Source: Stramenopiles sp. TOSAG23-2 (lineage: Eukaryota). Taken from it: a stretch of DNA of 54,130 nucleotides. Position numbers and translations under genes: made by a program. Within the stretch, counting starts at the first letter, position 1. Each line of letters starts with the position of its first letter. Positions 1-54,130 of the stretch are shown one piece after another. Under the pieces are notes generated by a model. It was given only the letters and a program-made list of their open reading frames with translations, ran no database searches and was not told the DNA's origin. Location of the stretch: the NCBI GenBank assembly GCA_900128395.1, contig LT649261.1, positions 1 through 54,130 on the forward strand. Direction: 5' to 3'.

Positions 1-2
1 CA

Positions 3-3000
3 ATGCCAATAACTACAACAGTACAAACAACAACAATGCCAATAACCACTACAGAACAAGCAACAACAACGTCAATAACTACTACAGTACAAACAACAAC
101 AATGCCAATAACTACTACAGAACAAGCAACAACAACGTCAATAACTACAACAGAACAAGCAACAACAACAACCACAGAATTTCCTACAACTACAGTTGCA
201 ACAGACGCATTGTGCTCTAATAATCCAGTATGTGACAATTTAGGACTCACTGGTAAATGTTGCCCAACCATAGATGATGTAACTCTCGATTGCTGTGGAA
301 CAACAACAACATCATCTACCACAGAGCAGCCAATAATAATAACAACAACTACTACTGTTATTAAACAAGATAATGTCCGAAAATGTTCAAGTGGTTTAAT
401 TGATTTTCCAATTGATAGCAATACAAATGAAAAAGAAATAGTAGTATACGAGTCAGAATCTCTATCTTCGATGGCGTTTGCAATCGCCGATGTTTATGTA
501 TACCCTAAATGTAAAAACGATTTACAATTTAATTGTCATTCTAAAAATGCGAATGAAGTACAAATAACAGAAATTGATGAAATAATAGAATCGCACCAAC
601 AAATAAGTAATGCTATTGTATCAGCTGATTATAAAGTAAAAGTGAAATATAATATTTCAATTATTGGTGTTAAAGATAATACAAATGGCGATGGTGTAAC
701 TTCAACAATTGTTAACTGTAGCACTAATTATCATTTTTTTAATTTATTTGATGTTAGTAACAATGACATATTACTACCATATTTTGATTTTGATAAACTA
801 CAGGAGGAAACAAAAACGTTTTTATTTGCCGGTGAAACGTTTACGATCTTAGCTAGCAAAAGGTTGAATGGCCCAGTTTTCTTTCCAAATAAAACCCACG
901 TGTATCTTAACTCACATCGTGTTTTAAATGAGAAATTAAATATAAATGCAAATGGACGTATACTTCAAATTGGCGTACCATCAAAAACACAACTTTGTGA
1001 CTCGCCTGAAATGGTCGAATGTGACGTAACATTACGTGTTATAAATTACAATTACATCGATAACAGCAACAAATTGATGCCTGTTAGTGATGAGAAAACC
1101 GTGCATTATATACGAAATCCTTGTCATAACAATCCCGAATGCGAAGCTGTTGTTGATAATTATCGTGATTATCCCAGTGCAAGCTGCCCAGTAGGTTTTG
1201 CTGGAAATTGTAAGGAATGCCCAAGAGGTGCTAGGTGTCCAGGTGGTGAAAGAATTTGGGCACTACCTGGTTTTGCATCTACTGTAGAGCCTTCCATTGC
1301 ACCTGATGGCGAAAAAGTCAGTAATGTAAGGATCGTGGCTTGCGCCGTACCAGCAGAACGTTGTCTTGGTTTTGTAAAATCAGAGGAAAAGGAAGTATGT
1401 GCTGTTGGATATGGTGGTCCAAAATGCGGTGGGTGTCAAGGGGGTTATTATAGCAAACCGGTAGGATCGCGCGAGTGTCAAAATTGCCCAAAAAGAAAGT
1501 CTTCTCTACCGACAGTCATTCTCCTTGCCTTGACATATTTATTTGGAATATTAATCATAGTCTTTATCGTTATTACTTTGGTTTCATATCTCGTTTTAAA
1601 ACGGAATGGTGGTACCCTGAAGGAGGGAATTTCACGTGCAAAAGAATTTATGATATATGTTTGCATTTCAGTAGCGTTGTTAAGCCAAGTATCAAGAGCA
1701 TCATTAGGAAAATTACCTAAATATATGGATTATTTTGCAACGTTTCTTGCTGTATTTCAAATGGACGTTTCAGGTCCTATCAGCCCAGATTGCATAAATG
1801 AACCTTTTTGGCGAGAAACAACATTATTTCAGATTTCGATCGTAACAATTGCATTTTTATCAATTTCCATGTCGAAGCGCCTGCGCTTGAAATATTGCCG
1901 AAGGTGTCGTAATACAATCAACAAAGCAAGGCATGGGACTGCGTTTTGGCTTTGTATATCGTATCCATTAGTGACAAATTTAGTAGTGAAAATATGCCAT
2001 TGCATCCCAATAGTGGAAGGACAGGATACCACTCATGTCTTGGCCGTGAATTCATTGGTAACATGTTATGTAGGAAAGCATAAATTGCCATTTATATTAG
2101 GTCTAATGGTTGGAGTGTTGCATGTTGTATTGTTTCCAATTGTTAGCTTGTTGACAATCTTTTACGTACGTCGAAAATATGTTTCATCATGGGATAGTAA
2201 AGTTTCAAATTTTTTCGATGGTAGACCGATGTGGAAATATTTTTTGCAAAATTCATATTTACCTCAATGGTTTTGGGTAAGGCAAATGGAATTAGGGATA
2301 TTATTTATTTCTACGTTGTGCAATCAAATATTTGCAGAACGTGATGTATTCGCATATTTGATTATCTACATGTTACTTCTTTGTATATCTACATTTGCAT
2401 ATTTTAAAACAAGACCATTTGTAGAGGAGGAACGATGGAAATTACCGGTACGAGTTTATACATTTTTTTGCACAGCTTGGTATGCGATAACAAATTACTT
2501 GTCATCGAATTTAGTGTTAGATCCAGATAAAGAATTTACACGGCTTTTACTTCAATTCATGTCAACAACAACCATGATCTTGTCCTTAATATTGTTCATC
2601 ATATTGATTGTTTGCTACATTAAAACATTGATTGATAGTGCAAAAGTAGGAAAGAAAAAAAAGGATGATCGAAAAAAATATTCTGTGCAATATTCCCAAA
2701 ATCCAATGATGTCTGAGATATCAACATTAGAGATACAAACGGTGGAATTAGGGTCTGCAATTGAAATGTCGAAAATAGATGCGACGTTTTCTGATAATAT
2801 AAATATAGACGGAGAAGGAAGAATTCAAAAGCATGATGAAATGGAGGATGTTTTAAAAGAAGAAGAAAAACTTAAAGTTGAAGTGACGACAACAAAAGAT
2901 AAACAAAAACAACAAAATATGAAAGAACCGAAAAAAATTGGTGGTGGTAGAAGGAAAAAAAAATCAAATCGTAGAAATATAAAACCACCTCCAAATACTA

Positions 3001-3173
3001 AAGTAATGGGAACATGGTGGCAGCTTGTAGATGATTCTGGCAGGCCTTATTATTATAATCAACGGGAGGAGATAACACAATGGGAAAAGCCGGACGGATG
3101 GGTCAAATTTATGGCAACTGAACGATTTAACCACCCATCACCTAAACATACACCAAACGAGGGGAATAAATAA
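3..3173 (+). CDS. 5'-truncated multi-pass membrane receptor-like protein: Thr-rich mucin-like repeats, Cys-rich ectodomain, ~7-9 TM helices, C-terminal WW domain
   Basis: 1056-aa ORF open at the window edge. MPITTTVQTTT/EQATTTS repeats, a CPxG/CxxC-rich juxtamembrane region, hydrophobic helices, and WW motif WWQLVDDSGRPYYYNQREEITQWEKP. Confidence 0.85.
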   Translation: MPITTTVQTTTMPITTTEQATTTSITTTVQTTTMPITTTEQATTTSITTTEQATTTTTEFPTTTVATDALCSNNPVCDNLGLTGKCCPTIDDVTLDCCGTTTTSSTTEQPIIITTTTTVIKQDNVRKCSSGLIDFPIDSNTNEKEIVVYESESLSSMAFAIADVYVYPKCKNDLQFNCHSKNANEVQITEIDEIIESHQQISNAIVSADYKVKVKYNISIIGVKDNTNGDGVTSTIVNCSTNYHFFNLFDVSNNDILLPYFDFDKLQEETKTFLFAGETFTILASKRLNGPVFFPNKTHVYLNSHRVLNEKLNINANGRILQIGVPSKTQLCDSPEMVECDVTLRVINYNYIDNSNKLMPVSDEKTVHYIRNPCHNNPECEAVVDNYRDYPSASCPVGFAGNCKECPRGARCPGGERIWALPGFASTVEPSIAPDGEKVSNVRIVACAVPAERCLGFVKSEEKEVCAVGYGGPKCGGCQGGYYSKPVGSRECQNCPKRKSSLPTVILLALTYLFGILIIVFIVITLVSYLVLKRNGGTLKEGISRAKEFMIYVCISVALLSQVSRASLGKLPKYMDYFATFLAVFQMDVSGPISPDCINEPFWRETTLFQISIVTIAFLSISMSKRLRLKYCRRCRNTINKARHGTAFWLCISYPLVTNLVVKICHCIPIVEGQDTTHVLAVNSLVTCYVGKHKLPFILGLMVGVLHVVLFPIVSLLTIFYVRRKYVSSWDSKVSNFFDGRPMWKYFLQNSYLPQWFWVRQMELGILFISTLCNQIFAERDVFAYLIIYMLLLCISTFAYFKTRPFVEEERWKLPVRVYTFFCTAWYAITNYLSSNLVLDPDKEFTRLLLQFMSTTTMILSLILFIILIVCYIKTLIDSAKVGKKKKDDRKKYSVQYSQNPMMSEISTLEIQTVELGSAIEMSKIDATFSDNINIDGEGRIQKHDEMEDVLKEEEKLKVEVTTTKDKQKQQNMKEPKKIGGGRRKKKSNRRNIKPPPNTKVMGTWWQLVDDSGRPYYYNQREEITQWEKPDGWVKFMATERFNHPSPKHTPNEGNK

Positions 3174-3287
3174 TTAATTACTGTGTATGATAATAGCCTT
3201 AATATAAATACACAGAGAGTAAAATAATAAAATCTGTTTTTTTTCTAAATTAATTAATGAATCGCGCTTTCATGTGTATCATACTTT

Positions 3288-3980
3288 TCACCGCACCATC
3301 ACTCGTTTACCATCTTTATATTCACCAACATACACACCGCCATCAGCATATGTCATTGTACCTTTTCCGTGCATCATACCATCTTTAAAGTCACCATCAT
3401 ATACATTACCACTAGCATATGTATATGTACCTTTTCCATGCATCTTACCACCTATATATTCGCCAACATATACAGTACCATCAGGATGTGTACAAGTACC
3501 TTTTCCATGTCTCTTATCATCTTTAAATTCACCAACATATACATGACCACTATCATACGTATATGTACCTTTTCCATGGGATTTACCATCTTTAAAGTCA
3601 CCAACATATACACTACCACTACCATATGTATATGTACCTTTTCCATCTCTAATACCATTTTTATATTCACCAACATATACATCACCATCAGTCGTTGTAC
3701 ACGTGGCATCATGTACATTATCACTAGCATGCACTGTGGTTGGGCTGGAGAGAGCAGACGAAACGTGTGATGGCCAGAAAGGTCCCTTTTGGTGTTGGGG
3801 ATCCGATCCAGGAAAAAAGTATAGCTCTGATCCTACCAATATAATTTCTTCTGCGTGCACAAACAACTGCTTTAAAGACTTTCCACCGGCTGAAGAACTA
3901 ATGTGCGCAGAAGACACATGCTCCGCTGCCACTACAGCTGAACGATATGAAGAAGGTGGCAAAATTGCCTCTGTTGTATT
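3288..3980 (-). CDS. MORN-repeat protein, 5' end missing (fragment, or spliced to an unseen exon)
   Basis: About 6 repeats of YVGE/DFKDGKxHGKGTYTYxxG at 3288-3700. No in-frame ATG before the upstream stop near 4004. Confidence 0.7.
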   Translation of the reverse strand, partial: NTTEAILPPSSYRSAVVAAEHVSSAHISSSAGGKSLKQLFVHAEEIILVGSELYFFPGSDPQHQKGPFWPSHVSSALSSPTTVHASDNVHDATCTTTDGDVYVGEYKNGIRDGKGTYTYGSGSVYVGDFKDGKSHGKGTYTYDSGHVYVGEFKDDKRHGKGTCTHPDGTVYVGEYIGGKMHGKGTYTYASGNVYDGDFKDGMMHGKGTMTYADGGVYVGEYKDGKRVMVR

Positions 3981-3982
3981 GA

Positions 3983-4480
3983 ATAACCAAACTTTTAATG
4001 GCTTCTAATAGAAGAATGAGTAAGCGTCGTGGCGCAAGAGAAGCTAGGTACATGGTTTATAAAACGGTAATAGGTTTATCATTTGCTATGATATATTGCA
4101 TAGTTTGGACGATTGTTGAGTGGAATAATTCCAGTGAACCACAGCTTAAATTTTCTACTCTTGATGTGGACGAAAAAAACATATTTATTTACAGAGCACA
4201 TTGCGAAATCTATACAGGCACGAATGAGACTGATTGGTTTAGATTAATAATTACTTGCTTGGAAGCTTCCCTATTACTTTATGGCGTTAAATTAGCTATG
4301 GCCAATCGAAATGTTCATGTGAAAAAATTTAATAGTAGCAAGGCAATTGCATTTGCCTTGTATAATATAATGTTTTCACAGGCCATTCCATTGTTGTTAA
4401 AATTAGAGATTATAAGGTTTGAGGGTGATGGCAGTAGCATTGACTTATTTTTTGGAATGGCTCTATGGTGGAGTACCTAA
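3983..4480 (+). pseudogene. Fragment of a class C (GABA-B-like, 7tm_3) GPCR, end of TM3 to TM7
   Basis: LLLYGVKLAMANRNVHVKKFNSSKAIAFALYN matches the class C GPCR TM5-ICL3-TM6 signature. An in-frame TGA lies at 3980, there is no N-terminus, and the ORF stops within TM7. Confidence 0.65.
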
Positions 4481-5433
4481 AATTACAAACAGTGGTACTA
4501 GCGCAACGCTATCTGTAGATTTTTTTTCTTTGATTTTCTTTCTTTCACCGTAATGATATCAATTCAATATACAGTATGTCGTACGATTATATAAAAGGTT
4601 TTAATCTGGATATGGTAACGATTCAATTCTTTATTATATATATGTATATATCTATGTGTGTGTGTGTGTCATATGTACGTCGTCGAATTTGTTTATGATT
4701 TGTATTATTTTTCGAAATTGTATTATTTTGAATGTGTTTTTTGTCATTATCGATCATCTGGTCATTGGTTATGTCAGTTTCAATTTTTTTGCACATTTTC
4801 AATCAAAAAGGTTTTTTATTTCATTTATAGGAAGTGTACCAGGTACTGTACCGAAGTAGAAGGCCAGAAGGGAAGGTTTCTTAGCTATTCCTTATATACT
4901 GTACTTATGTACACATCACTCTCACACAACTCCAATTTTGATCTCATTTATTCCCTATACTGTGTAGTTTTAATTTTTATTTATAAATCGGTGTGGACTC
5001 CACAATTTACAGGATCAAATACCTTAAACGAAGTTTTGTAACGAGGCAACTATCACTATATATTATATTACCACAGGTATATGAACAAAAAGAACTTCGT
5101 GATTCATGTGGTGGTTTGCCAGTTGCTGGTTTGCCAGTTTGCAAACCAGCAAAGCTGGAAAGCCAGAAAGCCAGAAAGCACCAACCACCAGCAGCAGCCA
5201 ACCTAAAGCAATGGGTGCAATGCTAAAAACCAGCCAACAACAACAAAAAAAAAAGAAAAGAATTGTGCAATTATTCTTTCTGTCAAATTTAAAAAAAAAA
5301 AAAAACACAACATATATTGTGTGAACAGGAATTACAATACTTGCGGTGAATCGCATTGTTGGAGAGACCGCACTTCGTTGCTTGTTGCTTCGGGATAGAC
5401 GCGACACTCCTTCCGTTTGAAACGATTGTGGCC

Positions 5434-7919
5434 ATGGCTAGAGAAAAAGTTACGCGACAGGGTAAGTTATCAACTTATATTGGGTTAATTTTGAACGCTG
5501 ATCTTATTATTCTTTCGCTGTTACTTTTTAGTGTATGTGCAGGGCATTTTTTTGTTTATTACGAGCGTACTGCGTACCTAAGAGTTTTCGGGCGGCCATA
5601 TGTATTCTTGCATCTTTTAGTATCAATATTTTCACTGTATCCCATCATAAAATATCACGTGCTCATGTTAATGCATATACTGTGTATTGAACGTAAAGAA
5701 AAAAATAAAAAGGATACCTCCAAAGATGACGATGTTATCGTCTTAGAACTACAAGACATGTCAAACAGTAGCGCCAGCCGTGAAAGTAGCCAAAGCAAAG
5801 AAATGAACCAGGAAAAAAGTAGTAGTATTGATAAAAATTGTCCACTATTACTTTACATGTATAAACTTTTCTTGGAATTTTATGTTGTGGATGGTAAATA
5901 TTACATTCATCAACTATATCTCTGTAAATTTTATGAGCTGGCGTATCAATTTTATAGTATCGTATATATTTATACGTGTTCATTCCCAACAGTGTTCAAT
6001 GTTATATTTGCTGGAATTTTAGGTACTGACTCATTGATTAATGGTATTTTAACTTGGCGATTGGTTGACACTACAGTTGCGCGAGATAGACTGTTAATTT
6101 GGCATATAATTGCCGATTTTGCGTATTTATGCATTCCCAATTTTTTATTGTATTACGGTTACCATATACCGTTGAGTGTTGAAACCAGTATAATTTTGAC
6201 AGTCCCAACCACTCTTTTTATATTGCTTCGTATCCTGGAAGTGATGAACAATTTTATAAGAATCGATTTGATACGAATAAAGCAATTAAAGAAGGATTGT
6301 GCCACCGAGTCAAACTCCGATGCCAACGAACGTTCTATGAAACGACGCTTTTCTATCTTTCGAGCCTCATTAGCAGAGCCATTGCTTCTAGTTGAAAAGA
6401 AGCAGTTTCATCATTTCAATGGTATATTCCGTAGTGTTGCTATTGAGATCTTATTGATGGTTTCTGGGTTTATGTTTTCAGTTGCCTTAGCTCAAAGTTT
6501 ACAAGTAATTGGAAATAAAACATTTTTCGAGGAATGCATTAAGATATACGATACCGAAGAGATGAATGTAAACTTGTATAAACATTGTGTATCAGAAGCA
6601 GCATTTTGTCAAAACTTATTTCAACCAGCATGCGATTGTTTGCACGTAAGCTTATCAGACTATAACCACACGAGGCTACCGAGTAATAGCAAGTACATGA
6701 AAAGCTTAAGGATTTTAAAAGTTACTGATGGCAGGTTGCACAGATTGCCAGAATCATTTGGATTTAATCACCAGTTACTTGTGAAGTTGCATATTGAAAA
6801 TAATTTTATTGAAAAACTCCCGGAAAGTATTTGCTCTTTGAAGAATTTATTGTACCTCTATTTGCCACAAAACTTGTTGGAAGAGTTGCCCCATTGTATT
6901 GGTGAATTGGAAAGCATGGTTCGTTTAGTGGCATTTCGAAACAACATCAAATTGTTACCAGAATCAATTGGTCGTTTAGAAAATAATTTATTGCATATTC
7001 TGATATGTAAGTGAATATTATTATCCGCAGTTACGTTTTCTTCCTTATACAGTTTCCTAACACACACATATTTATAATCATCTACCATTTCCCGTTATGC
7101 CAATACACAGCACAAAATCGTATAACTCGATTGCCGGAAAGCATTGGCAATTTAAAATTTCTTATTGATTTTGATGCCAGCCAAAATTTATTAGAAGAGT
7201 TGCCAGAAACAATGGGGAAGTTGAATTCTTTGTTGAATTTAATACTGTTTCAGAATAAATTGAAGAAACTTTCAAATTCATCATTGCGAGAAAAATACTT
7301 AAATTTAAGAAAGCTTATTGTTCATACAAATAAGTTAAGTTCTGTTCATGGCTTAGAGAATATAGAGTCCCTGGAAACATTGGATTTATCTTTTAATGAT
7401 TTGCATGATTCTAAGTTGTATGTATTATTTATTTATTTGCGTAATATGAAACATTTATCTGTTCGAAACAATGGCTTGGAAGAGTTGCCAAATGATATAA
7501 ATGCAATGTCAAATTTGCAGTTTATTGATGCGCGGAACAACAAACTAGAGAAATTACCAACGAAAATCGGTCATCTGCGTAATTTGAAAGACTTGTATGT
7601 TGCTGGAAATAGTATTTGCTCTAATATGAACAACGAAGAAATAATGATTGCTTACGATTTACCAAATGGTATTAATAAGCTGGCTTTATGTACAAAGCAG
7701 TGTGCCACTACGTGTTTAAACAAACATCTGAGTGATAATATTTGTGATGACCCAAGTATTGTTAGTTTTTTTCGCGCAGTCGATCCTGCATTTAGATATG
7801 CGTTCACAAGTAGTCTTAGCATTAGGCCAAATAAAACGGAGCATCGACAATACAATTATGCCAGTGGCCGCGGTTGTAACGTAGCTACATGTCAATATGA
7901 CAAAGGAGATTGTTTGTAA
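5434..7919 (+). CDS. Multi-pass TM protein with C-terminal LRR domain and LNR (Lin12/Notch)-like Cys motif; intron 7007-7110, probable in-frame intron 5462-5542
   Basis: ORFs 5356-7014 and 7011-7919 join through GTAAGT(7007)...CCTAAC...CAG(7110) to give LHILIS-QNRITRLP, a continuous LRR. C-terminus reads CATTC...ICDD...GCNVATCQYDKGDC. The start codon is uncertain. Confidence 0.8.
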
Positions 7920-7937
7920 GAGTAAGCCGTCCGCCGT

Positions 7938-8180
7938 ATTATAATAATACCTAAGGTAATATATAATAGTATGTCATAGAATATCATACTAGGAAATAAT
8001 AAAAATTTAAATTATAAATTTATAGTAAGCGTACATTTAAAATATATATAGATCTACTAATTATAATAATACCTAAGGTAATATATAATAGTATGTCATA
8101 GAATATCATACTAGAAATAATAAAAATTTAAATTATAAATTTATAAGTAGCGTACATTTAAAATATATATAGATCTACTA
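7938..8180. repeat. Tandem duplication, 2 x ~122 bp
   Basis: ATTATAATAATACCTAAGG...GATCTACTA begins at both 7938 and 8060. Confidence 0.9.
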
Positions 8181-8979
8181 CTATGTCATCTAGAGCTCTA
8201 TCCTTTCAATTTCAATGGTATTCCCATGTACCTGTATTTAGGCAGGGCTTGCCAAAAAAATTAATAATAATAATAATCCTAAATAAAAATTAATCAATAA
8301 ATTCAAATGATCACGTACACATGAGTGTCGTTGTCGTCATGCATATATATATTTCTATCTAAATACAAGAAGTTTTTTTGAGAGGATATTAAACATAATT
8401 TTACAACAATCGAATAGTGTGTATATATATGTAACAGAAAAAACGGTTTGAAGATTATATATGGTGTAATATTTAAAATAATATATTCTAATTTTACAAC
8501 AACGATACCCACAATAATATTAATAGCGAGGAAATAGAGGAAGAGGAGGACATGAATGAAGAGGAAAAAGAGAAAGAATTAAAAAGAATAGAAAAACAAA
8601 TTAAAGATAGTCGTGAAAGATCACTTCGTCTATTTAAATATATGCTATCTGTGGAAAAAGATAAAAAGGATGAAAACAATTCCATCGGTAGTCCAGAGAA
8701 ACGTTTAATACAAAAGATTGCATTGAATTTAAAAATGACAGATTGGGAGGATGCAATACAGAAATTAAAATCACCGGGTACTTAAGAAAGTTGGCGCAGC
8801 ATGGGATGAATAAAGGTACATTTGCTTTCAGCATTTTTGCTGTGTTTGTTTTGGGAGGATAACTTTTTTAAATTTTATTAAACATTTTATATATATAAAT
8901 AAAGATTTGCATTTATTTCATTTATTTACAGGTATTTTACCTGGTATAATAGCAAGGTGCGGTAGTATGATATTATTTA

Positions 8980-9155
8980 TATTAGAATTATATTTCAAGA
9001 TATTGTGAATTATATACAGCCGTAGAAATTAAGGTATATAATAATGATGAAATTTTTCTAAATCAGGTATTAGAATTATATTTCAAGATATTGTGAATTA
9101 TATACAGCCGTAGAAATTAAGGTATATAATAATGATGAAATTTTTCTAAATCAGG
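8980..9155. repeat. Tandem duplication, 2 x 88 bp
   Basis: TATTAGAATTATATTTCAAG...AAATCAGG begins at both 8980 and 9068. Confidence 0.9.
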
Positions 9156-9591
9156 CTATAACAGGGTATTTGATAGACGACTATGGTTGCATATAGTATA
9201 TTTAAAACCATACTTACTATAATATACGAGTCATATTATATTTATGATTTTTCAGCACATTTATAGGCATCACAAGTGCACACGTGCACACGTCATGTGC
9301 ATGTGATTCGGATGAACAAATATCTATAATAGCATAGAAATAGTATTAAATATCAATATTGTTTCAGCTACTAATATCTTTAATTGCTCTTCTTTCTATA
9401 AAATTTATTGAAGCTTTATTTACATATACATAGTAGAAATGCAGATTTCTACACATACAAAGCAGAACAACCAACGAAAAGAACATTTAATAAACAACAC
9501 AAGTTTATTAATAAACAATAATACGAAAGTTAAAGAAATAATAACAAACAACAAAAACAACAACAAAACAAACAACAACAACTATTACAAG

Positions 9592-10599
9592 ATGTTTAAA
9601 AATGGAATCATTGTTTTGATGATAGCAACTACAATGGTAGTATCATCAACAGCACAAGATGGTTATAAGGTTGGTATTGAATTTACACACAGATGGGACG
9701 AGATGGACCAGGAAGAAAGCAATGGTCCTAAACATCAACTTTTACGTAACCACATTGCGAAATACAACCAAGACCAAAGTGATGAAAACGTTGGTGGTGG
9801 TAAAGTTTACGGCGATCAACTTTTACGTAACCACATTGCGAAATACAACCAAGACCAAAGTGATGAAAACGTTGGTGGTGGTAAAGTTTACGGCGAATAC
9901 AACAAAGGACCATACAAAGCAGGTGCTGAATATACTTGGGATGAAGATGCTAATGATGATGTTGGTGGTGGTCGTGTATACGGCGAATACAACAAAGGAC
10001 CATACAAAGCAGGTGCTGAATACAACTGGGATGAGGCAGAAGAAAATGTTGGTGCTGCCCCTCATTGGACAGTTCTAAAATGGTTGATTAAAGCGGATAT
10101 GAGACGATGCACAGCTTGTGGTGGCCTTTGTGAAAAAACAATGATGGATAAAAGAAATAAGATGTGTCATTGTGTACAAGATGCACGTTGTATGGTAGAT
10201 TGCCGAAATGGTGGAGATTGCTTATATCGTGGTAACCGACGACTTTCAACTGCAGTAAAACGTAGAAAATTAGGCAGAGTTTCAGCAAATTGTTATTTTA
10301 CACAACAAAGATTATGCGGTTATTGTGGAGGTTCAAACGAATGTCGCATGAAATGCAATAAAAAAAATGAAAAAAAATTACGAAAAGCTTGTGGATACAG
10401 AAGATTGATGCATTCGGTAAAAAATGGAAGAGGAAGAAGTTTAAGAAGAAGATTAATCGAACAAACACCAGCTGTACGTTACATGGCAAACAATTGCAAA
10501 TGGGGTTGTAGATTTACAGAAAAGCAATTTATTAAAAAATTTGGAAGACGAGATGCAATGTATGCAATCAACAACAGAAGAAGTATTAACTATAAGTAA
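9592..10599 (+). CDS. Secreted repetitive precursor protein: acidic repeats, then Cys-rich cationic modules separated by RRL/RRKL motifs
   Basis: Signal peptide MFKNGIIVLMIATTMVVSSTAQ. Duplicated QLLRNHIAKYNQDQSDENVGGGKVYG and YGEYNKGPYKAGAEYxWDE blocks. NRRL, KRRKL, YRRL and RRRL separate the Cys-rich units. Confidence 0.75.
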   Translation: MFKNGIIVLMIATTMVVSSTAQDGYKVGIEFTHRWDEMDQEESNGPKHQLLRNHIAKYNQDQSDENVGGGKVYGDQLLRNHIAKYNQDQSDENVGGGKVYGEYNKGPYKAGAEYTWDEDANDDVGGGRVYGEYNKGPYKAGAEYNWDEAEENVGAAPHWTVLKWLIKADMRRCTACGGLCEKTMMDKRNKMCHCVQDARCMVDCRNGGDCLYRGNRRLSTAVKRRKLGRVSANCYFTQQRLCGYCGGSNECRMKCNKKNEKKLRKACGYRRLMHSVKNGRGRSLRRRLIEQTPAVRYMANNCKWGCRFTEKQFIKKFGRRDAMYAINNRRSINYK

Positions 10600-11025
10600 G
10601 AGGATGTTTCATCATACAGGTATCATATGATGGTATGCATATATCCTAATATATCATGTATATATATATACCCTACAAATATCTACGACATTAGGGATGA
10701 AATGAGTGTTGTTGGAAGAGTCATACAATTAACGAAGGATTATACAACAGGCAATGACACATTTAAAAAAGGAAGTATAAGGGACAGTTATTGAAGCAAC
10801 CAAGCAACCTCACGTAAGGATAGAAAATTGAAAGTTAACTTTTGGATAATGATACAAAAAAATACCGATTGATTAAAGCTCGTGATTTACAACTTTATGA
10901 AGCAGCGGCTCTTGTACCTAACTCCAAATCTCAGACGGATGAAAAGATTCTTTTGAATATTAAACAATTTGCTATTTAAAAAATATTACGAGGCGTATAT
11001 TATTATTATACTAAATGCGTACATC

Positions 11026-11630
11026 TGTATTTAATAAAAATCAGTTTTTTTAATTTAATTCTATTACAATGCCCAGGAATTAATGCTAATGCAATCTATT
11101 CTATATCATCATTCGCACATTCTATCTATTGTATTTAATAAAAATCAGTTTTTTTAATTTAATTCTATTACAATGCCCAGGAATGCCCAGGAATTAATGC
11201 TAATGCAATCTATTCTATCATCATTCTATCTATCTGAAAAATATTCTTTCCTATCAAATGACGCATATTTATACTTGAAAGAAACAACAATAATAAAAAT
11301 TAGAATAAGAATATTACTATATAATTCAAATCCTGTTCGCGTAGGGGTGATTTCGGGGGAGTATACGATGGTCCATACTTAAACCGAATTCCCATATGGT
11401 CTTTTCCTATATGATTTCGGAGTCTAAGAAATCGTACCACATGTATTTAATAAAAATCAGTTTTTTTAATTTAATTCTATTACAATGCCCAGGAATTAAT
11501 GCTAATGCAATCTATTCTATATCATCATTCGCACATTCTATCTATCTGGAAAAATATTCTTTCCTATCAAAATGACGCATATTTATACTTGAAAGAAAAA
11601 ACAATAATAAAAATTAGAATAAGAATATTA
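11026..11630. repeat. Three related copies (~100-190 bp) of an intergenic segment
   Basis: TGTATTTAATAAAAATCAG...TGCCCAGGAATTAATGCTAATGC starts at 11026, 11130 and 11442. Confidence 0.85.
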
Positions 11631-11810
11631 TAACAATTAACAAAATGATATCCATATGTACAAAAATATAAAAAATAAAATATAAAAGCTACAAAGTCAA
11701 ATGCATTCATACACACGGCAATCATCCTTTCTTCGAGAGTATCTGCATCTCTCACCCTCCTCACCCACCCCTTCATCAACTTCTTATATTTACGAATCTG
11801 AACCAATACG

Positions 11811-12965
11811 ATGAATAGTGCTACAAATAATCATAGGAATGTAAATTATTATTGTAATAAATTAAATTTATATGTTAAATATCCAAAAATAATGTCAATA
11901 CATAATAATATCATAATCAATCAGAATGTAATTCATGTAAATAATAAGAAAAGAAAAAAAAAGAAGAAGAAATATACGTCCTATTATCGTACGGACGAAA
12001 TACCAGTGTATCTAGAAGCATTGAAAAAATTAAATACTAAACTTGACAATAAGATTATTCAAACTTTATATAGTAAAAATCCATTACGTAATAAAAAAAC
12101 ATATGGATTTTCCTTGATAAATAATAAATTTAATTTTCATAATTTACCAAACGCTGTTGATGCAGCAGTGCCGGATGATCGTAAAAAAAGAAAAAGAGAA
12201 CAGATTATAAACATGATGATTTTAACAATACCATTTCTATTTGATGATTGCATTGTATGTGATTTTGCCTCAGGGAGTGGCCATCAATCTATACCTTTAG
12301 CATATCATTTTCCAAAATGTAATTTTATTTTAATAGATATGAAACAAAAAAGTTTACAAATTGCGGAAGAACGTTGTAAACGTTTAGGTTTAAAAAATGT
12401 AACTTTTTACCATGGAAAAATTGAAGAGTATGATGGAAAATTTGATGTAGGCATGTCATTGCATGCATGTGGTGTTGCAACTGATTTAGCATTTTTAAAA
12501 TGTTTTGAACAATCTGCTGTATGCATTTCATGTCCATGTTGTATTGGTAAAGTTGTCTTGAAAGATAATAAATATAAAAATAATGTGAAGACAAGTGAAG
12601 AAAATGCGATTGAATATCCCAAATCAACAGTATTTCAAAATATATTGACTAAAAACGAATATCATGCGTTGGCAAGTGCTGGTGATTTTGGTGGACATGA
12701 TGGAATTGATGAGACAACTATTGGTAATTTAACAAGAAGTGAGAATTTTAAATCAATTGAATTGAAAGATAATTCAAATTCAAGACGTATATGTAAAAGT
12801 ATGGTTGAATTAGATCGAATCTTACATGCACGAGAGGAAGGTAACGATTATCAAACATGGATGTTTACATTAGAACCGAAATCATGCACACCTAAGAACG
12901 ATATTATAATTTGTGCAAAGAAATTAGAGGATAAAGAACGATTTAAAAAATTTTTATTATTGTAA
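11811..12965 (+). CDS. SAM-dependent methyltransferase, GSTCD-like (Methyltransf_32)
   Basis: VCDFASGSGH motif I, FDVGMSLHACGVATD, CPCCIG and TPKND, as in the GSTCD C-terminal domain. The start may be the second Met. Confidence 0.8.
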   Translation: MNSATNNHRNVNYYCNKLNLYVKYPKIMSIHNNIIINQNVIHVNNKKRKKKKKKYTSYYRTDEIPVYLEALKKLNTKLDNKIIQTLYSKNPLRNKKTYGFSLINNKFNFHNLPNAVDAAVPDDRKKRKREQIINMMILTIPFLFDDCIVCDFASGSGHQSIPLAYHFPKCNFILIDMKQKSLQIAEERCKRLGLKNVTFYHGKIEEYDGKFDVGMSLHACGVATDLAFLKCFEQSAVCISCPCCIGKVVLKDNKYKNNVKTSEENAIEYPKSTVFQNILTKNEYHALASAGDFGGHDGIDETTIGNLTRSENFKSIELKDNSNSRRICKSMVELDRILHAREEGNDYQTWMFTLEPKSCTPKNDIIICAKKLEDKERFKKFLLL

Positions 12966-13366
12966 AAAAGAGCGTCAATAACGTATATATATATATATAC
13001 ATATGTGTGTACATTTTTTAATTAATATTCGTACACACGTATGTATATTATTTTGTTGGGATAACCTGATGTAAAAATGAATAGTCGTCTAGGACCTAGC
13101 TTGCTAGCTGGGCTAGATTAGACCTGATGGATGACCCACTTTAACTTTTGGTCGCTCGACTCCTTTTCCTAGAGTCAATAGTGTGTATTGTTATTTTAAA
13201 ATAGCATCTCAATAGCATTATTATTATACACGAATGGTCGGGCCCACTTTTGGTATCCTTTTCGATACCGGTAGTCTAAAACTCAAATGGAATCCCTATA
13301 TATTAATATAATTAATGCCAACAACAAAAAAAAAATATAAACAAATCCAGAAATTGAATACATCTT

Positions 13367-13510
13367 AATCTATTATTGAAAAGAACTAATAGGATTACAC
13401 AATGTTGTATATTGAAAGAATCATATATGTATATATATAATCTATTATTGAAAAGAACTAATAGGATTACACAATGTTGTATATTGAAAGAATCATATAT
13501 GTATATATAT
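13367..13510. repeat. Tandem duplication, 2 x 72 bp, upstream of the FTase gene
   Basis: AATCTATTATTGAAAAGAACTAATAGG... begins at both 13367 and 13439. Confidence 0.9.
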
Positions 13511-13536
13511 ATATATATATACACACGCCATACAAG

Positions 13537-14910
13537 ATGGACAAGGACGAAGAATTATTATCATCACCAACGGTGACTATTGTAGAAGAGGGTGAAAGCT
13601 ATATAAATGATGATGAGGGTGTACCTACTACAACGTCAATTGCACAACAAGAATGTGAAGAATCATGCTTAGCATATTTATATGAAGATACGCAGGAAAA
13701 AGATGCAGAAGAAAATGGCAATTCTTCATCGGATGCAACTACAAGTAACCCATTATTATTGCGGGATAGCCATGTAAAATATTGCAAACGTGGTTTAGAG
13801 AAGCTCGGTCGTGGTTTCACAGCTTTAGATGCTAGTAAACCTTGGTTAATGTATTGGATGATACATAGCATATCTTTATTAAATGGGGAAATTACAGAGA
13901 AAATGAAAGATCGTGTGGTTGATACTTTGGAAAAATATCAAAACAATGATACTGGTGGCTTTGGCGGTGGCTTTTTTCAATTATCTCATTGTGCTCCAAC
14001 ATATAGTGGAATTTTAACATTAATGTCGATTGGTACGAAAAAAGCATATGATGTGATTAATCGCAAAAAAATGTACCAATTTTTTTTAGCAAGAAAAGTA
14101 TCAAGTGGTGGATTTTCTATGCATGATGATGGCGAAAATGATGTACGCGCGACATATACAGTTCTAGCAGTTGCATCTATTTTAAATATTTTAACCCCGG
14201 AACTTGTGAAAGGCACGGCTGAATGGGTTGCGCAATGCCAAACATATGAAGGTGGTTTTGGTGGCGAGCCATTTAACGAAGCACATGGTGGTTATACATT
14301 TTGTGGATTGGCATCATTATGTATTTTAAAGCAAACAAACTTAATTAATATGAAACGTTTATTGCGTTGGATCACACGACGGCAAATGTTAAAAGAAGGT
14401 GGTTACCAAGGTCGTACCCATAAGTTAGTAGATGCTTGTTATTCGTTTTGGCAAGGCAGTACACCTGCAATGTTATATTTAGCAACTAATGGAAAATATT
14501 CAACACCAACAGTTGATAATAATAATAATAATAACAATGACGTTATCAACAATATTTGGAATCAAGGTGATTTGATTTGTGATCAATTAGCATTGCAAAA
14601 ATATATTTTATTATGTTGTCAACAACATGATGGTGGATTAAGAGATAAACCTAGTAAATTTAGAGATTTTTACCATACATGTTATGCATTAAGTGGTTTA
14701 TCAATTGCACAAAATGGTGTTGGAAATGTAAGCAACACATCACCAATTGTATATAAAAACAAATTAGATCATGTCGATCAAATACAACCAACGCATCCAA
14801 TTTACAATGTACGACAGGATAAATTATTAAAGGCAATGGAATATTTTCTTGAAATCAGTGGTGGTACAACGCCTAGCCATGATGTTTTAGTGAATGATGA
14901 ATTGGAATAG
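13537..14910 (+). CDS. FNTB: Protein farnesyltransferase subunit beta
   Basis: LDASKPWLMYW, CQTYEGGFGG, EAHGGYTFC, GRTHKLVDACYSFWQ and RDFYHTCYALSGLS prenyltransferase/Zn motifs. Confidence 0.95.
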   Translation: MDKDEELLSSPTVTIVEEGESYINDDEGVPTTTSIAQQECEESCLAYLYEDTQEKDAEENGNSSSDATTSNPLLLRDSHVKYCKRGLEKLGRGFTALDASKPWLMYWMIHSISLLNGEITEKMKDRVVDTLEKYQNNDTGGFGGGFFQLSHCAPTYSGILTLMSIGTKKAYDVINRKKMYQFFLARKVSSGGFSMHDDGENDVRATYTVLAVASILNILTPELVKGTAEWVAQCQTYEGGFGGEPFNEAHGGYTFCGLASLCILKQTNLINMKRLLRWITRRQMLKEGGYQGRTHKLVDACYSFWQGSTPAMLYLATNGKYSTPTVDNNNNNNNDVINNIWNQGDLICDQLALQKYILLCCQQHDGGLRDKPSKFRDFYHTCYALSGLSIAQNGVGNVSNTSPIVYKNKLDHVDQIQPTHPIYNVRQDKLLKAMEYFLEISGGTTPSHDVLVNDELE

Positions 14911-15395
14911 TTGAAGAGATTTTACGTTAAAATTTTTCTTTTATAAAAATATATATACGATATATGAATACCACAAAAGCTTTAAAATAAATGGGAGAGA
15001 TGTGTGATGTGTGTTTAGTGAATGATGAATTGGAATAGTTGAAGAGATTTTACGTTAAAATTTTTCTTATGAATATTAAAATATGAATACCACACAAAAG
15101 CTTTAAAATAAATGGGGAAATGTGTTAGTGTGTGTTTACAAATCACACTTATATTACACACATACTTTGTATATTTATATATACCCGCGAGATCTCTCTT
15201 GCCCCCCTCCCCCCCCCCGGCACCCTTTTTTCCACATCCAATGCAAACACAATATCTGTGCACCGAGAACACCAGCTAAATTTTTTAATTTTGAAGTACC
15301 AGTTATATTACACATATTTTGTATATTTATATATACCCGAGATCTCTCTTGCCCCCCTCCTCCCCATGGCATCATTTTTCACACACATCCAATGC
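14886..15395. repeat. Two adjacent local duplications, each copying the stop-codon/3' end of one of two convergent genes
   Basis: 14886-15013 matches 15014-15136 (end of FTase). About 15150-15245 matches about 15305-15395 (end of the minus-strand gene). Confidence 0.8.
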
Positions 15396-16535
15396 AATGA
15401 TAATTGTCCCGGCATGATCAGCATATTTACAATTTGTACATGCACAATAATTTCCTATTTTAGTTTTTGCTGGGCAAATGGCATATGATTTACAACCTGC
15501 ATCTTGAGTCATTAAATCAGCAGCTAAATTGATATGCGTCATTTCTCCTTTTTCATTAAAATGGCAATTCGGTCTTTCTAAAGTTGTGTATGTATGTGTC
15601 GTTCCATCTTCATATGAAACTGTGTGTGAATATGGTTCTATATTTGGATTTTGAAGCATGAACCATGTTTTTCCATTGTCTTGACTAAACAAATGTGCAG
15701 ACACTGTGGATTTACCACAATGTGTATATTCATTTGTATCATATGCATGATTTATAATATGCCAATTAGCGCGACGATCGACCCACATGAAGGGATCTTC
15801 TTGTACTCCACGATTTAATTTCACATTGATGTCTGCATAATGTGTCCATGTGCCACCGAGTTTGTCAGTAGTTAAAATTTTTGTTGTAGTTTGATCAGTG
15901 GCGTACCATTTTCCTTTATAAAAAATAGGAGCTGGATTCGAAAAATGTGGTGAATTAATTTTTTCAAAATATCCATTAATATCATCTGAAACATAGATAT
16001 TTCCACCAACCCATAACGAATATTTTGTCACGTTTGTATTTACATCTTGAAATGAAACAAAGGCTGGGTTACTTCCCATGTTTCCTTGATTTTGTGAATG
16101 CCATTTATATGGCCCAGTAATATTAGTTGCAATACCATGTAGCATATCTTGTGTTTGCAATAGACTACCACGTTTGTACAATGGATTGAACATATGATAT
16201 TTTTTATTGGTATATATAATTGGTCCATTCCAAGTATTCAAAGCTCGACAACTACCAGATGGTGTGACACAAGGTCCAGATTTAGGTGCATCACTATCAT
16301 TATGTGGATACAGATTACGTGCAGTGACAGGCTGGTTTAATTTATATTGCAAAACGCCACAACGTGAACCTCCCCATGGCTCATCACAGATACAAATACC
16401 ATTTTTGCAAAAACCATTTAGTGAGCAATTAAGATTGTTTTTACAATTTGTAATGGCAGTAATAATAGGACATGGAAAAAATAAAAATAATATGAAACGT
16501 AATAACACTCCAATGAAAATGTAGGAAAATTTCAT
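15372..16535 (-). CDS. Secreted protein with N-terminal EGF-like motif and a glycoside-hydrolase-like (GH43/32-type) beta-propeller
   Basis: Signal peptide, CSLNGFCKNGICICDEPWGGSRC, and WNGPI, NPAP, EDPFMW, ERP propeller motifs. Confidence 0.7.
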   Translation of the reverse strand: MKFSYIFIGVLLRFILFLFFPCPIITAITNCKNNLNCSLNGFCKNGICICDEPWGGSRCGVLQYKLNQPVTARNLYPHNDSDAPKSGPCVTPSGSCRALNTWNGPIIYTNKKYHMFNPLYKRGSLLQTQDMLHGIATNITGPYKWHSQNQGNMGSNPAFVSFQDVNTNVTKYSLWVGGNIYVSDDINGYFEKINSPHFSNPAPIFYKGKWYATDQTTTKILTTDKLGGTWTHYADINVKLNRGVQEDPFMWVDRRANWHIINHAYDTNEYTHCGKSTVSAHLFSQDNGKTWFMLQNPNIEPYSHTVSYEDGTTHTYTTLERPNCHFNEKGEMTHINLAADLMTQDAGCKSYAICPAKTKIGNYCACTNCKYADHAGTIIIALDVCEK

Positions 16536-16922
16536 GTAACAGTGTATGTGTATGTATGTGGGTCTGATAATGATGAGAATGAAAATGGTTTTTATATTTG
16601 TTATAAAAATGTATATGTATAATCGTAAATACGATTTGAAATTTTATGATATTGATTTCTCGTTATTTATAGGTGTGTGTGAAATTTTGTTGAAAAGAAG
16701 AAGAACTAAAATTTGAATTAATATAATTAAAATGATGACAATTAAAATTATATAAAATATACAACATATATAGAATAATACTTTTTAATTTTATTAGTTT
16801 CTAGAAAAAAAATAATAGAATTACGTTGTTGTTGCTAATAATAATTCAACAATACATACATACTGGTTAATTGATAATATATATATATATACAAACAAAC
16901 GCACTCTTTGTGCCTTTCCATC

Positions 16923-17936
16923 ATGTCTTATAATCAAAATGCATATGGTGTTATTAATGTAAATACGTCGCCATCCTTTTTATTTAATAATTTAACCTGC
17001 AATGGTACTTTAGCAGTTTTTTTAAAAGGTTGTAAATTGATTTCTTTCCAAGAAGCAGCTTTAAGTGGAAATGTAACCGCCGAACCAAATACAAATAGTT
17101 TGAAAGATATGATTGATGGCTTGCAAGTTGAGTGGTGTTTAGTCGGTAGTCGATATTATCTTGTATGTGCATCGTATAGCGGTATACAAATATATGGTGC
17201 TGATGGTAAAACAGTAGAATATGTATTTCCTTTGCAGTCGTCTGAAATTGATTTTGGTTCAGAGCCTGAAGGTTCGTATTTTACAAGAGGTATATCTGGT
17301 GTTGCCGCTAGCAATCAGATATGCGTTGGTGCATCCACTGGACATATTTTCATATTTGATGTTACAGATGATGGAATAGACTTAAAAGCTACAAAAGCAT
17401 GTCATAAATATGCTATATCAGCAATGTGCAATATTGAAAATATATTAGCAAGTGGGGATGATTATGGAAATGTTATATTATGGGATGTATTTGAAAATTA
17501 TGGTGAATTATGTCGATTCCAAGGCGATGGTCATCCATGCACAGGTTTAGTGGGAAAAAATGGTTATGTAGTCAGTACATACACATCTGGGCATATACGA
17601 GTTTTTAATGTACGTAATCAGAATTTGTTTATTGAAATTGCCGGGCATTCAAGAGCTATTACTGGCATTGATATGCACCCAGCAAATGATTCATTTGTAA
17701 CTGTAGGGGAAGATTCTATTATAAATGTATGGCAACTTCCTGTACAAAAGGAGGATGATACAGATGATAATACAGGAAATGCAATTAAAAAAGCAAGAAC
17801 AATGACGGTAACATTTAGCACAAGTAGTCCAAGTGCCATTTTTACTGGGGTAAGATTTTCTAGGAATGGTACCAATACAATTTTTGCAAGTGTTTATGAC
17901 CAAAATGATATAAGATATTGGACAACTTCGTATTGA
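16923..17936 (+). CDS. WDR54: WD40 repeat protein 54-like
   Basis: LFNNL, QVEWC, GIQIY, FTRGI..ICVGASTG and GHSRAITGID..GEDSIINVWQL are collinear with WDR54 as I recall it. Confidence 0.8.
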   Translation: MSYNQNAYGVINVNTSPSFLFNNLTCNGTLAVFLKGCKLISFQEAALSGNVTAEPNTNSLKDMIDGLQVEWCLVGSRYYLVCASYSGIQIYGADGKTVEYVFPLQSSEIDFGSEPEGSYFTRGISGVAASNQICVGASTGHIFIFDVTDDGIDLKATKACHKYAISAMCNIENILASGDDYGNVILWDVFENYGELCRFQGDGHPCTGLVGKNGYVVSTYTSGHIRVFNVRNQNLFIEIAGHSRAITGIDMHPANDSFVTVGEDSIINVWQLPVQKEDDTDDNTGNAIKKARTMTVTFSTSSPSAIFTGVRFSRNGTNTIFASVYDQNDIRYWTTSY

Positions 17937-18868
17937 AAAAAAAAAATATATATATATATACAGAAAGTGGAGAGACACATTATACATCTTTTTGGCAATT
18001 TAATATATCAAAAAACATGAACAATGGTTTTCAGTTCTTCATCATATGCACCATACGTGGTATACACGGATTACCACCACAGTGGTGGTAGGATAGATAG
18101 GTGGAACTATCACATGTGTGGTACACGAATTAAACTTGTTAAAATCTATATATTAATATAGTTTTTTTTTCTCTAAGACTCGGCTAAAATTCTTCATGTG
18201 CTTTTGTGCCGGTGACCTGCGGATGCAAATCATAAAAAAATAGTATACTAATCAGTACAATTGGCCCGTTTGCCACTATCAAAACATAATTTTCATGAAG
18301 ATATTAGCACTTAAATAGCATCTACCATGATCACATCACTGGCTAACCTGTACCGTGTGATGTGACCTGTGAAGGACCCTAACCGGAAGTTTGCTAGGGA
18401 GGTTACCATTAAGTACAATATATTAGTATAGTCGTGATCAAAAATCTATTACCGCAAAGCCGTTGATGATGCGTTTCCTTTCTTGAACATTTTTTATCAA
18501 TACTTTTTCAATAGTACTTAGTCTTATTTTTGATCCCAAATAAAATATATATATATCAAAAAGAATGTAACAATCACATATCTACAAGGTTGTATTTATC
18601 AATTGCTAGTTGTACATCGATATTATATCTGCTTTTTTATTCCCCTTCTCTCTGTGTGCGCGTTTCCCCCCGTTACTGTTAGTGTGAAAGTTTAAGCGAA
18701 CATATACAGATATATATATATTATTTACACACTGTGTATACAACAATAAATAACAAACATTATCCATTTATTTATTTATTAAAATAAACGTTTCTTTTTT
18801 TTTAGTAAATACAAATTTAATAATAATAATATAAAAAATATATAATACAATAAAAAAGAGAAAACAAT

Positions 18869-20470
18869 ATGGTACGTTTAGGTAAAAAAGTAAAAGGTAG
18901 TGCAAAATTAAAACCTTCGCAAGAAGAGGCAGATTTAGCTGCAAGGTTGGAACGCGAAGCATTAATGGAACTACGTAAAAAAGAAGCATTACATGCAAAA
19001 AAAAGAATCAAAGCTATGATGGAACGTGAACTTGGTTTTACTAAAACAAATAGGTTAAAAATACAAAATCAATGGAGAAAAATCATGCGTTTAGCAAAGG
19101 TTGAATCGTTGCGTAAGGAGATTGAAATTTTATCCCAAAACCATGAACGTGATGTGGATCGTAAAGATGCAATTATTCAGATGTTAGATCGTGATTTGGA
19201 AGAAGCAGAGGAACAATATCAAATGGCATTACGTGCACATTTACAAAATATTGATGCGTTGATCGATTTACAAGATTCACGTTTATTAGCGTTAGAAAAT
19301 GAATTTGAAAACGATTTAAGAACATTGGAAGATGAATTCAATGCGGAACGAGAGGAAATTATTACGCAACATAATATGGAAAAAACAGAATTAATGGATA
19401 TCATGGCAGCAGTTGAAGCCGATGAACAAGAAAGAGCACAGGAAGCAAAGACGGAACATGAAACGTTACGGGAAGAAATTCGTAATAGAAATTTGGAAGA
19501 TATAAATGTCTTGCGGATAACGTTAGAAAGTAACATCGAAGAGTTGGAACGACATTTTGAAGCAGCCCATTTACATTATTTAACAAATACAGATCAACGT
19601 ACGCAAGATTTCAAATATTTAACGACGCAGGATCAAAATTTATCAAAAGATATTGAAACTAAAATATTAAAAATTGAACGTTTACAATTAACCTTGCAAC
19701 ATTGGAGGACAAAAATTGCTACTAATAATAAAGAATGTTCCCAACGTAATAAAGCATTGCGTGAGGAAAAAAATGCCATTTCAAGGCATTTTCAAAGTTT
19801 AAAAGCACGTATGAATAAATTTCGTGATGGGGAGAAACAACGATTGTTGGAATTGACGCAAAATGCACATAAAACGAAAGGTGCGTTGAATAAGAAATTG
19901 AAATTAGCAAGTGAAGTCATACATCGTGCGGAAATGTCAAGAAAATTAGAAACGGAACGTGAAAAAGTATTGCCATTTTATGAAAGTACACCATTAGAGG
20001 ATGAAATGAAGCGTGAAGATGAGCAAGAAGAGATGGAAGCACAGAACCAAGAGTTAAGAAAATTAATGGCTGGTGCTGGGAAAACAGATGAAGATGCAGA
20101 TCCTATTAATGTCGACCCAGAAATAAATTCACAAGGGTATAATGGCGACAAGAATGTTGAGGAATGGGATTATTTAGAAAACTTCTTTAAAAAAAGCAAT
20201 AAAGCTTTATTGGATAAATTAGCAGTGGAAAGGCAACGTGATCGTTTAAGAAAAGAAAATGCTGATTTACAAAGTATTTTGAAACAATATTTGGATGGTA
20301 TTAGTGTAAATGAAGAAGTATTGAAAAAGCCAAATCCATTATTAGTTGTCAATGGCCGTGTGAATTTAAATGCTCCACCAGTGCAAGTAGGTGGTGTACC
20401 AACAAGAATTGATGGTAATCATATGGTGAATACTGGTAGAAGTGGCAATCGTGGTGGTAGATTGTATTAA
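18869..20470 (+). CDS. DRC2: Dynein regulatory complex subunit 2 (CCDC65/FAP250)
   Basis: KIQNQWRKIMRLAKVESLRKEIEILSQNHERDVDRKD...EAEEQYQMALRAHLQNID (NYD-SP28 domain) and C-terminal LKQYLDGISVN. Confidence 0.92.
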   Translation: MVRLGKKVKGSAKLKPSQEEADLAARLEREALMELRKKEALHAKKRIKAMMERELGFTKTNRLKIQNQWRKIMRLAKVESLRKEIEILSQNHERDVDRKDAIIQMLDRDLEEAEEQYQMALRAHLQNIDALIDLQDSRLLALENEFENDLRTLEDEFNAEREEIITQHNMEKTELMDIMAAVEADEQERAQEAKTEHETLREEIRNRNLEDINVLRITLESNIEELERHFEAAHLHYLTNTDQRTQDFKYLTTQDQNLSKDIETKILKIERLQLTLQHWRTKIATNNKECSQRNKALREEKNAISRHFQSLKARMNKFRDGEKQRLLELTQNAHKTKGALNKKLKLASEVIHRAEMSRKLETEREKVLPFYESTPLEDEMKREDEQEEMEAQNQELRKLMAGAGKTDEDADPINVDPEINSQGYNGDKNVEEWDYLENFFKKSNKALLDKLAVERQRDRLRKENADLQSILKQYLDGISVNEEVLKKPNPLLVVNGRVNLNAPPVQVGGVPTRIDGNHMVNTGRSGNRGGRLY

Positions 20471-20877
20471 TAAAGATGAAGAGAGAGAGGTTGTTAAAAA
20501 TTTGTAAAACAAAAAAAAAAAAGTAGGAAGGAAGAAATAAATAAAGAAATAAAATGTGATTAGTTCTGTTCTGTTTACGGTGTGTGTGCGGCGGGTAAAG
20601 TTTTATAATTGTGTATAATTACATTACTACATTATATTATATAATGCATTTTTTTATTATTCGTCTTTACACACCGTCTCTTTTTGGAGAGTTCGTCTCT
20701 TCTTTCTCATTTCTAAAATCCACCCTCTCTCTCTCATCAAAATTTTATCTTTTATTTATATATTTACAGCAACTGAATGTGTGTGTGTTTGGCGGATAAG
20801 ACGGTAGGATATTTCTTTTTTTACATTATATCTTTCCTAAGAAATAGTCGTATGCAAACATATGTATATACACATAT

Positions 20878-21348
20878 TTACCTAACGGCACCACAACTCA
20901 TCATCATCTTTTTAAATTCATCAAATGATATAGTACCATCACCATCTATATCAGCCTCACCGACTATCCACTCAACTTCACCAGCTGTTAATGGTTCTTC
21001 TAAATTACATAATATATGTTTCAACTCCTCCGCACTAATATTACCACTACCATCATTATCAAATACTTTAAATACTTCTATAATATCTGCTTCTGTATTA
21101 TCATCTGACATTCGTTTCTCCATCAATTCACAAAACTCTTCAAAATCGATAGTACCATCGCCATCCTCATCAATTTCAGCAATCATCTGTTCAACTTCTT
21201 CATCCGTTGGTTCTTGTCCCATTTTTCTTAAAACGGTACCTAACTCATCGTTTGTTATAAATCCATTCCCATCTAAATCAAACAATGCAAACGCTTGTTT
21301 CAATTGGGTTATTTCCTCATCGGTAAATTTTTTCACTGGTTTCGACAT
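20878..21348 (-). CDS. Calmodulin-like protein (4 EF hands)
   Basis: Four canonical DxDGxG loops; 156 aa; diverged from true calmodulin. Confidence 0.9.
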
Positions 21349-21816
21349 GTTAATATATAGATCTTCTTACGTCCGTATATATATATATCTGTATTTTTCT
21401 ATCTTGTTCGATCCACATGCATCAATATGATGTATGATGTATTAATGTGTACCTGTTTTTAGTATAAAATACATGTTTTCGCAACGATCATAAATAATAA
21501 TAATACCTAAAATTTTTAGCATAGTAATATCACTATTTAATAGTATTGATAGGAAATTACGATATATAGAATACTATATGTATATACTTAATGTTCGGAT
21601 CCTATACATCCTACATCCTACATTTATATTACCTGATAGATGATAGAGATATAGAAGATTAAGTTTGATAATATGATTATCGGAATTGTCACGAATAAAT
21701 TACGTGTGTATTAAAAACATTTTGAAGAACACACTTTAATATATATACCCCCACACACGCCCACTACCCTCATATACCTCTTTCCCTTTTATAAAATATA
21801 ATCTGTGCATACTTCA

Positions 21817-22826
21817 TCACAACTGTGCCCGTATTTCTGCTACAACATCATCTGATTTAAACATTCTCCATGGGCCATTATAAATATTAACTTTATATTG
21901 TGGACTAGTTGGACGGTCAAATGAACAACGATATAACCAATTTTTAATATTTGGAAATGGTCTTAATGCATCTTCCCCTAAATGTCGTACCCATGCTAAA
22001 TATGCACATATATTTAAATCACATACCGTAAAACGTTCTCCAACAAGATATGTTTTGCCTTGTAATTCTTTTTCCAACGCCGTCATTTTACGTATAAAAT
22101 CAGATGTCAATTTTGCTTCTCTCATTGCTGATCTGGGATGTGAAAATAAATTAAAATAACGTTGTTCCCCTGTTAAACCTCTTTTATTAGGTGTATCTGG
22201 ATTTCGTACAACTGGATGTGTATACCATGGATGGTTTGTATCTACTCTTGCTGGCCCACAAATTATTAATTCCCATACTGGCATGAATAACTCATTTGAT
22301 GCCCATACTATAAAAATATATATGAAAGGTGTACAATACGATGGGGTTAGAAATAATTTCTATACTATATACATACAGCTTTATATATCTGGATATGTAT
22401 ATATATCATTTTGTACTTACTACTCCATTTTAAAAATGATGCTTCTTCTTGCAAATTTTTTGCTGCTAAATCAGTTTCACTCCCGTATTTTTTCACTAAA
22501 TATAAATTGATTGCCATGCTTTCAAATAAATAAGTTCCTTTATCATCTAAAAATGGCATTTTTCGATGTGGATTAATTTTATCTGTTTCAGCATTGTATT
22601 GGCGTGGTGATAATATTGGTACATGTTTTATTTTCAAGGCATTTCGGTGTTCCAATTCACGTATTAACCATAAACTACGAGAACATGAAGAATCTGCTGC
22701 ACCGTAAATGATGGCATCACCTTCACCTTCACGTTGATTGACTTCGACTAACCAATTATTGAAATCAGGGTGCGCACCACCGATTTGTGTACCAGCTGCT
22801 GGTGAAAATGTAATATTATCTGTCAT
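21817..22826 (-). CDS. Glutathione S-transferase; intron 22308-22420
   Basis: INPHRKMP..FESMAINLYL N-domain and YLVGERFTVCDL C-domain. A GTAAGT...CTAAC...TAG intron joins them as KWSIWASNELFMP. Confidence 0.88.
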
Positions 22827-23171
22827 TATCGAAATATGCTTAAGATTGAATTTAAATTGGTCTACACAACAAATAATATAATAATATTTCTTTTAATAAA
22901 AAGCACCAAAAAAATCCTACTAAAATTTAATTTACGTTTGCTTCCAAATGAATTTATAAATCTAATGAACGACAAGATAGAACAAATAATTTCGGCCTAA
23001 ATGAACTAAATATACTGCTTGCATGTATATGCGTGTGCATAACGGAGAGTTGTTGATGTATGTATTTTTTCGAAAAATATCTTTTTTATAATATACACGA
23101 AAAAAAAAACAAAAACAATCAATATACGTCGGATTATATATATAATATAGGATACTACACGCAACCACAAA

Positions 23172-24635
23172 ATGACGTCATTCAATAATGTATATCGTAA
23201 AGATAAAAATGGTAGTTGGAAAACAAAGACGGATCAAAAAAAAGATAAATTAAAAGATATATTTAACGATATAGCTATCTTGTCCAATATAAAAAACGAT
23301 GATGGGGAGGCAAAAATTACACCGCATACACTGATACTTGTAATGGAAAATCAAGAAAAGACAAAATTACATGCATATTTTGGTAAAAAATCAAGTGATG
23401 AACTATTAAAAGCATTTAGTAAATTAGATAAAGATGGAAATGGTGCAATTACTTTGCAACAATTTATTGAAGGTGCTGAACATGCGTTTTCACATACAAA
23501 TATTTCCAGTAATAATAGTATTGGTGGTGCAAAGGGAAAAAAATCATATGATATTCATGAAGCAGAAGGATTAAAGCCTGCACCTGCTAAATCTGTTGGT
23601 GGTGGTGTACAAAATATACCACAACCACCACCTATGACAAGGGAAATGTTATATAAAAGTGTCTTTAACAATTGTGATGAAGATAATAAAGGATATGTTT
23701 CTGTTAAAAATTTAATAAATGCTATGAAAAATAAACGTAGTGATTTATCAAAGATATTTGGTCCACAACGTTCTGAGAAAGCATTAGAAAAATTTGCAAT
23801 GTTAGACTCTACTGGTGATGGTCGTATAACATTTGCAGAATTTTTCACTGGTTGTGAACTTGCATTTACAAATCATGTATCTAAATATGAAAAGAAAGAT
23901 GATGATTATAGTCAGGCACCAGCTGTTATTGTAAAAGGCAAAGTACCAGTTGCACCACCAATGAATCGTCATTTATTATATTCATCCGTATTTAAAAGTA
24001 TCGATACAAAAGGTAAAGGTAAAATATCACAACGGGATTTAACACGTGCAATGGGTAATCGTCGTGGTTCAATTGCAATGATATTTGGTCATCAAAATAC
24101 CACACATGCTATGAATATTTTCTCAAAATTAGATGAAGAAGATACAGGCGCAGTAGATTATGCAACATTTGCGAAGAATTGTGAAGAAGCATTTTTAGTA
24201 GATGATGAAGGTGACGAGAATGATTTTGTACCTTTCCCAGCAGCAGCGCCGATTGGTGGAAGCGCAATTGTACCAACACCACCGCCAATGACACGTGAAT
24301 TATTGTATCGCTCAGTTTATGATGAAATTGATACAAAAAAAAAAGGTGCGATTTCACAATTAGATTTAGTCAAAGCAGTGAAAAAAGGTAGAAGAAGTAG
24401 TATTGCTAAAATTTTTGGTGAAAATGCAATACAAGATGCAGTACAAGCATTTCAAGATATGGATGTCGATAAAAAAGGTGAAGTTACATGGAATCAATTT
24501 TTTGCAAAAGCAGAAGAAGCATTTGTACATAAGCCAAATGATCGTGTACAAGCACCAAGGCGTAGTAGTTTAAAAATGAGACGTGCATCTAAAATCGTAT
24601 CTGGCCCAAAGGCACCACCATTGCCAAAACAATAA
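23172..24635 (+). CDS. Protein of four tandem EF-hand-pair modules linked by PPPM motifs
   Basis: Repeated PPPMxRxxLYxSVF/Y-D..KG..S..L...IFG...F..D..G.I/V.F..F...E.AF units. Confidence 0.85.
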   Translation: MTSFNNVYRKDKNGSWKTKTDQKKDKLKDIFNDIAILSNIKNDDGEAKITPHTLILVMENQEKTKLHAYFGKKSSDELLKAFSKLDKDGNGAITLQQFIEGAEHAFSHTNISSNNSIGGAKGKKSYDIHEAEGLKPAPAKSVGGGVQNIPQPPPMTREMLYKSVFNNCDEDNKGYVSVKNLINAMKNKRSDLSKIFGPQRSEKALEKFAMLDSTGDGRITFAEFFTGCELAFTNHVSKYEKKDDDYSQAPAVIVKGKVPVAPPMNRHLLYSSVFKSIDTKGKGKISQRDLTRAMGNRRGSIAMIFGHQNTTHAMNIFSKLDEEDTGAVDYATFAKNCEEAFLVDDEGDENDFVPFPAAAPIGGSAIVPTPPPMTRELLYRSVYDEIDTKKKGAISQLDLVKAVKKGRRSSIAKIFGENAIQDAVQAFQDMDVDKKGEVTWNQFFAKAEEAFVHKPNDRVQAPRRSSLKMRRASKIVSGPKAPPLPKQ

Positions 24636-24890
24636 GAAGGAGAGAGAAGAAAATTTTTATACATGTGTGTAACGGGAGAGGTTCGTTTAGCAAATGAGGG
24701 TATGTCATATATATCTAAGAGAAATATTATGATACTTGATATGAAATACAAACCAGTTCACCAGTTCGTGCGGGTAGCGGGTATAGAGAAAGGCAAAAAG
24801 GTTTTGAAGAAAAAAAAATTCTGCAGTAAAAAGGAAGAGTTTTTAAATATTTAACAGAGTTTTAAATGTGTGTATTTTATTAAACTCAAT

Positions 24891-26756
24891 CTATTGTTGC
24901 ATCGGCTGCTGCTGTTTTTTAACAGTTTTACCTAATGTTTGCATCCATAATTGATTTACAGCATTACATGCATCATTTTCTTCATTCCCTTTGCTGTTAC
25001 TACTAACACTACCGATATTGTAATCCTCTTGAATTTTACTTAATGGGCGACGGCCAAATTCTTTACTTAATGTAGCAAAACGATTGGTTAATGGTGCAAT
25101 TGATAAACGCCCAGCTTCATCGTTTTCAAAATCGTTATCATTGCATTTACTTTTAATATTTATACCACTTTTTTCAATGTCTTCAACGTTTGTTCCATCA
25201 TTTTCGTTATTATTATTATCATCATCATCATCATCATCCTCCATCTCATCTTTATTATTATTTAATACAAGACTATCATTGCTTAATACTTGAACTGATT
25301 TCGTATCTACAACGATATCAGGATGAACTTCATTTAAAACCAATGGCGATGCATCATTGTACGAATACAATGTCTCGCGTATACGTTTATGTCTTTTCCA
25401 TGTTGATAAAAATTCAACTGGCAATAAAGCTTGACGTTGCAAATCCAAAAAATGTTCACTCCAATGTATTTCTTGCAATTGGCGATATAATTCTAATTCA
25501 GCTGCGCGAATATGATCTCTTTTTTGTTGTGCCTCACGTGCAATTTGAGTCAAAGCAACTCTAGCAATACGTCTAACATGTTGATCCTGTTCCGTAGCAT
25601 TTTCATTCACTGCTTCTAATTTTTCTGAAAGAGATGATAAATGATTTTGTATATGTTTCTTTCTTGAATCCAAAATTTTATCTGGAACGTTAGCAATATC
25701 AACCGCTTGTTGCCATGCACTGCCAATACCAATCAATTTGTGTGAACCCATTTCTCCACTTGAATGTGATCCAACCATTTTACAATGAACGCATACTGGA
25801 ATTTCACATGCTTGGCAATAAAATTCAACATCAACATGTGGGTGCAATGGGCATTTGGAATTGAAAATTTGCAACGTATCTCCCATTCTTCTTTGCATGA
25901 TTGATAAACGTCGTTTTTTCTTTTTGAAATCTTTCAATGGAACACGCTTATGCCTTGCAACAACTTTATTTGCACTATGCATTTCCGTATCGCAACTTTC
26001 ACACAATTTGGCATCATCAGCACTACAATATAATACTGCTTGTTTTTCTTCACACATTTCACATATTTGTATTTTACTATCGGTAATATCTGACCCTTCA
26101 TAATTGAAACGTATTAAATATTTTGGAAATACTTTATCCGAATCTTTGATGTAATAGGACCAAGTATATTTCCCACCATCACTGTAAACTTCATCAGACA
26201 CTTCATCTTCTTCGGTTTTTGGAATGGTATGATACACACTATCATATTTTGTCTCGTCAACAGTTGGAAAAGAATTCACATTATTTCCTTCAGTGTTTGT
26301 ATTGTTCGTTGGGTGATTATCTTCAATTTCACCAACTTCTGGTACCATTGTTGGTACAATAGCAGTGCGTCCAACAGCAACCGATACACATACTAAAGTA
26401 CATGGACCGTTAGGGCGATCTATTTTACCACTTGGTAGTGCACCATGTACAAAGTTCATACCAGAACCATCTTTTGGAAATTGCACGCCAAATTTTTGTA
26501 TACTTTCTAATGTATTTTGTTTTCCCCAAGTCTCTTCATCAATGAAGCAATCCAAAATTAATTTATCTTGACTTGCACGATCGAATTTCACTGCAACATG
26601 TGGGTTTTTAATATCCCATACAGATAAATCAGCAACTGAATCAGATCGCCTAGTTGCTAAATGTAGTTTATATAAGACGTTATCATATTCCGTCGTATGT
26701 TTTTGTATTTCCGTACAATTCACAACTACTGCATTATTATTATTATTTCCTTCCAT
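24891..26756 (-). CDS. Double B-box zinc-finger coiled-coil protein (TRIM-like, no RING seen)
   Basis: CEMCEEKQAVLYCSADDAKLCESCDTEMH and CPLHPHVDVEFYCQACEIPVCVHC, followed by a coiled coil. Confidence 0.85.
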   Translation of the reverse strand: MEGNNNNNAVVVNCTEIQKHTTEYDNVLYKLHLATRRSDSVADLSVWDIKNPHVAVKFDRASQDKLILDCFIDEETWGKQNTLESIQKFGVQFPKDGSGMNFVHGALPSGKIDRPNGPCTLVCVSVAVGRTAIVPTMVPEVGEIEDNHPTNNTNTEGNNVNSFPTVDETKYDSVYHTIPKTEEDEVSDEVYSDGGKYTWSYYIKDSDKVFPKYLIRFNYEGSDITDSKIQICEMCEEKQAVLYCSADDAKLCESCDTEMHSANKVVARHKRVPLKDFKKKKRRLSIMQRRMGDTLQIFNSKCPLHPHVDVEFYCQACEIPVCVHCKMVGSHSSGEMGSHKLIGIGSAWQQAVDIANVPDKILDSRKKHIQNHLSSLSEKLEAVNENATEQDQHVRRIARVALTQIAREAQQKRDHIRAAELELYRQLQEIHWSEHFLDLQRQALLPVEFLSTWKRHKRIRETLYSYNDASPLVLNEVHPDIVVDTKSVQVLSNDSLVLNNNKDEMEDDDDDDDNNNNENDGTNVEDIEKSGINIKSKCNDNDFENDEAGRLSIAPLTNRFATLSKEFGRRPLSKIQEDYNIGSVSSNSKGNEENDACNAVNQLWMQTLGKTVKKQQQPMQQ

Positions 26757-27417
26757 ACTCGGATGTATTTAGTTAACAAACAATAAATGTATTTTCTGTT
26801 ATATTATTTTTTTTTCTTGTTATTACTTTTGAAATTGGTTTATTGAAGTATATCTATATATATATATATATATATAAATCTTTGAAAAGTTTTTGTTATA
26901 TGTTGTTTCTTTCTTTCTATCTCTATTGATATATGTAAATTTATTATATTGTTTGTTTACGAGAATCCCATACTGGTGCGTGTTAATTTATTTGTATTTT
27001 TTAATAATAATTATTTTAATTTCACAACGTTCAAAACGCCTCCCTATAAAACATTGCACCAGAATATCATATAGGTAAAATATGGTATATATTTAAGTAC
27101 AATTATTAGTAGTGTTTTGATAACGACAGCCTTTTTTTTTTCAATCATAAAAGTGATGATGTGTTGAAAACAAACAACAACACACTTGTTGTGTGAACCA
27201 ATTATAACGGTAGCAAGTATAATATATATAACTAATGAGTATATTATAATTTCCATAAATCTCTTTTCAACATCTGCCTGCTTTAATACACACATATATA
27301 TACGTGTACATAACACATCTATGCACAATATATATTACAACATATTAAACGTTTGATATAATACCTGTTGTATCCAATTCTCTAATTACAGTACAATAGT
27401 AGTAGTTAAATATAATA

Positions 27418-28842
27418 ATGGCTGATGATTGGACACCAGCAGATGAAGAAAGAGATAAGATAGATAGACTAGATGAAGCAAAAGCCGATGCAAAAGTTTT
27501 AAAAAAAGAATTAAATTTGGCAAAAAATGCAGCAAAAACGTTATTGCAAACAACAAAGCCTAATACATCTCGATCATATGATTCAGATGAATCTAGTTTA
27601 CAAACTGAATATACAAAATATACACATTTTGATTATAAAAAAACAGATCAATTTAACCGTGAAAACTATAAAAAATATAAAAAATTAGATAAAGTAGACC
27701 CAAAAGGTGCTATATATAGAAAACTGCTTGCAAGAGCGGGTATATCAAGAGCTCATGTAGAAAATATGCCACGTGAAGGCAAGCTAGCGAAATTTAAAAT
27801 GGGAAAATTAAGTACTAGGTTGTATAATCAAATTGACAGTGAAAGAGATTTTGATCAATATTACCATTGGTTACCACCAAAAGATGAACAAGAAAAAATT
27901 GCGGAAGAAGTTCAAGAATTATTATCTCCTTCGCGATTAAATATGTTAAGTCCAAAAGAACAAGCATTAGCATTGATACGGAAAACACCAACACGTCCAG
28001 TTGATATAACATTACCAAAGCGTCGATTAAAATTTGCTGAAGAGGAAAATCCACCACCTGGATTAGCACCAGCGCAAAAAAAACATTTAGATAGTAGAGG
28101 CAATCATGTATTTTATAATTATTCAGGTGACTTTAAAAAAGGGAAAATGCATGGGATGGGCACATTTTGTTTTGCTGATGGTACTGTACATACTGGACGA
28201 TGGGTTAATAATCGTAGGAATGGTAAGGGTATCTCTAAATATAAACATGGTCATGTATATGAAGGTATGTGGAAAGATGATAAATATAATGGACAAGGCA
28301 CTATTACAATGGGTAGTGGTATGAAATATTCCGGTAATTGGGTTGATGGGAAACGTTGTGGTGATGGTATTATACGATATCCAGGAGGGCAAGTATATGA
28401 TGGTAAATGGGTTAATAATAAAAAAAATGGTTGGGGAACAATGACAAATAGCACTGGATTTAAATTTGTCGGAACGTTTAAAGATGATTTAGTGGAAGGA
28501 CCAGGTGCATTTTATCAACCAGATGGTAAAAGAAAAACAAAAACATGGTGGGAAAGGACCACATTTAGTAATTTAATTAATGTAGTTAAAAATGAAAAAC
28601 GTGATAAACAAAGGAAAGAAATGGAAGAATTTAGAGCGAAAAATGCACAATTGGATGCTGATCTATTGGACGCATATGTACAAGACGTACGTGAATACAA
28701 CGAACAATTAGAACGTGAAAAATATGAAATGCAATTATTGGAACAAAGACGCCAACGTGAGGAACGTAGGGAGAAAATGCGACAGGCTAAATTGGATGCT
28801 AGTGCAGCGATGCAAAAAGAAAGGGAGGAAGATGGTGATTAG
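27418..28842 (+). CDS. MORN-repeat protein with C-terminal coiled coil
   Basis: Six YxGxWxxxxxxGxG repeats. Confidence 0.88.
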   Translation: MADDWTPADEERDKIDRLDEAKADAKVLKKELNLAKNAAKTLLQTTKPNTSRSYDSDESSLQTEYTKYTHFDYKKTDQFNRENYKKYKKLDKVDPKGAIYRKLLARAGISRAHVENMPREGKLAKFKMGKLSTRLYNQIDSERDFDQYYHWLPPKDEQEKIAEEVQELLSPSRLNMLSPKEQALALIRKTPTRPVDITLPKRRLKFAEEENPPPGLAPAQKKHLDSRGNHVFYNYSGDFKKGKMHGMGTFCFADGTVHTGRWVNNRRNGKGISKYKHGHVYEGMWKDDKYNGQGTITMGSGMKYSGNWVDGKRCGDGIIRYPGGQVYDGKWVNNKKNGWGTMTNSTGFKFVGTFKDDLVEGPGAFYQPDGKRKTKTWWERTTFSNLINVVKNEKRDKQRKEMEEFRAKNAQLDADLLDAYVQDVREYNEQLEREKYEMQLLEQRRQREERREKMRQAKLDASAAMQKEREEDGD

Positions 28843-28999
28843 TCTTTTTATACATGTATGTATGTGTATATGTGGTATTTGAATAGTCCCACGTCCTGTT
28901 ATTGGGGTGTGTGGGTTTTCAATTTGTTACAAGCTTATTGTATACGTCATTATGATTTCTAAACAAATTCATCACCAAATAAAGAGTGTGTATAACAAT

Positions 29000-30577
29000 A
29001 TGGAAAACTTCTTATTTATGATGTGTATATGTCCCAGTGTGGTCGAATAGTTTTGTCCTTCCTTCTTTAGTCTTGTTTAGAAGTTTGCGCTTGTATGGAA
29101 CACATTTAGATTTGATTGTTCTAGTACCAACAACAAGTGACACTACGGATGTTAAAAATAATTACTTTGACAACACGACCCCATTGCTATCATCCCAAAA
29201 TTTAAAAGCATTTGAAACATTAGACGTAAAAATCAAAAAAATTAACCCAGTTGAAATCAATAGAGAAAGATTAAAATCAAACAATCAAAATTGGTCCAAG
29301 CAATTTCTTAAATTGTATGCTTGGACATTAATTGACTACGAAAAAATATTATTGCTAGATGCAGATACACTTGCGGTAACAAATGTAGATGACATTTTTG
29401 AATCATGTCCAGGCGATCGTGTTTGTGGGACAAAAAATCCCGGCGAATTCCAACAAGTCGATTGCAAGGTAAAATTGGTATGTCTAGGTATATTAATGGT
29501 GGTTTTATTTTATTAAAACCTGACATGAGGCTATTTGACAATATGGTTAATTCGATAGAAAAATCAAATACATGTTGTCGTTGGGCATTTGAACAAGACT
29601 TCTTTAATTGGTATTTTTGGGGATACAATAGTAAGGATGGTGATGATGATCGTGTTAATAATAAAGAAATCACCGTTTTAAAAAGTGGACACTACAATAC
29701 ATATCCAGCATCCCATTTGATACATTTTGTCAAAGGCAAACCATGGTATTGGTGGGCATATCCTATTCCTGTGATTGGTGCGCCTATTGGACATGTATGG
29801 GCCGCAGCAGAAGGCGTATCTTCGATACAATGGGTTTACATACGTGGTACAATACCACAAGGATTTTTGGGAGGTTATGGAACTCAACCATTTTTACTGT
29901 TGACTCTGTATCCAATAATAGTCGTGTTTTACATTATGTATTGCGTACCTGTTACTGCAATAACTAGTATTAAGAGCAATAAAACCAAAGACGTCGTGCA
30001 TCATGATTGGCGTGTTAAAAATAATTTTATACAAGATCAAAGAACAAAACAATCAGGCACTAGTAATCGAGCTAGCACGAGTAGTAGCACCAGGACAGAA
30101 TATTTCAAATATTTTTGTATTTGTAATTTCGTCTTATGGTTTTTAATATTTGTATGTGTTGGACGCGACTGCTTTATAAATTTAACGATAGTACCAAATA
30201 GGTTGCAACCGCATTTAGCATGGAGCTTTATTGCGTTATTATCTAGTTGTACTTCTTATTTTGTGTTACACTTATTGACAATATCTTTTAGTCATGATGC
30301 GCCTGATATGTACTATGTTGTGAGAATAATAGGTTCAAGATTCTATAGTTTTGTATACCTTTTTGGCATCTTTTTGTCCATACTGATTGGCATATCAATA
30401 ATAATTGTGTTAAGATTTTTCGTTTATAACATTAATTCCTTTCTAGTATGGGTGCTGTTTGTAAGTTGGTATATTTTTGTTGGGGATTTACTATTTCACA
30501 TTCTCGTGAATTTACAAAAATTTCAAAACGATATGAATAATGATGATGAATCTTCTTCATTGCCAAAATATGCGTAG
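29000..30577 (+). pseudogene. Glycosyltransferase family 8 (glycogenin-like) with C-terminal TM helices; frameshift near 29468, unclear 5' end
   Basis: KLYAWTLIDYEKILLLDADTL lies in one frame; YINGGFILLKP..EQDFFN..IHFVKGKPW lies in another. One extra base would restore CKGKIGMSRYINGG. Confidence 0.7.
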
Positions 30578-30996
30578 AAAGTGCTGTAAAAGTATGAGTG
30601 TAATATTTAAATAAATAAATATAATAAAACTAAACTGAAGAATATATAAACGAATTGAGAACTCTCGTGATGAGATATATATAAATAATTTCCTATGTTT
30701 ATACGTACCAGTATAATAAATAAGTATTTAAAAATCATTTTTGATTTGAGATGTTAATGAACGGGAGTAAAAGAAATTTATATAATATATGAGTAAGAGA
30801 ACATTTTATATATTTATATTATTAATAATAAAAGGAATAAAAGTAGTTTTCAAATAGAGCCCTATGATATATTATTTTTTTTTTATAAAAATTAAAATAT
30901 ATTATTAAAAAAAATATTTTTTATTGATTTACATGTGGCTCGTTCTTTTGAATCCTTTTTTTATCTCTGGTGATTTTTCCTTAAGGATATATTGTA

Positions 30997-32331
30997 TTAC
31001 AGCCAACCTAGTTGATCCTCCTCTATTTCAACTTGTGCTTCTCCATTTTTTGCAATTGCATCAATTTCTACAAGTTTTTCGTAAAGAGCTTCATCGTATG
31101 ATACAAATTTTACACCACACAAGTCTACACCTGCATTTGCATCATATAAATCTGAATAAATAGCTAATATCTCTCTTTTTTTTTTTGACAATTTCATATA
31201 TTCCCCTTCACCATATTCTTCATCATATGTTAAACGACTCATAATAACAAATGCTTCCATATATGGACCTGGCCAATTAGGCCCATCATTTTCTACGAAT
31301 ATTTGTTTGTGGTACCATTTCCATTCACCTGCAGCATGCGCATTTTGAGTTTTAAGTGGGAGATCTTGGAAAGAAACTGTTTGAACCGGTGTTTCAGGAT
31401 CTACTTTATACTTTCCCAAATATAAATATGCCCCAGCTGCTTTTTTCCCATGATATCCTCTTTTCCAGGGACTACTTTCACATTGGCGAAAATAATGAAA
31501 TTCAGTTTGTGTGTTTGGAAAATTTTGCAAATTATATGTATGCATAAGGCCATGATCACCAGCAAATCCTGGATCCCATGGATTCCAACTATTGTTTCCT
31601 GCAATGAAGCATTCATGAGCTTGTATAAAAGGGGCTCTTGTTTCACGCACAGTTGCAAATGGGTGTGTACCAACACCACCAAGAACAGTACTAATACATT
31701 GCTTATGACATCCACGACGGAAACAATATCTGGCATTACCATTTTTATCAGTTTGTAGTTTTCTCCGTACTTCTTCCCATTTTAATGTTTCTGCATTTTT
31801 TTTCCTTCCAGTTTTCTTCTTTTTTGCTCCCGCTGCTTCATCTTCTTCAAACTTTTGTTCAATTTTTGTTTTCACCAAGCCTGTGAAAGGGTTATTTTTG
31901 GGTGTCTCATTATTGGTCTTCTTTGCCACTTGTTTTGCTTCTTCTTTGTTTGTTTGTTTTTTCTTTACTACTTGTTTTGCTTCTTCTTTCTTCAGTTTTT
32001 TTTTCTGTACTACTTTTTTTTTTGTTCCAGCTTCTGCGTCATCCTTCACTTTTCTTTTTTTTATAATGGTTTTTGGGGTTTGCGCCTTCTTTTCTTCTCT
32101 CTTCTTATACTTAGATGGGTCAAATTTTTGCCCTTTTCGCTCACTAAGACGGCTTTTATCAACTGGGCCAGTTGAATCATCTTCATGAAAGTATACCTCA
32201 AATCTTGTTGCATCTGCCATCACCCTAACAATGAAACCTGGATATTGTTTACCATCACTCCATTTAACATTGACTGGATCATGAAGTTCATATTTGGAAC
32301 CTGCACCCCTAGTTCTAGAAGCAGGTTTCAT
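30997..32331 (-). CDS. Tudor-like domain, Lys-rich linker and C-terminal SRA-like (DUF6697-type) domain; probably nuclear
   Basis: VNVKWSDGKQYPGFI...FEVYFHED (Tudor) and PGFAGDHGL...FHYF...YLYLGKY. The C-terminal assignment is tentative. Confidence 0.65.
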   Translation of the reverse strand: MKPASRTRGAGSKYELHDPVNVKWSDGKQYPGFIVRVMADATRFEVYFHEDDSTGPVDKSRLSERKGQKFDPSKYKKREEKKAQTPKTIIKKRKVKDDAEAGTKKKVVQKKKLKKEEAKQVVKKKQTNKEEAKQVAKKTNNETPKNNPFTGLVKTKIEQKFEEDEAAGAKKKKTGRKKNAETLKWEEVRRKLQTDKNGNARYCFRRGCHKQCISTVLGGVGTHPFATVRETRAPFIQAHECFIAGNNSWNPWDPGFAGDHGLMHTYNLQNFPNTQTEFHYFRQCESSPWKRGYHGKKAAGAYLYLGKYKVDPETPVQTVSFQDLPLKTQNAHAAGEWKWYHKQIFVENDGPNWPGPYMEAFVIMSRLTYDEEYGEGEYMKLSKKKREILAIYSDLYDANAGVDLCGVKFVSYDEALYEKLVEIDAIAKNGEAQVEIEEDQLGWL

Positions 32332-32985
32332 ACTACTCGCCAATTGGTGTTTTTTTCTTTTTTGTTCAATCTTATTATTAAATATGTAAGAAGAACCTAT
32401 TTAGATCTTATGGATACAAAAATAAATACACAAGATATATATATATTCTACATTTTGTTTTCTTTCTTCGCATATTTTAGCTTCGTATATCCAGATATTA
32501 CATTATTTTTCCAGCCAAATTTTCATTATATCATATAGTAAAAAAACCTTTCATATGTTATTACCTGGTAGTTTTGTCCGAAAAAATAATGATAAAACCC
32601 TGTGTTAGTATAATTTAACTGGTGTGTCCATCCTAATTTTCAATAACATGGACACACCAGCGGTCATAATAATAAGAAATCGGTTACTAGAAATATAGCT
32701 TTTCAACTTCTTCCCCATTAAGAAATTTGTCAATGCATGCATGTGATCAATCGAATTAGAGATACACACATGCAGATATGTACATCCATAGAAACATTTA
32801 ATTACCATCAATAATATACATGTACATTAATTCATTATAATATATAATATACAGCTTTATTTAATACTTGGATTAACTACATTTCTTAAAAGTGTTGAGC
32901 ATATAATATTTACAAGAGATTTAAAAAAATATTATAACACTTTATAAAATTTTAACCATCATTTATATGATATTATTTACACACC

Positions 32986-33405
32986 ATGTCCAAAAATATG
33001 TATTCACGTGCAAGGCGTGGAAAGGCAACGACGCCACGATTGAGTCAAAATAATAATAATAATAAAATTACAAAATTTTCACCAATGCCACCAATATCAC
33101 CAATTAAAAAAAGCAGGCAACAACAGAAATTTACATCTCGTAATTATACAAGACAAAGTAGTATGAGTACTGGGAGTAGGCAAAGCAATAGTAGCAGTAG
33201 ACATAGCAGTATTTATAAAAGAAGAACACCCCCTTTACGCCCATTTAGTAAAACTCCAACACATATGTCTCCTAGGATCAAACGCTGGACAGAAAGAAAA
33301 CATATCGCAGCACATCACCCCCATCTAGTAATAAACAGACATGCAAATCCAGCAGAAATATCACCACAATTGACATTACTATTATGCGACATGGCATTGA
33401 GATGA
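32986..33405 (+). CDS. Short basic Ser/Arg/Pro-rich ORF, possibly a truncated gene
   Basis: 139-aa ORF with ATG that ends about 20 bp before the 33426 duplication breakpoint. Confidence 0.45.
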   Translation: MSKNMYSRARRGKATTPRLSQNNNNNKITKFSPMPPISPIKKSRQQQKFTSRNYTRQSSMSTGSRQSNSSSRHSSIYKRRTPPLRPFSKTPTHMSPRIKRWTERKHIAAHHPHLVINRHANPAEISPQLTLLLCDMALR

Positions 33406-33425
33406 TGTGTGGGGTGTGGTATATG

Positions 33426-33840
33426 TGGAAAAAGAAAAAGATAATATACGTACTTCTTATTTTGTTCACGTAGCGCCATTATGTCATATGGTTTTCAGTC
33501 ATATGATATTCTTTATGCTAATAAGTTAAAATTTGCAGTAAAGATAATGGTTAAAATCTATGCATAAGTTATAATAATTTTATACTTCCCGTGGTAAATA
33601 ATATTTTGTTAAAATAGATATCATATATGACGCCTCGTACGAGTATATGTGCGTATATAAGGAAATTACTTGTATATCATATTATTTTTTCTGAAAATCT
33701 TCATAACATTCAAAATGAACTTTAAAATCTTCAATCTCGTAATATCTGCCATCATATTTACCAGGGATTCTCATCAGTGGACCATTACAATACTTGCATT
33801 TTTCAGCATGCCTGCAAACCATCAGCGGTAACATGTATGA
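33426..33840. repeat. Direct repeat copy 1 (~410 bp), containing an orphan last exon (33682-33811, minus strand) of the Zn-finger gene
   Basis: Near-identical to 42962-43373. Confidence 0.92.
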
Positions 33841-34279
33841 CGTACACATACCAGGTATTGTATGGTTCAAAAAAAAAAAGTGTTCCACAGTATTATATTC
33901 ACCTGCTATTGCCACCATATACAAACCGTTTTTTGATATTTCCACTTGATGTACACATTTTTTTGGTTATGCTTAGAGTATATAAAAATAGCGCTGAAAT
34001 CTGCCTATCAGGAAGAACCCGCCCTGAAAAATCAAAAAATCCAAAAAAAATTCATTTTAATTTGTTGTTGAAGGAAATACACAAATCGTATATATATCAA
34101 GATTACATTTTTTGTTCTTTGTTCATATATATACGTGATGATAACTACTACCCCCCCTCAATAAAACGAAAAAGAAAACAGTATAATAACTAAGAAAAAG
34201 AAGAAAATAATAATATGAAAAAAAAAAATTTTGTAATTTTGTAATTTTTATATAAATCATCAAAATTAGATATAATAAA

Positions 34280-35098
34280 ATGATGACGTTATTTTTTAAA
34301 TATTTAGTAATAATAATAATAACTTCAAGTATAATAGCATGTAACGCTGTTGGAGTGAAAGAGGAAATATGTGCAGGACAGAAAGATGTGATGCGTAAAT
34401 TAAACCGTGATGGAAAACTATGTAATGGTGCGGAAAATTGGAATACATGGTTTCATTTGAATTTCCCTGGTTGTGGAGAAAACAATAAGTGGACAGAACA
34501 TACGTTTAATAATGATGGTGTGAAACTGGTGAAAAAAGAACATATTGCTAGTGATAAATTTATACGTGACCTGAGTGGGGTATATGAAAAGGAACAGAAA
34601 ACGGAGATGAAAGAAATGTACTTTCTTAATTTAAACGTAGGAAAAGCGCCTTTGGTAGAAAAAGGGAAACAGTTACAAGTGGTTCAGAGACGTCGACTTG
34701 ATGATAGTTCACGTGGAAGGGAGTTATTAAGTGAATGGGATGGAACGGCAAATTCGGGGTCATTTAATCTTGTTAGGAATGTGACGAAGACGAGTGGTAC
34801 GATTAATGTGAATGGTGAATTAGAAATTGTTGGAATTGTTGGGGATGATGGAGTTAAGCCAGCAATTGATGGTGGGAATACGCCGGGGTGTACGAGTAGT
34901 TGTCCTGGGCATAGGGTGTTTTTTTTAAATACTGCGAATGATGAATTACGATTAACAAATATAACAATTCAGAATGGATATACGGTACGTTTTCTAATTT
35001 TGTTTTCTCATTTCTGATAATAAAAATTGTGTTGAACAATTGTTGTCTTTTCTTTTTCGTATTTTATCAAATTCAATATGGACTAACATTTATTTTTA

Positions 35099-35129
<31 letters not shown>

Positions 35130-35263
35130 ATATGATCATTTAATATATATATATTGTATCTTGAATATGATGGTATAGAATGTAAGTAAACGTTGAACTG
35201 ATGGTTGTGTCTTCTTTCTATTTTGTATTTTATATCAAATGCAATATGGACTAACATTTAATT

Positions 35264-35295
<32 letters not shown>

Positions 35296-38200
35296 GATCA
35301 TTTAATTAATATATATTGTATCTTGAATATGATGGTATAGTATGTAAGTAAACGTTGAACTGATGGTTGTGTCTTCTTTCTATTTCGTATTTTATCAAAT
35401 GCAATATGGACTAACATTTATTTTTATTATTATTATTATTATTATTATTGTTATATATGATCATTTAATAATATATATTGTATCTTGAATATGATGGTAT
35501 AGCGTGTAAGTAAACGTTGAACTGATGATTGTGTCTTCTTTCTATTTCGTATTTTATCAAATGCAATATGGACTAACATTTATTATTATTATTATTATTG
35601 TTATATATGATCATTTAATATATATACTGTATCTTGAATATGATGGTATAGGATGTAAGTAAACGTTGAACTGATGGTTGTGTCTTCTTTCTATTTCGTA
35701 TTTTATCAAATGCAATATGGACTAACATTTATTTAAATCGTTATAAATCAAGGGTGGGGGATTTTGGATAAATCGTGGAACTGCCACATTGACAAGTTGT
35801 ACTGTGTCTAGTAACACCGCTGTAAGTAAATTGAAATATATGTGTGTCTTTTTTATATCAAATGCAATATGGACTAACATTTATTTTTATTTTTTTTATT
35901 ATTATTATTATTATATATGATCATTTAATAATATATATTGTATCTTGTATATGATGGTATAGGATGTAAGTAAACGTTGAACTGATGGTTGTGGCTTCTT
36001 TCTATTTCGTATTTTATATCAAATGCAATATGGACTAACATTTATTTTTTTTTTTATTATTATTATTATTATATATGATCATTTAATATATATATATTGT
36101 ATCTTGAATATGATGGTATAGAATGTAAGTACATGTTGAACTGATGGTTGTGTCTTCTTTCTATTTCGTATTTTATATCAAATGCAATATGGACTAACAT
36201 TTATTTTTATTATTATTATTATTATTATATATGATCATTTAATATATATATATCGTATCTTGTATATGATGGTATAGAATGTAAGTAAACATTGAACTGA
36301 TGGTTGTGTCTTCTTTCTATTTCGTATTTTATATCAAATGCAATATGGACTAACATTTAATTTTATTTTTTTTATTATTATTATTATTATATATGATGAT
36401 TTAATATATATATTGTATCTTGTATATGAATGGTATAGGATGTAAGTAAACGTTGAACTGATGGTTGTGTCTTCTTTCTATTTCGTATTTTATATCAAAA
36501 GCAATATGGACTAACATTTATTTTTATTATTATTATTATTATTATATATGATCATTTAATAATATATTGTATCTTGTATATGATGGTATAGCATGTAAGT
36601 AAACGTTGAACTGATGGTTGTGTCTTCTTTCTATTTCGTATTTTATCAAATGCAATATGGACTAACATTTATTATTATTATTATTTATATTATATATGAT
36701 CATTTAATATATATACTGTATCTTGAATATGATGGTATAGGATGTAAGTAAACGTTGAACTGATGGTTGTGTCTTCTTTCTATTTCGTATTTTATATCAA
36801 ATGCAATATGGACTAACATTTATTATTATTATTATTATTGTTATATATGATCATTTAATATATATACTGTATCTTGAATATGATGGTATAGGATGTAAGT
36901 AAACGTTGAACTGATGGTTGTGTCTTCTTTCTATTTCGTATTTTATATCAAATGCAATATGGACTAACATTTATTTTCATTATTATTATTATTATTATTG
37001 TTATATATGATCATTTAATTTAATAATATATTGTATCTTGAATATGATGGTATAGCATGTAAGTAAACGTTGAACTGATGGTTGTGTCTTCTTTCTATTT
37101 CGTATTTTATATCAAATGCAATATGGACTAACATTTATTATTATTATTATTATTGTTATATATGATCATTTAATATATATATATCGTATCTTGTATATGA
37201 TGGTATAGAATGTAAGTAAACATTGAACTGATGGTTGTGTCTTCTTTCTATTTCGTATTTTATATCAAATGCAATATGGACTAACATTTATTATTATTAT
37301 TATTGTTGTTATTATTGTTATATATGATCATTTAATTTAATAATATATTGTATCTTGTATATGATGGTATAGCATGTAAGTAAACGTTGAACTGATGGTT
37401 GTGTCTTCTTTCTATTTCGTATTTTATATCAAATGCAATATGGACTAACATTTATTATTATTATTATTATTGTTATATATGATCATTTAATATATATATA
37501 TCGTATCTTGTATATGATGGTATAGAATGTAAGTAAACATTGAACTGATGGTTGTGTCTTCTTTCTATTTCGTATTTTATATCAAATGCAATATGGACTA
37601 ACATTTATTATTATTATTATTATTGTTATTATTGTTATATATGATCATTTAATATATATATATCGTATCTTGTATATGATGGTATAGAATGTAAGTAAAC
37701 ATTGAACTGATGGTTGTGTCTTCTTTCTATTTCGTATTTTATATCAAATGCAATATGGACTAACATTTATTATTATTATTATTATTGTTATATATGATCA
37801 TTTAATATATATATATCGTATCTTGTATATGATGGTATAGAATGTAAGTAAACATTGAACTGATGGTTGTGTCTTCTTTCTATTTCGTATTTTATATCAA
37901 ATGCAATATGGACTAACATTTATTATTATTATTATTATTGTTATTATTATATATGATCATTTAATAATATATATTGTATCTTGTATATGATGGTATAGGA
38001 TGTAAGTAAACGTTGAACTGATGGTTGTGTCTTCTTTCTATTTCGTATTTTATATCAAATGCAATATGGACTAACATTTATTTTTTTTATTATTATTATT
38101 ATTATTATATATGATCATTTAATATATATATATTGTATCTTGAATATGATGGTATAGTATGTAAGTAAACGTTGAACTGATGGTTGTGTCTTCTTTCTAT

Positions 38201-41200
38201 TTCGTATTTTATATCAAATGCAATATGGACTAACATTTATTTTCATTATTATTATTATTATTATATATGATCATTTAATAATATATTGTATCTTGTATAT
38301 GATGGTATAGTATGTAAGTAAACGTTGAACTGATGGTTGTGTCTTCTTTCTATTTCGTATTTTATATCAAATGCAATATGGACTAACATTTATTATTATT
38401 ATTATTATTGTTATATATGATCATTTAATATATATATATCGTATCTTGTATATGATGGTATAGTATGTAAGTAAACGTTGAACTGATGGTTGTGTCTTCT
38501 TTCTATTTCGTATTTTATTAACTAACCTTTATGTATTTTTAACACATCTTGTGAAAGGGTGGAGGAATATGGGTTAATATCGCTTCCGCAAAATTGTTCT
38601 TAAGCAATTGTATCTTTCAAGGTAATACTGTCAAGAACAAAGGAGGTGCCCTCTATATTAATATTAATGGGTGGTCTACACAACGGAAAGAATTATCTAT
38701 AATCAATACATCATTCATTGATGCTTCTGATACTATCGTTTTTTCAACAGCACCATCTGTACCATGTATATCTCCCTCCGAATGTATACCAGGAGATGGT
38801 GGAGCTATATCGAATTACAATTCCTCTGAATGTAGTAAAATTGCATGTGGGAAATGTCCAAAAGGAATGCGTCGTACATCAACCGAAGGCGAATGTTTAA
38901 CATGTGTTGTTGGGAGATATACTGATCAAATTGCACAAACGGCATGCAAGAATTGTGAAAGTGGCAAGTACAATTCAAAAAAAGGGATGACAAGTTGCAC
39001 GGAACCTTGTGAAGAAGGACATTATTGCCCAGGTGGTACGGGTAAAATATTGTGTCCTCGTGGATCATACCAAAACGAAGAAAGCATGCCAAAATGTAAA
39101 GAGTGCCAAGGTGGAACATACCAAGAAATAACAATAGAAACAGGGCAAGCCGATGAATCTTCTTGCAAAGATTGCCCGGTTGGGACATTTTTACGGTCTT
39201 CCACCAAATTTAGTAATCATGAAGGTATAAGTAATTGCAAAGAATGTGAAAAAGGTCGATATAATCAAAATAGAGGATCTGCTGCGTGCACACCCTGTTC
39301 AAATGGAAAATATTTCTACCCAAACATTGCACGGCAAGAAAGTGAGCTTCGCGCTTGTAAACAGTGTGCAAATAATACAATTACTTCCGACAGTGGACTT
39401 CTGGAATGCTATCCATGTACATTGGGCAAAACGGCAAACGACGCTCACACTAGTTGTGATACGGACCCGGATTTTTATGGCACTGCAAATTTGCCAGCTG
39501 CACAACAAGTATTCGAAGGAACGTCATACCAATACCCATTAACACTATCGAAATCACCGGAGGAAGAAAATGTTCAAATTATTATTTCAAGTTCTAATAA
39601 TACAAATTGTATATTGTCACATTCAATTGTTACATTTACAAAAAATAATTTTACTTCTGCCGTTGACATTGCAGTAACTGTAGCAAACAATTATATTGAT
39701 GAAGGAGTAAATAAAATTGTTTTTGTTTGCACATTAGACCACACGATTAAAAGCACAGATGCGAAATATGTAAATGGTGATGTGATCTCGTTTACAATCT
39801 CTGCCGTAAATAATGATATTGCCGATGTAAAATTACAATTAACAAAACCTGGCGGTGGTTTTGAATACAAATTAAAAGTAATTGGACCATTATCAGTTAC
39901 CGAAGGGACAAATACATCTTACGGAATAGTACTGGATACGAAACCAAGAAATAATGTGTTTATAAAATCTATTATTAAAGTTCCACAATCAGACGATCAT
40001 AAATTGGAAATGACATTAGACCCGGCGTTGATAACATTTACAACCTCAAATTGGAACATACCTCGTCTTGTAACGATGCACGCAAGCAGTGATTTGATTG
40101 ACAATCAGATCGACCAACGTTTTGAAGTGATGTATTATATTGAAACGGCAGATGAAGTATTTCTACGTAAAGCTGTAAACAATACTGTGATTGCGGAAAT
40201 ACGTGACGACGATAGCGCAGGCATAGTTATGTCAAGCAATAACCTGGATTTAATTGAATTAAAAGAAGGTGGTGAAAGTAAACAATTCAAAATTAAAGGT
40301 CTTTCCTCCGAACCGTTAGCAAATGTTAAAGTATTGATATCAGCAAAATCGAATGCAGAAAGCACAATAACAGATTTGATTGATATTGAACCAAAGTCAT
40401 TTACAATTGATAAATCCAATTGGAGAAACGTAAATGAGTTAATAACAGTAAAAGCGCTGGAAGGTAATTACCTTTCTTTAGGCACATCTTTTTCTCTTGA
40501 TATATCTGTGGAAAGTGGAGATCCTAAATATAATACTTTCGGTACAATGGCAAAACAGCTTTTATCGGTTGAACGTATCAATTCAATAGATACGGCGTTG
40601 CCAAAGATTGTTCAAGTTCAATTGGCACATGTCGACCGTTCATATTTACAAAGCTTGGTTTTAATTGAGTGGGAGTTGCCACCAAATATAAATGCGTCAA
40701 TAGCAAATATTAGTATTATGGCAGAAAGCGAGGACGGAAAGCAAACGGAAAGTATATTTAAACCTGGTGCAACAAAAGGGGTGTTACGAGAATTGTCACC
40801 ACCATTTGTTGATCAAGTTTATAAGTTTGATATAAAATTCAAATATAAATCTGGTATTTATAGTGATGGAAATCTATGGTCAAAGCTATGGAAAACAACT
40901 AAAGATTGTAGGGACGACGAATTTTATTTAGATGCCACTGGTAACAATATGATGAAATGGAAATGCAAATCTTGTCCAGATGGTGCATCGTGCAAAGGTG
41001 AAAAAAGCGAGAAAAATCTTTATGCCAAATTTGGTTACTGGGGCTACAATAAAACACAATATTACCCGTGCCTTCGTTCACAAGCATGTTTTGGAGGGAA
41101 AAATCAAGCATTTAAAGACCGTTTTAAAGATGTGAATGATGATAAAGCAATTGCATTTTGTGCAGACGGGTATCGTAACGGAAGCCGTTTATGTGCATCG

Positions 41201-42586
41201 TGTGATGTAAACTATGCTCGTGGTTCTAGTATAGGCGAGTGCAAAGTTTGTCAAACAGAAACAAATGTAGTAGTATTTATTCTTGGTGTTATAGTTGCAA
41301 TAGGTGGAACTTTCCTACTCGTTAAAATTACAGTATTTAAAGAACGTACTGTTAATTTTAGTGACGGTGTAAAGAAAATTGCACTTAGTTATTTGCAAAC
41401 GGTTTCGTTGGCACGTAATATAAATGTTCCGTGGAATCATACGTTTAGACAGTTATTCGTTGCGCAAGATGTTGTAACACGTGTATCAGAAGCCTTTTTT
41501 TCCTTGGATTGTGTGTTAAGCACTGCAACGTCGTGGGATGTTTTTGTACTTCGATATGTATGTGTACTTTTAATGCCTTTTCTTATTGTGCCGTTGACAA
41601 TATTTTGTATGAAACGTATTGGTGGCAATAAAGAACAAATTGTTGCTACATTAGTTTTGTTATGGTATCTAATGTTTCCAACATTTATACAATCGTTTGC
41701 AAAATTGATAAGTTGCACGGAAGGTATTGGTACAGAACAGTTACGTTATTTAAAAGTTGATCCAGAGATAGTTTGTTGGAAAGAAACACATTTAATAATG
41801 TTTTGCCTTGCTGGTCTTGTTTCATTAACATATATTATTGGGTTTCCAGTGCTTGGTTTGTACGTATTGCATAAAAGTGACCGTGAACTACCGGAAAATC
41901 GTTTAAAATATGGAATGTTATACGATGGCTATAACAACCAATATTATTATTGGGAGATAACAATGATATTGCGTAAAATTTGTATTATTGTTATTGGAAC
42001 ATTTGTAGCAGATAGTCAACAAATACTTTGCGTGTTGTTTGTATTGGCATCATTGATATTTTTAACAGCATACTACGAACCATTCTTGTCAAACAATTTG
42101 TTGCATTTGGAACTTGGTTCGTTATCATTGGCTTTCTTTACGTTCTGGGTAGGGGGTTTGTTGCAGAATGATCCAACCTGTGCTGATGACAGTGGTTTTT
42201 GGTGTGAAGGTGCAGCATATTTTGTTGCTTTTGTCAATGTTATTGGTATTTTTTACCTTGCATATGTCTTTGGAACTGCGAAATGGAAAGAAAAAGCAGA
42301 TGTGGTGATGGCTGTTGTGAAAACAAAGTGTCCTTGTTGTTATGTCAAACGTAATGATCCAAATAAGCACCGGGGCAATAGAAACGGTAGAAATACATGG
42401 TATGATGGTGATGCGACAGATAGAGGTACTGTTGAAGTTGCTATGGTGAAGACAAAGTCAAAGAAGGGAAATGGTAATGGACGGAACAGAAAAACGGAAA
42501 CTATAAATCCATTGAATGGAATTGATTTAACATCTATAGAGCATGTCGTAGAATTGCCTGATGTAGTTGGAAGCAAAGAATTGTAA
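34280..42586 (+). CDS. ~1600-1621-aa multi-pass surface receptor: signal peptide, RRRL/RELL pro-region, PMP/pectin-lyase-like beta-helix repeats, GCC2_GCC3/ephrin-receptor-like Cys repeats, Calx-beta/Ig-like domains, ~7-8 TM. Exons 34280-34984, 4 microexons, 35753-35821, 17 microexons, 38558-42586
   Basis: Exon 1 is 705 nt (phase 0) ending ...ITIQNGYT|GTACGT. The 69-nt exon encodes GGGFWINRGTATLTSCTVSSNTA. The last exon starts GGGIWVNIASAK, in frame with ORF 38594 (FQGNTVKNKGGALYIN). All junctions are AG/GT in phase 0. Confidence 0.88.
34985..35752 (+). other. Microexon array A: 5 introns enclosing four 3-nt exons AAT(35179-81), TAT(35341-43), CGT(35503-05), GAT(35652-54) = N,Y,R,D
   Basis: Each triplet lies in the context TGATGGTATAG|NNN|GTAAGT, and each intron carries GGACTAAC. 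Confidence 0.85.
35822..38557 (+). other. Microexon array B: 18 introns enclosing seventeen 3-nt exons starting at 35963,36122,36278,36439,36592,36741,36892,37056,37209,37373,37526,37688,37841,37999,38158,38311,38464 = D,N,N,D,H,D,D,H,N,H,N,N,N,D,Y,Y,Y
   Basis: 149-164-bp tandem units of GTAAGT...GGACTAAC-(ATT)n-...TGGTATAG plus a NAT codon. Confidence 0.85.
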
Positions 42587-42961
42587 GGAACGGGGGGAAA
42601 CGGAACTTGATACAATCACAGGGAGTAGAAACGAGAAAATAGTTGCGAAAAATAAATTAAATCGACAAGAAAATGCACTTAGAAAAATAAAAGATAATCT
42701 AAATCGACTAAAACGCTTGTCAAAGTTGGCCAATGATCGAAAGAATATTATGTTTAGTATTTTAGTCGTGTTTTTTAGTTTTTCGTGCAACTAATTTCTA
42801 GAAGAATTTTTTGATTGACGCTTGCTTTGATATCTGATTTAAGGTATTTTATGATTTGCATTTTTACATTTTCTGTGGATTTGCTTTTTGCGTCGGATTT
42901 TAAAACAAATGTGCATTATATCGACTATGGTTGCTATCCAGCTAGCTATGTAGTAATGGTT

Positions 42962-43373
42962 TGGAAAGAAAAAGATAATATACGTACTTCTTATTTTGTT
43001 CACGTAGCGCCATTATGTCATATGGTTTTCAGTCATATGATATTCTTTATGCTAATAAGTTAAAATTTGCAGTAAAGATAATGGTTAAAATCTATGCATA
43101 AGTTATAATAATTTTATACTTCCCGTGGTAAATAATATTTTGTTAAAATAGATATCATACGCCTCGTACGAGTATATGTGCGTATATAAGGAAATTACTT
43201 GTGTATATCATATTATTTTTTCTGAAAATCTTCATAACATTCAAAATGAACTTTAAAATCTTCAATCTCGTAATATCTGCCATCATATTTACCAGGGATT
43301 TTCATCAGTGGACCATTACAATACTTGCATTTTTCAGCATGCCTGCAAACCATCAGCAGTAACATATGTATGA
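42962..43373. repeat. Direct repeat copy 2 (~410 bp)
   Basis: Near-identical to 33426-33840; here it is part of the intact Zn-finger gene. Confidence 0.92.
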
Positions 43374-43735
43374 ATGTGGTAATATACATACAAAATTTAG
43401 TTAGAGAAAAAATCAAATGAATTTAGGTGTGTATGTGTTTAAAGAGTCAAAATATTGCCCTTTTTAAAAAAAATATATACTTACTCAACTTGATAATCAT
43501 GCCAGCATTCACCATGTACTTTTCCATTTTTGTCACTTGTATAATACGCCCCGGTGAATTTTCCTTCAATTTTTACAACTGGCTCATTGCAGTACTCACA
43601 TTTGTCTGCTTTTCCAATCCTAAAGTCATCGTAGCATTCTGAATGTACTCTTCCATCTCCTTCTTTATAAAATGTACCACTATATGTATTTTCAATTTCA
43701 ATACCAACTGGCAATTGACAATATAAACATGGCAT
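43213..43735 (-). CDS. Small protein with three CxxC...HxxC zinc fingers (LIM-half-like); intron 43343-43484
   Basis: CLYC..HSEC, CEYC..HGEC and CKYC..HFEC. A GTAAGT...CAG intron gives in-frame YQVE-HAEKC. Confidence 0.82.
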
Positions 43736-44033
43736 TGATGCAGATGATATTATAATTAGTTTCTTAATTTAATTGTTTCTTTTTAAATTTTAATACTTTT
43801 ATTATATTTATTTGAAAACATATATTTGTAGAATTCAGATGGATTCGAAGGCACGCTATGTTGTATGTTGTTAATAAATAAAATTATATTCTTTTTTTTT
43901 CTTTCTTTCTTATCTCTTTTTCTCTTGTAACATATACCAGTATATATATCTTTATTCTGTATATAGATCATATATTCCAGAAATATTGTAACTTGTGTAT
44001 GGTTGCTATCCAGCTAGAGCTAGCCCAGGCTAG

Positions 44034-44413
44034 CCCAGTCAATTTTTTTTAGAGAACGATACGTTAGCATGGAATAGCATTGAGGTCCAAAATAAAGTAT
44101 CGTTCTGTATCGTTCTCTCTAATTTTCCAATTTTTTGGCTACATGAAAATAATCTATAACAATATCCGTAAAATATTAAATATAATGAATTATTTTAATA
44201 GTTATAAAAACTTATAAATACTATCATGATTTCCATATTTATATTTTCAGATTCCCAAAATTTAGAACAATTTTATCGAACGATAAATCTCATTTTTTCA
44301 TCTTTTATCTAGCATGGACACAGCATGAGAGAACGATACAGAACGATACTTTATTTTGGACCTCAATGCTATTCCCATGCTAACGTATCGTTCTCTAAAA
44401 AAAATTGACTGGG
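44034..44413. mobile_element. 380-bp MITE with ~86-bp terminal inverted repeats (CCCAGTC...GACTGGG) and CTAG target-site duplication
   Basis: 44034-44119 is the reverse complement of 44327-44413 apart from one indel. CTAG lies at 44030-33 and 44414-17. No coding capacity. Confidence 0.85.
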
Positions 44414-44750
44414 CTAGCCCAGCTAGCTATGTAGTATTAATAATGTTAATGTCATGGTATTATTAATGACGTAAAAATGGGTATAATAAAAGTGTATAGC
44501 AACAGTATATAGCATAGAACTTTATAATAATATATGCACGTCATTTTTTTTCGACCCAAATATGGCCATACCGGATGTGCACATCATTGGGTGGTGGTGG
44601 TGTGCCAGTGGTGTGCAAATTACACCTCTTATTACTTTTTTCCGGATTCCGGATTATTATAAAAAATATGATGAATTTGACATAGAAACGATAATATAAT
44701 ATATATATACACTCTATTGTTGTATCATGTATTTTTACATAATATTGTTG

Positions 44751-44960
44751 TTAAGATGCTTTTTGCATTTCACGCAATTCACGTCGTAAACTTACATTAT
44801 TATTTCCTATGATTGTAAGCATTTGTCCATCATTTCGTTTTTCTTCATATGCATCTTTCCATTTACGATATTTTCGTATCCTTACATCTGGATGTGGTTC
44901 ATTGACTTCTTTGATATATTTTGTTGGCGACAAGATTTCATTGGATTTCAATATTTCCAT
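44751..44960 (-). CDS. Short ORF or gene fragment of unknown function
   Basis: 69-aa ORF with ATG and protein-like composition; no recognisable motif. Confidence 0.3.
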   Translation of the reverse strand: MEILKSNEILSPTKYIKEVNEPHPDVRIRKYRKWKDAYEEKRNDGQMLTIIGNNNVSLRRELREMQKAS

Positions 44961-45549
44961 TTTGTTGTTTTATATATGTATTCTTTTGTTTTTCTTCTTT
45001 TGGTATAGTTATTCCTGTGAATATATATATATATATACGTATGTATCTAGACGTGGTTATTGGTTATGTTGTAATAGGTTTTTCTCTTTCTAGTATTTTT
45101 TTTTTTTGCATTTCTATCTCTCTCAAATGTAAATGTAAATCTATACATGTTGTAAATTACATTGTTAATAGTTTAATGAATGGCCGCCATGTGTACAAGT
45201 ATGTTTCTTCTCGCCAAGTTATAACGAATAGAACGTAGATATGGTCAGTATTCTAATTTCCATTCAAGTACAAATATGATAGGAGCTGACTCTATTTATC
45301 TAGCAGCCGGGCTGGCACACTTCTTGACTTTTTCATGCATTCATTAGTGTTCCGACTATGCATTCATCACCGTATTTTATATTTTATAAGTTCTTCTATA
45401 GAACAACAACTGTAATATTATTACATTAATTATTATATACAGTTATGACGCGTGTGGATAGCTGAATGAGTACATTCATATACAATCAATCAAGATATGT
45501 ATACATATAATCCCAGCCTAGTAAAATATTTAACCTTTCTTTTGCCGCA

Positions 45550-47282
45550 ATGGAAAATAACAACGGAAATGAGATACAATACAAAGGTAAAAATCGTAAC
45601 TCATGGATAAATGATGATACAAACAATGATAATATTAGTGATGACGGACGCAATGCTAGCAAAACTACCAAACAATCAACCCCTGTAAAAAATTTATCTG
45701 AAAATAATAATAACAACAATAAACGAATATCGCGCTGGTTTGTTTCTAATCAAAAAACTGAAGCATGGGATGAAAACAAATTAAATAAGTTGCATATACT
45801 GATTATAGCCTTATTATTAATTATGTATACATGTCACGTCGTTGCTAATCCATTTGTAAAAGTTGTTGAAGATCAAACATTTATAATTATTTTGAAGACA
45901 GTTGAAAGTATATGTTTAGTTCTAGGAATAGTATGTTTATTCCTTATGTGGAATGTCAATGGAAGTTTTACAGCTGCGAAACTGTTATTCGACAAAACTA
46001 GCGTACGAACGTATATTTATATATTTTGGATTCTTCGATCATTTATAATTGAACTTTTAAAAGGTCAAATATTGTACAGTTTTGTCCTTGTATTTCATAG
46101 TATTGTCATATATTCAAGTGATATATGGTACTTATGCAATCAAAAATGTTTAATTTTCAATGTATTGGTATTTTTGTTAGTAATTGTATACGAATTTTGT
46201 ATATCCATATCACCATTTGGACCCGACAAACCGTCGTGGATGTTTATGAATATTAAAACAACAGCAAATAGTTTGTCCCGATCAAATCAATTTAATATAT
46301 TTGTAATATTTTTAGATGCATTAATAATAATAATATATGATTTAAAACGATCAAAGTTTGTGATGTTGACAAAAATGCGAAAGCGTGTTACTTTTATAGT
46401 ATCAACAGACTTGAAAATCAAATTGACAAGGTTGTGGAAAGCTGTGGCCTTTTTTGCTTGCGTTAATTGCGTAATCTTCCTGTTATCGAATTTACTGTTT
46501 CCACTTCAAACTGTTGCTAATATTGCAATGCCGTTTATATTTGTAGTCACTTGCTCAATATATACCACAATATTGTGGTACAGCAGTACAGGTAGTAATG
46601 CAAAGAAAATTTTATGTAAACTTCTACAAGAACGAAGGGTTCTCTTTATGATCTTATTGTTAGGAATTCTTTTTTACATAGATAATATTTTTGGAAATTT
46701 GTCTGCTGCAGGTATTATATTTCCACTGGCGATGTTAATGTATATGAGTTTTGATATAATTAATGGATTCTTTCCCAAACGAGTCGCACAAATTACTGTA
46801 ATCGTTATGGTATTAGTATTAGTATATAGCATTTTTAACCACACGCTTTTAAAACAAGATTGTACAAATGAAAATATGATGTTGAAATGGGGAATTTATG
46901 GCCAAAAGATAAGTTATTGTACAATTAAACGAATGATATATCAAACCATGCTTTCTTTAATCATATCAGCTGCAATTGGAACAATATCAGGTAATTCAAG
47001 TAAGTTTGTCCTTATTTTTATATATAACTTGATAATTTCTCTTTTCTTTCTTTCTTTACTAACTTTTTTTTAATTGATTTGGTTATGGAATTTCCCAAAA
47101 CAGAAAATTTGTATTTTTGTAATGTAAATATTCATAGATCAACCGGAACAAGTAGTCAAAGGGAAATTAGCGCACGTTATGTACGAAGCATGATGATGGA
47201 GAAACGAAATGGTGGTAAAAAGGGCGAAGTAGAACCAAAAGAAATCACGATAAACAACACAGTTAACGATAATGTATTTTGA
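45550..47282 (+). CDS. Polytopic membrane protein with two internally related halves; intron ~47000-47103
   Basis: More than 10 hydrophobic helices. GTAAGT(47000)...ACTAAC...CAG(47103) joins to NLYFCNVNIHRSTG in frame. Confidence 0.8.
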
Positions 47283-47800
47283 TATAAAATAAAATGAAAG
47301 AAAAAAAAGTATATGTGTATCTCATGTGAAATAAACAGTATTTTTAGAACTGTATAAATGTTTTATTTTTAAATCTAAAAGTCTGCCCAGGTATACAAGC
47401 TAGAGCTTAGCTATTATCACTACACAAGCCTTAAAAATATACATACTTAATAAGAAGTACCTAGTACAACTTCGAGTCAAAATCGTAAAAAAAAGTCTAG
47501 TGGCACAGTGAGAGAAAAAGAAATGTAGCTACTATGAACATAGCACTAACCCCTGTGATAGATAAAATTATATACATTAGTAGTACATATATTAGTACTC
47601 TCTCTGATTCATTGCCGCACATCATCAATCTTTGAAAACACTTATTATACCTATTTGTCGTTATTTTTTTTCAGAAGAAATATATATGTACATATTTATC
47701 ATTCAATCTGAAAAAAATATACAAACAATAGTAGAGAAACAAAGGAATACAAATATATATATAATAACAATATTAACAAAAAAAAATATTTTACAACAAT

Positions 47801-50800
47801 ATGCCATTGAATAAACCATCAAATCAAGGATATTCAGCCGTATTTGCTGCGCAGAAAAAAAATCGTGGTGCATATGGTAGAAAGAATATTGGTGAAGCAA
47901 CGAATTATAAAGAATTATCTGTACAAAATTATGCTGTATTAACGGCTGAAAGGTTACAACGTGAAAAAGAATTAAGAGCTGAAACAGCAAAACGTCGTAA
48001 AAGACAACGGAAGCGTGCTCAGCAAGCAAAACGAGCGGAAGAAATTGCTAGAGACAAAACGTTAAAGGAGCGAAAATCAAAGAAGAAGAACTATGTCAAT
48101 TATTTACGTGGACATTTCACAAAAGTCACAGTAAATAAATTTGAAAGCCCAAGAACAAAAGTTCAAAAAACGATTGATTCAATGACGAAAAAAGAGTTTA
48201 TTGGTAATAATCATCGTCAATATAGAAAGGAATGCGAACCACATGAACTGAAAGGATTAAAACAACAAGAGCAAGAACGGTTACAAACACAAAATAGAAG
48301 GATTGCAGCACGCAACGACGTAGAAAACCAACACTTACTAAATAAACAAGCGTTTATTAGTCAAAAAGAAGTACGCCACAACTCCAAATCATTACTCCAA
48401 CATTTACGTCAACAAATGAAAAATAAAGAGGAAGTCAATGATGAAGATGGCAATATGAAATCCGGCAATGTCGGTTTGAATTCAAGCAGATTAGGGGCAT
48501 TGGATTTAAATATTGGATTACAACGTACGAAAAAGCCAAAAAAAAGAAAAAAGAAGAAGTGGAAAAAGAAAAAATTGCAACAACGTACGGTAAATGATAG
48601 CTTGAATGAAGAGATTATTGAGGAAGATGAAAATTTAATCAATATGTTAGAACAACAGGAAGAGGAATTTGGAATGATTGATTCTTTGCATGATTCACTT
48701 GCGGAGGAAGTTGAAGAAAATCTAATTGGAAACGATAAAGAAAAAAATATATCCAAACACAATGAAAAAAAATATACAAAAATTGTATCTTCACCATCGT
48801 CAAAAAACTATGAAGTTATTGTTGATGAAAATATTAAAAATTGTAATAATAATAATAATAATAATAATGGTTCAAAGCAAGAGATGGCTGGCAAAGATAA
48901 TAATAATAGTCCATGGAAATTGACCACTGAGCACGAACCATCTAAATTATTTGATAGTTTAGATTTGTCAATGTCTATGAGACAATCCATAAATATGGAA
49001 TTACGACGTAAAGTTGAAGAAGAAGATGATGATGAAGATGATGAAGAAGACGCGGAATATAATGTTGTAAATGAAAAATCAAAACGTTTCCTACCAAAAC
49101 AATATATTAATACTAATAATATTAAAAACAAACCAAGTGCAAATGCATTAACACCGTCCAAAATTCAAGAAGAAGAGCAAGCGAAGCAGCGAATGCAAAT
49201 ACAATATCGTCAACAGCAACAAGATTCCTCATTTCCATTGAAAAATAAAAAGTATCAAAATCCAAGATCAATGGTTCAAACGGAATTTCTTTTAGATGAT
49301 AAATATGCAATTATAGAAAAACAACGTTTAAAGCCTTCGTGGTTACGTAAAAAGAAAAAGAAACAAACTCCATCTGTGGGTAAAGAAAACCAAAGTGTTG
49401 CATCAAATTATACAGGTAGCGTGAGGAGTTTTAAAACTACTTCAAGGCCTTCATCTAAAAAGCCATGGGGGCGTGGAAAATTAAGCAAAAAGCAAAAAAT
49501 GGCAATGGAAGCAACGAAAAGACGCAAACTATATGAAGAAACGTTGAAAAAACGTTCAGAGCAGGAGCGTATACAACGTCGAAACACGTTGAAACAAAAA
49601 AGACGACCAGTTTCATCATCACGTTTCGAACAAAATTATAACCACAATCCTCGTCGTGATAATCAAAACACCCGCCATAATTATGAACATGAAAGACATC
49701 ATAATGCAACTACAACAGGCGAATCAAACATGTCTTATCGCCGCCCAAATTCAACTGGAACGTATGGAACAACATATTTAGAAGAGCAATTGCCGCCAAG
49801 TCGTTACGGGAGGAACAGAGCAACTTCAAATAATAATATGAATCGACACAATAATCTTCAACGTGAAAGCACAAACACTACCAATACCATGGATTATCAA
49901 CATGCAAAAACCAAATCATGGATAGAAGAGCATGCACAATATTCATTAAATCGAAGACCAGCAAGTACACGCCGAGCACGTTCCGAGGTTAGTGTTGCAG
50001 AAACAGCAATGACCAATTATACAACCAGTAAAAGTGATAGTAACACAGCTATAGTCAGAAGAACACATGTACAGCAACGATATGGTAGTGCACCAAATAG
50101 TAGATCCTCCAATAATAGACATAGAGGAACAAGTAATAGAAACTATAACAGCAACGGGAAAAATCGAAGCAAATCAGCAAGGAATCGTCAAGTATCTAGA
50201 AGACCAACGCCACAAATTTTTAAACATTACAACCCAAGTGATGAATCTATTGAAGAGGAGAAGATTAAAGCATCAATAGAGCGTTTGGAGGATCGTTTAA
50301 AATCTAAACAAATTATGGCATTACGTCGAGGTTCCAGTGCAACCTTGCGTGCTGCTGGTTCTCGGTATTTAGAAGATAGGAGTAGAACAACGACGTTAGG
50401 AAATCAACAATATTCAACGCAACAACAAAGTGCAATGGCACCAGTAGTAGTTGAAAATCATCATCATCATTATAATTACAATCGTAATGATAACAACATG
50501 AGCAACAACAACAACAATAATAATAATAATGGAAATGTAATTCGCCCATTACCTAGCTTTAACAACAGTGCTATTGATTCAAAAAATATACATTATGTAA
50601 ATAACAACAGAAGAATGCAACCACCTAGATCACCTGGCCCGCCGCCGCCACCGCCAATGGAATATGAAAGCAATACGAACAGTAGTGCGGTTAAAAAAAT
50701 CAACCATTTTTATTATCAGGAGAATGATATTGCTGGATCTCAACAATCACAATACCAAAAATCACAACAAATAGAATCACAACGCCAATTACCTCCTGGT

Positions 50801-51082
50801 TTGGATTCAAAATCATTGCAACCTTGTCATATAATGCAACAGCAGAATTCGTATGCAAGTTTGAAAAAAAAGGAAAAGAATTTGCGTGCAAATCTTCGTC
50901 GTAAGAAAGATAGAAAAAATATTCCAAATCGTGTACAAGCGAAGCCGCAACAGTCTGTTGCAAGCTCGATGCAAACAACAACAACAACACTGTTTGAAGA
51001 TGTTATTAATGAGGAGAAAGGCAAAAGTGGTGTATTAGTGAATGAAAATAATTTACATTTATTGATGACACCAAAGCGGTAA
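47801..51082 (+). CDS. Large low-complexity/coiled-coil protein of unknown function
   Basis: 1093-aa ORF rich in N/Q/K/R/S with poly-N and poly-P tracts. Confidence 0.8.
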   Translation: MPLNKPSNQGYSAVFAAQKKNRGAYGRKNIGEATNYKELSVQNYAVLTAERLQREKELRAETAKRRKRQRKRAQQAKRAEEIARDKTLKERKSKKKNYVNYLRGHFTKVTVNKFESPRTKVQKTIDSMTKKEFIGNNHRQYRKECEPHELKGLKQQEQERLQTQNRRIAARNDVENQHLLNKQAFISQKEVRHNSKSLLQHLRQQMKNKEEVNDEDGNMKSGNVGLNSSRLGALDLNIGLQRTKKPKKRKKKKWKKKKLQQRTVNDSLNEEIIEEDENLINMLEQQEEEFGMIDSLHDSLAEEVEENLIGNDKEKNISKHNEKKYTKIVSSPSSKNYEVIVDENIKNCNNNNNNNNGSKQEMAGKDNNNSPWKLTTEHEPSKLFDSLDLSMSMRQSINMELRRKVEEEDDDEDDEEDAEYNVVNEKSKRFLPKQYINTNNIKNKPSANALTPSKIQEEEQAKQRMQIQYRQQQQDSSFPLKNKKYQNPRSMVQTEFLLDDKYAIIEKQRLKPSWLRKKKKKQTPSVGKENQSVASNYTGSVRSFKTTSRPSSKKPWGRGKLSKKQKMAMEATKRRKLYEETLKKRSEQERIQRRNTLKQKRRPVSSSRFEQNYNHNPRRDNQNTRHNYEHERHHNATTTGESNMSYRRPNSTGTYGTTYLEEQLPPSRYGRNRATSNNNMNRHNNLQRESTNTTNTMDYQHAKTKSWIEEHAQYSLNRRPASTRRARSEVSVAETAMTNYTTSKSDSNTAIVRRTHVQQRYGSAPNSRSSNNRHRGTSNRNYNSNGKNRSKSARNRQVSRRPTPQIFKHYNPSDESIEEEKIKASIERLEDRLKSKQIMALRRGSSATLRAAGSRYLEDRSRTTTLGNQQYSTQQQSAMAPVVVENHHHHYNYNRNDNNMSNNNNNNNNNGNVIRPLPSFNNSAIDSKNIHYVNNNRRMQPPRSPGPPPPPPMEYESNTNSSAVKKINHFYYQENDIAGSQQSQYQKSQQIESQRQLPPGLDSKSLQPCHIMQQQNSYASLKKKEKNLRANLRRKKDRKNIPNRVQAKPQQSVASSMQTTTTTLFEDVINEEKGKSGVLVNENNLHLLMTPKR

Positions 51083-51300
51083 AAAAATATGATATACGAG
51101 AGTAAAAAAAATGTTTCTGGTGAAAAAGTAGATTAATCACACATGTATGTGCCTTTTTATTTTAATTATATCATATCATGTATATACTACTATATGTACA
51201 TATTAATATTTATATACGTAACATTTTATCATGTACACACGAAGAAAATATAAATATATATGACATATTTACATATCCTATAGATGGCTTTATTAAATAT

Positions 51301-52397
51301 TCACCAATTATTTAAACTTGCTCGTTTTACATTATTCTTCTCATTTACATTTTTTTTTCGATTTCCATATACTTCATTTAATATTTCCTTTACATCATCA
51401 TCCTTGTCTTTCTGTTCAATTTCTTTTACACCTTCTTCTACTTTAAAATGGTTCTTTGCTGCTTTAAAAAATGCATCAACCACTTCTTGACTTTCTTCTT
51501 CCGCATCAATATCTGGATTTTCAAAATATCTTGTACCAAGGCCTGCGATTTCCCCACCAATTCGAACTAAAGGAATTCCATTTTGTTTTCGCCATGTATT
51601 GGAATCACGTAAACTATATGAACAACCACAATATTCTTGTTTATAGAATTTTTCCTCAGCTGATATTTCATATTTACGTTTAGTGAATGTATCTGTTTTC
51701 CATTGCCGTATCCAAAATTTAGGGACTTTCGTATTATCAATATTGCCCTTTATCGATAACATTAATAAATCTTTTGCTACTTTTAACCCAGCCCCATCAA
51801 CTTATTTGTTGTTGTGAAACCATCAAACCCATGTTTCAAAGCATAGTGTGCTGTTACTTCCATTCTCATATCAAAACATGCAACACACCTTGTACCAAGG
51901 CGCTCTGGGTCATTTTCTAAGCCCCGCATTCTTTCAAACCAGCTGCGTGCATCATAATCACAATCAATAAATGGCCGATTATATTTTCTAGCATATCGTT
52001 TATTTTCTTCTTTACGTATTTCATATTCTTTTTTTGGGTGTATATTTGGATTATAAAAGAAAATAGTAACATCATATTTTTCTTTTAACATTTGTTCAAA
52101 CATCGCACCACTACAAGGAGCGCAACATGAATGCAATAAAATTTTTGCATTCAAAGGTGGTGGATTATCACTATCATAAAAATGAGATGCTTGTGGCGAT
52201 GATTTAATTTTTTCAATTGTTACATTATTATCATAATTCTTTTCATCATATTTAATTTCCAATGCTGTACCTTTTGAAATTGGCTTTGCTTTGTTTCTAT
52301 TTTCTGGCATATCTACAGCTTTAAATTTTACAGCCACATCGTTGGCGTTTTCCTCCTTTCCATTCTTATTGTTATTATTAGATGCGCTATTTCCCAT
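51301..52397 (-). pseudogene. queH: Epoxyqueuosine reductase QueH (DUF208) homolog, frameshifted by an apparent deletion at ~51803
   Basis: [28 protein letters not shown] and FTTTN lie in one frame; VDGAGLKVA...FYKQEYCGCSYS lies in another. The usual S(R/P)xK segment after FTTT is missing. Confidence 0.8.
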
Positions 52398-52611
52398 GGT
52401 ATAGAAGATTACTGAATTATCAACAAGATAGTGAGAATGTCTTGCATATGTATTATGTAATTTGTATTACAGAAATAATTTATTTTATTTTATAAATTAA
52501 AATACAGGGTAATAATAATTTATGAGGAGCGGCGCGGCGAGTTGTTTTTGGTTCAAAAAAATAAAAACAAATATACTCATGTATACAAACACATATACTC
52601 CCAACATCTCA

Positions 52612-53865
52612 TCATCTTTTACTAACTTTTGCTTTACCACGATCATCTTGAACGACAACATAACAGGATTTGTTTCTTTTGCCATTTGCTAATATCTTAT
52701 CACGAACTTCTTTGGAAAATGAATTGCCTTGTAAATCAAATCCACGTAATTTATATAATGGTAAATTTTCAGCAATTTCAAATCCACCTTTATCACCTAC
52801 ATTTGCGCCAGAAATCGATAAAGTTACCAATGAACATTTGTCATGAATTAAACCTTTCGCGATAGCTATTGCACCATCATCCGATACTTTTGTTCCACTT
52901 AGGAACAATTCAGATAATATATGCAACAAATTATTATTTACAATTGATATTACTCCATCATTGGATATAAGACGATTTCCAGACAAGGACAAAATGGTTA
53001 ATGAAGAAAATATTTTTGATGATGTTGAAAATGCTTCAGCAAATTTTATTATTGAAATATTTGATAAACCATTTCGATCAAGATATAACGATTTTAAAGA
53101 TGAAGGTAAAGCATTTTTTGTTTCCTTTAATTTATTTGCTAAGATAGACAATCCTTTATCACCAATTGAATTATCAGATAATTTTAGTTTTTCCAATTGG
53201 CATAAAATAGTGGCGGTACTACTACTAGTAGTAGAAGATATTATCAAACAATTACTAATTGTTGACATCGTTTTTTCTCCGAGTTTATTTTTTGATAAAT
53301 CTAACTCAACTAAGTTAAATGTTTTGGATGGTTGTATTGTACAAAATTTCCCAATTGTATTTGGCATTCTATCTTTAAAATTATGATTTGCAATAGACAG
53401 ACTTGTTATTTTTGGCGACGAGCTATTATTTTCGCTATTGTTGCTGTTAAATTCATCGGGAACTTCCCAAACACTTTCATGGGTGTTTCCATTGTAATAA
53501 TAGATTTGTCCATCATCATTTTCAATTTTTTGCCAAGGTTCACTTGCTTCAATAATATTCATAAGTTGATGTAATTCCAATAATTGTTTCTCTGAAAATT
53601 GATAAGGGACAATAACTTTGTGATATTTTTCTTGCACATTTTGCTTATGGTTCTTACGCATTTTTACGTAACTCATATCCAATACTTTTAATCGTTTTTT
53701 ATTTACTATTTCCATTGCTTCTTGATATATTTTTTTTACATTTTTGACATTGTTAAGTTCAATATTTTCTTCAGTATGATCATTAGTTTCTTCAATATTA
53801 TATTTCTTCTTGTTTCTATCGGATACCTTTTCTTTCCAATATCCACAAGATGCGCCCATCCCCAT
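52612..53865 (-). CDS. WW domain plus RNI-like LRR protein, possibly N-myristoylated
   Basis: MGMGASCG N-terminus, WQKIENDDGQIYYYNGNTHESVWEVP, and LxLSxNxIGDxG repeats. Confidence 0.85.
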   Translation of the reverse strand: MGMGASCGYWKEKVSDRNKKKYNIEETNDHTEENIELNNVKNVKKIYQEAMEIVNKKRLKVLDMSYVKMRKNHKQNVQEKYHKVIVPYQFSEKQLLELHQLMNIIEASEPWQKIENDDGQIYYYNGNTHESVWEVPDEFNSNNSENNSSSPKITSLSIANHNFKDRMPNTIGKFCTIQPSKTFNLVELDLSKNKLGEKTMSTISNCLIISSTTSSSTATILCQLEKLKLSDNSIGDKGLSILANKLKETKNALPSSLKSLYLDRNGLSNISIIKFAEAFSTSSKIFSSLTILSLSGNRLISNDGVISIVNNNLLHILSELFLSGTKVSDDGAIAIAKGLIHDKCSLVTLSISGANVGDKGGFEIAENLPLYKLRGFDLQGNSFSKEVRDKILANGKRNKSCYVVVQDDRGKAKVSKR

Positions 53866-54130
53866 GTTACTAGTCCGATATGGAGTAAATTAATATATCG
53901 ATATATAGATACACGTGCATATTGTTTTTCTTTGAAATGCAAAGAGAAGAAATGGTTTTGTAAAAAACAACTTTTACTTTTATACTATTATTCTGTATTA
54001 GTAATTGGAGTAATAGTAACTAGTTCTCCCTAATAAAAAAAAAAAGGCTGTGATGTCGTGATTTCGTGATTTCATTCGAGTGTTTTAATTTTAAATAGGA
54101 AATGTTTGATTTTTATACTTATTAGTATAC

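Follow-up and report, generated by a model that had tools for sequence, protein, structure and literature searches.

Minimal exons and tandem introns in described systems

Tandemly duplicated alternative exons are familiar from arthropod Dscam, in which they lie in the ectodomain of a surface receptor, exceed 100 nt and are mutually exclusive through docking-selector RNA pairing, with one variant per cluster kept. At recursive splice sites, or ratchet points, a 3' splice site is directly followed by a regenerated GTAAGT donor, and a long intervening region is removed stepwise. In yeast adhesins, instability of intragenic coding minisatellites generates heritable length variation of surface proteins. 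Introners and introner-like elements are near-identical intron copies dispersed across many unrelated genes.

A precedent for tiny exons is given in PMC8831610, which reports RT-PCR-validated 1-nt exons in APC11 and VPS55 of plants, as well as adjacent 5- and 12-nt exons; 3-bp exons are reported for Drosophila hth and human MAP4K5 (PMC7392893, PMC8632122). Schistosome micro-exon genes (MEGs) are described in PMC4350168 as encoding secreted or surface proteins whose splice variants differ by few residues; very small symmetrical exons make up most of their coding region, and the family is said there to be limited to platyhelminths. Dozens of tandem near-identical introns with short exons between them are reported for SNHG14, which contains SNORD115/116 (PMC11608373). 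Tandem arrays of one-codon exons were not found in the literature searched.

The window analysed here is a stretch of 54,130 bases, and its region 34985-38557 comprises 23 intron-like units that separate three coding segments of a single gene. As in Dscam, the exons are in tandem within a predicted ectodomain; in the array gene, however, no mutual-exclusion rule is evident, and unit-specific selector sequences are not apparent among the near-identical units. At ratchet points AG abuts GT directly, whereas exactly 3 nt separate the two at each of the 21 steps in the array gene, which sets these apart from recursive (zero-length exon) sites. In comparison to the adhesin minisatellites, some 98% of the repeat unit is intronic, and a 155-bp recombination substrate would add a single residue. 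As regards an introner-like spread, both unit motifs of the locus are confined, within the 54 kb, to its two arrays. The isolated 1-3 nt exons of plants and animals are likewise tiny in-frame exons between canonical introns, but they occur singly or in pairs, are of old origin and conserved, and the introns around them are unrelated; the array gene has 4 and 17 in tandem, apparently produced by duplication of intron plus codon. It also differs from the MEGs as presented in PMC4350168, since its one-codon exons supply 63 nt (21 x 3) in a coding sequence of roughly 4.9 kb (705 + 69 + 4026 + 63 nt), are all 3 nt long and alternate with introns that are mutual copies. In the account of PMC11608373, SNHG14 is a non-coding host whose introns yield snoRNAs. 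The units described here lie in a coding frame, and Rfam families gave no match on 34900-38700 at E values up to 1; a role as snoRNA-hosting introns was accordingly rejected.

Gene anatomy and splice signals

The proposed gene is composed of the following parts.

34280..34984, + strand: exon 1, 235 codons, hydrophobic N-terminus, ending ...LRLTNITIQNGYT
34985..35752, + strand: array A, 5 introns enclosing 4 one-codon exons, between GGATATACG and GGTGGGGGA
34985-35178, 35182-35340, 35344-35502, 35506-35651, 35655-35752, + strand: array A introns
35179-35181 AAT (N), 35341-35343 TAT (Y), 35503-35505 CGT (R), 35652-35654 GAT (D), + strand: array A one-codon exons
35753..35821, + strand: exon 2, 23 codons, GGGFWINRGTATLTSCTVSSNTA, one predicted beta-helix coil
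35822..38557, + strand: array B, 18 introns enclosing 17 one-codon exons, between AACACCGCT and GGTGGAGGA; last intron 38467-38557
35963-5 GAT, 36122-4 AAT, 36278-80 AAT, 36439-41 GAT, 36592-4 CAT, 36741-3 GAT, + strand: array B exons 1-6
36892-4 GAT, 37056-8 CAT, 37209-11 AAT, 37373-5 CAT, 37526-8 AAT, 37688-90 AAT, + strand: array B exons 7-12
37841-3 AAT, 37999-38001 GAT, 38158-60 TAT, 38311-3 TAT, 38464-6 TAT, + strand: array B exons 13-17
38558..42586, + strand: exon 3, 1342 codons plus stop

The exon 1 translation ends in ...ITIQNGYT and has 26 homologues in a representative protein search. Exon 2, delimited by an acceptor AG ending at 35752 and a donor GT starting at 35822, is similar to GGGFSIAAGSAILTSCTVSSNV of protein P0072, and exon 3 starts with GGGIWVN in frame with ORF 38594. 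The first-pass annotation had proposed that phase-0, stop-free junctions link ORF 34280 to ORF 38594. Exons 1 and 3 belong to one gene, since P0080 matches both (exon 3 with 40% identity over 587 aa). Exon 3 encodes a further predicted beta-helix coil, four stretches of ephrin-receptor-like Cys-rich repeats (PF07699; 39.7-39.8 bits, cut-off 23.1), a long middle region and, near the C-terminus, at least six hydrophobic segments. The Pfam family Chlam_PMP scored 19.4 bits on exon 3 against a curated cut-off of 20.6, and Beta_helix scored 20.6 bits on P0072 against a curated cut-off of 25.9; the AF2 model of P0072 (pLDDT 49) is not usable for placing linkers. We infer that the product, from an intron-poor marine flagellate, has a signal peptide, crosses the membrane several times and carries a large ectodomain. 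The gene had earlier been called a surface receptor; the membrane protein with its large ectodomain stands, and the receptor role is plausible from the domains.

Scanning both strands of the window for AG-NNN-GT[AG]AGT returned 21 matches, all on the + strand from 35177 to 38466; the - strand and the sequence outside the arrays gave none. These triplets agree exactly with those first annotated, N, Y, R, D in array A and DNNDHDDHNHNNNDYYY in array B. Every junction reads TAG-NNN-GTAAGT in phase 0, with no stop among the triplets, and all 21 have the canonical 3' and 5' splice sites and upstream branch site of a spliceosomal microexon. The 23 introns originally counted, with their GT donors, branch points and AG acceptors, were likewise recovered as intervals of 91-194 nt; the first has the donor GTACGT and the other 22 have GTAAGT, CTAAC is present in 23/23, and the first AG downstream of it is in each case the proposed acceptor. 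In array A the 5' part of the first intron and the 3' part of the last are unique.

Internal units measure 146-161 nt; their branch motif lies 75-92 nt upstream of TAG with no AG between, whereas the last introns have 28 nt (array A) and 32 nt (array B) from branch site to AG. For ten other candidate introns in the window this distance is 13-58 nt and the intron length 65-257 nt. The intron at 7007-7110, verified by frame continuity, carries GTAAGT...CTAAC...CAG, in agreement with the earlier remark that the same signals serve other introns of the window. The internal acceptors may be weak, because their distance from the branch site exceeds that in the terminal and other introns. The AG-free tail of the unit is weakly unusual (P 0.04), but the remainder of the unit also has no AG, and an AG-exclusion zone was set aside as weak evidence of splicing. 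A hairpin drawing TAG closer to the branch site was predicted in 3/3 folded units; these folds are no more stable than those of shuffles (z-scores +0.97 to +1.9), leaving the hairpin unsupported.

Repeat variation and the putative beta-helix linkers

Tandem Repeats Finder (TRF) reports a single array at 35049-38518 (period 153, 21.9 copies, 88% matches), with a G+C content in the arrays of 21.8% versus 36% in the flanking exons. Of the two unit motifs, one is present 22 times and the other 21, where shuffles lead one to expect 0. The units are near-identical and about 155 bp long, and their number and order may be no more than an assembly estimate. Variation within the repeat is structured as haplotypes and microsatellite lengths rather than noise. 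Of 123 ungapped aligned columns 14 are variable, 13 of them with two alleles; all four bases occur in a single column, the first position of the triplet (A7 G6 T4 C4; 1.96 bits). The Poisson estimate for this is 1.9e-4 per column and becomes 0.023 on correction for 123 columns. TAT, CAT, GAT and AAT each occur on three different flank haplotypes. The codons nevertheless partly track unit haplotype, AAT being carried by 4/4 GTCTA units, so their variation is not wholly independent mutation. The second base of the triplet has one variant and the third is invariant. Variation at codon position 1 only would be odd under free diversifying selection, unless splice signals constrain positions 2 and 3.

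The arrays sit in N...GGG linkers of a putative PMP-like beta-helix. Between the conserved N and GG[GA], family linkers contain 4-10 residues in 15/15 examples, by our own reading of the sequences. Skipping of all triplets would leave 3 residues at site A and 2 at site B. With four codons kept, the site A linker would have 7 residues, and N-Y-R-D resembles such family linkers as RNQY, DYT and RDF. At full inclusion the site B linker would have 19 residues, about twice the family maximum of 10.

Among 34 homologue ORFs, 30 run into V[RS] directly after NG-x-x and then stop early. As V[RS] is compatible with GTACGT/GTAAGT, an intron at the first site appears to be conserved in these homologues, and the site to be old. 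The residue preceding V[RS] is polymorphic (A/T/V/K/S) among sequences otherwise at least 90% alike. Taken with the hypervariable first base and the family linker lengths, this ancestral intron site favours a coding role for the triplets.

Interpretation of the arrays

With a probability of roughly 55%, we propose that each unit is spliced singly, that at least some of the codons are retained, and that the arrays have expanded by unequal crossing-over. The repeat consists of a cassette of about 155 bp in two tandem arrays, with 4 and 17 units. The cassette comprises a short spliceosomal intron, complete with GTAAGT, ACTAAC, a tract rich in TTA and TAG, and one codon (NAT, once CGT). The arrays occupy two consecutive, structurally equivalent turn linkers of a putative right-handed beta-helix in the ectodomain. 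An old phase-0 intron site in the linker may have given rise to two similar introns around a one-codon exon, and unequal crossing-over between introns would then multiply "half intron + codon + half intron". In short-intron machinery a donor would pair with the nearest branch site and the first AG beyond would be used, so that each unit is removed singly and its codon left in the mRNA. One linker would then read N/Y/R/D and the other form a loop rich in D/N/H/Y; their lengths would change heritably with those of the arrays, and selection on the protein would maintain the diversity of the first codon base. Some stochastic skipping among neighbours of equal strength is likely, yet probably secondary.

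Exon 3 is matched by 20 RNA contigs, 95-100% alike, which occur in 4/4 metatranscriptomes and cover 39045-42526. The contigs were compared with 38440-42600, where in the four runs none covered 38440-38995, none reached 38558 (0/20) and no joints were seen, a result that speaks neither way on splicing; RNA libraries may carry DNA. A spliced protein form across the junctions was not found in three protein searches or in the representative search. The first 160 residues of exon 3 had one match among shorter proteins, a genomic ORF of a relative, and none of the nine matches from the P0072 search crosses a junction of the array gene. Viral and prokaryote-genome collections yielded single chance matches only and no relative of exon 1.

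It is conceivable, though we think it rather unlikely, that near-identical neighbouring introns compete and that each transcript carries a different subset of the 21 codons, the combinatorial splicing of the first-pass annotation, with one cell or clone then producing many loop lengths and sequences. Any subset of triplets keeps the frame, the internal units are equal in signal strength with none favoured, and synthetic pairings of natural introns in S. cerevisiae are reported to yield more than one spliced isoform in 37 of 100 cases (PMC8496845). Partial inclusion would also fit the fold better than the overlong array B linker. On the other hand, nearest-neighbour pairing, as expected of intron definition with strong, near-identical signals, would keep all codons by default in a short-intron organism, the four different residues of array A resemble a fixed linker, and the runs of N and Y mean that many subsets give identical peptides. 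The RNA contigs end short of both junctions, and heritable variation through array instability accounts for the data at least as well. Removal of the whole array as a noncoding intronic minisatellite, in one step between the outermost donor and acceptor or nested, with no triplet in the mRNA, is improbable. It fits the terminal introns, whose branch-to-AG distances are like those of the window's other candidates; near-identical recent copies would retain intact signals without selection, and a first-base change never makes NAT a stop, which lends the absence of stops little weight. It leaves the singular four-allele column unexplained, however, and would require linkers shorter than any in the family. 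It would also need an intron of 2.7 kb to be spliced as a whole despite the 17 perfect donors and branch sites inside it, in a window whose other candidate introns measure 65-257 nt.

A mis-assembled array (collapsed, expanded or chimeric) or a pseudogene copy is very improbable. Short reads can hardly order units of 155 bp with about 88% matches, the two best-matching DNA records contain a fraction of 0.84 of the sampled words rather than all, and the contigs that bear the exon-1 cluster measure only 784-1693 nt for 20/20 members. Such short contigs in other assemblies are, however, the expected product of a real repeat at the locus; moreover, all three exons are open and conserved, exon 3 is matched in all four RNA runs, and the repeat varies in an orderly manner. 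By our own reading, the ORF of a related contig (P0063) shows a seeming frame change, which would suit a dead copy.

A more speculative proposal, which we regard as doubtful, is that the arrays diversify the loops at codon resolution on two levels. Minisatellite-like unequal crossing-over between intron copies of 155 bp would make loop length vary heritably in steps of one residue, and stochastic or regulated skipping among equally strong tandem introns would supply every cell with a range of receptor isoforms. These would vary at two adjacent beta-helix loops and serve recognition of prey, viruses or self, and a unicellular eukaryote would thereby possess a variable-loop system based on splicing.

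If the triplets are retained, the locus would hold the longest known run of minimal exons, and an intron-definition spliceosome would cope with an acceptor-donor spacing of 3 nt many times in succession. Intron duplication would then be a route to protein growth one residue at a time, allowing surface loops to vary without long coding repeats. A metagenome scan with a general three-donor pattern gave at least 97 loci, among the matches listed mostly (GTAA)n-type microsatellites; the sole locus among them with a spacing of about 160 bp (L090) is low-complexity TAGGTAG-type sequence, and the pattern is poorly selective, speaking neither way on further arrays. Other protist genomes may hide similar arrays, because gene predictors fail on genes of this type and splice-aware aligners would miss one-codon exons. 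The EukProt model of the same gene (P0096) reads on into the intron.

Organization and origin of the one-codon arrays

The 3.6-kb stretch between ORF 34280-35017 and ORF 38594-42586 has a G+C content of 21.8% and is returned by Tandem Repeats Finder as a single array with a period of 153, 21.9 copies and 88% matches. It divides into 23 intron-like intervals of 91-194 nt each. The donor is GTACGT in intron 1 and GTAAGT in the remaining 22, CTAAC is present in every interval, and the proposed acceptor is in 23 of 23 cases the first AG 3' of CTAAC. The search for an AG-NNN-GTAAGT-type pattern suggested in the first-pass annotation was run on the window: AG-NNN-GT[AG]AGT gave 21 matches, all on the + strand and inside the arrays (within 35177-38466), and was absent from the rest of the 54-kb window and from the other strand. 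The scan and the translation bear out the 23 introns with donor, CTAAC and AG and the 21 one-codon junctions described in that annotation, as well as the phase, which is 0 at all junctions; the triplets are also as it had read them. The elements are as follows.

34280-34984, + strand: exon 1, its translation ending in ...ITIQNGYT
34985-35752, + strand: array A, four triplets, N-Y-R-D
35753-35821, + strand: exon 2, which translates to GGGFWINRGTATLTSCTVSSNTA
35822-38557, + strand: array B, 17 triplets, DNNDHDDHNHNNNDYYY
38558-42586, + strand: exon 3, its translation beginning GGGIWVN...
Coding edges around array A: GGATATACG-(NNN)n-GGTGGGGGA
Coding edges around array B: AACACCGCT-(NNN)n-GGTGGAGGA

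Each unit, a cassette of about 155 bp with one short intron and one codon, contains a donor, a branch motif, a U/A-rich tract and a first-AG acceptor. Two unit motifs occur 22 and 21 times, versus 0 in 100 shuffles, and a scan of the 54-kb window found neither outside the arrays. Just 3' of the branch motif, every unit has a (TTA)n microsatellite of variable length (for example 35090-35129, 35264-35291, 35418-35454, 37605-37638 and 37920-37950), which is the source of most differences in unit length (146-161 nt) and may act as the U-rich tract.

The first intron of each array combines a unique 5' part with a repeat-type 3' part, and the last intron a repeat-type 5' part with a unique 3' part. 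Such an arrangement appears to have been left by unequal crossing-over between two similar introns on either side of a one-codon exon, a process that would multiply 'half intron + codon + half intron'. Unit haplotypes are common to arrays A and B, so the two arrays have probably exchanged sequence.

The 21 units were aligned around the triplet, giving 123 ungapped columns with the TTA microsatellite left out. Fourteen columns are variable and 13 of these have two alleles; the sole column with four is the first base of the triplet (A7, G6, T4, C4; 1.96 bits). From the 13 extra alleles over the other 122 columns, a Poisson estimate puts the chance of at least three extra alleles at 1.9e-4 for any given column, and at 0.023 once multiplied by 123 columns. 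Codon variation is partly tied to the unit haplotypes, as all four GTCTA units have AAT, so block duplication has copied codons. Each of the four codons is nevertheless found on three different flank haplotypes, and no two of the three terminal TAT units share a flank. No mutational or splicing-level cause was identified for the four-allele first base, and a lone hypervariable base in a uniform repeat is most simply explained by selection on the encoded residue. The second base shows one change and the third none, which counts against free diversifying selection, although these bases are donor positions -2 and -1 and may be constrained thereby.

The encoded protein and its interrupted linkers

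A 1066-residue EukProt gene model of a relative (P0080) matches exon 1 (query 148-233) and, with 40% identity over 587 residues, exon 3, whose first coil aligns to the GGGFY coils of P0080; a further homologue, P0002, also matches both exons, which therefore belong to one gene. Exon 3 encodes four ephrin-receptor-like Cys-rich repeats, which score 39.7 bits against a cut-off of 23.1, and its last 450 residues contain at least six hydrophobic segments; a Chlamydia-PMP repeat at its start scores 19.4 bits, below the cut-off of 20.6. The hydrophobic stretch at the start of exon 1 is read as a putative signal peptide. The earlier description of the product as a surface receptor is thus fair, though at the level of domains only. 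Among relatives of 34280-34984 that are at least 90% alike (P0064, P0090-P0109), the loop GGNTPGC-x(2-12)-CPGH differs greatly from one to another (TSSC, TNNC, TDNC, INNNC, AYHC, GVSSNCPFSSYG...) and forms a second population-level hot spot of the same ectodomain.

Both arrays break the same element of consecutive beta-helix coils, namely the linker that runs from a conserved Asn (..C-T-V-S-S-N.., ..I-T-I-Q-N..) to the GGG opening the next coil. Residues were counted by eye in 15 linkers from uninterrupted relatives and exon 3 (eight in P0002, three each in P0072 and P0080, one in exon 3), giving a length of 4 to 10 residues with a mode of 5. N, D, R, Y, H, S, G and T are frequent in these linkers (e.g. 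RNQY, DYT, RDF, VSRNS, NQAHGYT). P0072, an ORF from a relative's 14-kb genomic contig, has no intron at either linker site; all that it shows is that inserts of 2 to 7 residues are encoded at these sites in relatives. P0072 and P0063 lie on one 14086-nt ENA contig, and the relative, at about 83% identity, is open through both sites. In its downstream ORF, however, a ..KKDIIAQ.. stretch resembles the homologous Cys-rich repeat read in a shifted frame, as might be seen in a pseudogene or a retro-copy or result from indel errors.

The linker occupied by array A (site A) was followed in 34 homologues with the motif L[TS]N..I[QKR]NG. In 30 of them the motif is followed within two residues by V-R or V-S and then a stop; the other four comprise one with V-C, one with a stop after 8 residues, and P0072 and P0080, which continue into the next coil. 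V-R and V-S are the translations of GTACGT and GTAAGT, and V-C is compatible with GTATGT. The tail VRFLILFSHF-stop, which in the window is the exact start of intron 1, is common to many relatives, so that the phase-0 intron at site A appears to have a long history in the family. Sequences that elsewhere agree at 90% or more differ in the residue just 5' of this intron, which can be A, T, V, K or S. The contigs carrying the 20 members of the exon-1 cluster are all short (784-1693 nt), as a repeat just downstream would lead one to expect, although this is not proof. The public EukProt model of this same gene (P0096, g8858.t1) is identical to exon 1 residues 38-235 but runs on into intron 1 (VRFLIL), and its last residues are unrelated, so that EukProt carries the gene in a split and wrongly annotated form.

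Splicing of the arrays and alternative readings

On indirect evidence we favour, at slightly better than even odds (a probability of about 0.55), real one-codon exons in arrays grown by unequal crossing-over, with the units spliced singly and at least some codons kept. The donor of each short intron would pair with the nearest branch site across the intron, the first AG after that site would be used as acceptor, and each unit would be excised singly with its codon retained. Ultra-short exons can be spliced: in plants, exons of 1 nt and neighbouring exons of 5 and 12 nt have been validated by RT-PCR (PMC8831610). Support for unit-by-unit excision is lowered by the long distance from branch site to AG within the repeat units, 75-92 nt versus 28 and 32 nt in the terminal introns and 13-58 nt in the window's 10 other candidate introns. 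A hairpin shortening this distance was predicted in three of three units, but with a stability not above that of shuffled sequence, and was set aside. Removal of each array as a whole, with no triplet in the mRNA, is rather improbable; skipping all triplets would leave a linker of 3 residues for site A and one of 2 for site B (the linker occupied by array B), below all 15 family examples. With all triplets kept, the site A linker would have 7 residues, in the family range and with a typical composition (N-Y-R-D), and that of site B would have 19, about twice the family maximum.

Combinatorial splicing of the triplets is a less likely reading. Competition among equally strong neighbouring introns could give skipping; in yeast, when natural introns were combined into 100 synthetic pairs, 37 gave rise to more than one isoform (PMC8496845). 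An artefact or pseudogene appears very improbable. Six RNA runs had about a tenth of the sampled words, and contigs of four RNA runs from four studies were placed on 38440-42600. These number 20, five at least 99% and 15 between 95 and 99% alike; they cover 39045-39194, 39918-40083 and 40725-42526, with 38558 outside the coverage and no joints. The contigs on exon 3 are compatible with expression, and such libraries can contain DNA. Protein searches did not find the spliced form. Among the JGI metagenome contigs listed (L001-L097), a few related series of samples are full of long (GTAA)n-type microsatellites, which swamp any search for AG-NNN-GTAAGT.

The architecture of the arrays is very unusual. 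In agreement with the first-pass annotation, no description of tandem 3-nt exon arrays was found in the full-text literature, a corpus mostly without subscription journals. The nearest known kinds include isolated 1-3-nt exons, Dscam clusters, recursive splice sites and coding minisatellites of adhesins. Tandem snoRNA-host introns are also near, but an RNA family search found no RNA family in the arrays. Schistosome micro-exon genes are a further near kind, from which the array gene differs in one defining feature (PMC4350168).

Genomic setting

The window is AT-rich (G+C 31.7%) and contains ordinary eukaryotic nuclear genes as long, mostly uninterrupted ORFs; the encoded proteins include a prenyltransferase and proteins of the EF-hand, MORN, LRR, WW, B-box and dynein-regulatory-complex-like (NYD-SP28) types. 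The stretch thus comes from a flagellated protist with a gene-dense genome and few introns, and the sequencing runs containing window sequence are of marine origin. A signal scan found 10 candidate introns (8 distinct acceptors) in the roughly 50 kb outside the array gene, so that 23 of the window's approximately 30 candidate introns are packed into 3.6 kb. Introns are thus scarce elsewhere, and one candidate, 7007-7110 (104 nt, GTAAGT...CTAAC...CAG), was verified by frame: it links two LRR ORFs into one reading frame, with a single stop in 820 codons, and matches the earlier remark that other introns of the window carry like signals. Directly 5' of the start codon at 34280 lies an A-rich imperfect tandem repeat (34160-34228, period 26, 2.9 copies).

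Follow-up and report, generated by a model that had tools for sequence, protein, structure and literature searches.

The window, a stretch of 54,130 nucleotides from Stramenopiles sp. TOSAG23-2, carries on its plus strand a gene whose product combines a signal peptide and a multi-pass membrane region with beta-helix-like coils and Cys-rich repeats. The homologs of this product are protist surface proteins, and a Pfam search of the product found no NACHT or ANK domain. The gene has three large exons, all open and in frame, and between them lie two arrays of candidate exons of three nucleotides each. The analysis covers this one gene in one genome, and all coordinates given here refer to the plus strand. 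Two 410-bp direct repeats with 97% identity flank the gene, a hint of recent rearrangement.

Gene anatomy and the triplet arrays

Exon 1 (34280..34984), placed by its ORF frame and translation and by 26 relatives found with phmmer, has start codons (ATG) at 34280 and 34283. It encodes a hydrophobic signal-like N-terminus, an N-terminal domain and the first coil, and its last codon is complete (phase 0). Intron 1 (34985..35178, 194 nt) starts with GTACGT, carries the branch motif GGACTAAC and ends in a TATAG acceptor, with 92 AG-free nucleotides between the branch A and this acceptor; in 9 of 9 aligned relatives the ORF continues past the same codon into the same intron start. Array 1 (35179..35654) then presents four 3-nt exons, AAT at 35179, TAT at 35341, CGT at 35503 and GAT at 35652, and the introns between them measure 159, 159 and 146 nt. 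An ordinary short intron of 98 nt (35655..35752), the 5' half of which is that of the repeat unit, leads to exon 2 (35753..35821), whose 69 nt or 23 codons are in phase 0 at both ends and encode one beta-helix-like coil with G-G-G-F at its start and N-T-A at its end.

Array 2 (35822..38466) holds seventeen 3-nt exons, each after an intron of 141-161 nt. The first six are GAT at 35963, AAT at 36122, AAT at 36278, GAT at 36439, CAT at 36592 and GAT at 36741; these are followed by GAT at 36892, CAT at 37056, AAT at 37209, CAT at 37373, AAT at 37526 and AAT at 37688, and the last five are AAT at 37841, GAT at 37999, TAT at 38158, TAT at 38311 and TAT at 38464. The last intron (38467..38557, 91 nt) precedes exon 3 (38558..42586), 1342 codons and a stop, which was characterized by Pfam, homologs and a hydropathy scan. 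It encodes further coils, Cys-rich ephrin-receptor-like repeats (Pfam Ephrin_rec_like, E 4.1e-10) and about seven hydrophobic segments near the C-terminus; its Chlam_PMP match, at 19.4 bits, lies below the cut-off of 20.6.

By exact search, the pattern TGGTATAG-NNN-GTAAGTA occurs in 21 of 21 units with a spacer of exactly 3 nt in every case, the first triplet beginning at 35179 and the last finishing at 38466. The triplets are AAT (seven), GAT (six), TAT (four), CAT (three) and CGT (one), and 20 of the 21 therefore conform to NAT; both this tally and the invariant flanks agree with the original prediction. Each of the 21 triplets has a canonical AG acceptor on one side and a canonical GT donor on the other, and the 4 + 17 candidate microexons stand in one gene, in frame with the flanking exons. 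A relaxed search of the window (AG, 1-12 letters, GTAAGT) found no further unit. Tandem Repeats Finder describes a 153-bp period with 21.9 copies, 88% matches, 6% indels and internal (TTA)n length variation, and higher-order periods of 317 and 470 bp are also present. Head-to-tail units with copy-to-copy length variation are a feature expected of an intronic minisatellite (VNTR). An Rfam search of 34900-38700 returned no family at E up to 1, thus the units contain no known snoRNA or other RNA.

Splice signals, RNA contigs and relatives

All 23 introns are in phase 0 with donor, CTAAC branch motif and acceptor intact, and in 23 of 23 there is no AG between branch site and acceptor. The 21 introns that end at triplets are 141-194 nt long and place the branch A 75-92 nt from the acceptor, whereas in the two members of this intron family that precede normal exons, 98 and 91 nt in length, it lies at 27 and 32 nt, respectively. 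Twelve unverified intron candidates elsewhere in the window have branch-to-acceptor distances of 13-69 nt; candidate introns in the window measure roughly 70-200 nt. Of 200 shuffled versions of the unit intron, 198 fold better than the original does. Since the units are copies of one another, their invariant signals and long branch-to-acceptor stretches count as about one observation rather than 21. An in-frame stop is read from the sequence five codons into each unit intron, thus intron retention would truncate the protein. A recursive splice (ratchet) site was rejected, as three letters always separate the acceptor AG from the GTAAGT donor, leaving no zero-length exon.

RNA cover is confined to exon 1. 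Twenty RNA runs contained 0.05-0.12 of the gene's words. Contigs from runs X1-X4 were compared with 33900-35900; they match it solely at 34393-34814, within exon 1, and contain no joints. The contigs on this part belong to X1 and X3, marine RNA libraries, at 95-100% likeness; X4 gave none. RNA cover is absent over 34838-35842, which places the end of exon 1, the array and exon 2 outside the RNA contigs. Searches for other arrays gave no positive case in the sets covered. Among the 118 metagenome loci listed for a 14-letter pattern, which was too loose and produced single chance matches, none was similar to either the unit or the gene other than in (TTA)n. A stricter unit pattern occurred neither in viral contigs nor in genome contigs, an exon 1 search of viral contigs confirmed 0 of 71 pattern matches, and the unit ORF that reads through the triplet, used as a protein query for other arrays, produced no candidate.

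The relatives of the protein bear on whether the triplets are coding. P0070, P0078 and P0002 lack introns at both array sites, and their coils are 25-33 residues long, with a G-G-x start and an N-x-A end; exon 2 encodes one such coil, of 23 residues. In these proteins a linker (GN, SRNS, GD, TEGS, RSA and RDF are examples) joins the N-x-A that closes one coil to the G-G-G that opens the following one; by a script rule, it is 2-5 residues long in 10 of 10 coil segments. Skipping all triplets would leave linkers of 1 and 0 residues, lengths seen in 0 of these 10 segments, while a seventeen-residue linker exceeds every linker in the compared relatives. With all four site-1 triplets included, the alignment to P0002 is gap-free, and the encoded residues stand opposite R-N-Q-Y. 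The local alignment score to P0002 is 153 for the all-skipped model vs 138 for the all-included one, because the 17-residue insert is penalized. That the triplets are translated, as had been proposed from the sequence, is thus favoured by the phase-0 introns, the intact splice signals and the presence of residues at both sites in the intronless relatives.

The fold is tentatively described as beta-helix-like, an assignment drawn from sub-threshold profile matches and a low-confidence model. P0070 scores 20.6 against the Beta_helix profile, for which the cut-off is 25.9, and its AlphaFold2 model (mean pLDDT 49.5) has strand pairs split by non-strand linkers, at a confidence too low to place the linkers. 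An exon 1 search against longer proteins gave no match, and the related contigs that public assemblies contain span just 784-1693 bp. No triplets appear in the public gene model P0088, but this model reads into intron 1; it is thus faulty and not evidence for triplet skipping.

Variation at the first letter of the triplet

The 21 units were aligned with MAFFT, and columns with at most one gap and outside the (TTA)n block were counted. Of the resulting 131 alignable columns, 112 are invariant, 18 have two states and one has four. This sole four-state column is letter 1 of the triplet (A7 G6 T4 C4, 1.96 bits); the next-ranked ungapped columns have two states, with 1.00 and 0.99 bits. No intronic column matched the four states of letter 1 in this per-column comparison, as the original prediction had anticipated. 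Letter 2 changed in one of 21 units (CGT), and letter 3 is invariant. In a simple simulation with a uniform per-column rate of 0.149 fitted to the other columns, for a question posed post hoc, a four-state column arose anywhere at a frequency of about 1.5% and in one of the three triplet columns at about 0.04%.

None of the letter-1 states is limited to one unit, and all four are present in both arrays; the variation is thus old when set against the amplification, and it does not resemble a burst of recent mutation. The unit variants fall into consistent haplotype classes, and triplet type is linked to unit haplotype (the observed difference was reached in 0 of 5000 permutations), which means that the 21 units stand for few independent events. 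TAT occurs on four upstream haplotypes, three of them common to AAT or CAT units. A local mutational hotspot may lie behind the letter-1 pattern.

The original prediction had read this pattern as diversifying selection on the coded residue. Letter 1 is indeed an outlier against the intron background; a diversifying cause does not follow from it, as purifying selection on a fixed heterogeneous peptide, together with concerted evolution of the introns, fits equally well. Likewise, the restriction to N, D, H and Y is real (20 of 21 NAT), but it need not reflect a selected binding alphabet: constraints from splicing or on the residue, acting at letters 2 and 3, could also produce it. A diversity-generating retroelement was considered as a source of the variation and rejected: such elements mutate A in AAY codons, and letter 2, which is also A, changed in one of 21 units. 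To our knowledge, these elements are prokaryotic.

Origin and possible function of the arrays

Several explanations have to be weighed. The triplets could be translated while the letter-1 pattern reflects drift, with old variants co-amplified and with letters 2 and 3 fixed by splicing and by the need for a polar, stop-free residue. Co-amplified old variants would be expected to leave a triplet type linked to its flanking haplotype, no singleton letter-1 state and four states in both arrays, all of which are found, and the A at letter 2 fits the usual donor consensus at -2, a position of U1 and U5 pairing. However, drift gives no reason for one four-state column against at most two states in 130 others, and it would need repeated change, or very short conversion tracts, exactly at the triplet to put TAT on four haplotypes; we regard it as a possible but doubtful account. 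It is unlikely that two long introns (34985-35752 and 35822-38557) contain the array as a minisatellite, with the splice-site copies as duplication by-products and the triplets absent from the mRNA. For this to be so, 21 consensus sets of donor, branch and acceptor would have to be ignored in favour of introns of 0.8 and 2.7 kb, although candidate introns in the window are roughly 70-200 nt; and since the next donor stands 3 nt on, an internal acceptor cannot be used without its triplet entering the mRNA. The 153-bp period with 21.9 copies and the (TTA)n length variation are typical of a VNTR, the reading frame survives skipping and the all-skipped protein scores slightly higher against P0002; against this, the linkers of 1 and 0 residues have no counterpart in the 10 coil segments of the relatives, and the four-state column is left unexplained. 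The absence of the triplets from P0088 also agrees with a minisatellite, but that model is at fault where it reads into intron 1.

Tandem arrays are difficult to assemble, the 410-bp direct repeats (97% identity) lie around the gene and the related public contigs are short (784-1693 bp), as might be seen with a decaying gene copy or a repeat assembly artefact in which the array has no present function. We consider this very unlikely, given that the three large exons all keep an open reading frame (1342 codons in exon 3 alone), that all splice signals are intact, that RNA-library contigs match exon 1 at 95-100% likeness and that the units form consistent haplotype classes. A mobile intron (introner) inserted repeatedly side by side would account for the complete set of splice signals in each unit and is hardly credible otherwise: no unit copy lies elsewhere in the 54-kb window, where the best outside matches listed are (TTA)n-like and 17-40 nt long; the 317- and 470-bp periods and the common haplotype blocks fit unequal crossing-over; and repeated insertion would not yield an identical 3-nt spacing with a variable first letter.

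We favour, with moderate confidence, real single-codon exons in an array that grew by unequal crossing-over, with letter 1 kept heterogeneous by selection. The amplified cassette would consist of one codon and one intron, repeated in tandem within a gene whose large product is secreted or membrane-bound. Duplication of an intron together with 3 nt would have generated a 3-nt exon between twin introns; unequal crossing-over between these near-identical introns would then make the loop gain or lose one residue each time and keep the introns alike. We infer that triplets reach the mRNA. If the 23 short introns are removed singly, the turn that leads into coil 2 of the beta-helix-like ectodomain would contain N, Y, R and D, and the turn that leads into coil 3 would contain up to seventeen N/D/H/Y residues. 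Letters 2 and 3 (A and T) are probably fixed as positions -2 and -1 of the next donor, in addition to the need for a polar, stop-free residue. Letter 1 would be without splice constraint, and selection on the encoded residue would preserve its four states, favouring either diversity or a set order of residues. The long, AG-free and poorly folding stretch probably separates U2 from the U1 bound 3 nt past the acceptor, and this separation would permit the splicing of such tiny exons.

A further possibility, which we consider improbable, is that each transcript includes a different subset of triplets, making the arrays a splicing-based generator of surface-loop diversity. One gene would then give a very large set of loop variants that differ in length and in N/D/H/Y (plus R) sequence, and from one generation to the next this set would be recombined by unequal crossing-over. 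Such a system would parallel, in a protist and on an extracellular receptor, what has been proposed for the mini-exons of Tuber NLR proteins.

If the triplets are spliced in, as the favoured single-codon exons would be, a protein loop is grown and varied one residue at a time via a codon-plus-intron cassette, and 17 consecutive one-codon exons would come close to the smallest size physically possible for an exon. The branch-to-acceptor contrast between triplets and normal exons within one intron family is a natural test of how the spliceosome deals with tiny exons. The public gene model misses this structure entirely, thus standard annotation does not see coding sequence of this kind.

Schistosome micro-exon genes (MEGs) encode secreted or surface proteins through runs of tiny symmetric exons and vary them by exon skipping; their exons are 6-36 nt and not single codons. 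The present gene is like them in its secreted or surface product and its runs of tiny symmetric exons, and unlike them in its single-codon exons and its homogenized tandem-repeat introns. Our literature search, from which subscription journals were mostly absent, found no tandem 3-nt exon arrays in a protist; it did find isolated 3-nt exons and the Tuber arrays.

The closest published case in the literature covered is found in the NACHT-ANK (nank) gene superfamily of Tuber melanosporum, with its arrays of 3-bp mini-exons (Iotti et al. 2012, Fungal Biol 116:261, as described in the citing papers PMC4986451, PMC9815663 and PMC13449251). There, as here, codon-sized exons stand in series in one gene, each with its own intron, and in Tuber they number in the tens. 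According to these papers, the mini-exons lie in a region thought to recognize ligands and are a proposed source of diversity, and alternative splicing is reported. The Tuber genes encode fungal intracellular NLR proteins, whereas the present arrays lie in the gene for a surface or membrane protein of a protist, one with beta-helix-like coils. Isolated 3-nt microexons appear in the dinoflagellate Amphidinium carterae (PMC12584245) and in animals (for example, Drosophila homothorax micro-Ex8, and those of RPS24, cytohesin-1 and MAP4K5). Like these, the present triplets are three-base exons that would add one residue; the isolated microexons are single and have their own unrelated introns, whereas 21 tandem copies of one intron family are found here. 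Vertebrate neural microexons have an extended, unpaired region between the branch site and the 3' splice site upstream (PMC12871342), as is also seen here. Intron gain by tandem genomic duplication is described, for example, for potato RdRp (PMC4974935) and for Drosophila cases (PMC2891723): a new intron arises when the duplicated segment includes a splice junction, as would have happened here. The published cases are single duplications, and the present gene carries arrays of 4 and 17.

The triplet array and its host gene

The stretch 35101-38518 is a single tandem array (Tandem Repeats Finder: period 153, 21.9 copies, 88% matches), which also shows higher-order periods of 317 and 470. An exact search recovers 21 units of TGGTATAG followed by three letters and GTAAGTA on the plus strand, the first triplet starting at 35179 and the last ending at 38466; the triplets are AAT (seven), GAT (six), TAT (four), CAT (three) and CGT (one), so that the counts and coordinates of the original prediction are reproduced exactly. 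Extra units were not obtained from a relaxed search (AG, 1-12 letters, GTAAGT), and no Rfam family matched the array region.

Three open exons flank the triplets on the plus strand. Exon 1 (34280-34984) has a hydrophobic, signal-like start and ends on a complete codon; exon 2 (35753-35821) comprises 23 codons and ends N-T-A; exon 3 (38558-42586) comprises 1342 codons. All 23 introns are in phase 0, thus the four triplets between exons 1 and 2 (site 1) would read N, Y, R, D, and the 17 between exons 2 and 3 (site 2) are predicted to give D five times, N six times, and H and Y three times each. Exon 3 matches Pfam Ephrin_rec_like (E 4.1e-10), scores just below threshold against Chlam_PMP (19.4 bits, cut-off 20.6) and has about seven hydrophobic segments close to its end. 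Both exon 2 and the beginning of exon 3 open with G-G-G/A plus a hydrophobic residue and close near N-x-A or N-x-V; these coil start and end motifs would place the triplet arrays exactly at the turn between successive coils. Assignment to a beta-helix is weak: the profile matches are sub-threshold, and an AlphaFold2 model of the relative P0070 has a mean pLDDT of 49.5.

Compared with the window over 34283-35020, the public gene model g8858.t1 of this locus (P0088) is identical through exon 1, then runs into intron 1 and jumps elsewhere. It contains no triplets; exon 2, the triplets and the join to exon 3 are all absent from the standard annotation. The whole gene is bracketed by two direct copies of a 410-bp repeat (33431-33840 and 42965-43373; 97% identity, about 9.5 kb apart). 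Within and next to each copy there are minus-strand ORFs with paired Cys/His motifs. This arrangement suggests that a segment was recently duplicated or that the gene was inserted between duplicated neighbours.

Variation at the first triplet letter

In a MAFFT alignment of the 21 units, the first triplet letter takes four states (A7, G6, T4, C4; 1.96 bits), and the next-highest ungapped columns take two (1.00 and 0.99 bits). Outside the (TTA)n block, 131 columns have no more than one gap; of these, 112 are invariant, 18 have two states and one has four. The earlier claim, that no intronic site nearby shows four states, is borne out by this per-column check, and letter 1 is a clear outlier. 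With a uniform per-column rate of 0.149, fitted to the columns other than letter 1, a four-state column arose anywhere in about 1.5% of simulations and among the three triplet columns in about 0.04%, under a simple model and for a question framed after the data had been inspected.

Every letter-1 state occurs in more than one unit and all four occur in both arrays; therefore, the variation is old compared with the amplification. TAT lies on four upstream haplotypes, three of them identical to those of AAT or CAT units, which implies repeated change or very short conversion tracts there.

Letter 1 varies more than the intron background, which is a sign of selection on the encoded residue. The original prediction read it as diversifying selection, and that interpretation is partly supported: the outlier status, one four-state column in 131, stands, and the diversifying mode does not follow, since purifying selection on a fixed heterogeneous peptide, with the introns homogenised, fits as well. 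Letter 2 changes once among the 21 units (the CGT unit) and letter 3 never. Both are probably constrained, on the one hand as donor positions -2 and -1 and on the other because they ensure polar residues and exclude stop codons; letter 1 would be the free letter.

Splice anatomy and relatives

Each intron has a consensus donor, GTACGT in intron 1 and GTAAGTA in the other 22, as well as a CTAAC branch motif, and none of the 23 has an AG between branch site and acceptor. Translation running into any unit intron would meet an in-frame stop five codons in. Where an internal acceptor is used, the triplet necessarily stays in the mRNA, because the next donor is three letters downstream. Branch A and acceptor are 75-92 nt apart in the 21 introns ending at a triplet, which span 141-194 nt; in the two ending at normal exons, which span 98 and 91 nt and share the same 5' half, the distance is 27 and 32 nt. 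This distance is 13-69 nt in 12 candidate, unverified introns elsewhere in the window. The extra stretch consists of (TTA)n and AT-rich sequence, and one unit intron (37691-37843) has unusually little RNA structure, being no more stable than 198 of 200 dinucleotide shuffles (z +1.76). A preprint on human and chicken neural microexons describes an extended, unpaired branch-to-3'ss region and proposes steric relief (PMC12871342). This parallel may serve as a mechanistic lead; it amounts to about one observation against two, as the 21 units are copies of one another.

Exon 3 has homologs in protist data (P0001, 76% identity, N-terminally truncated; P0002, 49%), and 26 matches to exon 1 came from a full phmmer search. 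Nine close relatives, all ORF fragments from public assemblies, were aligned: L-R-L-T-N-I-T-I-Q-N-G-Y is kept in all nine, the final codon varies (T, A or V), and all nine read through into the same intron 1 start, so this intron position is common to a marine gene family. Short contigs carry these relatives: the cluster has 20 members, and the contigs of the 14 listed with a contig record measure 784-1693 bp. Across the close metagenomic relatives P0062-P0101, the first ~190 residues are near-identical and differences concentrate in the last ~35. The variable positions of exon 1 (34850-34984) are two residues inside a Cys pair, the stretch after V-F and the last codon (T/A/V), which borders intron 1; this variable patch lies a short way upstream of the triplet array.

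Three relatives lack introns at these two positions: P0070, P0002 and P0078, the last being itself a gene model. Their linkers from the N-x-A coil end to the next G-G-G include GN, SRNS, GD, TEGS, RSA, ES and RDF, and by a simple script rule measure 2-5 residues in 10 of 10 coil segments; the coils span 25-33 residues, one 50-residue segment being taken by eye as two of 25. Skipping all triplets would leave a linker of one residue at site 1 and none at site 2, and neither length occurs in these relatives. When its four triplets are all kept, site 1 aligns without gaps to P0002, opposite R-N-Q-Y; the 17 residues of site 2 exceed any linker in the relatives. Judged from these sequences, the linkers argue that at least some triplets are used, with no implication for all 17.

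Origin, alternative readings and other repeats

We lean towards a cassette that joins one codon to one intron and was amplified in tandem, in which the triplets are predicted to be real exons; at least some of them are likely to be translated. Duplicating an intron together with 3 nt in tandem would create an exon between twin introns, and unequal crossing-over could then expand the array and keep the introns alike. Four further two-copy tandem duplications of 97-100% identity were found in the window by Tandem Repeats Finder (7938-8180, 121 bp; 8980-9155, 88 bp; 9734-9896, 81 bp; 13366-13511, 72 bp). Such duplications are thus frequent here, which fits the proposed origin, and recent short ones seem to be common in the genome as a whole.

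Real exons whose letter-1 pattern carries no selection signal form an unlikely alternative. Units sharing a triplet differ less in their flanks than units with different triplets (4.40 vs 6.73; reached in 0 of 5000 permutations), so triplets were largely co-amplified with their units and few independent events lie behind the 21 copies; the simulated rarity of a four-state triplet column speaks for selection. We regard as slightly more doubtful a minisatellite skipped inside two long introns: the all-skipped protein model does align better to P0002 (score 153 vs 138 for the all-included model), because of the 17-residue insert at site 2, and the linker lengths argue the other way. A decaying gene copy or an assembly artefact is very improbable. 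RNA libraries contain the gene or a near-identical relative: 20 RNA-type runs each hold 5-12% of its sampled words, and the libraries with parts of it are seawater or marine metatranscriptomes. Contigs from four of these runs were mapped onto 33900-35900; short contigs from two of them, X1 (presumed RNA) and X3 (polyA), match 34393-34814 with 95-100% similarity, contig cover is absent over 34838-35842, and the mapped contigs contain no joints. Introner insertions side by side are the least probable reading; no dispersed unit copies were found elsewhere in the 54-kb window.

Exons of 3 nt have precedents in the literature. Isolated ones are known in animals and mentioned for a dinoflagellate (PMC12584245), and arrays of 3-bp mini-exons in NACHT-ANK genes of Tuber melanosporum, with alternative splicing, are described in papers that cite the original work (PMC4986451, PMC9815663, PMC13449251). 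The architecture is common to both cases; the host gene and organism differ, alternative splicing is shown for Tuber only, and the present case further has near-identical introns in tandem, a NAT vocabulary and a lengthened stretch from branch site to acceptor. Our literature search found no published description of tandem 3-nt exon arrays in protists.

Two other repeats were seen in the window. A 69-bp (23-codon) tandem repeat at 3306-3691 (5.5 copies, 79% identity) resembles, in its minus-strand reading, a G/Y/K-rich protein repeat, which we take to be a candidate of the MORN type. At 1-176, a CAA- and AAC-rich, coding-like 33/66-bp repeat (88-94% identical) probably encodes a low-complexity protein segment rich in Q, N and T at the edge of the window.
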